64,000 bases of DNA from positions 1,248,001 to 1,312,000 of the forward strand of contig CAVZQN010000004.1 in the NCBI GenBank assembly GCA_963777505.1, given 5' to 3'. Positions within the stretch are counted from its first letter, which is position 1; every line of letters begins with the position of its first letter. The notes below the pieces were generated by a model. It worked only from the letters and a program-made list of their open reading frames with translations. It was not told the origin of the DNA and did no database searches. The position numbers and the translations under genes are program-made. This document shows positions 1 through 64,000 of this stretch, in pieces. This DNA comes from an uncultured bacterium. Lineage in GTDB: Bacteria > Acidobacteriota > HRBIN11 > JAKEFK01.

Positions 1-85
1 GGTAACTTACAATGTTTCCTTCGCGAATTTGATGGATTTGTTTAAGCGTCAAGCAGCGAGTCAAGACAAGACTGGATAAAGGCGC

Positions 86-1006
86 TTGGTTAGCTCAATG
101 ACTCAATTACTCTTCCGCTTTGCAGTCTGGGTGCTTGCAGCGTTTTTTCTGGAAAGTACAACATCGCATTCATTCGCTCAAAGCGCTTCATCAAATGAAG
201 CCAATGAACAATCACCTACATTTTCTAACGGAAAGCTACTTCTATTTCCTGGTAACGACCCTTACTCACCATACATCGCTGATCCATATCGTCCCATCAA
301 TGCCGCAACTTTTCAGTTGAATACCGTATCTGGTATAGCCAATAGTTCCGGAACACGCACCTGGCTGTCAGCAGGCGGACGCTTTGGAATCTTGCGCGTA
401 ATGCCGGGTGAACCTGTGGGACGGTTGTGGCAGATCAGCATTGAGGCTGGTCTTGATGCCCAATACGACTCAGGAAACAACCTGGATAATATTGGTTACG
501 ATGGTAATTATGGCGTCACTGTAACGACGGTACACTCCGACGGTCTTGATCTCCTATTCGCGTACCGCCACGTGTCTGGTCATGTAGGCGATGAGTGGAT
601 AAGAGAGAACGGTCGCGATCGAATTGGCTACAGGCGTGATGAACTTGCGCTAGGTACAACCTTTCAACTTGCAGGCCCTTGGTGCTTGTATGGCGAAGCT
701 GGTTACGGGATTTATGAACTCAACAAGGAGTTGCAAAAGCCATGGCGCTTTCAAACGGGCATTGAACGTGAGTCGCCGCGATCTTTAGCCGGAGGCCGTT
801 TAGGCTGGTACGCAGCCGCCGACGTTCAATCATACCAAGAGCGCGGCTGGCAGCCTGATTTTTCTATGGAAACGGGCTTGCTCGTGACCTCTGCCAGCCG
901 ACGCTGGCGCATCGGAGTACGCTACGTCGCCGGTCGTCCCCCTCTCGCCGAATTCTTCCAAGACAACGAACAATGGTTAACCTTCGGCCTGTGGATGGAT
1001 CTTTAG
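86..1006 (+). CDS. DUF1207-like outer-membrane/secreted protein
   Basis: Signal peptide; HVSGHVGDE motif resembling the DUF1207 H-x-S-x-H-L-G-D-E; aromatic beta-strand C-terminus. Confidence 0.65.
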   Translation: MVSSMTQLLFRFAVWVLAAFFLESTTSHSFAQSASSNEANEQSPTFSNGKLLLFPGNDPYSPYIADPYRPINAATFQLNTVSGIANSSGTRTWLSAGGRFGILRVMPGEPVGRLWQISIEAGLDAQYDSGNNLDNIGYDGNYGVTVTTVHSDGLDLLFAYRHVSGHVGDEWIRENGRDRIGYRRDELALGTTFQLAGPWCLYGEAGYGIYELNKELQKPWRFQTGIERESPRSLAGGRLGWYAAADVQSYQERGWQPDFSMETGLLVTSASRRWRIGVRYVAGRPPLAEFFQDNEQWLTFGLWMDL

Positions 1007-1232
1007 ATTCTTAGAATCTGGGGCATTATATGCGTTGCAACTCCGAAGAAATGCGTGCGTCCTTTCCAGTCAGCCATAGAGCATTCAAGGATACGCTTCA
1101 TGGATCAAAGCGGTGACGGTATTCTTGAATCGATGTACCGCGATTCGTTCAGGTGCGTTAGATGAGTTGCGTTTTTTTCTGCCACCTTAAATATAGCTTA
1201 ACCACATTCAGCTGAGGGGAACTCAACAAACA

Positions 1233-1672
1233 TTGATTGGCCAGACAATCTCGCACTACACCATTCTAAAAAAGCTTGGCGGCGGAGGAATGGGAGTTGT
1301 ATATGAAGCGCAGGACCTGAGTCTCAAACGTCATGTCGCACTCAAATTTCTTTCCGACTCAGTAGCTGAGACTCCGGAAACACTGGAGCGCTTTCGCCGG
1401 GAAGCACAATCTGCATCCGCATTGAATCATCGAAACATTTGCACGATATTTCACTTGCAGAATGCATTAAAACGTACCAATCGAATTCTGCTTTTCAGAT
1501 CGCCGAGATTTATGCTTTCCGTGGTGAGTCAGATAAAGCATTCGAATGGCTCGAACGCGCTTATGAACAACGCGACGGCGGTCTCGGCGACTTGAAAGGC
1601 GATTTGTTGCTTCGTAACATCGAAAAGGACCAACGTTACGCCGCCTTTTTGAAAAAAATGAATCTGCCTTAG
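1233..1672 (+). pseudogene. Internally deleted paralog of the adjacent Ser/Thr kinase-TPR gene
   Basis: About 72 codons match the kinase N-terminus at 1768 ([15 protein letters not shown]), joined out of frame near 1451 to a match of the C-terminal tail at 3943-4155 ([23 protein letters not shown]). Confidence 0.85.
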
Positions 1673-1767
1673 ATTAAATACCGCGAATCGTTGACCGTGT
1701 AACTTGCGTTTTTTTCTGCAGCCATTAAGATAGCTTAACCACATCTAGCAGAGGGGTCCCCAAAGCA

Positions 1768-4155
1768 TTGATTAACCAGACGATCTCGCACTACACCATT
1801 CTAAAAAAGCTTGGTGGCGGAGGAATGGGAGTTGTATATGAAGCTGAGGATCTGAGCCTCAAACGTCATGTCGCACTCAAATTCCTTCCCGAAGCAGTAG
1901 CAGATACTCCGGAAACGCTGGAGCGCTTCCGGCGGGAGGCTCAATCAGCATCGGCACTGAATCATCCAAACATCTGCACGATATATGAAATTGGTGAACA
2001 TGAAGGTCGTCCTTTCATTGCTATGGAGCTCATGAAGGGTAAGACCTTGAAGCATGCGATTGATGGAAAACCAATGGAGATCGATACCGTGCTCGGATCT
2101 CGGTACACAAATTGCAGATGCTCTCGATACGGCGCATGCGGAGAGAATCATTCATCGTGACATCAAGCCGGCGAATATTTTCGTCACGGAACGGGGTCAG
2201 GCAAAGCTGCTGGATTTTGGATTGGCAAAACAGGGAGCAGCAGCGACTGGAAACACTGAAATGCCAACTGCCAGTACTCCGGCACAACTGACGCAAGCCG
2301 GTTCGACGATGGGAACCGTTGCGTACATGTCTCCGGAACAAGGCCGCGGCAGAGTGCTCGATCAGCGCACCGATCTTTTTTCTTTTGGGGTGGTACTTTA
2401 TGAAATGGTTACAGGTACTCAGCCATTTGTCGGTCAGAGTACCGGAGAAGTGCTCGAAGCCATTTTTTCAAAGCAGCCTACAGCTCCAGTCCGTCTAAAT
2501 CCGAATATTCCTGCTGAACTTGGAACGTATCATATATAAAGCGCTCGAAAAGGATCCCAATCTGCGGTATCAAAGCGCAGCGGAAATTCGAACGGACCTT
2601 CAACGATTGCGAAGAGATTCCTCTGTTGCTTCTAGCGTGGCATCACCTTCTGTAGAAAAAGATACTGCCAAAGTCCACTCTACAAAAAAGTCATCCAAAC
2701 TCTGGATTGGAATCGCTGCTGCAGTTGCAGTAATTGTGTTGCTTGGCGTTTTCTGGTTTGGCCGAAAATCGAAAACGTCAGCACAAGCCGGACAGATTTC
2801 AATTGCTGTACTGCCCTTTGTCAACATGAGTCCAGATAAAAATCAGGAATATTTTTCGGATGGTCTTGCTGAACAACTGCTGAACGATCTAGCTCGAACT
2901 CCTGGATTGCGCGTGATCGCGAGAACTTCTTCGTTTCAGTTTAAAGGTAAGACTGAAGATCTTCGCGTGATTGGTCAAAAGCTGGATGTTGCAAACATCC
3001 TGGAGGGAAGTGTTCGCAAAGAGGGGAACAAGGTGCGGATTACGGCGCAGTTAATTCAGACTTCCGATGGATCTCACTTATGGAGTGATACATACGACCG
3101 CGAGTTGAATGATGTTTTTGCCGTACAGGATGATATTGCACGATCGGTCGCGGACGCGTTGAAAATTACGTTGCTCGGTGAAAAGAAAAGTTCTGTAAAG
3201 TCACAAAACGCGGAAGCATATAACGCTTATCTCCAGGGTCGATACTTCTTACGACGCGCCGGGGCAAGGAGGACTCTGCAAAAGGCGATTGGCTACTTTG
3301 AACAGTCGATTCAACTCGATCCTGACTATGCACCCGCCTGGGTAGGCTTAGCAGGAGTTCACTTTCGGCAGATAGCTTCCGGCCACATATCCTATAGTAG
3401 AAGGACAGGAAAAAATGCGGAACGAAGTGGAAAAGGCGCTGAGACTGGATCCAAATCTCGCTGAGGCGCATTCACTTCTGGGGCGGGTCAAATTGAATTA
3501 CGACTGGGATTGGATGGCAGCAGATGCGTCATTTAAGAAGGCGCTGGAACTTGAACCCGGTAACGCAAGTGCGTTCAGCAACGCTGGAGTCCATGCAGGT
3601 ACGCTTGGCCGATTTGATGAGGCTGCTGAATTGACGCGCAGAGCGATAGAACTCGATCCGCTGAACCCGGGTAACTACTCGAATCTCGCAAGCTGGCACC
3701 ACTACGCAGGCCGACTGAAGGAGGCGGAGGCGGCGTATCGTAAAGCCCTGGAGCTAAACCCAGAGTTTCCCTGGCATACACTTCCGAATTGGTCTTATCT
3801 ACTTGGAGCAGTCGAATCCGCAAGCGGCACTTGCCGAAATGGAGCGCGAAACAGAGCCAGTTTGGCGTGGTATGGGGCTGGCTCTGGGCAGTTTTGCCGC
3901 TGGTAAGAAAAAGGAGGCAGACGCGTTATTAGCCAGAGTACATTGAAGATTTATCAGACTACTGCGGCTTTTCAGATCGCTGAGATTTATGCTTTCCGTG
4001 GTGAGACAGATAAAGCATTCGAATGGCTCGAACGCGCTTATCAACAACGTGACGGCGGTCTTGCTGAAATGAAAGGCGATCCGTTGCTTCGCAACATTGA
4101 GAAGGACCCGCGTTACACCGCCTTCATGAAAAAAATGAAACTGCCTTTGGATTAA
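1768..4155 (+). CDS. Ser/Thr protein kinase with TM helix, TolB-like (adenylate cyclase-associated) domain and TPR repeats; broken by about 4-5 frameshifts
   Basis: GxGx[13 protein letters not shown] and YMSPEQ motifs; TM segment; [18 protein letters not shown]; TPRs spread over consecutive ORFs 1768, 2054, 2520, 3415, 3943. Confidence 0.9.
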
Positions 4156-4174
4156 TGCTGAGCAAATGACCGAA

Positions 4175-4981
4175 CTAGATTTGGGGATCGATCTCGCGCA
4201 TTTTCGAAAGAAAATCCATAATGGCATCTCGAATTCTGTCTCTATGAGCTTTCCTGAGGCAGAAGTATCTGAATCATTCTCGGATTCCGCAGTTGCAGCT
4301 TTATTTGCTTCTTGTTCCTGTTTGTAAATTTCTTTTTGTGTTTTGTCGGATGCTTTTTCAAGATCGTTCAGCAAAGAAGTGAAACGCTGATAGCGTGACT
4401 CAATCGCGGGAGAGTCGATTTGCCTGAGATCACTTCTCGCTTGCGATGCAATATCCTTTAGACCAGCGACTGCAGCGCCTATTTGATTAAGACCTGCCGC
4501 ACTCCCTGTAACCATTTCAGTTGTAGCTTGCCCCATCGCTGTATCTGCTTTTTCTTTTGCTTCTTGCATCTGGCTGTCGATTTTTTCATTCTGTACTGAC
4601 AAATTCAGATACTCTTTCATTCCGCGGAAGGGTTCAGCTAATTTGGACGATGCGGTTCCGCCCTCGCCTTTCAGATAGCTGGAGATCTCGGCTTTCGTTT
4701 CCTTGATTAGTGCTCCATGTCGATAGGTTGCGGTAATGTTCTGATTTCCTATCGGTGGCGTTTTTCCTGACAATCCATCGCCAAAATTAAGTTCACCGGT
4801 ATTTGGATTTGCTGTAAACAGTGAGTCTGTTTGTTTCGCTTCAAACGAATCTTTTGCAGAAGCGATTCCCGCCTGTATTTTCTGCTGCTCCGGAGCCGGG
4901 CGTTGCAGGAGTCTCGGTTGTGGTTGACTGTTTGATGGTTGTAGATGAAGGCAATTTGGTAAGGCGAAATGAATCATCCAT
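4175..4981 (-). CDS. Hypothetical secreted-type coiled-coil protein (reconstructed across about 2 frameshifts)
   Basis: SD AAAGGAG before ATG at 4981 (MDDSFRLTKLPSSTTIKQSTTTETPATP); body lies in the 3799..5016 ORF frame; plausible end ..RDAIMDFLSKMREIDPQI* at 4175. Confidence 0.55.
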
Positions 4982-5152
4982 TTGTGGGCTCCTTTCCACA
5001 ATACTAACACGAACACCTAAACCACAAATCTCAATCCGTTCAAATCCACGATCTATAGATTTGATGGTGTGCGTCCTTCCACAGTAATCAACGCCAGCGA
5101 TATCTTCAGCGCATTACCTTTGGGTATACTGATCCTACTTGGAGGGAATCCT

Positions 5153-7105
5153 ATGAGCTTGCCTGACCGTTGTTTCGCGATGATGCTTTTCACAGTTTTG
5201 TTGTTGCCCAATCCTGCATTCGCGCAGAGTTCACAATATCCTGAGTATCCAAGCGAAACGCCGAAGGAATTTAAAGTCATTCAAAATAAGTGGGATTATT
5301 CGCGTCGCGAAGAAATGATTCCAATGCGCGACGGAATCAAGCTGCACACTGTGATTCTGATTCCAAAGGGAGCGAAGAATGCGCCAATATTACTTACACG
5401 AACGCCATACGATGCATCTGCACTCACATCGCACAAGAATAGTTCACATCTCGCATCAGCTTTGTTTGGTTATGATAATGCCACAGAAGTAATTATTGAA
5501 GGCGGTTACATCCGTGTAGTCCAGGATGTGCGCGGCAAATATGGTTCTGAAGGTGATTACATCATGAACCGTCCGCTGCATGGTCCACAAAATCCAACTC
5601 CGGTAGATCATGCGACTGATACTTACGACACTATCGATTGGTTAGTAAAAAATATTTCTGAAAGCAATGGCAAAGTTGGCATTCTTGGAATTTCATACGA
5701 TGGTTTTCTTCCCCTGATGGCGCTGGTGAATCCACATCCTGCGCTAAAAGTTTCTGTTCCGATGAATCCAATGGTAGACGGTTGGATGGGGGATGATTGG
5801 TTTCATAACGGCGCTTTTCGCCAACAAATGATGCCGTATATGTATGTGCAAGAAGCTACACGTAAGAATGAAGAAAAGTGGTGGACCAGCCATTACGATG
5901 ATTACGATTTTTATATGCAAGCTGGATCGGCAGGAGATTTGGGCCGGTCTTATGGACTTGAACAAGTTGGATTTTGGAAAAAAATTCTTGCTCATCCTAC
6001 CTACGACAAATTCTGGCAGGATCAAGCAATGGACAAAATTCTCGGTGCTCAACCGCTGGCAGTACCGGTAATGCTTGTTCATGGTCTGTGGGATCAAGAA
6101 GATATTTACGGGGCGGTGGCAGTCTATAAAGCGATTGAACCAAAAGATAAAAATAACGACAAAGTATTTCTGGTTATGGGTCCATGGCATCATGGACAAC
6201 AAATTCGTGAAGGCAGCAAGCTTGGCGCAATAAAATTTGATAGCGATACTGCACTTTATTTTCGCCGCGAGATTCTCCGACCATTTCTGGATCAATACTT
6301 AAAAGACAACGCACCAAAAGCCGATGTCGCGCCAGTTATAACATTTGAAACCGGAACAAACACTTGGCGAAGCTTACCAAATTGGCCGGCTGGTTGTACG
6401 AGTGGATGTACGTTGAAAGCAACGCAGCTTTTTCTCAACTCCGGATTCAAGCTCAACTTTAGCGCTCCAAAAGCAGGGGATACGGAATTCGAAGAATATA
6501 TTTCCGACCCCGCGAAGCCGGTTCCGTATCGTGCGCGTCCAATTCAAGCTGTTGGATATGATGATGGAATGTCGTGGCGGCAATGGCTCGTAGACGACCA
6601 ACGTGAAGCTTCGAGTCGTACTGATGTGCTGGTGTTTACCTCTGATACTTTAATTGAACCGATGAAAATCAGCGGAGAACCGATCGCAAATTTAATTGCT
6701 TCGACTTCTGGTACAGATTCAGATTGGGTCGTTAAGCTGATTGATGTTTATCCGGATGAAGTTGCTGCCGAGCCGCACATGGGTGGTTATCAATTGATGG
6801 TTTCAGCAGATATTTTTCGCGGACGTTATCGTGAAAACATGGAACATCCAACAGCAATTGCGGCTAACAAGCCGCTTCTTTATCGATTCGCATTGCCGAC
6901 TGCGAATCATGTTTTTTTAGCCGGACATCGAATCATGGTGCAGATCCAATCGAGCTGGTTCCCGCTGTACGATCGCAATCCTCAAACATTTGTTCCATCA
7001 ATCTTTTGGGCCAAGCCCCAGGATTACAAAAAAGCTGTGCAACGCATTTACCATTCTCCTGACAAGCAAAGCTTTATAGAAATTCCGTTGGTAAAGCAGC
7101 AATAA
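5153..7105 (+). CDS. CocE/NonD family hydrolase (alpha-amino acid ester hydrolase / glutaryl-7-ACA acylase-like)
   Basis: RTPY, QDVRGKYGSEG, GISYDG nucleophile motif, GPWHHG, C-terminal jelly-roll; SD GGAGG before ATG 5153. Confidence 0.92.
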   Translation: MSLPDRCFAMMLFTVLLLPNPAFAQSSQYPEYPSETPKEFKVIQNKWDYSRREEMIPMRDGIKLHTVILIPKGAKNAPILLTRTPYDASALTSHKNSSHLASALFGYDNATEVIIEGGYIRVVQDVRGKYGSEGDYIMNRPLHGPQNPTPVDHATDTYDTIDWLVKNISESNGKVGILGISYDGFLPLMALVNPHPALKVSVPMNPMVDGWMGDDWFHNGAFRQQMMPYMYVQEATRKNEEKWWTSHYDDYDFYMQAGSAGDLGRSYGLEQVGFWKKILAHPTYDKFWQDQAMDKILGAQPLAVPVMLVHGLWDQEDIYGAVAVYKAIEPKDKNNDKVFLVMGPWHHGQQIREGSKLGAIKFDSDTALYFRREILRPFLDQYLKDNAPKADVAPVITFETGTNTWRSLPNWPAGCTSGCTLKATQLFLNSGFKLNFSAPKAGDTEFEEYISDPAKPVPYRARPIQAVGYDDGMSWRQWLVDDQREASSRTDVLVFTSDTLIEPMKISGEPIANLIASTSGTDSDWVVKLIDVYPDEVAAEPHMGGYQLMVSADIFRGRYRENMEHPTAIAANKPLLYRFALPTANHVFLAGHRIMVQIQSSWFPLYDRNPQTFVPSIFWAKPQDYKKAVQRIYHSPDKQSFIEIPLVKQQ

Positions 7106-7120
7106 AAATCAGATGATGCC

Positions 7121-8386
7121 TCATGATGGATCTGAATCATATTTCCACAAGATTAAAGAATCAGCGTTTTTGATTAACACACCTGAATTCACCGGCACAG
7201 GATGTGCCCAGGTCGATGCGTTGGACACTTTATATGTCCTGATAGCATCAAACTTCTTTGCATCGGATTCCAGAATCTGAATTTCACCATCGTCTTTCAG
7301 GACTAAAATCGATTTTTCATTTGCAATGAAGGCTGCATTCTCGGCCATTTTCGGAGCTGAGGTCCAGAGAATGGCTCCTGACTTCGCATCTAGCGCAAAG
7401 AGCTGTCCTTGCTTTCGATGTGACATGCCTATGATTTTTCCATCCATATATAAAGGCGAACTCATATACATGGAAATGTCCTGAATATCCCAGACTTTTT
7501 CTGTGGTCCAAATATCCCTTTGCTTTTGAATACGGACAGCAAAAGTTCCTGTATCCAGGCTTGAAAATATCAATAAATCGCCGGCTACAACAGGTGTGAC
7601 GATATTCTGATCGCACGGAGTAACAAAAGGAACGGACCATAGCAACTTGCCAGAGGTTAGATCCACGCTGATAATTTTTCGATGCGCTTGAGCAACAATT
7701 TGCTTAACACCACTTACTTCAACAACGATTGGAGATGAATAACTTGGGCCTTCACCAATGAAACTCCATTTTTCATTCCCAGTTTCAATTTCAAACGCCG
7801 TTAAGGCTCCACCCTTATGGCCACCAACATGGGCAATCAACAATTCTTCGACAACCAGTGGTGACATGGATGCACCGAACGGTGGAGCAGCATCCGGAAA
7901 TTTTCCATCGAATTTTTTCTGCCATTTCAGTGCTCCACTTTGAGCATCAAATGCAGAGAGAATTCCACTGATCCCTAAAGTGAATAACTTATTTTGAGAA
8001 AAGACGGGTGTGGATCTAGGTCCTGAACCATGACTTACTGCACCCGGGTATATGCTATAAGGGGCAGAATACGATGATCGCCACACCACTTTTCCAGTAG
8101 CAACATCGATTGAGCGAGCCACTTCCTCTTCGCCTTCGCGGGAGAAGGTATACACTCGATCATTCCAAACGACAGGGCTTGAGTGACCATCGCCTATCTG
8201 TATTTGCCATTTCTTTGTCAATTCCTTCGGCCAGTTCGCAGGAAAAATGTTACTTGCAATTCCATCACGATTCGGTCCACGCCATTGAGTCCATTGATCG
8301 AATGCCTCCAGATTATTTGTCAGGAGAACTAAGAATGCGATCACAAGAAGTCGCTTAGTGATTATGGTTTTCTGTTTTTGTTTCAT
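7121..8386 (-). CDS. PQQ-binding-like beta-propeller protein
   Basis: Signal peptide then WTQWRGPNRDG, GHSSPVV, SYSSP repeats; likely start MKQKQK at 8386. Confidence 0.88.
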   Translation of the reverse strand: MKQKQKTIITKRLLVIAFLVLLTNNLEAFDQWTQWRGPNRDGIASNIFPANWPKELTKKWQIQIGDGHSSPVVWNDRVYTFSREGEEEVARSIDVATGKVVWRSSYSAPYSIYPGAVSHGSGPRSTPVFSQNKLFTLGISGILSAFDAQSGALKWQKKFDGKFPDAAPPFGASMSPLVVEELLIAHVGGHKGGALTAFEIETGNEKWSFIGEGPSYSSPIVVEVSGVKQIVAQAHRKIISVDLTSGKLLWSVPFVTPCDQNIVTPVVAGDLLIFSSLDTGTFAVRIQKQRDIWTTEKVWDIQDISMYMSSPLYMDGKIIGMSHRKQGQLFALDAKSGAILWTSAPKMAENAAFIANEKSILVLKDDGEIQILESDAKKFDAIRTYKVSNASTWAHPVPVNSGVLIKNADSLILWKYDSDPS

Positions 8387-8651
8387 TTTTATCCTTCCGA
8401 GCTTCCCGAAATTGAGCATTCACTCGGCCGGCCGACACAGCCATTACGATGGCCTCAACCGTTCCGATTTCGTCATCTGTGACTCCGAGATTCCTGGCAA
8501 CGCCAAGATAATGATTCATTCACGGATAACAGCCGAGCGCCATTGCCGCAGCGAGATGAATGAGGATCGTTTGATTCTGCGGAAACGCGGTATTGTTTTT
8601 CGCCGTATCATAGAATTCGTGAAAAGCTTTCGCCTGCTTTCTTGTCAACAT
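8355..8651 (-). CDS. AhpD/carboxymuconolactone decarboxylase-like selenoprotein candidate (CxxU; UGA at 8520-8522)
   Basis: Manual translation: MLTRKQAKAFHEFYDTAKNNTAFPQNQTILIHLAAAMALGCYP-U-MNHYLGVARNLGVTDDEIGTVEAIVMAVSAGRVNAQFREARKDKNETKTENHNH*. CMD-like pattern on both sides of the UGA, with a hairpin just downstream. Confidence 0.8.
8490..8510 (-). promoter_or_regulatory. Putative bacterial SECIS element
   Basis: mRNA UCUUGGC-GUU-GCCAGGA stem-loop; the G-led apical loop begins 18 nt after the UGA, fitting the general bacterial SECIS model. Confidence 0.6.
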
Positions 8652-8748
8652 ACTTGTATTACGCAAATATCGTAAGCCGCATATAAGATGTCAATTTAGT
8701 TGTATCATACAAGTATATTTCCATGCAAGGGGTAGTGGATGTTTTATA

Positions 8749-9321
8749 TTACTGACAGCTGTCGGTTTCGCAGCATTTTGTGCAGTTTTTTGGATGATAG
8801 TCGAACACCGTTCCGTAACGATCGAATTCGAAATGACAGCATTCAAGCAAAAGATCTTTCAATTTTTTTCTGGCTCGCTGAATCCTCGATTTTGCACCGG
8901 ACAAAGAAATTCCCAATCGTCGAGCAATCTCGGAATGTTTCACTCCTTGAAAATCTGAAAGTATGAGAGCTTCTTTATCTTGCACTGGAAGTTTTTCAAC
9001 CATCGATTGAACGACTCTATTCAAGTCTTTCGGAGTTTCAATCGCTTGATTTTGTTCTAGCTCAGATAATGAATCCGAAGTCTCAACCGTTTGTTTTCTT
9101 TTTCGATAGGAATCGATAATTGAATTGCGTGCAATTTGGTAAATCCATGCAGGAAGCTTTTCCGGCTCATTCAAAGAATCGATTCGATCATGAATTTTCA
9201 TGAATACATCATGGACCATGTCCTCAGCTGACGCTTCATCATGAATCCGTTTTGTAATGAAAGCCTTTAGAGGCCCTCGAAATTGCTCGTAGATTGTTTC
9301 AAAATTCAACTGCATGTCCAA
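8749..9321 (-). CDS. sigZ: ECF RNA polymerase sigma factor, SigZ type
   Basis: AEDMVHDVF, WIYQIARN, GAKSRIQRAR, and the SigZ-typical LLECCHFEFDRYG Cys-rich tail. Confidence 0.88.
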   Translation of the reverse strand: MDMQLNFETIYEQFRGPLKAFITKRIHDEASAEDMVHDVFMKIHDRIDSLNEPEKLPAWIYQIARNSIIDSYRKRKQTVETSDSLSELEQNQAIETPKDLNRVVQSMVEKLPVQDKEALILSDFQGVKHSEIARRLGISLSGAKSRIQRARKKLKDLLLECCHFEFDRYGTVFDYHPKNCTKCCETDSCQ

Positions 9322-9335
9322 TGTGAACCCATTAG

Positions 9336-9364
9336 CAGGAAGGATAGACTTGCTATCCTTCCTG
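9336..9364. terminator. Perfect 12-bp stem hairpin between arsI and sigZ
   Basis: CAGGAAGGATAG-ACTTG-CTATCCTTCCTG; no strong U-tract. Confidence 0.5.
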
Positions 9365-9375
9365 TATTGGAAAAG

Positions 9376-9813
9376 TTAATTGCAACAAGCTTTTGCATCA
9401 CCAGATGATATGGCCGTTTTTGTTTGTAAATCAGGCCGGGTGTCCGCAACCTTAACAGTGAAGAACTCCCATTCATATCCATTTGGATCTTTCACCCAGA
9501 TCTTATCTTGCAGAGCATAGCAGCAATCGGTATTGAGTTGTTCGCGTGTTAGAAGGCCCGCAGCTTTTAATCTTGCAGCCGCCGCGACAACATCATCTGT
9601 TGATGATACCTGAATGCCTAAATGGTTTAGTGCTCCCTTAGAATCGACTATGCCTTCATTTAAAGTCAGGTTTAATCCGGGGCTCTCTATGTCAAATTTT
9701 GCGTATCCAGGTTTTAACTTAACCGGCTCTTTACCAAACAAGGTTGAGTAAAACGTCACAGACTCGCTGAATTTATCAGTATTTAAGGCAACATGTACTT
9801 TTAAGTTTCCCAT
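9376..9813 (-). CDS. arsI: ArsI/CadI family VOC metalloenzyme (C-As lyase-like)
   Basis: HVALN, GYAKF, LNHLGIQV, CCYALQDKIWVKDPNG, C-terminal CC; SD GGAGG before 9813. Confidence 0.88.
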   Translation of the reverse strand: MGNLKVHVALNTDKFSESVTFYSTLFGKEPVKLKPGYAKFDIESPGLNLTLNEGIVDSKGALNHLGIQVSSTDDVVAAAARLKAAGLLTREQLNTDCCYALQDKIWVKDPNGYEWEFFTVKVADTRPDLQTKTAISSGDAKACCN

Positions 9814-9874
9814 TTGATTGTCCTCCAAACTTGTCATCACTCTTATAGACGTGCGTTTTTCAAAAAGACGCACA

Positions 9875-10546
9875 CTAAATTCTGGATTCATGCTCTGTGA
9901 TCATTTTGGAGGACACGGCCTGAGCTAAAGGGACCGCAAGAGCCATTCCGATTATCGGTGCAATCAAATAGATCCAGGAATGCTTCAATTGTAGTGAGAC
10001 CAACGCAGGGGCAATCGATCTTGCAGGATTCATAGAAGCGCCCGAAATTGGACCTCCAAATAAAGCTTCCACAGCAACAACGGATCCAACAGCAATTCCG
10101 GCAATGATGCTCTTTTCCTTCGCACCGGTAGAAACTCTCAAAATTACGAACATGAGAATCAGGCTCAGGAGAATTTCAAGAATGAAGCTCTGGAATTCAC
10201 TGCCTGAAGGCATTGTTCTTCCTAATGTGGAATTTGCAGGGAATAAGAACCTGATGAAAACACTGGCAGTGATGGCTCCCGTTAGTTGCGCAGATATATA
10301 AGGAATAAGCTGTTTTATTGGAAATCTTCGAGCGATTGCAAACGCTACGGTTACAGCGGGATTGATGTGTGCCCCGGACACCTCCCCAATTGAATAGATC
10401 AAAGCAAGGACAATCAATCCAAAAGCCACACAAACACCAGGGTGCGTGATTGCACCTGATGTTATTTCATTTACGACGATGGCTCCTGTTCCAACAAAGA
10501 CCAGACAAAATGTTCCTACCGCTTCACAAATAATCTTTCTGATCAT
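9875..10546 (-). CDS. MIP family aquaporin (arsenite channel in ars context)
   Basis: Two NPA motifs (SGAHINPA, GASMNPARS); multiple hydrophobic helices. Confidence 0.93.
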   Translation of the reverse strand: MIRKIICEAVGTFCLVFVGTGAIVVNEITSGAITHPGVCVAFGLIVLALIYSIGEVSGAHINPAVTVAFAIARRFPIKQLIPYISAQLTGAITASVFIRFLFPANSTLGRTMPSGSEFQSFILEILLSLILMFVILRVSTGAKEKSIIAGIAVGSVVAVEALFGGPISGASMNPARSIAPALVSLQLKHSWIYLIAPIIGMALAVPLAQAVSSKMITEHESRI

Positions 10547-10962
10547 CAGGGATTCGAAGGAGTAATGGTTTCGAGTAGTTGATCAATTCTTGAAGCGAGG
10601 TCATCACGGGTTTGTCTGAAATCGTTCAAAGTTTCAGGATCCCGAACGTCCCAGTGAATCAGTCTCGCGGAAGGAAAGATGGGACATCGTTCTTTTGCAT
10701 TGTCACAAACTGTGATGACCCAATCAAAGGAATTTTTAATCACTGCTGAAACATCTTTTGAGCGTTGATCGGATATATCGATCCCAATTTCTTTCATGAC
10801 TTGAATAGCGTACGGGTTCACAGATTTTGGCTCTACGCCCGCGCTGTAGACTTCGAAAGAAGAACCTCCTTTCGTTCTTAACAACCCTTCAGCGATTTGG
10901 CTTCTTGCGGAATTTCCAGTGCATAAAAATAGGATTCGGTTTGTCTTCATTTCCGTCTCCAT
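10546..10962 (-). CDS. arsC: Arsenate reductase, LMW-PTP/thioredoxin type
   Basis: FLCTGNSARSQ P-loop; TVCDNAKERCP. Confidence 0.93.
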   Translation of the reverse strand: METEMKTNRILFLCTGNSARSQIAEGLLRTKGGSSFEVYSAGVEPKSVNPYAIQVMKEIGIDISDQRSKDVSAVIKNSFDWVITVCDNAKERCPIFPSARLIHWDVRDPETLNDFRQTRDDLASRIDQLLETITPSNP

Positions 10963-10973
10963 CTATTGTGCGG

Positions 10974-11276
10974 TTATACAGTCTTGGCAAGAGCTTGAGA
11001 AAGTCTGAAAATCTCTTCTTCATTTCGGCTATAAAACATCCATCGGCCGCGCTTCTCTGAAATCACAAGACCTGCGTTGCAAAGAATATCCATGTGGTGA
11101 GAAATGGCTGCTTGAGATAAGCCTATTTCATCTTCTATGTCACAAGCGCACAATCCTTTTTCGCTGCGTTTGATCAAATCGCAAGCGCTCTTACCCGGTT
11201 TTTTCAAAAGCTCAAGGATCTTCAATCGCGTAGAATCTCCTAAAGCCTTAAAAGCCTTCTCTAGTTCTTCTTTCAT
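10974..11276 (-). CDS. arsR: ArsR/SmtB family repressor
   Basis: FKALGDSTRL, LCACD metal-binding box, SQAAISHH HTH; start 11276 or 11288. Confidence 0.92.
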   Translation of the reverse strand: MKEELEKAFKALGDSTRLKILELLKKPGKSACDLIKRSEKGLCACDIEDEIGLSQAAISHHMDILCNAGLVISEKRGRWMFYSRNEEEIFRLSQALAKTV

Positions 11277-11448
11277 ATATCGATACATTTAAATATATCA
11301 TTTTAATAAAAATGTCACAAAAGTTGAGATAGAGGCGTGGTCGCTAGGGATCGTCATTTCCATTCTGTTGCGATCATTCGAGTTGAACAATATTGGTGGT
11401 GGAGAGGAAACAGAGTTTCAAAAAATCGCTAAATCAATGCAGTATACG

Positions 11449-13275
11449 TTAGGGATAAAATAGCGTATTAAACACTTCAAAACGTGCTCTGCCAAGTGTT
11501 TTAGCGCGATACATTGCTGTATCGGCTTCCTGCATAAGTCTTTCTGGATCGAATCCATCTTTCTTACTTAAAGCGATCCCGATGCTGGCCGTTACATAAA
11601 TCTTTTCTTCATTCAGATAAAAGGGCAACGCCAAATTTTTTAGAATTCGCTCAGCAGTCTGTGATGTCTCTCGAATGTCTTTGATGTCGCTGAGCAGGAT
11701 CGTAAATTCATCTCCGCCAACACGAGCGATAGTATCTTCAGGACGCAAACAGCTTTTCAGCCTTTGAGTCACATCAATAAGGAGCTTGTCTCCAGCATGA
11801 TGACCCAGGGTATCGTTAACGAGTTTAAAGTCATCCAAATCCAGGAAGAGGACAGCTAAAAAGCGTTCATGATGTTTTCTTCTTTCACTCGATACTTGCA
11901 TAAGCCGGTTCAAAAAGGAAATGCGGTTCGGCAAATTGGTGAGTGGATCTGATGAAGCCTGACGTGCTAACTCTTCTTCCATGATTTTTCGCATTTGAAT
12001 GTCTGTTTGAGCGCCGGTCAAGCGAAAGGTATTCCCAACTGTGTCCCGAGTTGCAACCGCACGGTTGAGCATCCAGTGATATGTCCCATCCTTTAGCAAC
12101 ATTCGATATTCACAGATGAAATGAGACGATTGACCTTGTACATGAGAATTTATCGCGTCCTGTAGATGTTCAATATCCTCTGAATGTACGCGGTCGAACC
12201 ATTCAGAGGGCATGTCGCCAATTTCTTCTTCGTTGTATCCCAGCATCCGCTTCCAAAGACGCGAGAAATGAACTTTGTCTGTTTGTAAATCCCAATCCCA
12301 TAACCCTTCATTGCTTCCTTGTATGGCAAGAGCATAGCGTTCCTCGCTTTGCCGTAGTGCTTGCTCAACTCTTTTGCTTTCGGAAACACTAGATGCAAGT
12401 GTTATGGCCATAATAGTGATAACTCCCATGTATGCTTGCAGCAATAGAAGCGATTCATTGGGTGATTTCTGTGCAAAAGGACCAAAGCCCTGCAGTGTGC
12501 CCCAAATTGCAATTCCAGAGAGCAGACAACTTGCTGTTGCTGTTTCGCGCTGGCTGAAGCGGAAGGCAGCCCAGATAAGAAATGGGATGCATAAGAATTC
12601 CAAAGGATAATTCTTCACCCCAAGTCGAAAGAATCCGGAGAATACTACAAGTCCAACCAGAATTAACGAAGAAAATAGCAATATAGTTTCTAAGGCTTTC
12701 TTGCTGTTCCACTGTACGCGCGGATTCTGACTCCAAAGCATCAACAAAGGAGTCACGATCCAGCAGCCGACTGAATCTCCCAGCCACCAGGTCAACCAGA
12801 TGGATTCATACTGGTTCCAACTAGCGTAACCGCTGAGGCAAAGAGTGCTTACACCCCATGTTGCACTAATCGTAGTGCTGAGTATTCCGGCCAAAAATGC
12901 AAACATAAAGATTTTTTGGGGGCGATCAAATATGTTAATTCTGCCTATATAGCGCTTGATCAGTAATGCACCCGCAACTCCTTCCAAAGTATTTCCGATA
13001 GCAATTCCGATCGACGTTGCGAGCGTACCAGCCGTTGTTGCGTTCACCAGGAATGCACCAACCAGAATGACCGGCCAAACACGAAAGCCAAGAAGCAGTA
13101 AAGCTGCTAGTGCTATTCCAGTTGGTGGCCACACTGGAGAGGCGCTAGGATGCACGATCGCTAGCATTAGCCCAAGTTTTCCGGCGGTGTAATAAATCAA
13201 AAGAAGTATTAGGGGTATAACAATCTTTCGAAAGGATTTTCGATCCGTTAGGTGATGTGAGTGGCTTTTAATCAT
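11449..13275 (-). CDS. MASE1-PAS-GGDEF diguanylate cyclase
   Basis: MASE1 membrane region (SPVWPPTG, WWLGD), PAS (GLWDWD), GGDEF motif with RPED I-site. Confidence 0.92.
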   Translation of the reverse strand: MIKSHSHHLTDRKSFRKIVIPLILLLIYYTAGKLGLMLAIVHPSASPVWPPTGIALAALLLLGFRVWPVILVGAFLVNATTAGTLATSIGIAIGNTLEGVAGALLIKRYIGRINIFDRPQKIFMFAFLAGILSTTISATWGVSTLCLSGYASWNQYESIWLTWWLGDSVGCWIVTPLLMLWSQNPRVQWNSKKALETILLFSSLILVGLVVFSGFFRLGVKNYPLEFLCIPFLIWAAFRFSQRETATASCLLSGIAIWGTLQGFGPFAQKSPNESLLLLQAYMGVITIMAITLASSVSESKRVEQALRQSEERYALAIQGSNEGLWDWDLQTDKVHFSRLWKRMLGYNEEEIGDMPSEWFDRVHSEDIEHLQDAINSHVQGQSSHFICEYRMLLKDGTYHWMLNRAVATRDTVGNTFRLTGAQTDIQMRKIMEEELARQASSDPLTNLPNRISFLNRLMQVSSERRKHHERFLAVLFLDLDDFKLVNDTLGHHAGDKLLIDVTQRLKSCLRPEDTIARVGGDEFTILLSDIKDIRETSQTAERILKNLALPFYLNEEKIYVTASIGIALSKKDGFDPERLMQEADTAMYRAKTLGRARFEVFNTLFYP

Positions 13276-13352
13276 CTAACGTAATAGGCAAATCATTTGA
13301 AATATTGTTGTGATTTTTTGGTAGAAGAGATTAAAAATCATCCTATGCTCCA

Positions 13353-14736
13353 ATGTCCAATATAATGATGAAGACTAGATCAAATATAGGTTCTGTAAAT
13401 GGCATGATTAAAACATTTTTCCTCCTCGCTGTTCTTCTTTTTGCTACTGCGAAGTCTCCTGCGGATTACGACGCGGAAAATACGTCGTCATCAAACGGTG
13501 TTCAGTTAGTCAAGTCTTTCGGGTTGAACAGTTACAAGCGCGTTCTTGATGGTCAATGGCAGGGAATTCGCTATGCGTCGGATGGCAACGTGTACTTTGG
13601 TAGTTCAACACATTCCGCTCATCACGGAGGATCGTTTTTTAAATACAATCCAAACTCGAATCAGATCACGCTGCTTGCGGAGGACGTTACAACTATCTGC
13701 GGTGAAGATCCCCAAACAAATCCACAAGGCAAAATTCACAGCGACATCTTAGAGGCCAACGGTTGGCTTTATATGTCTACGCATTTCGCCAGCGGTGGGC
13801 CAGGTGCTTACGATACATGGAGTGGATCGCACGTGATTGGATACGAACTGGCCACAGGAAAATTTCGTGACTATGGTGTAGTTCACAAGAATTACACTTC
13901 TTATTCCGCAATCGGTGTCGATCCCAAGCGAAATTTTATTTATGTATTTGTAACGGGACAGAAACCTGATCAAGTCTCCTATATATATCGCATCGATTCG
14001 GTAACCGGAGTAAAAACCAACCTGGGACAGGTAGGTGGTTCTTTCGATGCATTGTTTTGGATGTTCGTCGACAGCCGCGGGGACGCTTGGTTCTCGATTA
14101 GAAATCAGAATGGCAATCTACATCGAGTACGTGCGAGTACTGGAAAGATCGATTTGTATCCCGATAGTTTGCCCCCGTTATACCGATGGGACACGAACAA
14201 GGTGGCCGATGCATCCAAGCAAAAGACGCGGTTTCTTTTCATGGATACAGTCGCTTGATGGCGACCGCGCACTCTTCGCAATGGGTGAAGAGGAAGGCGG
14301 CATGCTTTACATGTTTGACTCAACCAAACCGATCGGCTCCGGCCAGGAATTTAAGAACATCAAACATATCGGTTACAGTGACCTGGGAATGGCTTTAGCA
14401 GAAAATCGCGTGTTTTATTATCAGCGTGCAAATCGTGGATTTGGCCACCAGGACGCCCGAGATTTCCATCTGATGAGCATCTCTCTGGATTCCACCAGTG
14501 ATTACCCGATCACTGATCACGGTCTACTAAAAGATCAAGATGGCAGAGTTGTATTTCGTGTGCCTGGAATGATGACCGATGGAAAGAATCGAGTCTTCAT
14601 GATTGGCGATTGGTGGACAAATCCCGGCGATCTCGGAACTCTACGATACAACTACAAGGACGGAACCGAGGTCTATGATCATCTGCCACGCGGCCAATTC
14701 TTTGCCGTTGCAAATATCACAAATAATAAAAACTAA
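13353..14736 (+). CDS. Secreted beta-propeller-like hypothetical protein (one frameshift near 14235)
   Basis: ORFs 13353..14258 and 14035..14736 are continuous in character; signal-like N-terminus; beta-rich repeats. Confidence 0.6.
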
Positions 14737-15053
14737 AAGCCCACTCAGTTTGTTTGCTGTTGGCGTAAGTTTTCTTCCATCGCCTTGTACAACTTCTTCA
14801 ACGCGGAGCAGAATTACCATCTCCCCAAATTCCATTAGGAAGATTCAGCGGCTCATCTAATTTCCCCTTACTGTACCACTCGGCTTGTTTCCGGGCAGCA
14901 TCTCCTATATATGTAGTTACATCACTGAAGTATCTGCGTTCAGCCATACGGAAATTTGGCGACAGAATTTTTTCCGCTTCTTGCTTCGAAGAGAAGTATG
15001 CAACTGGCTAGGGCAGAAAGCCTTATGAAATTTGGATATTCTAATTAACAGGA

Positions 15054-16184
15054 ATGAAAAGAGCTGTAAGCATAATCAAGCGAATAATGATCATTACAGG
15101 CGTGCTTATCCTGCTGCTGGCTGCGGGGATCTTTTTTTATATGCGTCAGCCGCAATTCGGCAAAACACCTTCTGGTGAAAGGCTTGCGAGGATTGAAAGA
15201 TCACCGCGTTATAAAAACGGCCGGTTTCACAACCTGGTGGAAAAGCCAACCCTATCAGAAGGGTATACTACAGGCGGGGAAATCTATAATACCTTTTTCA
15301 AAGAATATCCAAGACGTTCTCCAATCGATTCCCTTCCTTCAGTAAAAAATGACCTGTTAAAACTTCCCCCTGACAGCAACGTAGCGGTGTGGTTTGGCCA
15401 TTCATCTGTTTTCATCCAGGTAGATGGGAAAAGATTGCTGGTGGATCCTTCATTTAGCGGTAAAGGATCACCCTTGCCGGGTTCCGTAAAAGCCTACAAA
15501 GGCAGCAATATCTATTCGGCAGCTGATATGCCTCCTATAGATTACCTGTTCATCTCTCACGACCATTACGACCATTTGGATTATAAAACGGTTGTGGCAT
15601 TAAAGGATAAAGTAAAACATGTGGTTTGCGGTTTGGGAGTAGGCCCGCATTTTGAACACTGGGGTTATGCGCCAGAACAGATCATTGAAAAAGACTGGTA
15701 TGAAAAGATTGAAGTGGACAGCGGCTTTACGATCTACACGGAATCAAGCCATCATGAGTCAGGCAGAGGTTTTGTGAATGGCAAAACATTATGGATGTCT
15801 TATCTCATACAAGCGCCCGGTTTGAAAATTTATATCAGCGGCGATGGAGGTTACGATGGAAGATTTGCTGAAATAGGAAAGAAATTCGGCCCGGTTGATT
15901 GGGCTATCATGGACAACGGACAATATGATAGAGCCTGGCAATCTGTTCATCTCATGCCGGAAGAAGTAAGGCAGGCTACCTTGGAACTAAAAGCAAAACA
16001 TTTACTTCCAGTACATCATTCTAAATACACTTTAGGTAAACATGCCTGGGATGAACCACTGATAAAAATTACCGAACTTTCAGTGTCTCAGCCTTACCGC
16101 GTGGCAACACCCATGATAGGCGAAGTGGTGTACCTCAATAATCCTTCTCAGCCTTTTAAGGAATGGTGGAAAGGGGTTAAATAA
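15054..16184 (+). CDS. MBL-fold metallo-hydrolase (RomA/NAPE-PLD-like)
   Basis: WFGHSS, SHDHYDHLD, SGDGGY, PVHH. Confidence 0.9.
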   Translation: MKRAVSIIKRIMIITGVLILLLAAGIFFYMRQPQFGKTPSGERLARIERSPRYKNGRFHNLVEKPTLSEGYTTGGEIYNTFFKEYPRRSPIDSLPSVKNDLLKLPPDSNVAVWFGHSSVFIQVDGKRLLVDPSFSGKGSPLPGSVKAYKGSNIYSAADMPPIDYLFISHDHYDHLDYKTVVALKDKVKHVVCGLGVGPHFEHWGYAPEQIIEKDWYEKIEVDSGFTIYTESSHHESGRGFVNGKTLWMSYLIQAPGLKIYISGDGGYDGRFAEIGKKFGPVDWAIMDNGQYDRAWQSVHLMPEEVRQATLELKAKHLLPVHHSKYTLGKHAWDEPLIKITELSVSQPYRVATPMIGEVVYLNNPSQPFKEWWKGVK

Positions 16185-16241
16185 GAATTGCTGGGAATAG
16201 GCAACATCATTTCTAAGTAATCATTAATAAGGAGACTAAAC

Positions 16242-16940
16242 ATGACCAATAATGATCCAGTGTCAGTAGTGCTAGTTCACGGTGGCTTTGTAGACGGCTC
16301 CGGTTGGGAAGCAGTTTACAAAATCCTGAGAAAGGATGGCTACCCAGTTAGTGTTGTCCAGAATCCAACATTATCTTTGGCTGATGATGTTGCGGTAACA
16401 AAACGAGTGATTGCTGCGGCAAGCGGACAGAAGGTGATTCTTGTAGGCCACTCATATGGTGGTGCCGTAATTACTGAAGCAGGCAACGAATCGAAAGTAG
16501 CAGCACTTGTTTACATAGCTGCTTTCGCTTTAGACAGTGGTGAATCCGTCTCTTCACTGATTAAGGACCCTCCACCTGATGCGCCCGTTCCACCGATATT
16601 ACCTCCAGTTGACGGGTACCTGTTCTTGGACAAGGCCAAATTTGCAGCATCATTTGCCGCTGATGTTGCTCCAGAAAGAGCCGCCTTCCTGGCGGATTCA
16701 CAAGTGCCATGGGGTGTTGAAGCTCTGAGTGGAAGCATCAATGAGGCTGCCTGGAAATCGAAACCTAGTTGGTATTTGGTGTCAACAGACGACAAGATGA
16801 TTCCACCGCAAGCGCAGCGTTTGATGTCCAAGCGTGCCGGTTCAACAGTAGTTGAGGTCGCGGGTAGTCATGCGATTTATGAATCGCAGCCGCAAGCTGT
16901 GGCAAATCTGATCAAACAAGCCGCAAAATCGATAATTTAA
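16242..16940 (+). CDS. Alpha/beta hydrolase (Abhydrolase_6)
   Basis: VLVHGGF, GHSYGG nucleophile elbow, GSH catalytic His. Confidence 0.9.
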   Translation: MTNNDPVSVVLVHGGFVDGSGWEAVYKILRKDGYPVSVVQNPTLSLADDVAVTKRVIAAASGQKVILVGHSYGGAVITEAGNESKVAALVYIAAFALDSGESVSSLIKDPPPDAPVPPILPPVDGYLFLDKAKFAASFAADVAPERAAFLADSQVPWGVEALSGSINEAAWKSKPSWYLVSTDDKMIPPQAQRLMSKRAGSTVVEVAGSHAIYESQPQAVANLIKQAAKSII

Positions 16941-16970
16941 ATCTTTGTAGTGAGTGGTGTTTCGAACAAT

Positions 16971-17022
16971 ACGGAATCGCATCAGGCAATTGGGGTAACC
17001 CTCAATTGCCGATGCAATCCGT
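16971..17022. repeat. Long imperfect hairpin (terminator/REP-like)
   Basis: ACGGAATCGCATCAGGCAATTGGGG..CCCTCAATTGCCGATGCAATCCGT. Confidence 0.55.
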
Positions 17023-17089
17023 TACCGCTGCTTAACCTAAACAATATTTTTTCTTGCCTGGAAATCACGTGCAGTCCTTTGGAGAAATC

Positions 17090-17884
17090 ATGATTGAGTA
17101 CATTGGTTATCAAAATAGAATCAGATTGCTGCTTCTCGCTTTTCGAATTGTCTCAATGTTTACAATTTCGGTTTACTTTAATGAGGCAACTGCTGCCGAT
17201 AGCAAAGATCCAAAAGCTGTAAAGATTGCTGAAGAAACGATTCAAGCAATGGGTGGTATGGACAATTGGAAGAACACTTCCGCACTACGATTTGATTGGG
17301 TGATTGCTCGTGAAGGGCAAGAAGCTCGCGTGGATAAACATCTGTGGGATCGCAAAAATAATCGTGATCATGTTGAATGGAAAACTCAAGAAGGAAAGAT
17401 GAGAGTGGCCTGGGTCAATCTAACAGATCGCTCCGGTGCTGCCTGGGATGACGGAAAAAAATTAGAAGGTGAAGAATTGAAGAAAGCGATGGATTCCGCG
17501 GTCAGCCGTTGGATCAATGATACTTATTGGGTAATTGCGCCGCTTAAGCTTCTGGATTCTGGTGTTAATTTGAAATACGACGGCGAAAAAAATGGACACG
17601 ATATTTTGCATCTTTCATTCAATTCAGTTGGCGATACGCCTGGCGATCAGTTTTGGGTGCATATCAACAAACAAACACGATTGATGGATCACTGGGATTT
17701 CGAACTACAGAGCAAAAATAAAGGTAGCTTCGATTGGATCGATTGGGTACAAGTCGGCAAAATGAAATTTTCAAAAACAAAACCAAGCATCGATAAGAAG
17801 GGAACAATTAAGATTGATCCTTTGGAAGCTCTAGATTCCGCGAGCGCTGACTATTTTTCGCAAGAATTGAAAATGCTGAATTGA
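17090..17884 (+). CDS. Secreted hypothetical protein (lipoprotein-sorting/DUF6503-like fold, tentative)
   Basis: AMGGMDNW and WINDTYW..PLKLLD.GV motifs; SD GGAG. Confidence 0.6.
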   Translation: MIEYIGYQNRIRLLLLAFRIVSMFTISVYFNEATAADSKDPKAVKIAEETIQAMGGMDNWKNTSALRFDWVIAREGQEARVDKHLWDRKNNRDHVEWKTQEGKMRVAWVNLTDRSGAAWDDGKKLEGEELKKAMDSAVSRWINDTYWVIAPLKLLDSGVNLKYDGEKNGHDILHLSFNSVGDTPGDQFWVHINKQTRLMDHWDFELQSKNKGSFDWIDWVQVGKMKFSKTKPSIDKKGTIKIDPLEALDSASADYFSQELKMLN

Positions 17885-17885
17885 T
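17784..17885 (+). repeat. 102-bp direct repeat, copy 1 (3' end of gene)
   Basis: Matches 21591-21692 with one mismatch seen. Confidence 0.92.
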
Positions 17886-18006
17886 GAGCGTGCAGAGTAG
17901 CGCTGGAAATCCATTCCTTGTGTGATTTACGATCCGGCTTCATTGAACCGAACCCTGAAAAACTGCTTCCAAGTTACCTCATCGAGCGAACGTAATTTTT
18001 AGCGCT

Positions 18007-18772
18007 CTACCAAGCGGTCGCGCCGCCGTCGACCGGGTAATTGGCGCCTGTGATGTAAGACGCCCGGTCAGAAGCGATGAAGGCCGCGAGCTCCGCGAGT
18101 TCTTCGGGTTGACCGAAGCGCTTGAGAAGCGTCTTTCTGGTTATCGCGTCCCGGGAACGTCTGGTTGTCGCCGAGGTCGCGGTCGGCGGCCGGAGTCAGG
18201 AAAGGCCCGGGACTGATCGCCACCGCACGGATCCCATAGCGCGCGCCTTCAAGCGCTAATTGTCGCGTCATGGCGATGACGCCGCCTTTCGCTGTGGCAT
18301 GCGCGACCATCGGGGGGGTCTCGTGGGCGATCATGCCTGAGATGGACGCGACGTTAATGATGACACCTCCACCGCGCCGGACCAGGTGCGGCCATGCGAA
18401 CTTCGACACGAAAAAGGGAATGTCGAGTTCGCCAGTTATGGTCGCCCGCCAGTCATCGATAGAGAAATCAGGCATCGGACCGAAGTATTGGATGGCCGCG
18501 TTGTTTAAGACGACGTCGAGCCCGCCGTAGGCGGCCACGGCATCCTCAACCATCTTCCGCGCCTGTTCGGGGTCGGTGAGATCGATCGGCGCGATGCCAG
18601 TCATCTCACCGCCGGCGCGACGTATGAGCTCGACCGTCTCGTTGTTGGCATCAACCTTGATGTCGCACCCGACAACTTTTGCACCTTCTCGCGCAAAGGT
18701 CTGCGCCGCGACGCGACCGAGACCTCCTCCGGTGCCGGTGATCAGCACGACCTTCTTGTCAAGTATTCCCAT
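18007..18772 (-). CDS. SDR family oxidoreductase (frameshift near 3' end)
   Basis: [17 protein letters not shown]; C-terminus ..[18 protein letters not shown] lies in another frame, ending 18007. Confidence 0.88.
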
Positions 18773-18861
18773 AGGTTCCTCCTAGTCTCAAATGTCTCAG
18801 ATGAATTCCTTTCCATCGAGGGTCAACCGAAAAGTGGAACTATTACAACTATAATACTATC

Positions 18862-19432
18862 TTAGGTAATACGTGTCGTTCGCATGGTCTGCAGCGCCTG
18901 GCCCCACGGGACGAGATCATCGAGCATTGCATTGACAGCCGCTTCCTGCTGAGGACGGGGTTTGAATGTCGAGAAATTTTCGAAATCGTTGTACATCGAC
19001 AGGCCGACTTGGGCACGTACGTCGGCGATCTTGATTTCGCCCATGACCAGTCGCAGATTCTCCACGGCGCGGGTTCCACCGACGCCGCCGTAGCCGACAA
19101 ATCCGGCGGCTTTGTCGTTCCACTCGCTGGTAGAGAAAATCAATCGCGTTCTTGAGCGCGCCAGAAGTCGAATGGTTGTACTCCGGTGTAACGAACACGA
19201 ATGCATCGAAGCTCGCGATTTTCGCAGCCCATGCCTTCGTGTGCGGCTTTGAGTACTGGTTCATTATGGGAGGGATCGGTTCATCAAGAAGAGGCAAATC
19301 AAAGTCTGCGATGTCCACAACTTCAAACGATGCGTCGCTCCGTTTCGCGGCGATGTCGTAGACCCAGCGTGCCACGGCTTCGGCCTTGCGGCCGGGCCGA
19401 GTGCTTCCGATAATGATCGCAATTTTCAACAT
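18862..19432 (-). CDS. NADPH-dependent FMN reductase (one frameshift)
   Basis: GSTRPGR, TPEYNHS, then WNDKAAGFVGYG in a shifted frame. Confidence 0.9.
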
Positions 19433-19454
19433 AAATTTCTCCTGTACAGGTACC

Positions 19455-19871
19455 CTACTTACCGATCACGGCTAAGATATCCATTGTACGCTGGCGTCGT
19501 CCCCACGCGACTACGCTCATGACGATCAAGAGAATGATCGCCGCCAGTGGGCTGCCGCCTATGACGAGGTGCGTTATCACTGCGCCCAGCATCACCCCCA
19601 GTAGCAACAATGCGCCGAGACCGCTTAGCCGGGGGACCAGGAGCAGGAGTGCGCCCAGAACTTCCAGTGTCCCGGTCACGTAGCGAAACCACTGACCAAA
19701 CCCAATCGTTTCAAATAAGCCGACCATTTGTGGATCGCCGGAAAGCTTGCCGAAGCCAGCCATCAGAAACATTCCGGCTGCGCCGATCTGTAAAATCCAC
19801 AACGCAACATTAATAATTTTACCGGTCGAATGCGAACCCAACCTACTGTCTTCCGTTATTATTTGTGACAT
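19455..19871 (-). CDS. DoxX family membrane protein
   Basis: AGFGKL, WFRYVTGTLE, GAVITH. Confidence 0.88.
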   Translation of the reverse strand: MSQIITEDSRLGSHSTGKIINVALWILQIGAAGMFLMAGFGKLSGDPQMVGLFETIGFGQWFRYVTGTLEVLGALLLLVPRLSGLGALLLLGVMLGAVITHLVIGGSPLAAIILLIVMSVVAWGRRQRTMDILAVIGK

Positions 19872-20076
19872 GCGAATCTCCAGTTAACTCACTTCGCTTT
19901 TTTCGGGTCTTTCCTGATGAACCATTCGAAGATGTTTCAGTTCCTCCTTCACGATCTTTTTCTTGATCAACAATCAATTCGGCTTTATACCAGTCATCTT
20001 CTGACCTCGCTTCCAGACGTCCTCGTTCTTCCCAGAAGCGATACGCTAATTCTGCGATCTTCTGCTCTTTCGTCAT
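19843..20076 (-). CDS. DUF2934 domain small protein
   Basis: IAELAYRFWEERGR...DDWYKAE; SD GGAGG. Confidence 0.8.
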   Translation of the reverse strand: MTKEQKIAELAYRFWEERGRLEARSEDDWYKAELIVDQEKDREGGTETSSNGSSGKTRKKRSELTGDSHVTNNNGRQ

Positions 20077-20253
20077 GTTTCATATTCCTCCTTTCCTAAT
20101 GTTCCATTCGCAAAAAATAAATATCGATACTCTTCGGGTATTCGTATTGAACTTTTTCGCTATTTATTGATGAAAACCGCGGGTTGTAATAAGAACGCGG
20201 ATTATTTTCAATAAACCGCAGAAAAATCCAATACATATGAAACGAAACACCCC

Positions 20254-20550
20254 GTGCGTCGGCGCGCGGCCATCGATGAGATCTTCACCGAAGATTGCGA
20301 GTTCTACGAGCCCCGGGGCACCCACCGTGGCCATGACGAGATCGATCGCGTCGCGGGCGCGATCAAGGCTACTCACCCTGACTTTCGCTATCAGCCAATT
20401 GCCGAGCCCGAGGAATTGGGCAATGGCGGGCGGATCCAATGGGTATCAGGTCGCCCTGGTGAGGCGCTAGCTTACGCAGGGACTGATTTCATCATTGCCC
20501 GAGACGGCCGGATTGTCGCCGTTTACCTCTTTTTCGACAAGCTACCCTGA
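20254..20550 (+). pseudogene. SnoaL/NTF2-like protein, 5' end truncated or frameshifted
   Basis: RRRAAIDEIFTEDC...GTDFIIARDGRI..VYLFFD; the usual N-terminal segment is missing. Confidence 0.7.
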
Positions 20551-20630
20551 GCCGGACATTCCTGAAGTATTAAGTCGCTCGCCGTTTGCCATTCTTGATT
20601 TGCGTGCTTCTCGTGTTATAAGAAAATGAC

Positions 20631-21407
20631 ATGTCAACGAAGTCCGACAATTACAGTCCAAAGCTAATGGTCATCCTCTCGCGCGCTAACCGTTCCATCG
20701 CGGATTTTCTGGAAAGCGGGCTAGTCATTTACGGAATTCCGTCATCTGATTTTTGGATTCTGGAAGTTCTTTTGCATAAGGGGCCTTTAGCAATCTCCGC
20801 GATTGCACAAAAAGCGCCTGTGACAAACGCTGCTGCAAAGAAAACCGTGAATCGCCTGAAACATCGTGGGCTCGTGAAGTCTGATGGTGAAATGTTCGAA
20901 TTGACTGATGACGGTCGCAAGTTAGTTGCCGGAATTTACGAACAGCACAAAAAAGATATTGAGACTGTGTTGGGCAGTCTTTCTATTGCTCAGCGCAGAC
21001 AACTTCACGAAATGCTGAAAAAAATCGGGTTGGAAGCCGATCGTCTTCAGCGTGAACGTTCCAAAAAAAGAAGAACTGGACTCGCCCCATGGCAGCTAAG
21101 ACGAGCTACAGAATACATTTCTGAGCACTTTGCACAGCCGGCTCGCATGAAAGAAATTGCAAAACAAACAGGGTTGTCAGAATCGCACTTCGGTCGCGCC
21201 TTCAAATTATCAATGGGTATTTCCCCGCATAAGTGGCAGATCAAGGTGCGAATTTCTGAAGCGCAGGAATTGCTGAAAGAAGGCAAGCTTTCCCTTGCAG
21301 AAATTGCCAATGTTACAGGTTTCGCTGAACAGAGTCATTTCACACGCGTCTTCAAAGAAATCCTTGGCGTCTCGCCTGGAATATGGCAGCGTAAGAATCG
21401 TGCATAA
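20631..21407 (+). CDS. MarR-AraC fusion transcriptional regulator
   Basis: N-terminal MarR wHTH (SDFWILEVLLHKGPL..LTDDGR); C-terminal AraC (GLAPWQLRRA, LSESHFGRAFK, GFAEQSHFTRVF). Confidence 0.88.
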   Translation: MSTKSDNYSPKLMVILSRANRSIADFLESGLVIYGIPSSDFWILEVLLHKGPLAISAIAQKAPVTNAAAKKTVNRLKHRGLVKSDGEMFELTDDGRKLVAGIYEQHKKDIETVLGSLSIAQRRQLHEMLKKIGLEADRLQRERSKKRRTGLAPWQLRRATEYISEHFAQPARMKEIAKQTGLSESHFGRAFKLSMGISPHKWQIKVRISEAQELLKEGKLSLAEIANVTGFAEQSHFTRVFKEILGVSPGIWQRKNRA

Positions 21408-21590
21408 TTTTTCACCTGCTTTTTTAAAACGCCGATTATTTTCAATAAACCGCTGAAAAATTCAATACCAGAAAAATGCCCCACTCTCTTCTTCTGAATA
21501 TGCAATAGCAATTTCTAATTTATTCGAATTCTGATGAAGCAGGCAATAATAACGCTACAAACTTTAGCGATACTGATGAGAAAATAAAAG

Positions 21591-21692
21591 CAAGCATCGA
21601 TAAGAAGGGAACAATTAAGATTGATCCTTTGGAAGCTCTAGATTCCGCGAGCGCTGACTATTTTTCGCAAGAATTGAAAACGCTGAATTGAT
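21591..21692 (+). repeat. 102-bp direct repeat, copy 2
   Basis: Matches 17784-17885. Confidence 0.92.
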
Positions 21693-21742
21693 AGCGCGAA
21701 TGCAGCACGAGCCTTACCCATTTTTTCCCGCGACAATATTTT

Positions 21743-22750
21743 TCATAAGATTATGTTGTTTTGTGGATTCAAAACCGGAGGTAAATCGGTTTCCCCAAGC
21801 ATTTCTCTTATATCAATTTCAACAGCCCGGCTCATTTGTGAGATGGGGACATCATTGGCACTCCCTTCAAATGGATTCTCCGTGCTTTCTCCTACCTGCT
21901 CTAATGAGGTAAATACCCAGGAGATCAAAACGCCAAAAGGTATAACCAACCACACCATGTTTCCTTCCAAAAATCCTGTCACACCATCATTGAGGTTATC
22001 GAATTCCGCGAGTAGGCCAAATGGAAGAAGAATGCAAAACAATTTCACAAATAGCCCGTTAATAGTGGCATACTGCCGGGGATAGGGAAAATTCTTAATT
22101 CTCTCGCTCCGGCCCTGTTGCTGAGAAAAGTCCCTCAAGGCACTATGCAGATCCAGGAATCTGAACTCACTCAATGATTCGTCCTCGCGAAATTTTTTCA
22201 GTGTATTGCTTTGCAAACTCAATAATTGAGTTGCCTTGTTTTTAGCGGATAAAATAGATGTTATCTCTACCTGCGAAATGTATTTTATTAATTCTTGCTC
22301 CAATGGCGTTTCCATTTCAGGAATTGAATAATGTCGTTTGTACTCCTTGTTATAACCTTTATTTACATTTTCCCAATTCCTGGGGGCCCTCAGCTGATAA
22401 CGTAAGGCGGTAAGCCATGCCAAATGGCGATTAATGAGCTCCCGAGATTGATCCGCGTTACCAAGGAAATCTCTGCACATCATGACCCACGATCGGCTGG
22501 CGCTCATCGTTGCTCCCCATATTTGCCTCGCCTCCCAGGTGCGATTGTATGTTTCCCGGTTCCTGAAAGTAATAATGAAAGCTGTTGCTGTACCCAGCAA
22601 ACCAATAATCGAAAAGGGAATGGCCAGCCATGTAAGATCAAACAGCTGGTAAAGTATGGTGGGAATAGTATTCAAGACCAAAAGCCAAAAAATGTTTCTT
22701 CTAGTCCAGAAAAGAAACTCACCAAGGTTGTATGTTTTTCCGGCGTGCAT
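21743..22750 (-). CDS. Bestrophin family ion channel
   Basis: FRN..Y.R.WEAR..WG, ERIKNFPYP, ENPFEGSANDVP. Confidence 0.9.
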   Translation of the reverse strand: MHAGKTYNLGEFLFWTRRNIFWLLVLNTIPTILYQLFDLTWLAIPFSIIGLLGTATAFIITFRNRETYNRTWEARQIWGATMSASRSWVMMCRDFLGNADQSRELINRHLAWLTALRYQLRAPRNWENVNKGYNKEYKRHYSIPEMETPLEQELIKYISQVEITSILSAKNKATQLLSLQSNTLKKFREDESLSEFRFLDLHSALRDFSQQQGRSERIKNFPYPRQYATINGLFVKLFCILLPFGLLAEFDNLNDGVTGFLEGNMVWLVIPFGVLISWVFTSLEQVGESTENPFEGSANDVPISQMSRAVEIDIREMLGETDLPPVLNPQNNIIL

Positions 22751-22840
22751 GACTTTGTTTTTATAAAGTTGAAGTATCTAGACTACATTTCAATCTACAG
22801 CAACCATTTTAGCCTGAATTTCAAGCGTACAACCGATCGT

Positions 22841-24202
22841 TTATTTGTTCATAAAGAATTTCTTGAGTTCGGCCTTTGTTTCATCTGGGCGTTGTTCCAT
22901 GAGCCAGTGTCCGGTGTCCTCAAATTTTATTGAAATAACATTTTCGGCCGCCATTTTAGCTTGAATTTCAAGCGCTCCACCCATTGCTTTGTCGCCTTCA
23001 ATCGTCAGTACCGGCATTTGCAATTTATTCACAACAAATTTGTGGTTATCTTCCGCATCCACAGTGTTAAAGAGTTTAAACATTTCAAAGGCTGCCCGCA
23101 TGGCACCTTCTTGTGCATAGGAGGTTGCATAAAGCTGACGATCTGCTTCAGAAAAAGTCTCAGGATGTGGCGAAAGACTTTGCCAAAAATGTTCCAGGAA
23201 AATGCGTTCACGTCCTTTAACTAATTCGAGTGCAATCGGACTGTTAACATAATGAAAATGCCACAACGCTGGATTCGTATAAACTTTCTCCCAAACATCA
23301 CCAATGCCTGGAATCGGTGCTTCAAGAAGCGCAAGTTTTTCAACTTCATTCGGATACTGGGCTGCGTACGCATACGCTACCATTAGGCCAATGTCATGTC
23401 CGACAAGATCGATTTTTTCATAACCAAGACTTTTTACCAGTTCACGAATGTCAGTTGCTAATGTCTTTTTGTCATATCCCGTTGTTGGGCGAGAAGAATC
23501 GCCAAGCCCACGCATATCCGGTGCAATAATCGTGTATTCCTTGCCAAATTCATCAAAAAGAGGAATCCACATATGTGAAGTATCGCCAAATCCGTGAATC
23601 AAAACGATTACTTTTTTACCATTTCCAGCTCTTAAATAATGAATTTTTGCCCCATTAACATTTGCAAACTGGGATTGATAATTTTTACTTTTAGCAACCT
23701 CGTTCAATTTAGCGTTCACATATTCTGTGCCAGTTGGACCATAACCACTAATCTGCAGAACGACCGGCTGATCACCAGTTCGTGCGTAATGTGGAATGTT
23801 TGGAGATTCGGTGTAAAAACTGCCTGGTGTCAGAGCTTTAAGTTTCTTTTCATCGAACTGTGTCCCATAGCCAATAAACCATGTTCCCGATATGACAGTG
23901 GCAACTCGATCATCAGGATGATCATGGGCTTCGATATTCGTTTTAGCTGGAACTGTTAGTTGAATTGTATATAAACCAGGTTTAGTGGGTTCGCCTTTTA
24001 AGATGCGAGTTTGAATTCCGCTTACTCCAGAAGTTCCCGCACTTGCGCCAATTTGCTTCATCTGATCAATTTCCTTCGGAGTTAAGCGTTGGTCCGCATT
24101 GACTTCCTGCCCTTCGCTAATTGCAAATAAAGATAGCGAAGAAAAAAGAATAATGAACAATCGCCATGTGAATTTCGTAAAGCATCTCCCTATTGTTCTC
24201 AT
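22841..24202 (-). CDS. Secreted cupin + alpha/beta hydrolase (epoxide hydrolase-like) fusion
   Basis: Signal peptide; cupin (AHDHPDDR..VISG, PH); hydrolase (IHGFG, GHDIG, TGHW). Confidence 0.85.
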   Translation of the reverse strand: MRTIGRCFTKFTWRLFIILFSSLSLFAISEGQEVNADQRLTPKEIDQMKQIGASAGTSGVSGIQTRILKGEPTKPGLYTIQLTVPAKTNIEAHDHPDDRVATVISGTWFIGYGTQFDEKKLKALTPGSFYTESPNIPHYARTGDQPVVLQISGYGPTGTEYVNAKLNEVAKSKNYQSQFANVNGAKIHYLRAGNGKKVIVLIHGFGDTSHMWIPLFDEFGKEYTIIAPDMRGLGDSSRPTTGYDKKTLATDIRELVKSLGYEKIDLVGHDIGLMVAYAYAAQYPNEVEKLALLEAPIPGIGDVWEKVYTNPALWHFHYVNSPIALELVKGRERIFLEHFWQSLSPHPETFSEADRQLYATSYAQEGAMRAAFEMFKLFNTVDAEDNHKFVVNKLQMPVLTIEGDKAMGGALEIQAKMAAENVISIKFEDTGHWLMEQRPDETKAELKKFFMNK

Positions 24203-24700
24203 CAGAATTTCTCCTTTTTGATTTACGTTGTTAAGAGTTTATAAAGGATGAATGTAAGGGTAGTAGCAAAACATGGATCGACGCACAGAGTATCCTGTTT
24301 ACACTTATTGCCTTTGTCATTTGTATTGCCATGTCATTATGGGACGCGACACTTTCTGGGAAAGAATCTCACCAACGTAGCGCGCGTAAGGCTGAAAGCT
24401 GGCGTTATCTAAACGATGCGGCTGTCTCGGAATAACAGTCTTCAAGATAAAGTATTGCAAAAACTAAATCAGACTGCACTCCAACAAATTACCATTTACT
24501 TAACGCAGCTCACGCATTGCCGGAGTGAAAAGAAGATTGGGAGGGAGCCGAACAACGCACAGGAGGACGAGCTGACTCGACGATATGTCTTTGACTGCCC
24601 ATTTCATAAAAATTAAATTGCTTCCCAGACACTCCAAGCAGGGCAAAAGCAATGTACGCAGTTTCCTTCATATTAAATAGAGCCGTCTCCGTTCTCGTTG

Positions 24701-25996
24701 CTAGCGCAGTGATTTGAATGCTGCGCGTAGTTCTTGCACGAGCAGCTCGGGTTGTTCCCACGCGGCGAAATGGCCGCCTTTGTCGAGTTTGTTGTAATAG
24801 ATAAGTTTTGGATACGCCTTCTCGGTCCAACTCTTTGGGGCTTGATAGAGCTCGTCGGGAAAGGCGCTTACCGCTGTGGGGATTGGCACGTTTTTCGGTG
24901 CAAAGAAAGCGAGCTTGCTTTCCCAATAGAGACGAGCTGAAGAGACCGTCGTATTCGTCAGCCAATAGAGCGTGATGTTGTCCAGGATGTCATCCCGTGT
25001 AAGTCCCTCACGTTGACCGTCAAATACGCGCGCCATGAGTGCCAAACTAGTCGCGTCATGGTCAAGCATCCATGCGGCCATGCCGACCGGCGAATCCGCG
25101 ATCCCGTAGAGCGTTTGGGGACGGTTCGCCATTTCGTTCGCGTAGCCAAGGCCATGCTTATAGAAAAATGCGAGCTGATCGTACGCGTGCTTTTCGTCGG
25201 CCGACAGACCGGACGGAGCCGGCGCATCGGCAGAAGCCGCCGTGTTGATGTCGTTTGGCACAGTGGCAGGCATGTTTGTATGGATGCCGATCAATTCCGG
25301 AGCTCCCAGCAGGGACATCTGTTCCGTGACCGCATTCCCCCAATCGCCGCCTTGCGCCACGAATCGTGTGTATCCCAGGCGCTTCATCAACACTATCCAC
25401 GCACGTGCGATGCGGATTGGATCCCATCCGGTCGTGGAAGGCTTGCCCGAAAATCCGTAGCCCGGCAGTGACGGAATCACGACATCGAAAGCGTCCGATG
25501 CGCTCCCGCCGTCTTCTGCCGGATTCGTCAGCGGATCGATGATCTTTAACTGCTCGATGATCGAACCGGGCCATCCGTGCGTGACGATAATCGGCAACGC
25601 ATTTTTCTGTTTCGAACGAACGTGAATGAAATGAATATCCACCCCATCGATCTGCGTGATGAATTGTGGAAGGGCGTTCAGTTTCGCCTCGCATTTGTGC
25701 CAATCATAATCTGTTGCCCAATAGCGAGCGAGTTTCTGAATCGTCGCGAGCTGTACGCCCTGCGACTGATCCGCGACAGTCTCCTTGTCTGGCCAACGTG
25801 TAGCAGCGATGCGCTTGCGGAGGTCATCGAGATCAGCTTGCGGAGCGTTGAAATGGAAAGGGCGTATTGCGGACACACCACTGGTAGATTCGCTTTTTTG
25901 TTGTTGTGTGAACACCATTTCTATTGGTAAAAAAAGCATAGTTACCGAAAAGCATATAACGATCAGTTTCAAAACCGTTTGCATCTTGAATATCAT
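24701..25996 (-). CDS. Epoxide hydrolase (EHN-domain family) with signal peptide
   Basis: IRPF, HGWPGS, QGGDWG, GGHFAAWEQP. Confidence 0.92.
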   Translation of the reverse strand: MIFKMQTVLKLIVICFSVTMLFLPIEMVFTQQQKSESTSGVSAIRPFHFNAPQADLDDLRKRIAATRWPDKETVADQSQGVQLATIQKLARYWATDYDWHKCEAKLNALPQFITQIDGVDIHFIHVRSKQKNALPIIVTHGWPGSIIEQLKIIDPLTNPAEDGGSASDAFDVVIPSLPGYGFSGKPSTTGWDPIRIARAWIVLMKRLGYTRFVAQGGDWGNAVTEQMSLLGAPELIGIHTNMPATVPNDINTAASADAPAPSGLSADEKHAYDQLAFFYKHGLGYANEMANRPQTLYGIADSPVGMAAWMLDHDATSLALMARVFDGQREGLTRDDILDNITLYWLTNTTVSSARLYWESKLAFFAPKNVPIPTAVSAFPDELYQAPKSWTEKAYPKLIYYNKLDKGGHFAAWEQPELLVQELRAAFKSLR

Positions 25997-26140
25997 TAGT
26001 AACTCCTAAGAATTCTAATTTCTTAATCATTCAGTTTTCGTAACAATCATTGCAAAAAAGCGAAACGCTGCGGTATCGAATGTTCGCCCACTATATATAG
26101 AGCACCCGTATTCCCCATCGTAGGTGAAATAAGGGATTTT

Positions 26141-26164
26141 GATATTGGACTAAAGTCCAATATC
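26141..26164. promoter_or_regulatory. Perfect palindromic operator candidate
   Basis: GATATTGGACT-AA-AGTCCAATATC in the divergent intergenic region. Confidence 0.6.
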
Positions 26165-26470
26165 CATTCCAAGCAAGCTGGCCACAAAATACATACATCA
26201 CCCTATACAGATGTTAGTTTCGACGCAAATGGACTCAGTACTAGTTGGCAGGGAACTACATTGATCGTATCTTTATTTTAAGAACTTACCTTGGTGATCA
26301 ATGTCATTCGTATGGCACCAAAAGCAGCTTCAATTCAGACGATCCGATGAACCCCGAGGTTCTTACATACAAATCGAGAGAACATTATGAAAATGCGTGG
26401 GGACGCCTCGAGCTTTTCCGAACCGATGAGCGAGGCCGAGATGTCGTTCGCCTGAAAGGAGTTGGCAACA

Positions 26471-27630
26471 ATGACCCAGAAATTTGTGCGTTACAGTCCG
26501 GACGTTGAACAGGAGGAGCCCGATTTCGAACAAACCCTGCAGCAGGTCCTCGATGACATGAAACAGCACATGCGCGGCTCGCTCAAAACCGAGGGGATCG
26601 GGCTTGTGGTGCGCAACGCCCACGCCAAGGGTTACGGTCTTGCCCGGGGAGAATTTGAAATCCTCAGTGGAATGCCGAACGAATATTCGCAGGGCATCTA
26701 CGCCAAACCGGGACGCCACGAAGCCATGGTTCGTTTCTCAAACGGGACCAATCACGTTGGCGGGGATCGGTTCCTTGGACCGATCACCGGCATCGGGCTG
26801 AAGATTTTCGGAATCGAGGGGAAAACTCTTCTGGAAGATGAGCCGGACAGTCACACCTTCGACTATGCGCTGATCAACCACCCGGTCTTCTTCGTCAACA
26901 CGCTCGCGCATTATGTCTTCATTCAGACTTTGTTTGCCAACCTTGGCCTACCGCCGCCAGCGAACCTTACGCCGGAGGAAAGGCAGGCGGCACTCCACCG
27001 CGTTCTCTACAACTTTGTGACGGGCAAGGGCACGCTGCCTCCGGAGCAGTGGGCCTGGGAGGAACTCGGCGCCTTCCTGCATCTCGCGCAAACCAAGCCC
27101 GTGAATCTCCTCCTCTCGACGTATTGGACTATGGGTGCGGTGCGGCATGGCGACTACGTCGCAAAGGTTCGTGTGGCCCCGGTTCAATCGTTCGCCGACC
27201 GCGTTGAACAGCGAGCTCTCGATCTCACTTCTGCCGAACAAGTCTTCCGGCCGGCGCTCGTAGCGGAGCTGCGCAAGCGACCCTACGAGTTCGACATCCA
27301 GGTCCAGCTCTGCACGGATCTGGCTCAAATGCCAGTTGAGAAAACGACAGTACGTTGGCCGAGAGCCTCTCGCCGTATGTGACCGTCGCGAAATTGCGGC
27401 TGCCGCAACAGGATATCGGCGGGGAAGACAATTTCGAGAAGATGGACAAGACTTCGATGGCCGCCTGGCGCGTCACGGAGCAGCACCGTCCGCTCGGCAA
27501 CATCATGCGTTCGCGCAAGGAGGTCTACCGGCAGTCATCGATTCTTCGTCACAAAGCAAACAACCAGGAGCGTAAGGAGCCGAAGAACCTGGCTGAAGTT
27601 TTCGGTGAGCAGATGGCGGCCACCGGGTAG
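26471..27630 (+). CDS. Short catalase-related heme protein (one frameshift near 27360)
   Basis: RNAHAKG distal His, VRFSNG, QVQL, HRPLGNIMRSRKEVY proximal RxxxY; SD AAAGGAG. Confidence 0.88.
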
Positions 27631-27729
27631 CGCATAGCTGACGGACGAGCACCATACGATGAATCAAGCCATCTATGGCAAGCAATCGTTAGTCATTGCG
27701 TTGCCGAGCATTGTTGAAAGGAGACGATT

Positions 27730-29608
27730 ATGCCTGAAAGAACCACTGCCGCGCGTGCCGCGACAGAAAACAGCAAGACCTACGACCAAGTACACCTATG
27801 ACTATGACCACCTCCCGCCCCTGGCGATGGTAGGTGCTGTGACTGAAGCAGAAGCGTTTTCCGCCCGGCCGGATTGGATTCATCTGGTCGCGCGCTCGGC
27901 ACTGAAGATTCTAATCAACAGCATCATGATCGGAGTCAAAAACAAGGGCGGACAATATCGAATTCGTTCAACAAGTGCTCAAAAATATTCAGGCCGTCGC
28001 TCAGCAACTGAACGGCGAAGCTGGGCGTGACCTGAATAACGCAATTGCCATGGAGTTAGAGAAGCAGGGTTCGCCGACTACGCTGCCTCAATTGAAAGCG
28101 CTGCTGGAAGTTGTAATAGAGCCGTTGGCGCAGACGCTCAACCTTAAAACTTTGTTGGACATCGCTCGGATCGTTCAGCAGTTGGGATCTGTTTCCGGTC
28201 CCGCTTCCAGCCTCGAAGATTACAACCAGGTGTTTCAGTTCATTTCATTGCCGGCGGTCAGCCAGAATTTTCGAGAGGATTCGGAGTTTGCCGCCATGCG
28301 GGTGGCTGGGCCGAATCCGTTAACAATCGAGCGGATGAAAACGCTGGACGAGCGACTGCCGATTACTGATGAACAGTATCAGGCGGTGATGGGGACCCAA
28401 GACACGCTGAAGACGGCGCTGGCTGACGGACGGCTTTATCTAGCCGATTATTCCGCGTTTGACGGAGCCGTAAACGGCAGTTTTCCGGCGGGACAGAAGT
28501 TCAACTATGCGCCACTGGCTTTGTTTGCGGTCCCGCGGGCGGACGATCGTTGGTTCCTGTGGCGATTCAGTGCGGGCCGCGGCCAGGCCCGGATAACCCG
28601 ATCTTCCTGCCGCGAGACGGCGATAACTGGTTGATGGCCAAAACCATAGTTCAGGTTGCGGATACCAATGTTCATCAAGCCGCTAGCCATCTTGGACGGA
28701 CGCATCTGTTCATCGAACCGTTCGTTATTGCTACGCACAACCAGTTGTCGCGCACGCATCCGCTCTTTCTTTTGCTCACGCCGCACTTTGAAGGCACGCT
28801 CGCAATCAACGAAGGTGCCTTGAGTCTGCTCGCGTCGCGAGGCCTTGTAGATTTGTTGCTGGCAAGTTCCATAGATCAGTCGCGAGTGTTCGCCGTGAAA
28901 GCCGCGCAGAGCTATCAGCTGAATCTCAACACTTCCACGCTGCCACAGACGCTGGCTCAACGCGGCGTGGACGACGCGAGCCGCTTGCCGGACTACCCCT
29001 ATCGGGACGATGCGCTGCTGCTCTGGGGTGCAATCAATCAATGGGTCGAAGACTACGTGAATCACTACTATGCGTCGGATGCAGCGGTGCAGGGCGATGC
29101 CGAGGTGCAGAATTGGGTGGCTGAGCTGGTCGCGCACGATGGCGGCAGATTGAACAACATCGGCGCGGCGAACAGGATCAGCAAGCGTACGGAATTGGTC
29201 GACTTGATCACGCTGATCTGTTTTACCGCCAGCGCGCAGCATGCTGCAGTGAACTTTCCGCAGGCTCCGCTTATGAGCTATCTGCCTGCGACGCCACCGG
29301 CGGGCTATTCGCCGTTGTCGTCCCTGACGCAGGAAGGCTTCAGTGAAAATGACTTCTTGAAATTCCTGCCACCATTGGATATTGCAAAGGCGCTGTTGGA
29401 CATTTTGTATCTATTGAGCTCGGTGTATTACACGAGACTGGGCGATTACGGCAACAATTACTTCACCGACCCGGTCATTCAGAATCACCTGGCGAAGTTC
29501 CAGCAAGAGTTGATCAAGATCGAAGCGGAGATCAATGAGCGGAACAAGACGCGGACGCCGTACGAATTTCTGCTGCCATCGAAGATTCCGCAGAGCATCA
29601 ATATTTGA
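27730..29608 (+). CDS. Lipoxygenase (about 3 frameshifts)
   Basis: FAAMRVAGPNP, WLMAK, HQAASHLGRTH, YPYRDD, AQHAAVNF, C-terminal IPQSINI iron ligands; SD before ATG 27730. Confidence 0.92.
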
Positions 29609-29700
29609 ACTATCCTCCGGCAGCGAATAATAGAGGAAGCTTTGATTAGGTATGAATCGGGAAGGTCGGGCATTGAATACCTTCGTAGGAACACGCAGTT

Positions 29701-29791
29701 GGAAGAGGACCCTGTCCCCGCCTAAGATTCGCAGCTCGATATTTTTGGGCCGAATGGGTTCGCATCTTAAGCGGGGACAGGGTCCCCTTCC
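29701..29791. repeat. REP/MITE-like inverted repeat element
   Basis: GGAAGAGGACCCTGTCCCCGCCTAAGAT (29701-29728) versus the reverse complement of 29764-29791, 26/28 identical. Confidence 0.75.
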
Positions 29792-29924
29792 TGACTGCAC
29801 GTTTCCCATGAGGTGAGTGCCAGCGTCCCATGACTTAATCAGAGCTTCCTGGAGTTATTACCCAACGCCGTAGGAATCGAGGTTAGCAGGCAAAGCGCTT
29901 GCAGATGCCAGGTCAGCCAGAAGG

Positions 29925-30995
29925 ATGGACACGATGCTCGCGTATCGACTGCTGAAAGCGCAGACTCAACCAGAGTTTCAGGACGTGCCGGATCCGCACG
30001 CAGGACCTGGTCAGGTGGTAGTTAAAGTCGCCGGCTCCGGCCTTTGCCATACCGATTTCACGGTCATCTCCGCGACCGAAACTATTGGAAGGACGATCCG
30101 CCGCCTTTCACGCTCGGGCACGAGATCGCTGGATGGGTGGAAGAGGTAGGAAGCGGAGTGAAGGGGTTTCAACGTGGCGATGCAGTCGCCGTGAACCCAT
30201 CATGGGCCAGTTGCGGACGCTGTCACATGTGCCGGTCAGGGGAAGAAAACTATTGCCTCTATCAGAAGGCGATTCGAGCTCCGGCGTCGGTTACGACGGA
30301 GGACACGCGCCATACGTCCTCGTTCCTGAGGCGAGATTTCTCGTGCCCATCGGCGACCTCGACCCGGTTGAGGCGGCGCCGCTTACCGATGCCGGACTAA
30401 CGACATACACCGCCATCAAGTCAGCGCTTCCTGGGATCTATCCGGGCAGCACCGCAGTCGTGATCGGCATCGGCGGGTTGGGATTCTACGCCATTCAATT
30501 TCTTACGGCAGCTGACTGGCGCACGAGTCGTCGCGGTCGTCTCGCGCGAATCCAAAGTGAAGCTGGCCCGGGAGTACGGCGCCGACGACGTCGTCACGAG
30601 TGGTCCTGACGCGGCGGACCAGATTCGCGGAGCTCACCGGCGGGATCGGGGCGGCCTTCGTCCTGGATTGTGTCGGGTGAAACGCAGACGCTTGCTACCG
30701 GGGTCGCCGCTCTGTCGTGGCGTGGTCGCCTGGCGATGGTCGGTGCGGGCGGTGGATCGATTCCGTTCGACTTCTTCAAGATGCCCCCGGGCGCGCAACT
30801 GGTGACGAGCTTGAACGGCGGGAGCTGTCGCGTTGAAGGAGGTTGTCGACATGGCGGCGTTGGGCCGGATCAAGATCTCTCGTGGATCGTTATCCCTCAA
30901 GCGCGGTAAAGCAGGCGTACGACGATTTCGAGCACGAACGTCTGGTCGGTCGAGCGGTCGTTATTCCCGAGGGAGTGGGAGCAGCCGCAGCGTAA
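29925..30995 (+). CDS. Zn-dependent alcohol dehydrogenase (several frameshifts)
   Basis: [30 protein letters not shown] spread over successive short ORFs. Confidence 0.85.
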
Positions 30996-31029
30996 CGGCG
31001 AGATTCATGTACTGCAAGGAGGAAATGCA

Positions 31030-31894
31030 GTGAGTGCGCCCAAATCAGAATCAGAACGCCAACTGACTTTCGGGACGCTGAATGTACGCAACGAGAGGGC
31101 GGTCCTCTTCGTGGAAATTTCGGCTCCGCCCATGAATCTGGAAGGGCCCGAACTGGTTCGCGATCTCGTTTCGCTCATTCAGCAAGCGGAAGCTGACGAC
31201 ACCGTTCAAGTGCTCGTGTTCAAGAGCGCTGACCCGGATTACTTTATTTCCCATGTCGATGTTACGCGGATCAAAGAGAATCGAGCACGCCGCGGCGAAG
31301 CTGAACGGTGACGAATCAATAGGGCAACTGTATTGGCATCTGAGCGCCAGCCGCCTCGTCTCGATCGCGCAAATCGAAGGTCGGGTGCGCGGTGTGGGCA
31401 GCGAGTTTGTACTTGCGTGTGACATGCGTTTCGCCGCCCGTGAATCAGCCATCTTTGGTCAATTCGAACCCTCCTTTGGCGTGATTCCGGGCGCAGGTGG
31501 CGCCCAACATCTCACGCGGCTGATGGGCCGAGGCCGCTCGCTCGAAGTGATGTTGAGCGCACAAGACTACAACGCGGATTTAGCCGAACGGTATGGTTGG
31601 ATCAATCGCGCGTTACCGGCTGATGAGATCGACCAGTTCGTCAGCTCGCTGGCTCATCGGATCGGGAAGTTTCCGGCTGCCGGCCGCGCTGTGGTCAAGG
31701 AGCGAGTAAATGCAATCGCGCTTCCGACCGTTGAGGACATCCGTCGCGATTCGGATCTCTTCCTTGAGGGCACGCGCACGAATGAGTTCCTGGAACTCAC
31801 GAAGGCAGCGATGAGGCGCGGGTTCCAGACGAGAGACGGGGAGATAGATTTGGCTCGGTTGGTGGGAGAAATCAACGAACACCGTATTGGGTAA
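31030..31894 (+). CDS. Enoyl-CoA hydratase/isomerase family (one frameshift)
   Basis: APPMNL, GRVRGVGSEFVLACDMR, QFE..FGVIPG. Confidence 0.88.
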
Positions 31895-31933
31895 ACCAGT
31901 GGCACACGCAACGAGTTAGATTAAGGAGCAGAC

Positions 31934-32041
31934 ATGTCCACAATTCACTTCAAAAAGATAACCACCGCGACGCCAGAGCAATTCATCGCCGGACTCACCG
32001 ACTTCGGTCCAGGCCGCGAGAAGATTCGCAACCCAAAATGA
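31934..32041 (+). pseudogene. Truncated N-terminus of a conserved hypothetical protein (SRPBCC-like, tentative)
   Basis: SD AAGGAG then MSTIHFKKITTATPEQFIAGLTDFGPGR, ending abruptly. Confidence 0.5.
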
Positions 32042-32091
32042 TATTCGCTTTTTCCAAAGAGTAGTGATAGGTTCAGACCAAAGGCAAAATA

Positions 32092-33770
32092 ATGTCCGAC
32101 TCCCGGCAAGTTTATCAGCCCAAACTTTCCATTTCCGAACAGGTTTTTCCAGTACTTAGCCCAACACTCATGGAGCGCATCATTCGTTACGGTCGTGTTC
32201 GGAAAGCTGAGCACGGTGAAGTTCTCATTGAGCCCAGAGCAAAAACAGTAACCGTGTTCGTGGTGAAAAGTGGTGAATTGGAACTCGTTCAGTCAGCCGG
32301 AAAGTGATGAAAAAATTGTTGGCATCGTAGGTCCTGGCCAATTCACTGGAGAAGCCAATGTATTATTTGGACGTCCCGGGTTACTACAAATACGTGTGAG
32401 TGAATCTGGAGAATTGATCGAGCTGGATCATAACACCATGATGTCGTTGCTTCAAACCGATAGCGAGTTAGGTGATATTTTCATGCGGGCGTTTATTCTG
32501 CGCCGTGAGGAATTGATTGCAGGGAATTTTGGCGATGTAGTGTTGCTTGGTTCTATTCATTCTCCTGATACTTTCGCATTAAGGAATTCTTAACCCGAAA
32601 TAATCAAGCATATTCTTATATTGATCTGGATCGGAACGCAGCTGCACAGGAACTTCTGGATCGTTTTCAAATTACTGTTAGCGAAGTACCTGTGGTCATC
32701 TGCCGCGGTAACGTAATTTTACGGAACCCTGAAAATTCAAAAATGGCTGAATGTCTGGGCTTCAACGAAAGCATTCGATCAATCAAAAGTGCGTGACGTT
32801 GTCATCATTGGCGCAGGTCCAGCTGGTCTTGCTGCTGCGGTCTATGCAGCAACGGAAGGATTAGATGCAGTGGTACTTGAATCGGAATCACCTGGAGGAC
32901 AAGCAGGCTCAAGCTCCAAGATCGAAAATTATATCGGATTTCCGATGGGCATCTCAGGTCATGATCTAGCTACTAACGCTTTGACACAAGCACAGAAATT
33001 CGGGGCACAAATCATGATCGCCAAAAGCGCAAGCAATCTCAGATGTGATCAAAAACCGTTTATCATTGAAACAAAAGATGATTCGCGAATTCTGGCGCGC
33101 ACAGTCATCATCGCGACCGGGGCGAAATATCGAAAGCTACCGCTGCACAATTTGGAGCAATTTGAAGGACGCGGCATTTACTACGCCGCCACGTTTGTAG
33201 AATCTCAATGGTGCGGTGGCGAAGAAGTAATGGTGGTTGGTGCAGGAAATTCCGCCGGACAAGCTGCAGTATTTCTCGCAAACACCGCAAGTCATGTTCA
33301 CCTGATGTTCAGAACCGATGATTTGTTTCAAAGCATGTCGCGTTATTTGATCGCACGGATCGAAAAACATCCTAAGATTGAGATACATCAACATAAGGAG
33401 ATCATTGCGCTCGAAGGCGAAGATCATCTCAAGCTAATCCGTTACCATGATAATAAAACTCGCAAAGAGATATAGCTGTGCTATTCGGCATCTTTTTTTA
33501 ATGACAGGCGTAATCCCAAATACTCAATGGCTCGATAATTGTGTTGCACTTGATCCGGATGGCTTCATCAAGGCTGGAAATGATATTTCACAGAATGAAT
33601 TGACCGCTGCTAATTGGCCGCTCAGTCGTTCACCTCGTCTCCTGGAAACAAGTCGGCCTGGAATATTTGCCGTGGGTGATGTTCGATGCGGCAACATCAA
33701 ACGTGTTGCATCTGCGGTTGGTGAAGGTTCGATTGCAATTTCCCTTGTGCAACAAGCATTGAATGAGTAG
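32092..33770 (+). CDS. cNMP-binding domain + thioredoxin reductase-like flavoprotein (about 4 frameshifts)
   Basis: cNMP domain (GQFTGE); [52 protein letters not shown]. Confidence 0.88.
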
Positions 33771-34079
33771 GTTTAAAAAAAATGAAAAACAACGAATAAA
33801 GTAGGCCGAACAATCCAGCAGCAAGGCAAAAGGAGAATACCATGTCTCAGACGCCCCTCACACGCAATATCCTCGGCCCTTCGCTAATTGGTAATAAAGA
33901 TAGCGAAGAAGAAAAAAGAAGAACGAAGTAATACCATTTGAATTTCATACAGATTCTCCATGACCTTCATTTTTAAACATTTGACACTGATGGGTCTCAC
34001 TCATGCTTTGCCGGATTGAGATTTTCAAATTCTAACGCATGCGCACGTCGACTCTGTTCTACACGGGCAGTAACCCGCA

Positions 34080-34195
34080 GATCATTTGGCCTCCATCGAC
34101 AACAAGGGTTGGCCCGTGACCTACGAGGATGCATCAGAACAGAGGAACATCACCATGCCGATCATCTCGTCAGGCTCAGCACCGCGATGCATTGG
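34080..34195 (-). pseudogene. SDR C-terminal fragment
   Basis: Minus strand reads PMHRGAEPDEMIGMVMFLCSDASS*VTGQ..VDGG, with a stop codon and an indel. Confidence 0.6.
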
Positions 34196-34245
34196 ACGAG
34201 AACAAAGGATTGAACGAGCAATTGATCGTTTCTCTCTTAAAATTT

Positions 34246-35268
34246 TCAGCTACGGAATTTCAGTACGACACGAAACCGTACTCTCCCGCTCTGCATTTGT
34301 TCATAGGCTTCTGCAACTCGATCGATCGGAAATATTTCGATCATTGGATGAACGTCCGTCAGTGCACTGAACTCAAGCGTGTCCTGTGAATCCTTCGCAG
34401 TACCTGAGTACCAACCGGCGACTGATCGTCTACCCATGATCAAAGAAAACACATTGATGGATAGCGGTTCAGCAGGTGCTGCCGGAACGAGCAGTGTTCC
34501 ATCGGGTGCTAATCCATCTACCAATGGAGATATTGCTTGCGCATTCGGTGCCGTCGCCAGAATTACACTGGCACCACCAAGTGCTTGCAACTTTTCTACT
34601 ACGTTATTAGCAGATGCATCGATGTAATGATGTGCACCCAATTTTCTGGCGAGTTGCTCTTTGTCGCTTCCGCGATTAATTGCCACTGTATGAAATCCCA
34701 TCTGCCGCGCGTACTGAACTCCAAGATGTCCTAGTCCACCGATGCCATGAACAGCAACGACATCGCCGGGTCGGGCTCCGGAATTTCGTAATGCGTTGTA
34801 CACAGTAACGCCCGGCGCACATAAATGGTCCTGCTTCCTCAGCGGGCACTTCATCAGGAATCGCTGCCAACGCACTCGCTGGTGCAATCATGTACTCAGC
34901 GTATCCTCCATCGAAATCGATACCGGTCACTTTCCGATTAACGCACATAGCGAAGTCGCCGCGCCGGCAATGTTTGCACACGAAGCAATGACCACCGTGC
35001 CAGCCAACGCCGACTCGTTGATCTTTCGACCATGTAGTGACATTGTCACCGACTGCGTCGATCCGTCCCGCAATTTCATGACCAGGAATTCGCGGATACT
35101 GAAGGCCTGGCCACAAACCTTCCTTGACAAGTACTTCGCTGTGGCAAATACCGCACGCTTCCACTTTTACGCGGACTTGACCGGGCCTCGGTTCGGTATC
35201 TCGCGTTCTACTAATTCCCAGTCTCCTCCAGGTTTGCTGATTTGCGCTGCTTTCATTTTCGAAGTCAT
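34246..35268 (-). CDS. Zn-binding alcohol dehydrogenase (about 2 frameshifts)
   Basis: MKAAQIS.., GICHSE, PGHE, CFVCKHC, GIGGLGH, RFRVVL. Confidence 0.88.
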
Positions 35269-35331
35269 AAATTCCTCCAAGGTATTTAATAGCTATCCAC
35301 TTCGATTACTGCCTTCGGCAAAGGCCGGCGG

Positions 35332-35769
35332 TTATTCCCGTCCAGGCAGGCGCTTCGTGATTTCCTGGATTAACCACCCGTTTCCATCCGGATCGCTGAA
35401 GGCAACGAAACTATTGTAAGTTTGTCGTTTGGGATCAAGGCCGGGAGTTATTCCTTCCGAACCGAAATGAAAAGGCTCGCTAACATCAATTCCACGTTTC
35501 ACAAGCTCAGCTCGCGTTGCTTCAATATCAGATGTTACAAGGTACGTCTTCTGATATGAGCCGGGCTTCGCATCCGTGATCCCGTTGCCGATATGAATCG
35601 AGCATTGTGATCCCGGCGGTGTAAGCTGCACGCCGCGAACCTTTTTGCCAGGAGCCACCGGTTGCTCAAAGTCAATATCGACTCGGAACCCCAATTTTTC
35701 TTCGTAAAATTTTTTCGCACGATCCACGTCCGAAACGGGAATCACAACAACTTCCAATTTGAGATCCAT
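35332..35769 (-). CDS. VOC/glyoxalase family protein
   Basis: LEVVVIPVSDVDRAKKFY, FSDPDGNGWLIQE; SD GGAGG. Confidence 0.9.
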   Translation of the reverse strand: MDLKLEVVVIPVSDVDRAKKFYEEKLGFRVDIDFEQPVAPGKKVRGVQLTPPGSQCSIHIGNGITDAKPGSYQKTYLVTSDIEATRAELVKRGIDVSEPFHFGSEGITPGLDPKRQTYNSFVAFSDPDGNGWLIQEITKRLPGRE

Positions 35770-35917
35770 TTGTCTGCCTCCATAAATAATTAAATGGTTA
35801 TTCTTGTTCCATAAGAGTGGTAATCTGGATGCCGAGAACACTTCAGCGGTACTGATCGAAAATAAAAAATATTTTTCGCGGACGTTCGGGATTTTTTGAA
35901 ATTTCGAAAATCCGTAT

Positions 35918-36322
35918 TCACTTTACCAGAACAACTAATGGTTTCCCTTTTTCCACCACATATGTGGCGAGCTCTGCGCCGTTATCGGTTCCAACGTTCT
36001 TCGCCGAGTGGACAGCTCCAGCCGGGATGAAGAGCACATCGCCAGCTTTAAGCGTTGCTGATTTGCCTTCAACCTGATACTCCAGAGTTCCTTCAAGCAC
36101 ATAGATGATCTCTTCGCCTGGATGTTTGTGGTTCGGTGCAACTACCCCAGGATCAATGTCGATGCGGGCCTGGACGACTTCCCGCCCGGGGATTGATAGA
36201 TCGTGTTGCTGCAAATCGGTTCGCTTAACTCCTCCCATCTGCTGAGCGCGCGCTAGGTGCAACGCCAAACCGCCTCCAACAATCATCAAAACTACTAATG
36301 CTATCATTCTAATCTTTCTCAA
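35918..36322 (-). CDS. Secreted cupin_2 domain protein
   Basis: Signal peptide; HKHPGEE..YVLEG; IPAGAVHS. Confidence 0.9.
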   Translation of the reverse strand: MRKIRMIALVVLMIVGGGLALHLARAQQMGGVKRTDLQQHDLSIPGREVVQARIDIDPGVVAPNHKHPGEEIIYVLEGTLEYQVEGKSATLKAGDVLFIPAGAVHSAKNVGTDNGAELATYVVEKGKPLVVLVK

Positions 36323-36925
36323 AACGCGTACCTCCTTTTTTGTGTGGGTGGTTTAAGCGAGCGAAAAATTGATGTTATCTCGCGGTTTATTGAAAACGCA
36401 AAAAGACGCGAAAACGTTTTTTATGCGAATAACGATGGATGCCTTTTTTGGTGTGAAGACTTTTGGTGAAAAATGAATTGGTGTGCGGACATTCCACCGG
36501 TTCAGCCACAACAAGTGAATCTATAATCAAACTGGTTTCATCGCAACACATTCAGCCACTCAGTGGAATCAATCGTGCGTGTTGTTTTTCGTGTTTCGTA
36601 ATTGTTTCTTATAATACTGGAGCAAATTCGGCTGGTTCAACTTGTTTTGCTCCGGATATTCTTCCTTTTGTTCCCTTCAAGGCAGCTTCGATAATTTCCA
36701 CTTCCTACCTTCATAATATGTATGGCAGGGATTCTAGTTTATTGTTAAATTCACTATTAGACTGAATTTTCTTCAGATCTTTTCAACACTCGCGAGTTCG
36801 CTTCAAGTAGTTTTTTTTGGCTCGCAAAAAACGCATCCAAAAAGAAAAGGAGATGCGAAATGTCCTTGAAGCTTCAATCTCAATGCTTTTTCGCATACCT
36901 CTAGCAAGGCAAACAGGAGAATACC

Positions 36926-38149
36926 ATGCCAGAAACCACTGACAAGAGCTCTATTCGTCCGTTTCAAGTGAATTTTCCGGAAGCGGAACTCACCGAATTG
37001 CGCAGGCGTATCATGGCGACACGATTTCCGGAGAAGGAAACCGTCTCCGATTTTTCGCAAGGAGTACAACTCGCCTTCATTCAAACGCTCGCGCGGTATT
37101 GGGCGACCGATTACAACTGGCGGCGGTGCGAGGCGCAATTGAACTCTCATCCACAATTCATCACCGAGATCGACGGGTTGGACATCCACTTCATTCACGT
37201 CCGGTCGAAACATGAAGATGCAATGCCGCTCATCGTCACCCACGGCTGGCCCGGCTCGCCCATCGAGCAGCTGAAGATCATCGATCCACTGACCAACCCC
37301 ACGGCTCACGGAGCTAGCGCGTCGGACGCCTTCCACGTAGTGATCCCGTCGATGGCCGGCTACGGGTTTTCAGGCAAGCCCACGACGCCCGGTTGGGACC
37401 CCGCTCGCATGGCGCGGGCGTGGGTGCAGCTGATGAAGCGCCTCGGGTACAGCCGATTCGCGGCGCAAGGTGGTGATTGGGGTGGGTTCGTCACGAACCT
37501 GATGGCACAACAGGCACCTCCGGAGTTGATCGGCATCCATTTGAATTTCTCCGGTGCCGCGCCCCCTGAAATTGCCAAGGCGCTTCAGTCCGGCGGGCCG
37601 CCGCCGGCCGGTCTCTCGGCTGAGGAGCAGCGGGCATACGACCAGATGGCGTTCCTTTACCAGCACGTCCCGACGCAATTGATGATGGCCGCACACCCGC
37701 AAACCCTGTACGGCTTGGCCGACTCACCCGTCGCCCTTGCCGCCTGGATGATCGACCACGACGTGGCCAGCTATGGGCGCATCGTGAAACTCTTTCTTGA
37801 TGGGGAGCCCTACGGCGACCTCACACGGGACGACATTCTCGACAACATCACCCTTTCCTGGTTGACGAACACGGGCGTGTCCAGCGCTCGGCTCTATGTG
37901 GAATACAAGGGCGCCTTTTTCAACGACTACAACATCTCCGTTCCGGCTGCCGTAAGCGTCTTCCCTGAGGAGGTTTACCAAGCTCCGCGGAGTTGGACCG
38001 AGCGCTCCTACCACAATCTCATCCATTTCAACACGCTCCCCAAAGGCGGCCACTTTGCTGCATGGGAACAGCCGCAACTGTTCTCAGAAGAGGTACGCAC
38101 TGGCTTCAGGTCGCTGCGCGGCGACAAAGCAAAGGCGCAGAATCGTTAA
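36926..38149 (+). CDS. Epoxide hydrolase (EHN-domain family), cytoplasmic paralog
   Basis: IRPF, HGWPGS, QGGDWG, GGHFAAWEQP. Confidence 0.92.
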   Translation: MPETTDKSSIRPFQVNFPEAELTELRRRIMATRFPEKETVSDFSQGVQLAFIQTLARYWATDYNWRRCEAQLNSHPQFITEIDGLDIHFIHVRSKHEDAMPLIVTHGWPGSPIEQLKIIDPLTNPTAHGASASDAFHVVIPSMAGYGFSGKPTTPGWDPARMARAWVQLMKRLGYSRFAAQGGDWGGFVTNLMAQQAPPELIGIHLNFSGAAPPEIAKALQSGGPPPAGLSAEEQRAYDQMAFLYQHVPTQLMMAAHPQTLYGLADSPVALAAWMIDHDVASYGRIVKLFLDGEPYGDLTRDDILDNITLSWLTNTGVSSARLYVEYKGAFFNDYNISVPAAVSVFPEEVYQAPRSWTERSYHNLIHFNTLPKGGHFAAWEQPQLFSEEVRTGFRSLRGDKAKAQNR

Positions 38150-38548
38150 CTTCCCGTCGGTCCTGTCGCGCAGAAATGCGCGGCAGGCCATGTGATCTTA
38201 CATCTGTCCGACTGAAGTCATAAGGATGTCACAATTCAAAGTACGAACAACGAATTGCGATTTCTAATTTCGAATGAGTTTGATCTTAATTTGTAATTCG
38301 ATTGATTCGGTTAATCGTAGTTCAAATTAACAGGAGCGAGCGAAGAAATGAAAACAAAAAAAGCTGCTAAACCCTCGCAACCGCAAGGATAGTATCTAAG
38401 AGGCATATTTGTTTTCGCTCAATTTCTCTTTGTTTCTGTTTGTATCAAATCATGCCTCTTTACGGACAGCTTGATGGGACAAATCGGCACAAACTCGAAA
38501 AGTCAAAATGGTAAGTCATTCACTTGCAGTTACTAATAGACTGATGAG

Positions 38549-38632
38549 TGCCGAAGAGAGGACTCGAACCTCCACAAGGTTGCCCTTACTAGAACCTGAA
38601 TCTAGCGCGTCTGCCAATTCCGCCACTTCGGC
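38549..38632 (-). tRNA. tRNA-Leu(CAG)
   Basis: GCCGAAG acceptor stem, D-loop GGAATTGGCAGAC, anticodon arm CTAGA-TTCAGGT-TCTAG, long variable arm, GGTTCGAGTCC; CCA not encoded. Confidence 0.96.
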
Positions 38633-38751
38633 TTTCTGAAAGGAATAACAATATATAGGTAGCAGTATTAGAGGTCAAGGGCAAACGGTGTATCCGGATG
38701 TGGACATCCCCAAGCTCAGATATAGATTGATGAAAAGAGGGAGATATATAT

Positions 38752-39189
38752 ATGAAGACACTTTTGATTATTGTACTGGTTGTGATTCTTGGATTTGTGC
38801 TCTTGCAGTACAGCAATTCCAGAACGGCTCGGAATACTGAAGTTGCCGTTAAGGAAGCTGGGCGTGAAGTTGCAGAAAAAACAAAAGAAGGATTGACTGA
38901 CCTGAAGCAAAAAGTTGAAGAGGAAAAAATTCCTGAAAAGATTAAAGAAGGCACCGAACAGGTTGAAAATTTAGCACTCGATGCAAGTACGACTGCTGCT
39001 GTGAAAGCGAAACTCATGAATGACGAACTTGTGAAAGCGCGAAATATCGATGTCGATACGAAGAATGGTCACGTGACTTTAAACGGTGATGTGTCCAGCA
39101 CCTCAGAAGCGGATCAAGCTATTCAATTAGCAAAACAAGTTGAAGGTGTGAAATCCGTAACTTCGCGTCTGGTTATTAAGGTAAATTAG
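38752..39189 (+). CDS. BON domain (OsmY-like) protein
   Basis: DASTTAAVKAKL..IDVDTKNGHVTLNG..VEGVKSV. Confidence 0.9.
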   Translation: MKTLLIIVLVVILGFVLLQYSNSRTARNTEVAVKEAGREVAEKTKEGLTDLKQKVEEEKIPEKIKEGTEQVENLALDASTTAAVKAKLMNDELVKARNIDVDTKNGHVTLNGDVSSTSEADQAIQLAKQVEGVKSVTSRLVIKVN

Positions 39190-39220
39190 GATTCATTAGG
39201 TGAGTTTGCCAAAGGCTTTT

Positions 39221-39433
39221 CAACACGAAGGCACAAAGGCTCTAAGTTTCACAAATAAATAATTATTAATGAGTTAGTGACGCTTGGTATCTTAGTGCCT
39301 CCGTGTTGAGGTTTTGGGCGGGCTTTAGACCCGCCCTTTAATTTTTTCCGTACGTTCACCACGGAGTCACGGAGAGCACAGAGTAAAAAACCATCTTTAG
39401 AAAAATCTCAGTGTCCTCCGTGACTCTGTGGTT
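39221..39433. repeat. Cluster of REP-like inverted repeats
   Basis: Pairs 39221-39246/39283-39308 and 39357-39383/39407-39433, plus the hairpin GGGCGGG..CCCGCCC at 39316-39336. Confidence 0.75.
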
Positions 39434-39451
39434 AAGTATGGTTAAATACTT

Positions 39452-40771
39452 GTGATGAAGAAGTGGATTGGTGCTGCAATTTTGGTTTTAGCGATTGCAG
39501 CATTCGCCTGGTGGAAACTACAACCGGCAGCTAAAGTTGAACTACCAAAACGGCAGAAAGTATTTCTGATCGGATTGGATGGCGCAAGCTGGAACCTAAT
39601 GGAACAACCCTTGAAAGAAGGGAAGCTTCCCAACTTTCAACGCTTAATTCAATCAGGCACTTCTGGCAATCTTAAAAGTTTTGTCCCAACGAAGTCACCA
39701 GTTTTGTGGACCACGATCGCGACAGGAAAAATTCCACAAAAGCATGGCATCGGAAGCTTCACTGCAGAAATCAACGGCAAAACGGTTCCTGTTTCAGGAT
39801 CGCAACGCATCACAAAAGCTTTTTGGAATATCCTGAGCGATTACAAAATCCGAGTCGGTGTTGTGAATTGGTGGGTTACGTGGCCGCCAGAAAAAGTAAA
39901 TGGCTTCATGGTGTCTGACCGCTATCGCAGCGCATCAAAAAAAGACAACGCTGTCATTACGTATCCTGAACAACTTGCAAAAGATTTACCCAAAATATCA
40001 ATCTCAATGGATCGCTACCTGGAGGAACGTCAGAAATTCGGGCTGCCTCAAAATCTCAAACCAAATGCTTCTTCAAAAGTGATCGATCAACTTGCCGCAG
40101 ATTATAAAGGATATTGGGCGCAAGATCGTGCCGTCCGTGAAGCCTGCCGCCGTCTGCTTGCGAATCAGAAGGTGGATGTGTTTGCTGTCATCTTTAGAAT
40201 CATTGACGTTTCCAGTCATCTATTCTGGACTTATCTGGATTTAGATTTGATCGCCGAAATGCGCGCGAAACTTGAATCCGGAAATCTAACTTCTGAAGAT
40301 ATAACGCGGATTGATGCGGAGTTCATTAAAATTATTGGTCCGGTTTATGAATATTCAGATCGGATCCTTGGCGAATTTCTTCAACGCGCTGATAAAGATA
40401 CTCACATCATCGTAATGTCAGATCATGGTTTCAAATTTGAAGAAGGTCGATATGGCCACAGCAGCATGAAGGAACCTCCCGATGGCATCATCATCCTCTC
40501 AGGACCTGCATTCCGCAAGAATCATCGTATTGAAGGAGCAACACTGCTCGACGTTGCTCCAACACTTTTGTATCTTCAAGGAATTCCCGTCGCACGCGAT
40601 ATGGATGGAAAAATTTTGGTGAAAGCTTTCACGCAAGAATTCGTGAAGCTGAATGAACCTGAATTAGTTGCTTCACATGACACGGGTGAGAAAAAGAAAG
40701 GCCTTGCAAAAGAAAGTGAAATGGACGAAGAGATTCTGGAAGACTTAAAGACTTTAGGGTATATCAACTGA
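39452..40771 (+). CDS. Alkaline phosphatase superfamily (nucleotide pyrophosphatase/phosphodiesterase-like)
   Basis: IGLDGA, WTTIATG..HGI, MSDHGF, DVAPTLL, LKTLGY. Confidence 0.88.
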   Translation: MMKKWIGAAILVLAIAAFAWWKLQPAAKVELPKRQKVFLIGLDGASWNLMEQPLKEGKLPNFQRLIQSGTSGNLKSFVPTKSPVLWTTIATGKIPQKHGIGSFTAEINGKTVPVSGSQRITKAFWNILSDYKIRVGVVNWWVTWPPEKVNGFMVSDRYRSASKKDNAVITYPEQLAKDLPKISISMDRYLEERQKFGLPQNLKPNASSKVIDQLAADYKGYWAQDRAVREACRRLLANQKVDVFAVIFRIIDVSSHLFWTYLDLDLIAEMRAKLESGNLTSEDITRIDAEFIKIIGPVYEYSDRILGEFLQRADKDTHIIVMSDHGFKFEEGRYGHSSMKEPPDGIIILSGPAFRKNHRIEGATLLDVAPTLLYLQGIPVARDMDGKILVKAFTQEFVKLNEPELVASHDTGEKKKGLAKESEMDEEILEDLKTLGYIN

Positions 40772-40783
40772 GGGGATAATTCT

Positions 40784-42415
40784 GTGACAATTGGCAACGG
40801 AAGGGGAGCAGGGGAGCAGGGGAGAAAGGGAGCAGGGGAGCAGAGGAGCGGGGGAGCAGGGGGGTTGGTGGCGGTCATCATTGTGGTGTTGATGCTTGCG
40901 TCGATTCCAGCGATTTATGCAGTGATCAACACGCCTAAAGGCACAGTGTGGACTGGCCTGATCAACAGAAATACAAATGATATCAATGGCTATCTAAGCA
41001 TCATTCAAGAAGTGCGTTCCGATGGACTTCTTGCTCACAATCTAATGACTGCTGAGCCTCACCCTGCATTTCAATTTCGTCCATTTCATGCCGCACTTGG
41101 CATTCTTGGGAAAATGTTTCCTGGTTTGAGTCCGGTTGCGCTTTTAGAAATCGGCAGAATCATCGCAACGATTTTTTTTCTTTTTCTGCTTGCACGCCTT
41201 GTAATGCTCTTTTATGAAACCTCATCAGAACGAATTCTTGCGTTTCTTATCATGACGCTTGGTTCGGGTCTTGGTTGGGCTCACTTAACAGAACTTCGTC
41301 CGGATCTTGGCTACTCAGAACTTTCGACGTTCTCATCGCTCGTTTCTGCGCCGTTGTATCAGCTATCTCTTGGATGCCTGCTCGGAATTATTTTGTCTAT
41401 TGCTGCGGCGTATCAAGCAGAGTCTTTGCGGATGCAACTCAAATATTCATTGATTGCTGCTCTGTTCGCTGTAATTCTCGGATTTGAGCGGCCGTTTTCG
41501 CTGATTACTCTTGGTTTTACGATGGCCGGATTTGCTCTGATCGAAATTCTTAATAATAAACACAAAACAATGAAGCTTCTGCTCTCTGTTCTTCCACTTG
41601 CGATCGCAGCCGGATCAGTCGTTCTGTATCAATTTTTCTTAATAAAAAACATTCCGGTTTATGCGGAATGGAACAGACAAAATATCCTGACATCTCCTCC
41701 TTTGATTGCGATTTTTCTATCTCTCGGATTATTGATTCCACTTGCAATCTTCGGTGTTCCGGAAGCAATACGAAAAAATCGCACACTCGCGTTGATTTTT
41801 TGTTGTTTCGCAATCAGCTCTTTGGTTTGTTCAAAAATACCTGTTCAGGTTCAGGAACGTTTTTTGGAAGGGCTTCCTCTTTCAACAGCTCTTCTGGCTT
41901 CAGCCGGTGCAATACGATTGAAACGTCATTTTAAAGCGCCAGCACTTCAATTCGGATTTGCTGTTGCTCTGATTGCGTTGATAATTCCCTCAAACGTTGT
42001 AGTGACGAAAAATGATTTAAACCGCCTCGCAGAGCGATTTGTACCCCAATATATGCCGCTACCTTTTATGGAAAGCCTGGAAGAACTAAAAAAAGTTTCT
42101 AAACCCGGGGAAGCAGTTTTGAGTATGGAATTAGCAGGGAATTTTGTTATTGCATATTCTTCAAGACCTGCTGTGATTGCACACCGTATTGGAACTGCAC
42201 GCGTTAACGAAAAGAAAAAACTCGTAACGGATCTCTTCGAACTTGATGCAGAGAGTTCCGCAGCTAAATCTCTCATCCCAAAGACGAATGCAACCTGGTT
42301 GTTCTGGGGTCCTGAAGAAAAAGATTATGCAAGAGGCAGATTTAAACCTGAAACTGCATCTTATTTGGAACAACAGCATAAAAACAAAATGGTCACAATT
42401 TACAGGATCAAATAG
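40784..42415 (+). CDS. Polytopic membrane protein (GT-C-like, tentative)
   Basis: About 12 hydrophobic segments, a D..GYLS first loop and a soluble C-terminal domain; true start probably lies after the 5' repeat. Confidence 0.6.
   Translation: MTIGNGRGAGEQGRKGAGEQRSGGAGGLVAVIIVVLMLASIPAIYAVINTPKGTVWTGLINRNTNDINGYLSIIQEVRSDGLLAHNLMTAEPHPAFQFRPFHAALGILGKMFPGLSPVALLEIGRIIATIFFLFLLARLVMLFYETSSERILAFLIMTLGSGLGWAHLTELRPDLGYSELSTFSSLVSAPLYQLSLGCLLGIILSIAAAYQAESLRMQLKYSLIAALFAVILGFERPFSLITLGFTMAGFALIEILNNKHKTMKLLLSVLPLAIAAGSVVLYQFFLIKNIPVYAEWNRQNILTSPPLIAIFLSLGLLIPLAIFGVPEAIRKNRTLALIFCCFAISSLVCSKIPVQVQERFLEGLPLSTALLASAGAIRLKRHFKAPALQFGFAVALIALIIPSNVVVTKNDLNRLAERFVPQYMPLPFMESLEELKKVSKPGEAVLSMELAGNFVIAYSSRPAVIAHRIGTARVNEKKKLVTDLFELDAESSAAKSLIPKTNATWLFWGPEEKDYARGRFKPETASYLEQQHKNKMVTIYRIK
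40803..40862 (+). repeat. Short tandem repeat, about 8-mer GGGAGCAG
   Basis: ggggagcaggggagcaggggagaaagggagcaggggagcagaggagcgggggagcagg. Confidence 0.85.
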
Positions 42416-42449
42416 AAACTCTGAGTTGTACAGGTTAAAATAACTTTAG

Positions 42450-43439
42450 ATGTCGATCACAATTTTTCGTGAGAAGGAAATCAGGGAAGTTGTAAATTTT
42501 CCTGAAGCCATTGCGAGTATGGAGCAGGCCTTTGCTTCGTATTCGGCGGGGAAAGCAATGGTGCCGCCTGTTGTTCATCTTGATGTTCCGGAAAATGAAG
42601 GCGAAATCCATATTAAAGCAGCATATGTTTTAGGCACTGCTACCTATACGATCAAAATTGCTTCCGGATTTTACAAAAACAAAGAGCGTGGACTCCCTCT
42701 TAGCGGTGGGATGATGATTGTGTTTGATTCGCAAACCGGTTCACCGCTCGCATTTTTATTGGACAACGGTTTTCTTACGGATTTTCGAACGGCTGCAGCG
42801 GGCGCTGTGGCATCAAAATACCTGGCGGTCCAGGATGTGAATCAGGTTGCAGCCATTGGTGCAGGAATGCAAGGCCGTTTGCAGATTGAAGCTCTCACAT
42901 TCGTCCGCAATTTTAAACGTGTCAAAGTCTACGATCATAAAACTTCGAATGTAGACCGCTATTTGCAAGAGATGCAGGATCGATTTAAATCGATCGAATT
43001 TGAACCGGCTCGTTCGGTGGATGAAGCATTAGATGGCAGTCAGATCGTCATTACAGCAACTCCGAGCAGACAGCCAATCGTACGCTCGGAGTGGATCAAA
43101 CCAGGCGTTCATATCACTGCCCTCGGTTCCGATGGACCTCATAAACAAGAACTGGACGCCGATGTTTTTTCGAAAGTCGATCGCATTGTTGCCGACAGCA
43201 TTGATCAATGTTTGAAGCTTGGCGAAATTCACCATGCATTTGAGCAAGGAATTATTACACGCGAAAAGATTGCCGGCGAGTTAGGTCAAGTTGTAAGCGG
43301 AGAAATTCCAGGCAGAGAGTCGGATTCTGAAATTACAGTTTGCGATCTGACAGGAGTCGGAGTTCAAGATGCTTTTATTTCCGCTCTCGCTTTTCAAAAA
43401 GCGAGCGCAAAGACGCCCGGTCAGAAATTCGAAAACTAA
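42450..43439 (+). CDS. Ornithine cyclodeaminase / mu-crystallin family
   Basis: LTDFRTAAAGA, GAGMQG, GSDGPHKQELD, DLTGVGVQD. Confidence 0.92.
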   Translation: MSITIFREKEIREVVNFPEAIASMEQAFASYSAGKAMVPPVVHLDVPENEGEIHIKAAYVLGTATYTIKIASGFYKNKERGLPLSGGMMIVFDSQTGSPLAFLLDNGFLTDFRTAAAGAVASKYLAVQDVNQVAAIGAGMQGRLQIEALTFVRNFKRVKVYDHKTSNVDRYLQEMQDRFKSIEFEPARSVDEALDGSQIVITATPSRQPIVRSEWIKPGVHITALGSDGPHKQELDADVFSKVDRIVADSIDQCLKLGEIHHAFEQGIITREKIAGELGQVVSGEIPGRESDSEITVCDLTGVGVQDAFISALAFQKASAKTPGQKFEN

Positions 43440-43754
43440 ATTATGCGGCTCACCATTTTTGCTGCCTCTGTTCGGCATGAATTAGATCATCCGCCAATCT
43501 CATTGCTGCCGAATTCAGACCTTCATTCCTTCCTGGATGGCGCCGAAGATGAGACCTTCTTTTTCGACAAAGGCTCGACGGGCAAGGTCGTTGCTGTCGA
43601 AAGAACTCATTGCCAGTACGGCTATTCAGGAATGGCTTTCAGCACGGGCCCAAACGTGCAGTAGTACTATAATCATAGTACTACTTGAACGGGTGAAGCG
43701 CAGTCCTTGCCTAATGAAGCAGGCCAGAAGCCTGCGCTCCGCTCAATTCTTTTT

Positions 43755-44378
43755 TTATTCCAGGACCAGCAGCACTACACGGCGGTTCTTTGCGCGTCCC
43801 GTTTTTGTGCGATTATCAGTTACTGGACGAGCTTCGCCGTAACTGATTGTTGCAATACGGTGCAGCGGAATGCCATTCTCAGAAAGATAGCGACGAACTG
43901 CTTCAGCTCTGGCCATGCCAAGCTTTTCGTTGTACGGTTCGCTGCCAAATGAATCAGTATGGCCCTGAATCTCAATATAGATGTTCTTATTATCCGTCTT
44001 TAATTGAGCAATCAGATTTTCCAGAATCTCACGAGCGCCATCATTCAGATCGGATTGATCAAATCCGAACTTCACATCATCGCCGGAAAGTGTTACTTCA
44101 TATAACAACTTTCCAAGTGCGAGTTTTTCTGCACTTTGAGCGCGTGCAAGAGCTTCTTGTGACTCTTTGGAAAGTGAAGTGATTTGTTGGTCATGGGTAC
44201 CTAGACGGGAATCCTGTTCCTTGTTGCGGGTCTGTCCCTCTTCAACCGAAGTTCCCAAATCATCCATCTCATTATCGATGCGGTCCACTTCCTTCTTAAC
44301 GCTCTTTTTTGTAGCGCAATCCAGTTGAAGCATCGCTAGTGAAACAATAGCTACCAGGATTAACAATTTTCGCATCAT
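43755..44378 (-). CDS. OmpA-family lipoprotein
   Basis: Lipobox-like CAT, FGFD, GHTD, LG..RAEAV, NRRV. Confidence 0.92.
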   Translation of the reverse strand: MMRKLLILVAIVSLAMLQLDCATKKSVKKEVDRIDNEMDDLGTSVEEGQTRNKEQDSRLGTHDQQITSLSKESQEALARAQSAEKLALGKLLYEVTLSGDDVKFGFDQSDLNDGAREILENLIAQLKTDNKNIYIEIQGHTDSFGSEPYNEKLGMARAEAVRRYLSENGIPLHRIATISYGEARPVTDNRTKTGRAKNRRVVLLVLE

Positions 44379-44383
44379 TTAAT

Positions 44384-45322
44384 CTAACCTCCAGAAACAA
44401 CTGAGTATCTCACCCTCACTCGGTGTTTCGGGTCTTTTGTCTTCAACTCTACTTTACCGTAAGAGACTGTCCCTTGCGGAGTATAGCCAATATAGTACTG
44501 GTATTTTAAGTCTTCAAATATCTTTGAACAAGCCTTATCAATGTCTTCAACTGAAGCTTCCTCGAGAGTGAAATAAAGACCTCCAGTGGATTCAGCAAAT
44601 ATTTTCAGTGGTAATACATCAATATCTTGTTCGGTTTGAGCTTCATCGATCCATTTACTTCGAATCAGCTCAAATGTATAAATAGGCACTTCAACGTTCG
44701 CTGCCATCTGAACGGCTTGTTCGAGAGGCAAATCGCTGCGGTTATCAAGCCCATCTGAAAGCAACAATACGCCTTTTTTTCCAATTTGCTCGAGCAACAA
44801 TCGATGACTATAAGCGATTGCATTTCTTAAGGCTGTACCGCCATATGGCTTCAATTGATCCATTCGGGAAATTAATGCCTTTTTGTCTTTGGTAAAATCG
44901 ACAAGCATTTCGACTTCACCATCGGCAAAAATCATTAATGCCACTTCATCATCTGGAGTGAGCTTTTCCATAACCGCTTTAATGATGTTTTTGGCTGTAT
45001 CAAATTTATCGAGCAGCCGCATGCTACCACTGACATCGAGAAGAAACACGACATTTAATGGTTCGGTTATGTCGTTCGAAAAGTGTGAGATCTCCTGTTT
45101 CTTGCCGTTTATGAACAATGTGAAATCATCTTGAGTGAGACTGTAAATCGGACGGCCTTTTGACGACCGAACAGTCGCGTACAAATTGACGATTGATACG
45201 CTGACTTCAGCAGAGATCGTTGGAAGTTGATCGGGTGGAATTTCTTCCTGGGAAGGCAAGTCAAACGGCAGGAGCAATACGAACACTACGACTGGCAAAA
45301 ACGCCAGCCTCAAATACCTCAT
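44384..45322 (-). CDS. VWA domain protein (Acidobacteria type)
   Basis: DVSGSM MIDAS, GGTAL, SDG.D, QYYIGY. Confidence 0.9.
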   Translation of the reverse strand: MRYLRLAFLPVVVFVLLLPFDLPSQEEIPPDQLPTISAEVSVSIVNLYATVRSSKGRPIYSLTQDDFTLFINGKKQEISHFSNDITEPLNVVFLLDVSGSMRLLDKFDTAKNIIKAVMEKLTPDDEVALMIFADGEVEMLVDFTKDKKALISRMDQLKPYGGTALRNAIAYSHRLLLEQIGKKGVLLLSDGLDNRSDLPLEQAVQMAANVEVPIYTFELIRSKWIDEAQTEQDIDVLPLKIFAESTGGLYFTLEEASVEDIDKACSKIFEDLKYQYYIGYTPQGTVSYGKVELKTKDPKHRVRVRYSVVSGG

Positions 45323-45423
45323 ACTTACTATTCTAATCCTCAATTGGGTTATGGTGCCACTGTTGGCCACTAAAGAGTGTGGTATTTGCGAGAATTATTT
45401 CACTTCGCCTTTGCGGTTAAAAA

Positions 45424-47145
45424 TCATTTTGCTACAAGATAGACTCCCCGTTTGGGTGTGGCTACCTTCAAAACCTCTTGGGTCAGCATTTCCAGTTCTA
45501 AATTCTTGAACCTGGAAGGGAGTCCATCATTTTTAAAGACAGTGGGGCCTGCCATGAAGTGATAATGCAAATGAGGTGCATCTGAGTTGCCGGAGTTTCC
45601 GAGCAAGCCGATCACTTGACCTGCTTTGACAGTATCGCCAGTCTTTACGCGCACCGATCCCATCTTCAGATGAGCAAGGAAACTGAACTCGCCATTTCCA
45701 TGATCGATGATCACATTATTGCCACCGAATGCGCTTACTGGATCAGGCATTTTCATGAAAACATCACGATCGATTTTTCCTGGTGCCGAATTATCTGGAA
45801 CATCATTTCGTGCGAATGTAACTTTCCCATCCGCTGGAGCAATAATTTCAACACCGAATGTTACGTAATCCTCATTTTTTGTTCCATCACCTTTTAGGAC
45901 TTCATAATTTTGTCCAAGAGCAACGATGTCATATGCATAATGCTGGCTCCATTCGGATTTGTGCGGTTCATTGAAATCGTGACCGCCTCCAACAACGAAC
46001 TTTCCTTTGATCGGGAACAACAACTCGGTCTTTTGATCATATGCCGCAACAGGGATGTCAATAATCTTTTGAATTTTTTCTCCATTCGGAGCTGTAAGAT
46101 TCAGTTTATAAGTCATCTTATCCACGCCTTCGGCGGAAGGTCTGGAAAATGAATGACGAAGGTCAAAAACTTCTTCAAGATTGTTAAACCCATCGAAAGA
46201 TGTACCGCGAATTGTCTCAAGCATTGAGTCGGACATCTCAATTGATTCGACACGTTCGTCTTCCGAAAAGAATTCTATTTTCGCTGCAACAATTTCTACA
46301 GGCCGGCTGTATTTTTCTTTTACAAGGACATGAAATGTCCAGCTTTCGGTTGCCGATTCTTCCCAGATGCCGTCATTTTCTTTATAAATTTTTCGAGGAA
46401 TCGTTTCGAGAGTTATTTCAAAAGGTTCATTTGCATGTTGATCGAGAGGACTCCGGAAAAGTGAGTCGTCAATTTCTGCATTGAGGGTGTAGCTGTCAAT
46501 GTTCAACGAAAGGACCTGTCCAGGCAACGTTTGAACAATCGAATATGGTAATTGAATCCCTTCAACGGCTCGATAGTTGGAATAGTCGATCTGGAGATCC
46601 TGCTTTTTAGAATCCATGACTACCTGACGAACTTCACGAAGCAGAAGAAAACTCGTTGTATCAATCAAAAACGTTTCGGTATCTTCAGTGCCAACTTTGA
46701 ATTCAAGGTGATACGCTTCACCGCTTTCAATTTTTTCTTTGCCTTTGAATTCGACAGGTGTGCTGTTTTTGTAATATTCGAGCAAAGCGTTGAACTTTGC
46801 ACTTCGTTTGAGCCGATCTAGATCGGGTCCAGCAAGCTCTTGAAGGGTTGTCTGTTTTTGCCAGCCTTTAGTTCCATCGAAGGCCCGTTCCTGAACGACG
46901 ACTTTCAGATCCAGCAGAGTCTTGATCCGATCAGGAGATTTTGACCAGAGATGATAGGTTCCTGACAATCCCGAAACTTGAACTTGAGCCGTAGCAGTTT
47001 TTGTCTGAGTTTTTTCAAGCTTCTCTATCCCTCCCATCGCCGCCAAGGATTTTTCAATGATCTCTTTTGCTGTGGGTTCTTCGGAGAACAGTGGAAGTTG
47101 AAACAACCAAAAAACTGCAATGCACAGGAAAAGTTTATTTTTCAT
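45424..47145 (-). CDS. M23 family peptidase with N-terminal lipoprotein-sorting-like domain
   Basis: H..YAYD, GN.V.IDH, AHL, GNSGNSDAPHLH; N-terminal AMGG domain. Confidence 0.85.
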   Translation of the reverse strand: MKNKLFLCIAVFWLFQLPLFSEEPTAKEIIEKSLAAMGGIEKLEKTQTKTATAQVQVSGLSGTYHLWSKSPDRIKTLLDLKVVVQERAFDGTKGWQKQTTLQELAGPDLDRLKRSAKFNALLEYYKNSTPVEFKGKEKIESGEAYHLEFKVGTEDTETFLIDTTSFLLLREVRQVVMDSKKQDLQIDYSNYRAVEGIQLPYSIVQTLPGQVLSLNIDSYTLNAEIDDSLFRSPLDQHANEPFEITLETIPRKIYKENDGIWEESATESWTFHVLVKEKYSRPVEIVAAKIEFFSEDERVESIEMSDSMLETIRGTSFDGFNNLEEVFDLRHSFSRPSAEGVDKMTYKLNLTAPNGEKIQKIIDIPVAAYDQKTELLFPIKGKFVVGGGHDFNEPHKSEWSQHYAYDIVALGQNYEVLKGDGTKNEDYVTFGVEIIAPADGKVTFARNDVPDNSAPGKIDRDVFMKMPDPVSAFGGNNVIIDHGNGEFSFLAHLKMGSVRVKTGDTVKAGQVIGLLGNSGNSDAPHLHYHFMAGPTVFKNDGLPSRFKNLELEMLTQEVLKVATPKRGVYLVAK

Positions 47146-47186
47146 TTTTTTACCGCCAAGACGCAAAGGTTATAATATCGTAAAAC

Positions 47187-47999
47187 TTGGAGGGTCCAAT
47201 TTTTAAAGAAAAAGTTTTCAAGGATCAAGTTGTTTTAGTCACCGGTGGTGGTACGGGTCTTGGAAAAGTTGCAGCGAAACGATTTGCAGAGTTAGGTGCA
47301 AGTGGGATTTTGATTGCTGGAAGGCGTGAAGAAAAATTGAAGGAAGCTGCGCCTGAAATTGCATCGGCAGGCGCTCAGGTAGAAACATTTCCCGTTGATA
47401 TTCGTGATGCTGCCCGTGTCCAGGAAATGGTCGATCGCTGTGTAGAACGATTTGGTCGAATCGATGTGTTGCTCAACAATGCTGCAGGAAATTTTCCAAC
47501 ACGCGCGGAGGATCTTTCGGTTAATGGCTGGAATGCTGTCGTAAACATTGTGTTGAATGGAACTTTTTATGTGACACGTGCAGCCGGACTGCAGATGATC
47601 AAACAGAAAAAAGGCTCGATTGTCAGTGTGGTGCATCCGCAGGCTTTGCAAGGCGGACCTGGCAACATTCATTCTGTTTCTGCAAAAGCTGGCGTGATCG
47701 CAATGAGCCGCACACTGGCTGTGGAGTGGGCGAAATATAACATTCGAGTGAATACGATTGCTCCCGGTCCTTTCCGCAGTGAAGGGACTGATAAAAATTT
47801 ATGGCCAACTGAAGAAATTCGAAAACAGGTGACCGAAGCTATTCCTGCAAATCGCTTTGGCACTGCGGAAGAAATGGCCAACGCAATCTGCTATCTTGTT
47901 TCCGATTACGCCAGTTACATTACTGGTCATATGCTTGTTGTGGATGGCGGCTGGTCACTTGAACGTGAAGGCTTCCTTCCATTGCTAAAGAAAGATTAA
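47187..47999 (+). CDS. SDR, 2,4-dienoyl-CoA reductase-like
   Basis: TGGGTGLG, NNAAGNF, HSVSAK, LAVEW. Confidence 0.9.
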   Translation: MEGPIFKEKVFKDQVVLVTGGGTGLGKVAAKRFAELGASGILIAGRREEKLKEAAPEIASAGAQVETFPVDIRDAARVQEMVDRCVERFGRIDVLLNNAAGNFPTRAEDLSVNGWNAVVNIVLNGTFYVTRAAGLQMIKQKKGSIVSVVHPQALQGGPGNIHSVSAKAGVIAMSRTLAVEWAKYNIRVNTIAPGPFRSEGTDKNLWPTEEIRKQVTEAIPANRFGTAEEMANAICYLVSDYASYITGHMLVVDGGWSLEREGFLPLLKKD

Positions 48000-48033
48000 C
48001 CGCAGAATCGCAGAGCCTATATAATTACCGCTC

Positions 48034-48318
48034 ATGAATATTGATCGAGACGTGGTTTTGCACATCGCAAAACTTGCAAACATTGAACTTCAGGACACTG
48101 AAATTGAGCTTTTTACAAAACAACTCGGCGATATTCTTCACTACATCGAAACATTGGATGAGCTTGAACAAGACGCAGCCACATTTTCTTATGGTAATTT
48201 TCTTCCAGCTGTAACGAGACCCGACATCCCTCAACCTTCATTACCGATCGAAGAAGTTCTAAGGAATGCGCCTGAAAATGTTAAGCAGTTTTTTAAAGTT
48301 CCAAAGGTTCTTCCATGA
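48034..48318 (+). CDS. gatC: Asp/Glu-tRNA amidotransferase subunit C
   Basis: HIAKLA..L, NAP..FKVPKV; overlaps gatA. Confidence 0.92.
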
Positions 48319-49766
48319 CCGAACTTCTAACCGGAAACATTTCGACTCTCTTAAATGCATATCGTTCTGGAAAAACAACACCGGAAGAAGTTTGTAATGA
48401 AGTATTCCAACGTATTGATCGTTTCGATTCAAAAACTGGTGCTTTCTTAAGGCTTGATCGCGAAGGAGCAATCCAATCCGCAAAAGATGCTTCGAAGGAT
48501 TTAAGCAAACCTCTTGCGGGCGTTCCAATTGCGATTAAGGATGTCCTTTCTACAAAACATCTTGAGACAACCTGTGGTTCAAAAATCCTGAAAGATTATT
48601 TGCCGCCTTATGATGCGACGGCAATTGCTCGATTAAAGCAAGCCGGCGCCGTTATTGTTGGCAAAACAAATTGCGATGAATTCGCTATGGGCTCCAGTAC
48701 TGAAAATTCTGCGTATCAATTGACACGCAATCCATGGAACCTGAACCACGCACCTGGAGGATCGTCCGGTGGTTCTGCTGCCGCAGTTGCTTCAGGTTTT
48801 GCGATGGCAGCTCTTGGTACTGATACAGGTGGATCAATTCGTCAGCCGGCATCATTTTGTGGAGTGATTGGTGTAAAACCGACTTACGGAAGAGTAAGCC
48901 GTTACGGCCTTGTGGCTTTTGGTTCAAGTTTGGATTGCATCGGCCCTTTCGCCCGTTCAGTTGAAGATGCTGCAATCATTCTTCAAACCATTGCAGGAAA
49001 AGATCCGCAAGATTCGACATCTGCTCCGGCTGCGGTTCCAAATTATTTTGAAGCACTCTCATCGAAACAAACATTGCGAGTCGGGGTGCCCGAAGAATAT
49101 TTTGGCGAAGGTTTGGATCCAGAGATTGGACAACGCGTCGGTGAAGCCCTTCAATGGATGGAAAGAAGTGGAAGAGTACAATTGAAAAAGATTTCGCTTC
49201 CGCATACAAAATATGCAATCGCGGTTTATTACATTGTTGCAACTGCGGAAGCTTCTTCCAATTTGTCGCGTTTTGACGGTGTTAAGTACGGATACCGCTC
49301 ACCCGGAGTCAATTCGCTCGAAACAATGTATCGAAAAACACGTTCAGCTGGATTTGGTTCCGAAGTAAAACGTCGAATCATGCTTGGAACATTTGCGTTA
49401 AGCTCCGGCTACTACGATGCTTACTACTTGAAAGCGTTGAAGGCTCGGAGTTTGATTGCACAGGATTTTGCCAGAGCTTTCGAAGATGTTGATTTAGTTT
49501 GTACTCCGACGTCACCTACTCCCGCATTCGGTTTAGGAGAAAAAGTGGATAATCCTCTCGCGATGTATCTTTCCGACATTTATACGGTTACGATGAATCT
49601 AGCAGGATTGCCGGCTATTTCAATTCCTTGTGGTTTTACTAATGCCGGCTTGCCTGCAGGTCTTCAAATCATTGCGAATCATCTTGATGAATCCAGAATG
49701 TTTCAGCTCTCCGATCTATATCTAAAGGATCATCCTGTGAGGCTTCCTTCTTTATCATGGACATAA
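48315..49766 (+). CDS. gatA: Asp/Glu-tRNA amidotransferase subunit A
   Basis: [26 protein letters not shown]. Confidence 0.97.
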
Positions 49767-50458
49767 CACCTGTTCGGTTAGTTGAATTTCTGATTCATTA
49801 CGCATTCTTTTTGCTTTCCGCAGCCGTTCATGAAAGCGCGCATGCATGGACTGCATACAAATTTGGCGATCCGACCGCAAAGATGCAGGATCGTATTTCA
49901 CTCAATCCTGCGAATCATATTGATATTGTTGGAACCGTAATTATTCCTTTCGCTGTCTTTATAACGGGATTTCCAATCATTGGCTGGGCTAAACCAACTC
50001 CTGTAAATTCTGCAAATTTTTCCAATCCACGCAGGGATGACATGTTTGTCTCCGGTGCCGGGCCAGTCAGCAACATATTAACCGTTGCAGTCCTTGCAAT
50101 TCCGTGGCATATTGCTTTCTCTTTTGTTCCACTCCCCCTTCCTCCATTTGAAGACATTACCATGGGCGGAAAGGTGGCTCTTTTGTTTTGTTATGTATTC
50201 GGAACCGGAATTCTTGTGAACTTGATGTTAGCCGTTTTCAACATGCTTCCCATCCATCCACTCGATGGCAGCGGTGTGCTGGAAGGCCTGCTTCCAAAGA
50301 CATGGGCAGATGCATACTCAAAAATGCGTCGTTATGGATTCATCATTCTCCTGGTTTTGTTTTATATGCCTGCATTTGGCCGCATGATCTGGAGTATTGT
50401 TCGATTCTTGGGCGGAGTTTTTAGAATTCAATTTTTCTCTCTTCAAGGAATTTGGTAA
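49757..50458 (+). CDS. Site-2 protease (M50)
   Basis: [19 protein letters not shown]. Confidence 0.93.
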
Positions 50459-50461
50459 AAG

Positions 50462-51187
50462 ATGGAATCAACTCAACACACCGTTGAACTCGAAGTTTTT
50501 CAAGGTCCGCTGGACCTGCTGCTCTATTTAATTCATAAAAATGAAATCAATATTTATGACATTCCAATCGCAACGATCACTCAGCAATATCTGGATCATT
50601 TGGAATTGATGCAGGAATTAAATCTAAATGTTGCAGGCGAATTCATTTTGATGGCCGTTCAATTGATAGAAATGAAGATTCGCATGATACTTCCGAAACC
50701 TGCTTCGCAAGAAGGTTTGGAAGAGGACGATCTACGCCGGCCGCTGGTTGAACAGCTTCTTGAGTATCAACAATATAAGATGGCTGCGCAGCATCTCAAA
50801 GACAGGGAAGGCGATTCTGAACAATACTGGCGGCGTCCGGAAACTTTTGACCCTGAAGAAAATCGTGAAGAACTTGTTGAAGCAAACCTTTATGATCTTG
50901 TTCATGCGTTTGCACTCTTAATTAAACGGACTCAGAAAAAAGAGGCGCTGGAAATCAGGGCCGATCAGTTTTCTGTGAAGCAAAAAATTCAAGAACTCAC
51001 GGAGTATCTTGAAAAACGACAAAGCTTCAGTCTGATGGAATATTCGAAACAGCTTGAATCAAGAGTTGAAATGATTGTACTGTTTCTTGCGATTCTGGAG
51101 ATGATCCGCCTCAGCTTGCTCCGAATTTATCAGGGTGAAATATTCGGAGATATCGTTGTGTATGCTGGGGATCAATCGGAAGAGTAA
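50462..51187 (+). CDS. scpA: Segregation and condensation protein A
   Basis: FQGPLDLLLYLI, FLAILE. Confidence 0.95.
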   Translation: MESTQHTVELEVFQGPLDLLLYLIHKNEINIYDIPIATITQQYLDHLELMQELNLNVAGEFILMAVQLIEMKIRMILPKPASQEGLEEDDLRRPLVEQLLEYQQYKMAAQHLKDREGDSEQYWRRPETFDPEENREELVEANLYDLVHAFALLIKRTQKKEALEIRADQFSVKQKIQELTEYLEKRQSFSLMEYSKQLESRVEMIVLFLAILEMIRLSLLRIYQGEIFGDIVVYAGDQSEE

Positions 51188-51205
51188 ACCGCGAAGACGC
51201 AGAGA

Positions 51206-51847
51206 ATGAAGTGGAAAGGTGTCATTTTCGATCGTGATGGGACTCTGTTTGATTCGCTGCCAGTGATTTTGCGCGCCTTCAATTACGGGATTGAGCCTTT
51301 CTCCAATCGGCAACCATCAGATGAAGAATGGTTTGCGGCCTTTGGTCCCGATGAACCGGAAGTCATGGGAAAGTTCATTGCTGCTGATAACAAAATCGCA
51401 GCGTATCAGCGGTTCTTCCAATACTATCGTGATCACTTCCATCAAATTTCACTCTACCCGGGCATGCGAGAGATCCTTGAAAAGCTTCATAAAGACCAGG
51501 TGAAGCTGGCTCTATTTACCGGAGCGGGAAAAGAGACGGCACGATATTGCTTAAAAAATGAAGGTATTCTTCATTACTTTAGCGAACTGATTACTGGAGA
51601 CTCGGTTGTTAGCCCTAAGCCCGATCCGGAAGGGATTTTCAAGGCGATGGAATCTCTGCATACTACTGCAGTAGAAACGCTTGTAGTTGGCGATGCAGGA
51701 GCCGATGTTCTCGCAGGACAACGTGCCGGCGCCACGACGATACTTGCCCGCTGGGGCGGCTTTGTCCCACCTCATGATCTGCCGTCCACGCCTGACTATG
51801 TTTTTACAAATGTTGGCCAGTTTGAATCCTTTTTATGGAATTTGTAA
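51206..51847 (+). CDS. HAD family phosphatase
   Basis: FDRDGTL, KPDPE, VGD..D. Confidence 0.9.
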   Translation: MKWKGVIFDRDGTLFDSLPVILRAFNYGIEPFSNRQPSDEEWFAAFGPDEPEVMGKFIAADNKIAAYQRFFQYYRDHFHQISLYPGMREILEKLHKDQVKLALFTGAGKETARYCLKNEGILHYFSELITGDSVVSPKPDPEGIFKAMESLHTTAVETLVVGDAGADVLAGQRAGATTILARWGGFVPPHDLPSTPDYVFTNVGQFESFLWNL

Positions 51848-51923
51848 CCGCAAAGACGCCGAGCCCCCCACTTTGCCTTCTAGCGCCGTAATAAGTATTT
51901 TATGTGAGAAGATGAGGTGCCGC

Positions 51924-52940
51924 ATGTTTGCAAGAATCATTGTCTTATTGTTGTTCGCTTTTGCTCAAATAGGTTTTGCCGCTGAGCCAATAAAATGGTC
52001 CGACCTTCAAAAAAATATTGATTCATGGCTCGAAGGTCCCCCTGGTTTGATTCTGACCAAGGAAGAAAAAGATGTTTATAAAAAGCTAAAAACACCTGAA
52101 GAAAAAATGCAATTCATAAAAATCTTCTGGGCACGACGCGACCCGTTGCTTCGTACACGCGAAAATGAATTCAAACAGGATTTTTACAACAGAGTTGAAT
52201 ATGCAAACAAGAACTTTGCTGAAGGTTCAAATCCTGGATGGAAAAGTGCAATGGGTCAGACGTATGTAATATTTGGTCCGCCTTCCCGGATTGATAAAAC
52301 GGCTATTGCAAATTCGTCACGTGCAGCCCAACTCTGGGTCTACGATAAAATCCTCTCAAGCAGGATTCCGACAAATGAAGCTTTGTTGTTCGTTTTTCGT
52401 GATTTCAAGTATGTTCTGGTTCCGCCAAATCCGCATGACAGTGATCGAGTCGGACAACAACAAAGAGCGTTGGAATCAAATTTTCAATATCAAACTATTC
52501 CAAGTGTCGTTCAAGCAGCTTTCACCGATGTGGCGGATAAATCCATTATTGATGAGAAAAAAGACTACCGTGAGCTGTTAACATCGGTAGAAAGTACGGA
52601 AAAGTTTGGCCTACAAGATCTCGAATTCGAAATTCGTCCGCTGCAAACGCAGCCTCAACAATATGAAGTTGTCCTGAAACCTGAGACAGCACCGCTTTAT
52701 GATTCTGGTGATGCGACGTTTGCGGAATTTTTCTTCAAACAAGAGTTGAAGAAAGGGGATACGCTTGTTGCCGCGAATCAACATACAGCTAGTTTCAATT
52801 GGGACCCTCAGTCCTTTGGCAAACTGACTGAGATCGCTGTGAAACTTCCTGTATTGGAAGCTCCGGCAGGCGAATATGAACTGTACATCACAGTTGGCGA
52901 TCGGATTTCCAATGTGAGTGAAACTCGGAAAGTTCAATAG
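51924..52940 (+). CDS. GWxTD domain protein
   Basis: FWARRDP..NEFK..RVEYAN..GWKSAMGQTYVIFGPP; signal peptide. Confidence 0.85.
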   Translation: MFARIIVLLLFAFAQIGFAAEPIKWSDLQKNIDSWLEGPPGLILTKEEKDVYKKLKTPEEKMQFIKIFWARRDPLLRTRENEFKQDFYNRVEYANKNFAEGSNPGWKSAMGQTYVIFGPPSRIDKTAIANSSRAAQLWVYDKILSSRIPTNEALLFVFRDFKYVLVPPNPHDSDRVGQQQRALESNFQYQTIPSVVQAAFTDVADKSIIDEKKDYRELLTSVESTEKFGLQDLEFEIRPLQTQPQQYEVVLKPETAPLYDSGDATFAEFFFKQELKKGDTLVAANQHTASFNWDPQSFGKLTEIAVKLPVLEAPAGEYELYITVGDRISNVSETRKVQ

Positions 52941-52941
52941 A

Positions 52942-54504
52942 ATGAAGATTGTCACTGCGCAGCAGATGCAATCTGCAGATGCTCATGCTATCGATGTATT
53001 GAAGATTCCATCGCTGTCTTTGATGGAGAATGCTGCTACACAAGTGGCTCGAATTCTGCTCGAACATTATCTTGAACCGGGCAACGCAGCAATCGTCTGT
53101 GGCAAAGGAAATAATGGTGGGGACGGAATGGCCGTTGCGCGGCTGCTTCGTCAACATGGGTGGTCAACTACCATTCTTTTGCTGGAACCGTATACCGGAT
53201 TGAAACCAGATCCATTGGAGAATTGGAATCGCGCTTTACATACGGGCGTCCGTTGTCTGGATAATGTGGTCATCGCTGATTTGCCAGCATTATTAAAGGA
53301 AGCTGACATCGTTGTTGATGCATTATTTGGAACGGGACTATCGAAACCGCTTGAAGGTATTTATGCTGAAGCTGTTGAAGTGATCAACAACAGCGAAAAA
53401 GAAATTTGGTCGATTGATGTGCCTTCCGGTCTATCAAGTGATTCCAGTGAAATCATCGGCCGTGCGGTTCATGCAACAGGAACGATCGCTCTAGCAGCGC
53501 TGAAGTATTGTCATGTTCTTCCTCCCGCCTCTGAGTTATGCGGTGCTATCTATATTGTAGATATCAGCATTCCAACTGCCTCTACAACTACAGTAGTTCG
53601 CGGAGCGGATGTTGCACAGCTTCTTCCTTATCGCGCTTCTAACAGTCATAAAGGTATTTATGGCCACGTTGTTTCGTATGCAGGTTCTAAGGGGAAATCC
53701 GGTGCAGCCTACATGTGTGGAAAAAGCGCGCTGCGAGCTGGTGCAGGTTTATCCACCGTAGTTTCGCCAGCAGGTGTTCAGCCTACGGTTGCAAGTTATG
53801 GCCCTGAAATCATGACGATTGCTGCTCAAGGGCACTTAGACTTTTTTTCGGCTGAAGAATTGTCTCAGGCACTTGAATTTACGAAGGGCAAAAGTGTTGT
53901 CGCGCTTGGACCCGGTATCGGGACATCTGAGCAAACATGGGCCTTTGTAAAAGACTTCGTGGACAAAATCGACGTTCCGATGGTCATCGATGCAGATGGA
54001 TTAAACCTGATCGCCATGGATCGTTCTGTACTTTTGAAACGGAAACCTGGTTCCACTGTTTTGACTCCGCATCCGGGAGAGATGGCGCGGCTGCTCAATA
54101 CGGACACAAAAAAAGTTCAAAGCGACCGGCTTGCTGCCGCTTCACAACTTGCAAAGGAAACGGGCTCAGTAGTTGTGCTGAAAGGATATCGAACCATCAT
54201 TGCAGATGCAGAAGAGCATCTGTGGATTAATCCGACCGGTGGACCTGCGCTGGCAAGCGGAGGAACAGGCGATATTCTTACCGGAGCCATCTGCGCGTTC
54301 ATCGCTCAAAACGTTCCTGTTTTACAAGCAGCGATCGCCGGTGTTTACATTCACGGATTTACTGCGAATTTATTTGAAAAAGAATTTCCACAACAAGCTC
54401 TCAATGCAATGGATATTCTTTCTTTGTGGAATAAAGCTGTACACATTATTCGAACTGATAAGAATTTTGAAAGTGACTATCTCAACCTTCATTTCTCATT
54501 CTGA
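52942..54504 (+). CDS. nnr: Bifunctional NAD(P)H-hydrate epimerase/dehydratase
   Basis: LMENA, GKGNNGGDG, DALFGTG, DADGLN, LTPHPGE, GGTGD. Confidence 0.95.
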   Translation: MKIVTAQQMQSADAHAIDVLKIPSLSLMENAATQVARILLEHYLEPGNAAIVCGKGNNGGDGMAVARLLRQHGWSTTILLLEPYTGLKPDPLENWNRALHTGVRCLDNVVIADLPALLKEADIVVDALFGTGLSKPLEGIYAEAVEVINNSEKEIWSIDVPSGLSSDSSEIIGRAVHATGTIALAALKYCHVLPPASELCGAIYIVDISIPTASTTTVVRGADVAQLLPYRASNSHKGIYGHVVSYAGSKGKSGAAYMCGKSALRAGAGLSTVVSPAGVQPTVASYGPEIMTIAAQGHLDFFSAEELSQALEFTKGKSVVALGPGIGTSEQTWAFVKDFVDKIDVPMVIDADGLNLIAMDRSVLLKRKPGSTVLTPHPGEMARLLNTDTKKVQSDRLAAASQLAKETGSVVVLKGYRTIIADAEEHLWINPTGGPALASGGTGDILTGAICAFIAQNVPVLQAAIAGVYIHGFTANLFEKEFPQQALNAMDILSLWNKAVHIIRTDKNFESDYLNLHFSF

Positions 54505-54952
54505 AATCGATACCCGGCGCTTTGCTTCAGACTTCGCAAGCCAACTCAAGGGTAATGAAAAGATTTGCTTGATTGGACCGCTTGGAGCCGGTAAGACAGC
54601 TTTTGTTCGAGGATTTGTTGAAAGATTCAATGTTTCATCTGAAGAAGTACAGAGTCCTACGTTTACACTTGTTCGCGAATATGGAAATTCACCGAAGATT
54701 TATCATGTTGATCTCTATCGATTCGACAAAGAAGAAGATATTTTCGAAGCAGGAATTTATGAGTTACTCACGGGAGATGAGCTTGTAATCGTGGAATGGG
54801 CTGATAAACTATCACGCTATTATCCGCTTCCTAGTATCCGAATTGAATTGAAGCATACCGGCGAAAATAGCCGCGAAATTGTAATAGAAAATGTAGGGGC
54901 GGGTCTAAGACCCGCCCGGAATTACGTCGTTAATCAAGACGGGCGGGTCTAG
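54473..54952 (+). CDS. tsaE: tRNA threonylcarbamoyladenosine biosynthesis ATPase
   Basis: GPLGAGKT, SPTFTL, HVDLYR, VEW; GTG start at 54473. Confidence 0.95.
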   Translation: MTISTFISHSEIDTRRFASDFASQLKGNEKICLIGPLGAGKTAFVRGFVERFNVSSEEVQSPTFTLVREYGNSPKIYHVDLYRFDKEEDIFEAGIYELLTGDELVIVEWADKLSRYYPLPSIRIELKHTGENSREIVIENVGAGLRPARNYVVNQDGRV

Positions 54953-54959
54953 ACCCACC
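54893..54959. repeat. GTAG-type REP pair
   Basis: GTAGGGGCGGGTCTAAGACCCGCCC followed by a second GGGCGGGTCTAGACCCACC. Confidence 0.8.
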
Positions 54960-54979
54960 GCCAAAAGTCACAGAGAAGA

Positions 54980-55711
54980 ATGATTCGACTGATTACATTT
55001 GATTTTTGGAATACTTTGTTCGTTGATCGTGGTGAAGAAATTCGAAATGAAATGAGAAAGTCTTTTACCTTAGCAAGGCTTCGTAAATATAACCGTCGGC
55101 TGAGAAAAGATGATCTGGATGCAGCATTTGAAGTAGCGAAGGGAGAATTTGAACTACAGTGGCAGCGTTATACCGCTTCTACAATGGAAAACTACGTAAA
55201 AACCATTGCGCGCGAATTAAAGGTTGATATTCAACCAGCTGATCATCGGGATTTAGTTGATTATTTTGAGACAATTCTTTTGCAGCATCAACCAGTCTTA
55301 GTGCCTAATGCCGCTGAGGCTGTTCGCAACGCAAAATCGCGTTTGAAAGTAGGGCTGGTTTGTGACACTGGATATTCCCCAGGTACGACACTTCGAAAAA
55401 TATTGGATTCGAATGGCATCGCATCCTGTTTTGATTCATTTTCTTTTTCAAATGAAACAGGATTCTTGAAACCACACATTGAACCTTTTGCAAAGATTTT
55501 GAGATCTTTAAGTATTCGACCTGAACAATCCGTGCATATTGGTGACCTCGAGCATACTGATATTGTAGGGGCAAAGAGGATCGGGATGAAAGCGATCAAA
55601 TTCATTGGAGCCAATCATCAGGCAAAACGTGAATCTATGGCCGATGATGTTCTTGATAAACTCGAGGATCTGCCTGCTGCACTTGATAGGTTGCAGTACA
55701 ATAATAAGTAA
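54980..55711 (+). CDS. HAD family hydrolase
   Basis: FDFWNTL, KP, HIGD...D. Confidence 0.9.
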   Translation: MIRLITFDFWNTLFVDRGEEIRNEMRKSFTLARLRKYNRRLRKDDLDAAFEVAKGEFELQWQRYTASTMENYVKTIARELKVDIQPADHRDLVDYFETILLQHQPVLVPNAAEAVRNAKSRLKVGLVCDTGYSPGTTLRKILDSNGIASCFDSFSFSNETGFLKPHIEPFAKILRSLSIRPEQSVHIGDLEHTDIVGAKRIGMKAIKFIGANHQAKRESMADDVLDKLEDLPAALDRLQYNNK

Positions 55712-55722
55712 TAAGTCTCAAT

Positions 55723-55781
55723 CCGGAGCTCGGGCCTCCGTGCCCGCCGATGAGTGGCGGGCAGTGACGCCCGCCCTCCGG
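55723..55781. repeat. REP-like double hairpin
   Basis: CCGGAGCTCGGGCCTCCGTGCCCGCC..GGCGGGCAGTGACGCCCGCCCTCCGG. Confidence 0.65.
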
Positions 55782-55807
55782 GAGTATCACTGATATGGAG
55801 TTTATTT

Positions 55808-58549
55808 ATGCAAGAAGTAGCCGAAAAAGAATTAATAGAAAAAGGAACAGAAGAGAAACAACCGGTAAAAGAACAACCTGTAGAAAAGAATCAGGAAACT
55901 GCAGAATTAGAAGCCATCGAAACGAAAGAATGGCTTGAATCTTTGAAATACGTTTTGCAGACTGGTGGTCCTGAACGGGTTACGGATTTAATACGTCAGC
56001 TCCTGGTTTATGCACAGGAGGAAGGCGTTCGGTTTCCATTTTCAGCAAATACTCCTTACATCAATACAATTCCAGCAAACAAACAGCCTCCTTTTCCTGG
56101 AAGCCGGGAAATTGAACGTCGCATCAAGAGTTTGATCCGCTGGAATGCAATGGCAATGGTTGTACGTGCAAACAAAAAAGATCCCGGGATAGGTGGTCAC
56201 ATCTCTACTTATGCATCTGCAGCAACTTTATATGAAATTGGATTAAATCATTTTTTCCGCGCGGCGAATGATAAACAGGAAGGTGATCTTGTATATTTCC
56301 AGGGTCACGCTTCGCCAGGAATATACGCACGTGCATTTTTGGAAGGAAGGCTTTCATCGGAGCAGCTTGAAAATTTCAGACATGAATTAGGAGGCGGTTT
56401 GTCATCGTATCCGCATCCATGGTTGATGCCTCATTTCTGGCAATTTCCAACGGTTTCAATGGGGCTTGGTCCGATCATGGCCATTTATCAAGCGCGTTTT
56501 AATCGTTATCTGGAAGATCGCGGCTTAAAGAAGCCAAGCGATTCAAAAGTCTGGGCATTCTTAGGAGATGGCGAAACGGATGAGCCGGAATCATTGGGAG
56601 CGATCACACTTGCTTCACGCGAAAAGTTGGACAACTTAATTTTTGTCATCAACTGCAATTTGCAACGGCTCGATGGCCCTGTCCGCGGCAACGGCAAGAT
56701 CATTCAAGAACTTGAAGCTGCATTCCGCGGCGCCGGATGGAACGTAATTAAAGTGATCTGGGGTACGGACTGGGATGCATTACTTGCAAAAGACGAAGAT
56801 GGTTTGCTCGTAAAACGGATGAATGAAGTTGTGGATGGATGGTACTTGAAATACACGGTTGAACCAGGCTCCTTCATTCGTGAACACTTCTTTGGCGCTC
56901 ACCCAAAACTTTTAGAATTAGTGAAAGATCTTTCTGATGAACAACTGCGTAAGCTTCGCCGTGGCGGTCACGATCCACAAAAAGTGTATGCGGCATACAA
57001 AGCAGCGATTGAACATAAAGGTGCGCCCACCGTAATTCTTGCTCAAACAATTAAAGGTTATGGTCTTGGTGAAAGCGGCGAAGGAAAGAACATTACCCAT
57101 CAACAGAAAAAGTTGAATGAAGAAGAACTGCGTGAATTTCGTACCCGTTTCGGTATTCCGATTTCCGATAAGGAAGTTGCGAATGCGCCATTCTATGCTC
57201 CGCCAGAAGACAGCCAGGAACTAAAATATCTGAAAGAGCGACGCGAAAAGCTTGGTGGTTCTCTTCCAATGCGAACTGTAAAGAGTGCTCCGTTAAAAAC
57301 CCCTCAGGAATCGCTTTTTGAAGAATTTTATAAAGGCACTGAAGCGAGAGAAGTCTCTACAACGATGGTATTTGTGCGTCTGCTTTCAAAGCTTTTGAAA
57401 GATAAAGAAATTGGAGATTTGATTGTTCCAATTGTGCCGGATGAAGCGCGCACATTCGGTATGGAGTCTTTATTCCGCCAGGTGGGAATTTATTCACACG
57501 TCGGACAGCTCTATGAGCCTGTCGATGCAGACAGCCTCCTTTATTATAAAGAGTCTCAAGATGGTCAAATCTTTGAAGAAGGGATTACTGAAGCGGGATC
57601 GATGTCATCTTTCATTGCAGCAGGCACTGCGTATTCAACTCATGGAATTAACACAATTCCATTTTTTATTTACTATTCGATGTTCGGATTCCAACGCATC
57701 GGCGATTTAATTTGGGCGGCCGGCGATTTACGCACAAAAGGATTTTTGCTTGGAGGAACTGCAGGCCGAACTACGTTGAACGGTGAAGGGCTTCAACATC
57801 AAGATGGACATACACACTTAATCGCCCAGTCAGTACCAAACCTGGTTACGTATGACCCTGCATTTGCGTTCGAGATTGCGATCATCATCCGTGAGGGGAT
57901 CCGCAGAATGTACGAAGAGCGTGAAGATATTTTTTATTACCTCACACTCTACAATGAAAATTATGCGATGCTTCAGATGCCGGAAGGTGCAAGAGAAGGA
58001 ATTTTGAAAGGTATGTACCTTTTGAAACCTTCAGAAGTTTCCGCAGAAAAGGCAAAAGTAAATCTCCTGGGTAGTGGTCCTATGATTAATGATGTATTAA
58101 AAGCACAGAAAATTCTTGCGGAAAAATATGGAATTGCTGCTGATGTTTATAGTGTTACAAGCTACAAGGAGCTTCGCCGCGAAGGACTGGATGTTGAACG
58201 TTGGAATATGTTAAATCCTGGTGAAACTCCAAAGGTTTCATACTTGCAGAACCTATTGAAGAGCGAACAGGGAAATGTGTTTGTTGCTTCATCCGATTTT
58301 ATGAAAGCGCTTCCTGATTCAGTTTCAAAATGGATCCCGGGTCCACTCTATTCTCTTGGTACGGATGGCTTCGGCAGAAGTGAAAGCAGAAGTAATTTGC
58401 GTGACTTCTTTGAAGTCGATTCGAAATACATAACAATTGCTGCACTTGATGGATTGGCTGCGCAAAATAAATTTGGGCGTGATCAAGTTGTAAATGCAGT
58501 AAAAGAACTCGGGATTGATCCTGCAAAAAAGAATCCTATGGTTTCTTAG
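55808..58549 (+). CDS. aceE: Pyruvate dehydrogenase E1, homodimeric type
   Basis: PYINTI, GGHISTYAS, GDGETDEPE, GRTTLNGEGLQH, DGFGRS. Confidence 0.97.
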   Translation: MQEVAEKELIEKGTEEKQPVKEQPVEKNQETAELEAIETKEWLESLKYVLQTGGPERVTDLIRQLLVYAQEEGVRFPFSANTPYINTIPANKQPPFPGSREIERRIKSLIRWNAMAMVVRANKKDPGIGGHISTYASAATLYEIGLNHFFRAANDKQEGDLVYFQGHASPGIYARAFLEGRLSSEQLENFRHELGGGLSSYPHPWLMPHFWQFPTVSMGLGPIMAIYQARFNRYLEDRGLKKPSDSKVWAFLGDGETDEPESLGAITLASREKLDNLIFVINCNLQRLDGPVRGNGKIIQELEAAFRGAGWNVIKVIWGTDWDALLAKDEDGLLVKRMNEVVDGWYLKYTVEPGSFIREHFFGAHPKLLELVKDLSDEQLRKLRRGGHDPQKVYAAYKAAIEHKGAPTVILAQTIKGYGLGESGEGKNITHQQKKLNEEELREFRTRFGIPISDKEVANAPFYAPPEDSQELKYLKERREKLGGSLPMRTVKSAPLKTPQESLFEEFYKGTEAREVSTTMVFVRLLSKLLKDKEIGDLIVPIVPDEARTFGMESLFRQVGIYSHVGQLYEPVDADSLLYYKESQDGQIFEEGITEAGSMSSFIAAGTAYSTHGINTIPFFIYYSMFGFQRIGDLIWAAGDLRTKGFLLGGTAGRTTLNGEGLQHQDGHTHLIAQSVPNLVTYDPAFAFEIAIIIREGIRRMYEEREDIFYYLTLYNENYAMLQMPEGAREGILKGMYLLKPSEVSAEKAKVNLLGSGPMINDVLKAQKILAEKYGIAADVYSVTSYKELRREGLDVERWNMLNPGETPKVSYLQNLLKSEQGNVFVASSDFMKALPDSVSKWIPGPLYSLGTDGFGRSESRSNLRDFFEVDSKYITIAALDGLAAQNKFGRDQVVNAVKELGIDPAKKNPMVS

Positions 58550-58565
58550 AAAGGAAGAATTTTGA

Positions 58566-60269
58566 ATGGCCACTGAATTTAGATTGCCTGAACTCGGCGA
58601 AAATATTGCTGAGGGTAGTGTCATTAAAGTACTTGTGAAGCCCGGCGATACGATTGAAAAAGATCAGCCGATCCTCGAACTGGAAACCGATAAAGCCACA
58701 ATTGAAGTCCCTTCGAATGTCAGCGGAATTGTAAAAGAAATTCGAGTCCAAGAGGGGGGAAAAGCTGAAGTCGGACAAGTCGTGATGACGGTTGATGCTC
58801 CGGCCGGACAAACAGAAACCAAGCAAACACCTTCTGCCCCTGCCCAAACGAAACCTGTTGAGAAAAAAGCAGAAGAGAAACCTGATGTGAAAGCAGCACC
58901 AAAGCCGCAAGTTGAGTCAAAACCCACGAAGGCTCCAGCCAAACCAGCAGGCGGTGTGGAAGAATTCAAAATACCGGAGCTTGGCGAAAACATCGAAGAA
59001 GCTGTCGTCATCAAAGTTTTAGTGAAACAAGGCGATCAAGTTTCCAAAGATCAGGCATTAGTTGAACTTGAAACCGATAAAGCGGCCGTTGAAGTTCCAT
59101 CGTCTGTTGATGGAACGATAAAAGAAGTGCGGATCAAGGAAGGAGATAAGGCCAGAGTTGGCGATGTTATTTTCGTAATTGATCGCGGCGGTGCTGAAAC
59201 TGCTGTGACTGAAGAAAAAGTTAGCGCAGGTGAACGGAAGGAAGCGGAAGCAGTCGAAGATGCCGTTGAAGAAGCAAGAGATGAACCAAAGGAAGAACCT
59301 GTTGCTGCAAAAGAGACTCCTGTTGAAAAGGCTCCAGTAGCGGAAGAGCGATATCGTCCAGGCGAAAAAGTTGCACCAGCAGCGCCATCTGTGAGGCGAT
59401 TTGCCCGCGAAATCGGAATTGATGTCAACACGATTCCTGGTTCAGGTCCACGCGGCCGGATTTCAATTGAAGATGTAAAAAAATATTCCCGCGCTTCCAG
59501 ATCGCAAAAACAAGCAATTATAGGCCCCGGCATTCCTGTTCCAACCCTTCCTGATTTCTCAAAATGGGGTCAGATCGAACGAAAGCCGATGAGTGGAATC
59601 CGCGTAAAAACAGCGCAGAACATGTCAATCTCCTGGCAATCCGTTGCCCGGGTTACTCAATACGACAAAGCAGATATTACCGAACTCGAAGAAGATCGGA
59701 AAAAGTTTGGAAGCAAAGTAGAAGTCGCAGGCGGAAAATTAACTGTTACTGCGATCTTGCTGAAAGTGATTGCCTCTGCGTTGCGAACGTTTCCGCAGTT
59801 TAACGCAAGCATCGATATGACAAAGAATGAAATTATTTACAAAAAGTACTACCACATCGGTGTCGCAGTCGATACAGACCGGGGACTGCTTGTACCGGTG
59901 ATCCGCGATGTAGATAAGAAAAATATTCTTCAGCTTTCTGTTGATCTTTCGGAAGCTGGTGAAAAAGCGCGGAATAAAAAACTTAAGCTGGATGAAATGC
60001 AAGGTGGAAGTTTTACAATTACGAATCTTGGTGGGATCGGTGGGACTGCATTTTCGCCAATTGTAAATTATCCGGAAGTTGCAATTCTTGGAGTCTCAAG
60101 ATCGAGTATGGAACCTGTTTACATAGATGGAAAGTTCGAACCAAGACTCATGCTTCCACTTTCTCTCTCTTATGATCATCGTTTAGTGGATGGAGCCGAT
60201 GCAGCACGATTTCTGCGATGGGTTGCTGATGCATTGAAAGATCCATTTTTAATCGCCCTGGAAGGGTAA
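58566..60269 (+). CDS. aceF: Dihydrolipoamide acetyltransferase E2 (two lipoyl domains)
   Basis: Two ETDKA lipoyl motifs, E3-binding domain, DHRLVDG. Confidence 0.95.
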   Translation: MATEFRLPELGENIAEGSVIKVLVKPGDTIEKDQPILELETDKATIEVPSNVSGIVKEIRVQEGGKAEVGQVVMTVDAPAGQTETKQTPSAPAQTKPVEKKAEEKPDVKAAPKPQVESKPTKAPAKPAGGVEEFKIPELGENIEEAVVIKVLVKQGDQVSKDQALVELETDKAAVEVPSSVDGTIKEVRIKEGDKARVGDVIFVIDRGGAETAVTEEKVSAGERKEAEAVEDAVEEARDEPKEEPVAAKETPVEKAPVAEERYRPGEKVAPAAPSVRRFAREIGIDVNTIPGSGPRGRISIEDVKKYSRASRSQKQAIIGPGIPVPTLPDFSKWGQIERKPMSGIRVKTAQNMSISWQSVARVTQYDKADITELEEDRKKFGSKVEVAGGKLTVTAILLKVIASALRTFPQFNASIDMTKNEIIYKKYYHIGVAVDTDRGLLVPVIRDVDKKNILQLSVDLSEAGEKARNKKLKLDEMQGGSFTITNLGGIGGTAFSPIVNYPEVAILGVSRSSMEPVYIDGKFEPRLMLPLSLSYDHRLVDGADAARFLRWVADALKDPFLIALEG

Positions 60270-60298
60270 GTAGGGGCGGGTCTAAGACCCGCCCCTAC
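60270..60298. repeat. GTAG-type REP, perfect palindrome
   Basis: GTAGGGGCGGGTCT-A-AGACCCGCCCCTAC. Confidence 0.85.
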
Positions 60299-60317
60299 GC
60301 GGCAAAGACGCAAATAT

Positions 60318-60650
60318 ATGGAAGACGAAGAAAAAAGTAGACTGGAACAGTTCAAAGAATTTGTTGAAATGGATCCTGCCGATACCTTTTCCAGATATGC
60401 TCTTGCATTGGAATATATGGGTGTCGAGCAGTTTGACGACGCAGTCATTCATTTTCGTGAAGTCTTAAAGCTCGATCCGACTTATTCTGCAGCATATTTC
60501 CAAGCTGCTATCGCATCCAGAAAATCCGACTCAAATGATCAAGCCATTGATTTTCTAACGCGAGGAATTGAAGCTGCGGAAAAAAAAGGAGACTGGCATA
60601 CACGGGATGAAATGAAAGCTCTGCTTGAAGAAATTCAATCAGCATCCTGA
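60318..60650 (+). CDS. Small TPR protein
   Basis: DP.D.F.RYALALEY, P.Y.AAYFQ. Confidence 0.85.
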   Translation: MEDEEKSRLEQFKEFVEMDPADTFSRYALALEYMGVEQFDDAVIHFREVLKLDPTYSAAYFQAAIASRKSDSNDQAIDFLTRGIEAAEKKGDWHTRDEMKALLEEIQSAS

Positions 60651-61750
60651 TGTCAGAGGAAGCTCAACCGCCAAGACGCCAAGACGCCAAGACAGCACTA
60701 ATTCTTTTCAGATTAGTTCCGATTACCATTGCGCTCATTGCCCTTTCATTTACATCAGTTTTTTCTGAGCTGGATGCATGGTGGTATGCCAGAAAATCGT
60801 TCTCCGAAAGGGTCAGTCACTTTCGATCGAATTTTCAGCCAGGCCTTGTGCTGCCTTTGTTTGCACTTGAAGAAGACTATTCGTATAAGCAGGCCATTGA
60901 TGAAATCCACGAAATGGGAGCGCGAAGTGTTTCAATTTTTGTTACGAATTATCAAGAGGACATTAGAAGCAATTACATTTATTTAAACCGTAGAGCCATG
61001 GAAACTTCCCGGCTTACGGAGATGATCCACTACGCTCATCAAAGAGGTTTAAGCGTATTTCTATTTCCAACACTTCACCTTCAACATCTCGGACATAAAG
61101 AATGGCGCGGAGTTTTGAAACCGAAAGACCCTGAGCTTTGGTGGCGAAATTATGCGCACCTGATCCGATATTACACAAACTTCGCCAGAGAAAATCAGGT
61201 CGAAGTTCTTTCAATTGGTTCAGAACTTTGTTCTATGGAACAGGAATATGAACGATGGTCTGAAATTATTCGGTACGCACGGAAAAACTATTCGGGCCTT
61301 CTTACATATTCTGCAAATTGGGACCACTATCACGATATCGATTTTGTCAAAGACCTGGATTATCTCGGTATAAATGCTTATTTCGGTCTGACTAAAAAGT
61401 TGGATCCGTCACTTGATGAACTACTGAAGGCGTGGGTTCCGGCAAAGAAACGGATTGAAGAAGCCTATGATGAATACAAGAAAGCCGTGATCATTACCGA
61501 AATCGGATATCCAAGTGTGGATGGCGCAAATAGTACTCCGTGGAATTATTTTTCGAAAACAAAAATCGACCTTAAGGAACAAGAACTTTGCTATCGTTCC
61601 TTTGTAGAAACCTGGAATCAACCCCCTGCATTTATGCATGCCGTCTACTTCTATAACTGGTGGGGACCAGGCGGCTCACTCGACCGCGATTACACCCCGC
61701 GCGGCAAACCAGCCGCCGATGTCCTTCAACGCTGGTACAAATCCTTCTAA
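60650..61750 (+). CDS. GH113-like glycoside hydrolase (TIM barrel)
   Basis: WRG, IGSEL, TYSANWD, GINAYF, TEIGYPS, PRGKPA. Confidence 0.8.
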   Translation: MSEEAQPPRRQDAKTALILFRLVPITIALIALSFTSVFSELDAWWYARKSFSERVSHFRSNFQPGLVLPLFALEEDYSYKQAIDEIHEMGARSVSIFVTNYQEDIRSNYIYLNRRAMETSRLTEMIHYAHQRGLSVFLFPTLHLQHLGHKEWRGVLKPKDPELWWRNYAHLIRYYTNFARENQVEVLSIGSELCSMEQEYERWSEIIRYARKNYSGLLTYSANWDHYHDIDFVKDLDYLGINAYFGLTKKLDPSLDELLKAWVPAKKRIEEAYDEYKKAVIITEIGYPSVDGANSTPWNYFSKTKIDLKEQELCYRSFVETWNQPPAFMHAVYFYNWWGPGGSLDRDYTPRGKPAADVLQRWYKSF

Positions 61751-61848
61751 AACTCTGAGTCTCGGCGTTAAAAAGACCTTGCCCGCCTAAACCTATTTTC
61801 TTACATTTTGACCTTAAGTCTTTATAGAAAGGGTGGAAGTCTTAACAT

Positions 61849-62460
61849 ATGGGTATGAATCGGGTGCCTGAGCCATACGTGCGCCAAAGAACCGATGAAG
61901 ATCTCGTGGATTCGGTGTTGCAAGGCAACATCCGGGACTTTGATGTCCTCATCGAACGCTGGCAAAAGCCTTTATATAACTTCATATTGCGTTTCATGAA
62001 CTCGGAAGAGGAAGCGCGAGATGCGTGTCAGGATAGTTTTGTAAACGCATATCGTAATCTGGCGAAGTTTAAAAAGCAGTCGAAGTTTTCGTCCTGGCTT
62101 TTCAAGATTGCGATCAATCGTAGCAATACACTCCTCCGAAAACAGAAACGCTGGAAGACGTTCTTTGATCCTATGGGAGATCAGCAAAATTTTGCAGATG
62201 TTCAAAGTCAAGAACACAATGCTGAACATACGGTAGAAAAAGAGCAGATTTATAGCAGAATTCGCAAAGCGATTGCAATGCTGCCTCCCGAACAAAGGAC
62301 AGTATTACTTTTGAAGGAATACGAAGGTCTTAAGTTTCATGAGATTAGCGAAATGCTTGATTGTCCGGTTTCAACAGTAAAAAGCCGGATGTACTATGCG
62401 CTTGACGGTTTAAGGAAAGCGTTGAAGCTTGTTGAGGTGAAAAGAACCGATGGACTGTGA
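61849..62460 (+). CDS. ECF sigma factor (RpoE-like)
   Basis: DACQDSF, FSSWLFKIAIN, STVKSR. Confidence 0.92.
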   Translation: MGMNRVPEPYVRQRTDEDLVDSVLQGNIRDFDVLIERWQKPLYNFILRFMNSEEEARDACQDSFVNAYRNLAKFKKQSKFSSWLFKIAINRSNTLLRKQKRWKTFFDPMGDQQNFADVQSQEHNAEHTVEKEQIYSRIRKAIAMLPPEQRTVLLLKEYEGLKFHEISEMLDCPVSTVKSRMYYALDGLRKALKLVEVKRTDGL

Positions 62461-63139
62461 TCGTTTTCGAGAATTAATTGTTTCAAATATTTGCGGTGAA
62501 CTTGAAGGTGAAGAAGAGCTGCAACTCCGGCAGCATCTGGAACATTGCGAAGAATGCCGTAATGAGCATTCAGAATTCGGCGCAATTTCAAGTTTAATGC
62601 GTCAAATTCCACGCCGTGATCTGGATGAAAGACTTCGGATCCGTGAACTTTTACGCCGTGATCAAAAATGGAAAACCATTGTATTTAGCAAAGCTGCAAT
62701 CTGGGTTGTAGTCCTCACTGGATTTTTGAGTGTTCTTACATTTATGCCGGTTCATTGGGAAGTTTCTTCAAAACAATTTACACTTCGCTGGGGAAATGGA
62801 GATCAGCGAGAAGCCGAGTTGTCGGCAGAAATCAAGAAGATACATCAGCAACTTCAATCCATCCAACAGCAAAGTTCGAATTATCAAAATGTTTCTGAAA
62901 CACGATTTAAGCAGTTACTGAAACAGAACAATATGGAGCAGCAAAAGCTTTACTGGCAAACGCTTGAGATGTATACAAACTATTTGCAGCTTCAACATCA
63001 AGCAGATGTTCGAAAAATCCAGCACGACATCGCGACAACATATGATCGCACCGGTCAAGAAGTTGACCGTACAAATCAGCTGCTGGAATACGTTTTGAAG
63101 GCTTCAAATACCAGCGGTGGAGTATATGGCAATGAGTAA
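62450..63139 (+). CDS. zf-HC2 anti-sigma factor
   Basis: HLEHCEEC, TM helix, coiled coil; overlaps the sigma gene. Confidence 0.85.
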   Translation: MDCDRFRELIVSNICGELEGEEELQLRQHLEHCEECRNEHSEFGAISSLMRQIPRRDLDERLRIRELLRRDQKWKTIVFSKAAIWVVVLTGFLSVLTFMPVHWEVSSKQFTLRWGNGDQREAELSAEIKKIHQQLQSIQQQSSNYQNVSETRFKQLLKQNNMEQQKLYWQTLEMYTNYLQLQHQADVRKIQHDIATTYDRTGQEVDRTNQLLEYVLKASNTSGGVYGNE

Positions 63140-63974
63140 AATTGCGGCAGTGTTGATGTTGAGTGTGTTTTTAATTCCAGAATTGTTATGCGCTCAGGAA
63201 GAAATTGCGCCTTCTCTTGTGGAACCACAAGCCGTTCCCCAGGAGCGGTCGCTTGTAAAGTTACGCGATTTTCAAACCATCTTAATCACTTCTTTACGAC
63301 AAGAATTCCCGCGCCTGCCTGGCGTTTTTTATTCAGCACATTCATGCCGCTTGCCTGAATATGGACCGGTTGTTTCAATGACGCTTCAATTGCCAGTTAT
63401 TTATTTTACTCGCCCACTCATGCAGGAATTAGGACGCCGGCAGAAATTGGCAGAGGAACAGGCAAAGATTTTTCGATCTCAAATTGAGCGTGCAGCAACT
63501 GTAATCCGTCTGAAATCTAGGGAAGCTGAACTCGTTGAAAGGATCAATCTGGAGTTTGGAGCGAAAAAGAAAAGCAAAATCAGCTTGGATTCATTGCAAA
63601 CTGAACTTAATGAAGTAAGAAAAAACTTGGCGAATTTTGACCCGGGTGAAGCTTCTCCAAGTTCTCCTTCTTCGGAGTTGTTGTCAGAAGTAGACATGGA
63701 AGAAATGCTGGATTCAAGTTATCAGCAGTTAGTTGAAAAAATTACTTCAACAGTCAAAACTGTGCTGGCCGATAAAGCCGCTGTGCTTGCGGATCTTAAA
63801 GGCAACGAACGGATAACAATTACAGCCCATATTCGCGAAAGCTTTGTAAGCTCGCAGGAACGAAGCATTATTTTCACACTTCATCACACCGATATTGAGA
63901 GCTTCAGAACAGGTGTCTACGATCTAAAGGCACTCAAAGAAAAAATCGAAGTTCGTAACGAGCCCCCCGAGTAA
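63132..63974 (+). CDS. Secreted hypothetical protein in the sigma/anti-sigma operon
   Basis: Signal peptide, coiled coil; overlaps the anti-sigma stop. Confidence 0.7.
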   Translation: MSKIAAVLMLSVFLIPELLCAQEEIAPSLVEPQAVPQERSLVKLRDFQTILITSLRQEFPRLPGVFYSAHSCRLPEYGPVVSMTLQLPVIYFTRPLMQELGRRQKLAEEQAKIFRSQIERAATVIRLKSREAELVERINLEFGAKKKSKISLDSLQTELNEVRKNLANFDPGEASPSSPSSELLSEVDMEEMLDSSYQQLVEKITSTVKTVLADKAAVLADLKGNERITITAHIRESFVSSQERSIIFTLHHTDIESFRTGVYDLKALKEKIEVRNEPPE

Positions 63975-64000
63975 GATCTCTGAATCTTAGCGGTAAAATA

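Follow-up and report, generated by a model that had tools for sequence, protein, structure and literature searches.

The 64,000-nucleotide stretch of DNA analyzed here (the window) carries on its forward strand a gene for a small catalase-fold heme protein (CAT), followed in the same orientation by a gene for an iron lipoxygenase (LOX). The two genes form part of an island with the order epoxide hydrolase (EH), CAT, LOX, alcohol dehydrogenase (ADH), and enoyl-CoA hydratase (ECH), in which EH is divergent from CAT. The GC content is 0.583 for CAT, 0.55 for LOX, and 0.596 for ADH-ECH, compared with 0.446 for the genome; because of this excess and because a genome of the same genus has no LOX, a horizontal origin of the island is assumed. 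In the reading that we favor, and to which we give about even chances, the island is a GC-rich, horizontally acquired hydroperoxide-processing module into which LOX has been plugged, and the four frame breaks in CAT and LOX are most likely consensus errors. The features are as follows.

24701..25996, reverse strand: EH, 431 amino acids (aa), intact; Pfam EHN (E = 1.2e-39) plus alpha/beta-hydrolase
26454..26461, forward strand: Shine-Dalgarno (SD) sequence of CAT, GAAAGGAG, 9 nt ahead of the ATG at 26471 (read from the sequence)
26471..27630, forward strand: CAT, small catalase-fold heme protein, 386 aa in intact relatives
26606..26632, forward strand: CAT distal heme motif VVRNAHAKG (Arg, Ala-His); His codon 26621-26623
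27508..27552, forward strand: CAT proximal heme motif RSRKEVYRQSSILRH (Tyr ligand and Arg; includes RSRKEVY); Tyr codon 27526-27528
27716..27723, forward strand: SD sequence of LOX, GAAAGGAG, 6 nt ahead of the ATG at 27730 (read from the sequence)
27730..29608, forward strand: LOX, iron lipoxygenase, about 625 aa in intact relatives
28673..28705, forward strand: LOX motif HQAASHLGRTH (two His iron ligands), aligned to the solved LOX 8x8f
28805..28819, forward strand: LOX motif INEGA, with Ala at the Coffa-Brash stereo-control position
29237..29257, forward strand: LOX motif QHAAVNF (His and Asn iron ligands), aligned to solved LOX
29701..29791, no strand: inverted repeat of 31 nt, 90% complementary, with a 29-nt spacer, between LOX and ADH
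29925..30992, forward strand: ADH, Zn-dependent, with at least four frame changes
31030..31894, forward strand: ECH (enoyl-CoA hydratase/isomerase), with one frame change

A preliminary description of this DNA had placed a catalase-fold protein of about 385 aa and a LOX at these sites as separate genes, each with its own SD sequence, and this arrangement was borne out. CAT ends with TAG (27628-27630), and since this stop codon and a 99-nt spacer lie between them, CAT and LOX are unfused; a CAT-LOX fusion protein was rejected on these grounds and on that of the separate SD sequences. The pair is probably cotranscribed and would be expressed in the window organism. The N terminus of EH is hydrophobic and resembles a signal or anchor; as read from the sequences, EH seems to be an exported protein, and no signal peptide is present in CAT or LOX.

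The heme ligands that had been named for CAT, the His of RNAH and the Tyr of RKEVY, were located in the sequence. In an alignment of 36 sequences, the heme residues R48, H51, R88, R349, Y353, and R360 are invariant, as are S357 and H361 of the proximal motif, and the distal His aligns with that of catalases in sequence searches against solved structures. The Ala preceding it, to which attention had likewise been drawn, is shared by at least 90% of the 36 sequences (A50). CAT has Ala50-His51 in place of Thr-His, the pair reportedly named as the hallmark of catalase-related enzymes in the title of a review. Among 81 CAT-family representatives with the motif, the preceding residue is Ala in 48, Val in 16, and Thr in 2. 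The Pfam Catalase profile (PF00199) scores 18.7 bits on CAT (E = 0.001), below its cutoff of 25, and gave no match at E 0.01 for the CAT pieces of the window; single-sequence searches of the PDB yielded weak catalase matches only, and no NCBIfam family was found for either CAT or LOX. The structure model of CAT (pLDDT 73, pTM 0.77) has MAP-2744c (3e4y/3e4w) as its top Foldseek match (E = 2e-12, TMt 0.69 to 0.71), and 3e4w is also the best profile match among solved sequences (E = 2.7e-7). Judged from the model, the kinship of CAT to catalases is remote by sequence and clear by fold: the catalase core is present with the proximal Tyr, the Arg residues, and the distal His, and, as in MAP-2744c, it is the core only. 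The fold scores fail to separate the coral enzyme cAOS from ordinary catalases or from MAP-2744c.

The identity of LOX rests on a match to Pfam Lipoxygenase (PF00305) in the C-terminal piece at 28550-29608 (E = 5.4e-61, 207 bits, cutoff 23.6), which in the intact relative P0121 reaches an E value of 9.8e-65. Among proteins of solved structure, LOX is nearest to 8x8f (E = 6e-117) and the Pseudomonas aeruginosa LOX 4g32 (E = 1e-115). The motifs H-x4-H and H-x3-N and a C-terminal Ile (SINI; terminal Ile at 29603-29605) are all present, and HQAASH, HAAVN, and this Ile provide the iron ligands, the full set described previously; a single uninterrupted frame is lacking in the window. Consistent with the earlier assignment, the Ala of INEGA is in register with HINTLA of ALOX15B. 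If the Coffa-Brash Ala/Gly rule and the residue numbering behind this site apply, as we assume, LOX would be of the S type. Orthologues labeled Pyrinomonadaceae are intact, have 620 to 630 aa, and share 87 to 95% identity with LOX; the next group consists of 630-aa Nostocales LOXs (56 to 59%). The nearest relatives are acidobacterial, in keeping with the probable acidobacterium suggested at first, and the sparseness of LOX genes was confirmed by their presence in 1 of 60 related genomes.

The surroundings of CAT were compared in the 20 closest loci (L003 to L022) and counted in 39 close-family loci. LOX lies within 1.1 kb of CAT in 7 of the closest 20, in two lineages and four arrangements. 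Specifically, LOX-A directly follows CAT in L006, L012, and L019, with about 70 nt separating the two; the order in L007 is EH-CAT-3HCDH-LOX-ECH; and a divergent 696-aa LOX-family gene immediately precedes CAT in L004 and immediately follows it in L005 and L018. In L015, LOX is 7.6 kb away. EH is situated directly upstream of CAT in three of the four other LOX-A loci (L007, L012, and L019), and EH orthologues (61 to 79%) precede CAT at a distance of up to about 3 kb in these three as well as in L009, L016, L022, and L035. Intact ADH orthologues are found near CAT in L013, L015, L016, L020, and L022, and ECH orthologues in many loci. Without a functional link, it is difficult to account for two LOX lineages in four arrangements beside the same CAT. 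Rosetta-stone fusions, scanned in 18 long CAT relatives, join CAT to an animal-heme-peroxidase domain (P0316 and P0373; 32 to 36% identity, both Ala-His), to the peroxidase DyP (P0343 and P0383), to patatin (P0308), and to a RoxA-like cytochrome c (P0333 and P0379). The fusions with fatty-acid-dioxygenase-type and patatin domains suggest lipid substrates.

On this basis, the following scheme is proposed. LOX, of the cyanobacterial/proteobacterial type and with Ala at the stereo-control site, would convert free C18/C20 polyunsaturated fatty acids to S-hydroperoxides. CAT, presumably a Tyr-ligated heme protein with the catalase core and without the C-terminal parts of catalases, is a member of a large family, in which MAP-2744c is the nearest protein of solved structure. 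Its oxidizing substrate is most likely a fatty acid hydroperoxide, the O-O bond of which would be cleaved at the heme, coupling CAT to LOX; the products might be compounds of the epoxy-alcohol, keto-epoxide, or aldehyde type or else the hydroxide formed by reduction, which the neighboring epoxide hydrolase, dehydrogenase, and hydratase could process further. CAT would not be dedicated to LOX; it may be the central, conserved component of a module that handles hydroperoxides and is made up of CAT, one or two proteins of about 209 aa (u209), and DyP, to which LOX genes were added several times. On the side of polyunsaturated fatty acid (PUFA) supply, only FA_desaturase-family genes are present in the window's genome, in which a PfaD-type PUFA synthase was not found.

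The strongest competing explanation, which we regard as possible but not probable, is that CAT forms part of an independent peroxide module with u209 and DyP that acts on organic or lipid peroxides or on an unrelated substrate, LOX being adjacent through shared island traffic or because CAT has a loose defensive role as a peroxidase that removes peroxides made by LOX, and not for a dedicated oxylipin step. The commonest neighbors of CAT in the 39 close-family loci are u209 (23 loci) and DyP (22), as opposed to LOX in 7 (8 with L015), all of them among the closest 20; most other members of the CAT family lack a LOX in the surrounding 8 kb, and tblastn detected none in the 21 loci L021 to L041 or in 41 Acinetobacter-type loci. 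In L003, where CAT is 99% identical to P0001, the flanking 8 kb on each side are free of LOX. The DyP-CAT fusions point in the same direction, as does the match of the neighboring DyP to DrDyP of Deinococcus radiodurans (8re3, E = 1e-187). The latter is DR_A0145 (PMC10820274), which adjoins the catalase-like DR_A0146, reported to be without catalase activity (PMC6300522); DR_A0146 is likened to the CAT family by synteny only, and no Deinococcus member was present among the 10 representative clusters looked up. Between genomes, CAT DNA is 84 to 96% identical and the neighboring genes 66 to 86%, and the DNA similarity to relatives has sharp ends, starting at 26443-26445 and ending with CAT at 27630, which suggests that CAT is transferred, or retained, independently of its neighbors. 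Against an independent module stand the two LOX lineages and their four arrangements, the insertion of LOX between CAT and u209 in L006 and L019, and the lipid-directed fusions. The Atlas clusters of u209 are all named "hypothetical protein"; a u209 model (pLDDT 75) gave no PDB match at E ≤0.001, its best PDB rows being ABM-type alpha+beta barrels (E = 0.01 to 0.1). Counting against the module reading favored above, the window's genome contains no u209 and no close DyP. The oxylipin synthase pair envisaged in the preliminary description consequently stands in part: the LOX link in 7 of 20 loci and the frequent adjacency of EH favor it, while the LOX-free L003 and the predominance of u209 and DyP as neighbors do not.

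A broader version of the module scheme, which strikes us as rather unlikely, is that the Ala-His CAT proteins form a distinct, very widespread class of hydroperoxide-transforming heme proteins, traveling among soil bacteria as a cassette of nearly a single gene and serving with u209 and DyP as the core of a modular lipid-peroxide toolkit, into which two LOX lineages (by adjacency) and heme dioxygenases (by fusion) were independently plugged. If so, the acidobacterial EH-CAT-LOX version would produce oxylipins of a hitherto undescribed type, and the class C DyPs partnered with CAT would gain a physiological substrate.

Both genes are interrupted in the window. In CAT, the frame breaks once, at about 27358-27361, with CC in the window against CCC in relatives (all eight aligned relatives have one C more); in tblastn, P0001 matches with residues 1 to 299 in frame 3 and 298 to 384 in frame 2 (97.7%). 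LOX has three breaks, at about 27778 (one additional base), 27944 (one additional base), and 28535 (one base lacking), giving frames 3, 1, and 3 with P0121 and P0123, and each differs by exactly one base from all four LOX-A loci. The same indels are visible against related soil contigs (four sequencing runs, contigs from relatives). Relatives read through in a single frame, and a programmed frameshift was rejected for this reason. With the breaks read through as X, neither gene contains an in-frame stop, and residues unique to the window number 1 of 384 in CAT and 1 of 620 in LOX, neither at a column at least 95% conserved; the median in intact relatives is 2 and 9, respectively. Because the breaks are 1-nt indels relative to all intact relatives and are unaccompanied by private changes at conserved sites, consensus errors are most likely, on this comparison, to account for the four CAT and LOX breaks, ahead of gene death.

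That the frameshifts are real and the GC-rich island is a decaying acquisition, with CAT and LOX dead in the window organism, appears unlikely to us. At least nine breaks fall within 5.4 kb across CAT, LOX, ADH, and ECH, and further accessory genes of the window are broken (a kinase at 1233-3906, an ADH at 34246-35164, and a cNMP/TrxR gene at 32092-33475), whereas four aminoacyl-tRNA synthetase frames of 655 to 937 aa are intact. These frames served to gauge assembly noise in place of rpoB/rpoC, since the profiles TIGR02013, TIGR02386, and PF00562 had no match in the genome. The breaks are hence local and not genome-wide, a pattern also expected of a decaying island; in addition, genome bins of GC 0.50 to 0.56 have a lower cover by long open reading frames (0.70 to 0.74 versus 0.85), and the search for a sequencing run from the same strain, against which the breaks could be checked, found none (best share of words, 0.36). 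Decay is, however, hard to reconcile with the lack of nonsense codons and of substitutions private to the window at conserved positions. Each of the four changes affects one base only, located within a short G/C run or a G/C-rich context. Moreover, a separate 1-nt indel, 6 nt from the site of the CAT break, is present in a second assembly (L018), and split CAT matches occur in six assemblies other than that of the window (L018, L023, L033, L036, L038, and L039). Real frameshifts, which according to the preliminary description would have spoken against an active pathway, are accordingly disfavored rather than refuted.

That CAT is an ordinary small catalase scavenging H2O2 to shield the cell from side reactions of LOX is highly improbable: the distal His, the Asn-type motif, and the proximal Tyr are kept and the Ala before the His is small and apolar like the Val of catalases, but the Pfam score is below the curated cutoff, the matched catalases have at least 475 aa as opposed to 386, the best sequence relative, MAP-2744c, is no catalase, and the catalase-like D. 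radiodurans gene beside the matching DyP, a putative family member by synteny, is reported to have no catalase activity (PMC6300522).

Among known systems, the fusions of coral cAOS with 8R-LOX (Plexaura homomalla; PDB 1u5u and 3dy5) and of cHPL with LOX in Capnella likewise combine a catalase-fold heme protein with a LOX, and the Arg/His/Tyr heme set of cAOS and catalase (PMC5617202) matches the invariant residues of CAT. The differences are considerable: the window genes are separate; CAT is only 12% identical to cAOS; the coral enzymes carry Thr-His (T66-H67; PMC5617202) in place of Ala-His; the window LOX belongs to a bacterial clade and has the Ala (S) type site; and the CAT family is mostly found without LOX. 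No cAOS chain was among the best 60 of 74 profile matches of CAT or in the single-sequence searches. The early assignment of CAT as a partner of the cAOS/cHPL type could therefore not be substantiated.

A cyanobacterial fusion of a catalase-like protein with a heme dioxygenase is described as acting on linoleate, the catalase-like partner transforming the fatty acid hydroperoxide (PMC11719350). The CAT relatives fused to animal-heme-peroxidase domains recall this enzyme, by description; compared in the same way with the cyanobacterial fusions of Anabaena PCC 7120 and Acaryochloris marina, the window genes are unfused and its LOX is a full 625-aa enzyme instead of a mini-LOX. In arrangement, CAT resembles Fg-cat of the fungus Fusarium graminearum, an unfused catalase-type protein encoded beside a 13S-LOX gene and reported to convert the 13S-hydroperoxide to keto-epoxides (PMC11719350). 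MAP-2744c (33 kDa, Mycobacterium avium subsp. paratuberculosis) is, like CAT, a small catalase core with a Tyr-ligated heme motif; it is about 80 residues shorter, shares 19 to 22% identity, and has Leu before the distal His. We know of no LOX context for MAP-2744c. DR_A0145 (PDB 8re2/8re3) is the match of the DyP beside CAT in most relatives, and the window has a LOX instead of u209 and DyP. A Myxococcus route by LOX and epoxide hydrolase leads to hepoxilin/trioxilin-type products (An et al. 2018, cited in PMC13319228): the LOX product is epoxidized and then opened by the hydrolase. An EHN-type EH flanks CAT-LOX in the window, L007, L012, and L019, but in Myxococcus the epoxy alcohol is made by LOX itself, with no catalase-like protein. 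From its sequence, the CAT-LOX pair would be a variant of the known pairing of LOX with catalase-related proteins, with separate genes and a MAP-2744c-like, Ala-His CAT.

LOXs are rare in bacteria, where their roles are mostly unknown; Acidobacteria, which are hard to study, belong to the most abundant bacteria of soil. The recurrence of LOX, a catalase-like protein, and EH as a set, with relatives in libraries of soil RNA, would suggest that bacteria process polyunsaturated lipids from plants or fungi and would provide new enzymes for the production of oxygenated fatty acids. The usual partnership of CAT with DyP and two unknown proteins leads to the testable hypothesis that lipid hydroperoxides are DyP substrates; the natural substrates of such DyPs are given as unknown (PMC10820274). 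A literature search found no paper on an acidobacterial LOX/catalase pair, and a term search of the 2026 review of bacterial LOXs (PMC13319228) returned neither catalase nor Acidobacteria.

The RNA library contigs that match CAT and LOX stem from relatives and may be DNA carry-over. The inverted repeat at 29701-29791, not found in the related loci, is present as a single copy in the genome and may be a terminator or operator.

The preliminary description of a gene pair, a small catalase-fold haem protein (CAT) followed by a co-oriented iron lipoxygenase (LOX), proved sound when read from the sequence.

26471-27630, + strand: CAT, ATG at 26471, TAG ending at 27630, GAAAGGAG 9 nt before the ATG
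27730-29608, + strand: LOX, ATG at 27730, end at 29608, GAAAGGAG, identical to that of CAT, 6 nt before the ATG

Both motifs described for CAT (VVRNAHAKG and RKEVY) and all of those for LOX (HQAASH, INEGA, HAAVN, and the terminal Ile) were found. A protein search with CAT gave 1610 matches at E ≤ 0.001; among the best 120, which were listed, intact relatives have 385 to 386 residues and 86 to 98% identity, and one match is annotated "catalase family protein [Acidobacteria bacterium]." Intact LOX relatives have 620 to 630 residues and are 87 to 95% identical across the C-terminal piece, several of them being annotated as Pyrinomonadaceae lipoxygenase. The second-closest group, at 56 to 59%, consists of Nostocales LOXs of 630 residues, the length also given for NpLOX1 of Nostoc punctiforme (PMC10177866).

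By sequence, the kinship of CAT with catalases is weak: the Pfam Catalase family scored an E value of 0.001, under the cut-off, NCBIfam gave no match, and a sequence search of the PDB returned only E values of 0.01 to 0.03, around the distal His. In an alignment of 36 family members, whose identities lie between 97% and 31% and among which are Acinetobacter proteins of about 330 residues, R48, H51, R88-F-S, R349, Y353, and R360 are among the invariant positions, and A50 is conserved in at least 90%. The invariant residues match the Arg that binds haem, the distal His, and the proximal Tyr listed for coral allene oxide synthase of the catalase-related type (cAOS) and catalase in PMC5617202; whereas cAOS has a Thr-His pair, CAT does not. 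Judged from its sequence, i.e., from the invariant haem residues and the conserved A50, CAT is a haem protein of small size with a catalase core, and its lineage is apparently separate from cAOS. The haem Arg/His/Tyr set agrees with the proposal of a catalase-related AOS/HPL-type partner; membership of the cAOS lineage was not borne out, and the Thr-His pair is absent.

A locus scan, limited to one genome for each species, yielded 80 loci. The close CAT family comprises 39 of them (L003 to L041, 60 to 99% identity), with record labels of Acidobacteriota/Pyrinomonadaceae, Manganitrophus, Verrucomicrobiia, Chloroflexia, Vitiosangium, Arthrobacter, Alphaproteobacteria, Pseudonocardia, and Streptomyces. 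In 7 of the 20 closest loci (L003 to L022), a LOX gene lies at most 1.1 kb from CAT, in four arrangements. Orthologous LOX is immediately downstream of CAT in L006, L012, and L019; L007 has the order EH-CAT-3HCDH-LOX-ECH (EH, EHN-type epoxide hydrolase; ECH, enoyl-CoA hydratase/isomerase); and a divergent LOX-family gene (Pfam E value of 1.6e-15; 21 to 24% identity to LOX-A, the lineage of the window gene, and to the window LOX itself) is immediately upstream of CAT in L004 and immediately downstream in L005 and L018. Its 696-residue product keeps the H-x4-H motif, and the second ligand motif looks atypical.

L004:5671-7761: divergent 696-aa LOX-family protein, beside CAT
L005:9210-11078: the same, beside CAT
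L018:5214-7082: the same, beside CAT

In L015, LOX is at the locus edge; a large AAA_16/Trans_reg_C regulator and a MalT-like TPR protein (L015:5338-7740, − strand) are found directly upstream of CAT there. No LOX was detected by tblastn in L021 to L082, nor within 8 kb on either side of CAT in L003. An EH gene is situated just upstream of CAT in L007, L009, L012, L016, L019, L022, and L035, and its orientation in the window is inverted relative to these loci.

In the mechanism that we propose, LOX would form S-hydroperoxides from exogenous or membrane-derived C18/C20 polyunsaturated fatty acids, CAT would cleave these at its Tyr-ligated haem, and EH, a Zn-dependent alcohol dehydrogenase (ADH), and ECH would work up the products. 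The specificity of NpLOX1 we take to be 13S. FA_desaturase-family genes are present in the window's genome, but PfaD was not found there. In the main rival reading, CAT would act on organic peroxides in general as part of another module, the commoner gene order being CAT, one or two paralogous proteins of about 209 residues (u209), a 456-residue dye-decolorising-type peroxidase (DyP), Zn-ADH, and ECH.

L008:8001-11287: CAT-u209-DyP module, example among L003 to L038
L022:8001-12050: CAT-u209-DyP module, example among L003 to L038

Across several phyla, u209 occurs in 23 and DyP in 22 of the 39 close-family loci, and in L006 and L019 LOX stands between CAT and u209. The u209 proteins belong to no Pfam family (Pfam scan of L003 to L020 and L022 only). 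CAT of L003 is 99% identical to the related protein P0001 yet LOX-less; therefore, the same enzyme serves both contexts. In the window's genome u209 is absent, and the closest DyP, at only 40%, is encoded elsewhere. The neighbouring DyP is of class C and matches DrDyP of Deinococcus radiodurans (PMC10820274) at an E value of 1e-187; the DrDyP gene adjoins that of the catalase-like DR_A0146, reported in PMC6300522 to be without catalase activity. The conserved CAT-u209-DyP module is a more novel lead than the LOX and catalase pair.

An exhaustive search with CAT matched 3593 representative clusters at E ≤ 0.001. Among 18 long members scanned, two distant relatives carry an animal-haem-peroxidase domain (P0316 and P0373), two are DyP-CAT fusions (P0343 and P0383), two distant relatives are fused to a RoxA-like cytochrome c (P0333 and P0379), and one distant relative to a patatin phospholipase (P0308); the other fusion domains are MFS, PBP, SnoaL, and DUF. 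The peroxidase-fused relatives carry Ala-His. Cyanobacterial catalase-LOX and catalase-haem-dioxygenase fusions, as well as a Fusarium catalase gene adjoining a 13S-LOX, are on record (PMC11719350), and the window pair is a variation on this already known theme of LOX with a catalase-related protein.

The GC content is 0.583 for CAT, 0.55 for LOX, 0.535 for EH, and 0.596 for ADH-ECH, versus 0.446 for the genome; that of CAT stays at about 0.58 while host flanks span 0.46 to 0.68. Between window positions 26443 and 27630, where the similarity ends sharply on both sides, CAT DNA is 84 to 96% identical to L003 to L022, compared with 66 to 86% for adjacent genes, as if the gene had been exchanged singly or were unusually constrained. 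LOX is single-copy in the window's genome; out of 60 related genomes just 1 has it, and the same-genus genome lacks it.

29701-29791: inverted repeat between LOX and ADH, 31 nt, 90% complementary, 29-nt spacer
36926-38149: second EHN epoxide hydrolase, in the accessory set ending beside tRNA-Leu
38548-38632: tRNA-Leu gene, distal end of the accessory stretch

The inverted repeat has no second copy in the genome and none in related loci. The end of the accessory set at tRNA-Leu may be an island boundary; no integrase was found among the ORFs of at least 120 residues. This second set (34246-38632) also contains a frameshifted Zn-ADH, a glyoxalase, and a cupin.

In tblastn with intact relatives, CAT is split over two frames and LOX over three visible frames; a further break close to the LOX start is the fourth of the pair. 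Direct alignments with relatives showed that only one base differs at every break: eight of eight relatives read CCC where CC stands at 27359-27360 of the window, and relative to four of four LOX-A loci the window has one base more at ~27778 and ~27944 and one base less at ~28535. Indels at the same sites occur in contigs of four public soil runs (two DNA and two RNA libraries), which are relatives and not the source because they hold at most 0.36 of the window's words. The indel at 27358 was seen in all four (one contig per run), that at 27778 in two, and that at 27944 in three; the one at 28535 is explicit in one run, a clipped contig of another reads an extra C, and it is absent from the covering contigs of runs X1 and X2.

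We consider it very probable that these breaks are consensus errors, caused by thin coverage, a mixture of strains, or context bias within an island rich in GC. Real decay, to which we give a small chance, would fit their local confinement (four tRNA-synthetase frames of 655 to 937 residues are uninterrupted, and housekeeping genes of the window are mostly whole), the at least nine breaks within 5.4 kb of CAT, LOX, ADH (at least four frame shifts), and ECH (one), and the breaks in further accessory genes; however, with X at the breaks, the read-through proteins have no internal stops and just 1 private residue in 384 for CAT (versus 116 relatives) and 1 in 620 for LOX (versus 42 relatives), none at columns at least 95% conserved (the medians for intact relatives, each left out in turn, are 2 and 9 private residues), and in the L018 assembly another 1-nt indel lies 6 nt from the CAT break. 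No rpoB/rpoC match (TIGR02013, TIGR02386, and PF00562) was obtained in the window's genome, which is 95.9% complete; all control genomes matched. A Ser/Thr kinase-TPR gene (1233-3906) and a cNMP-binding/pyridine-nucleotide-disulphide oxidoreductase gene (32092-33475) are each split over several frames.
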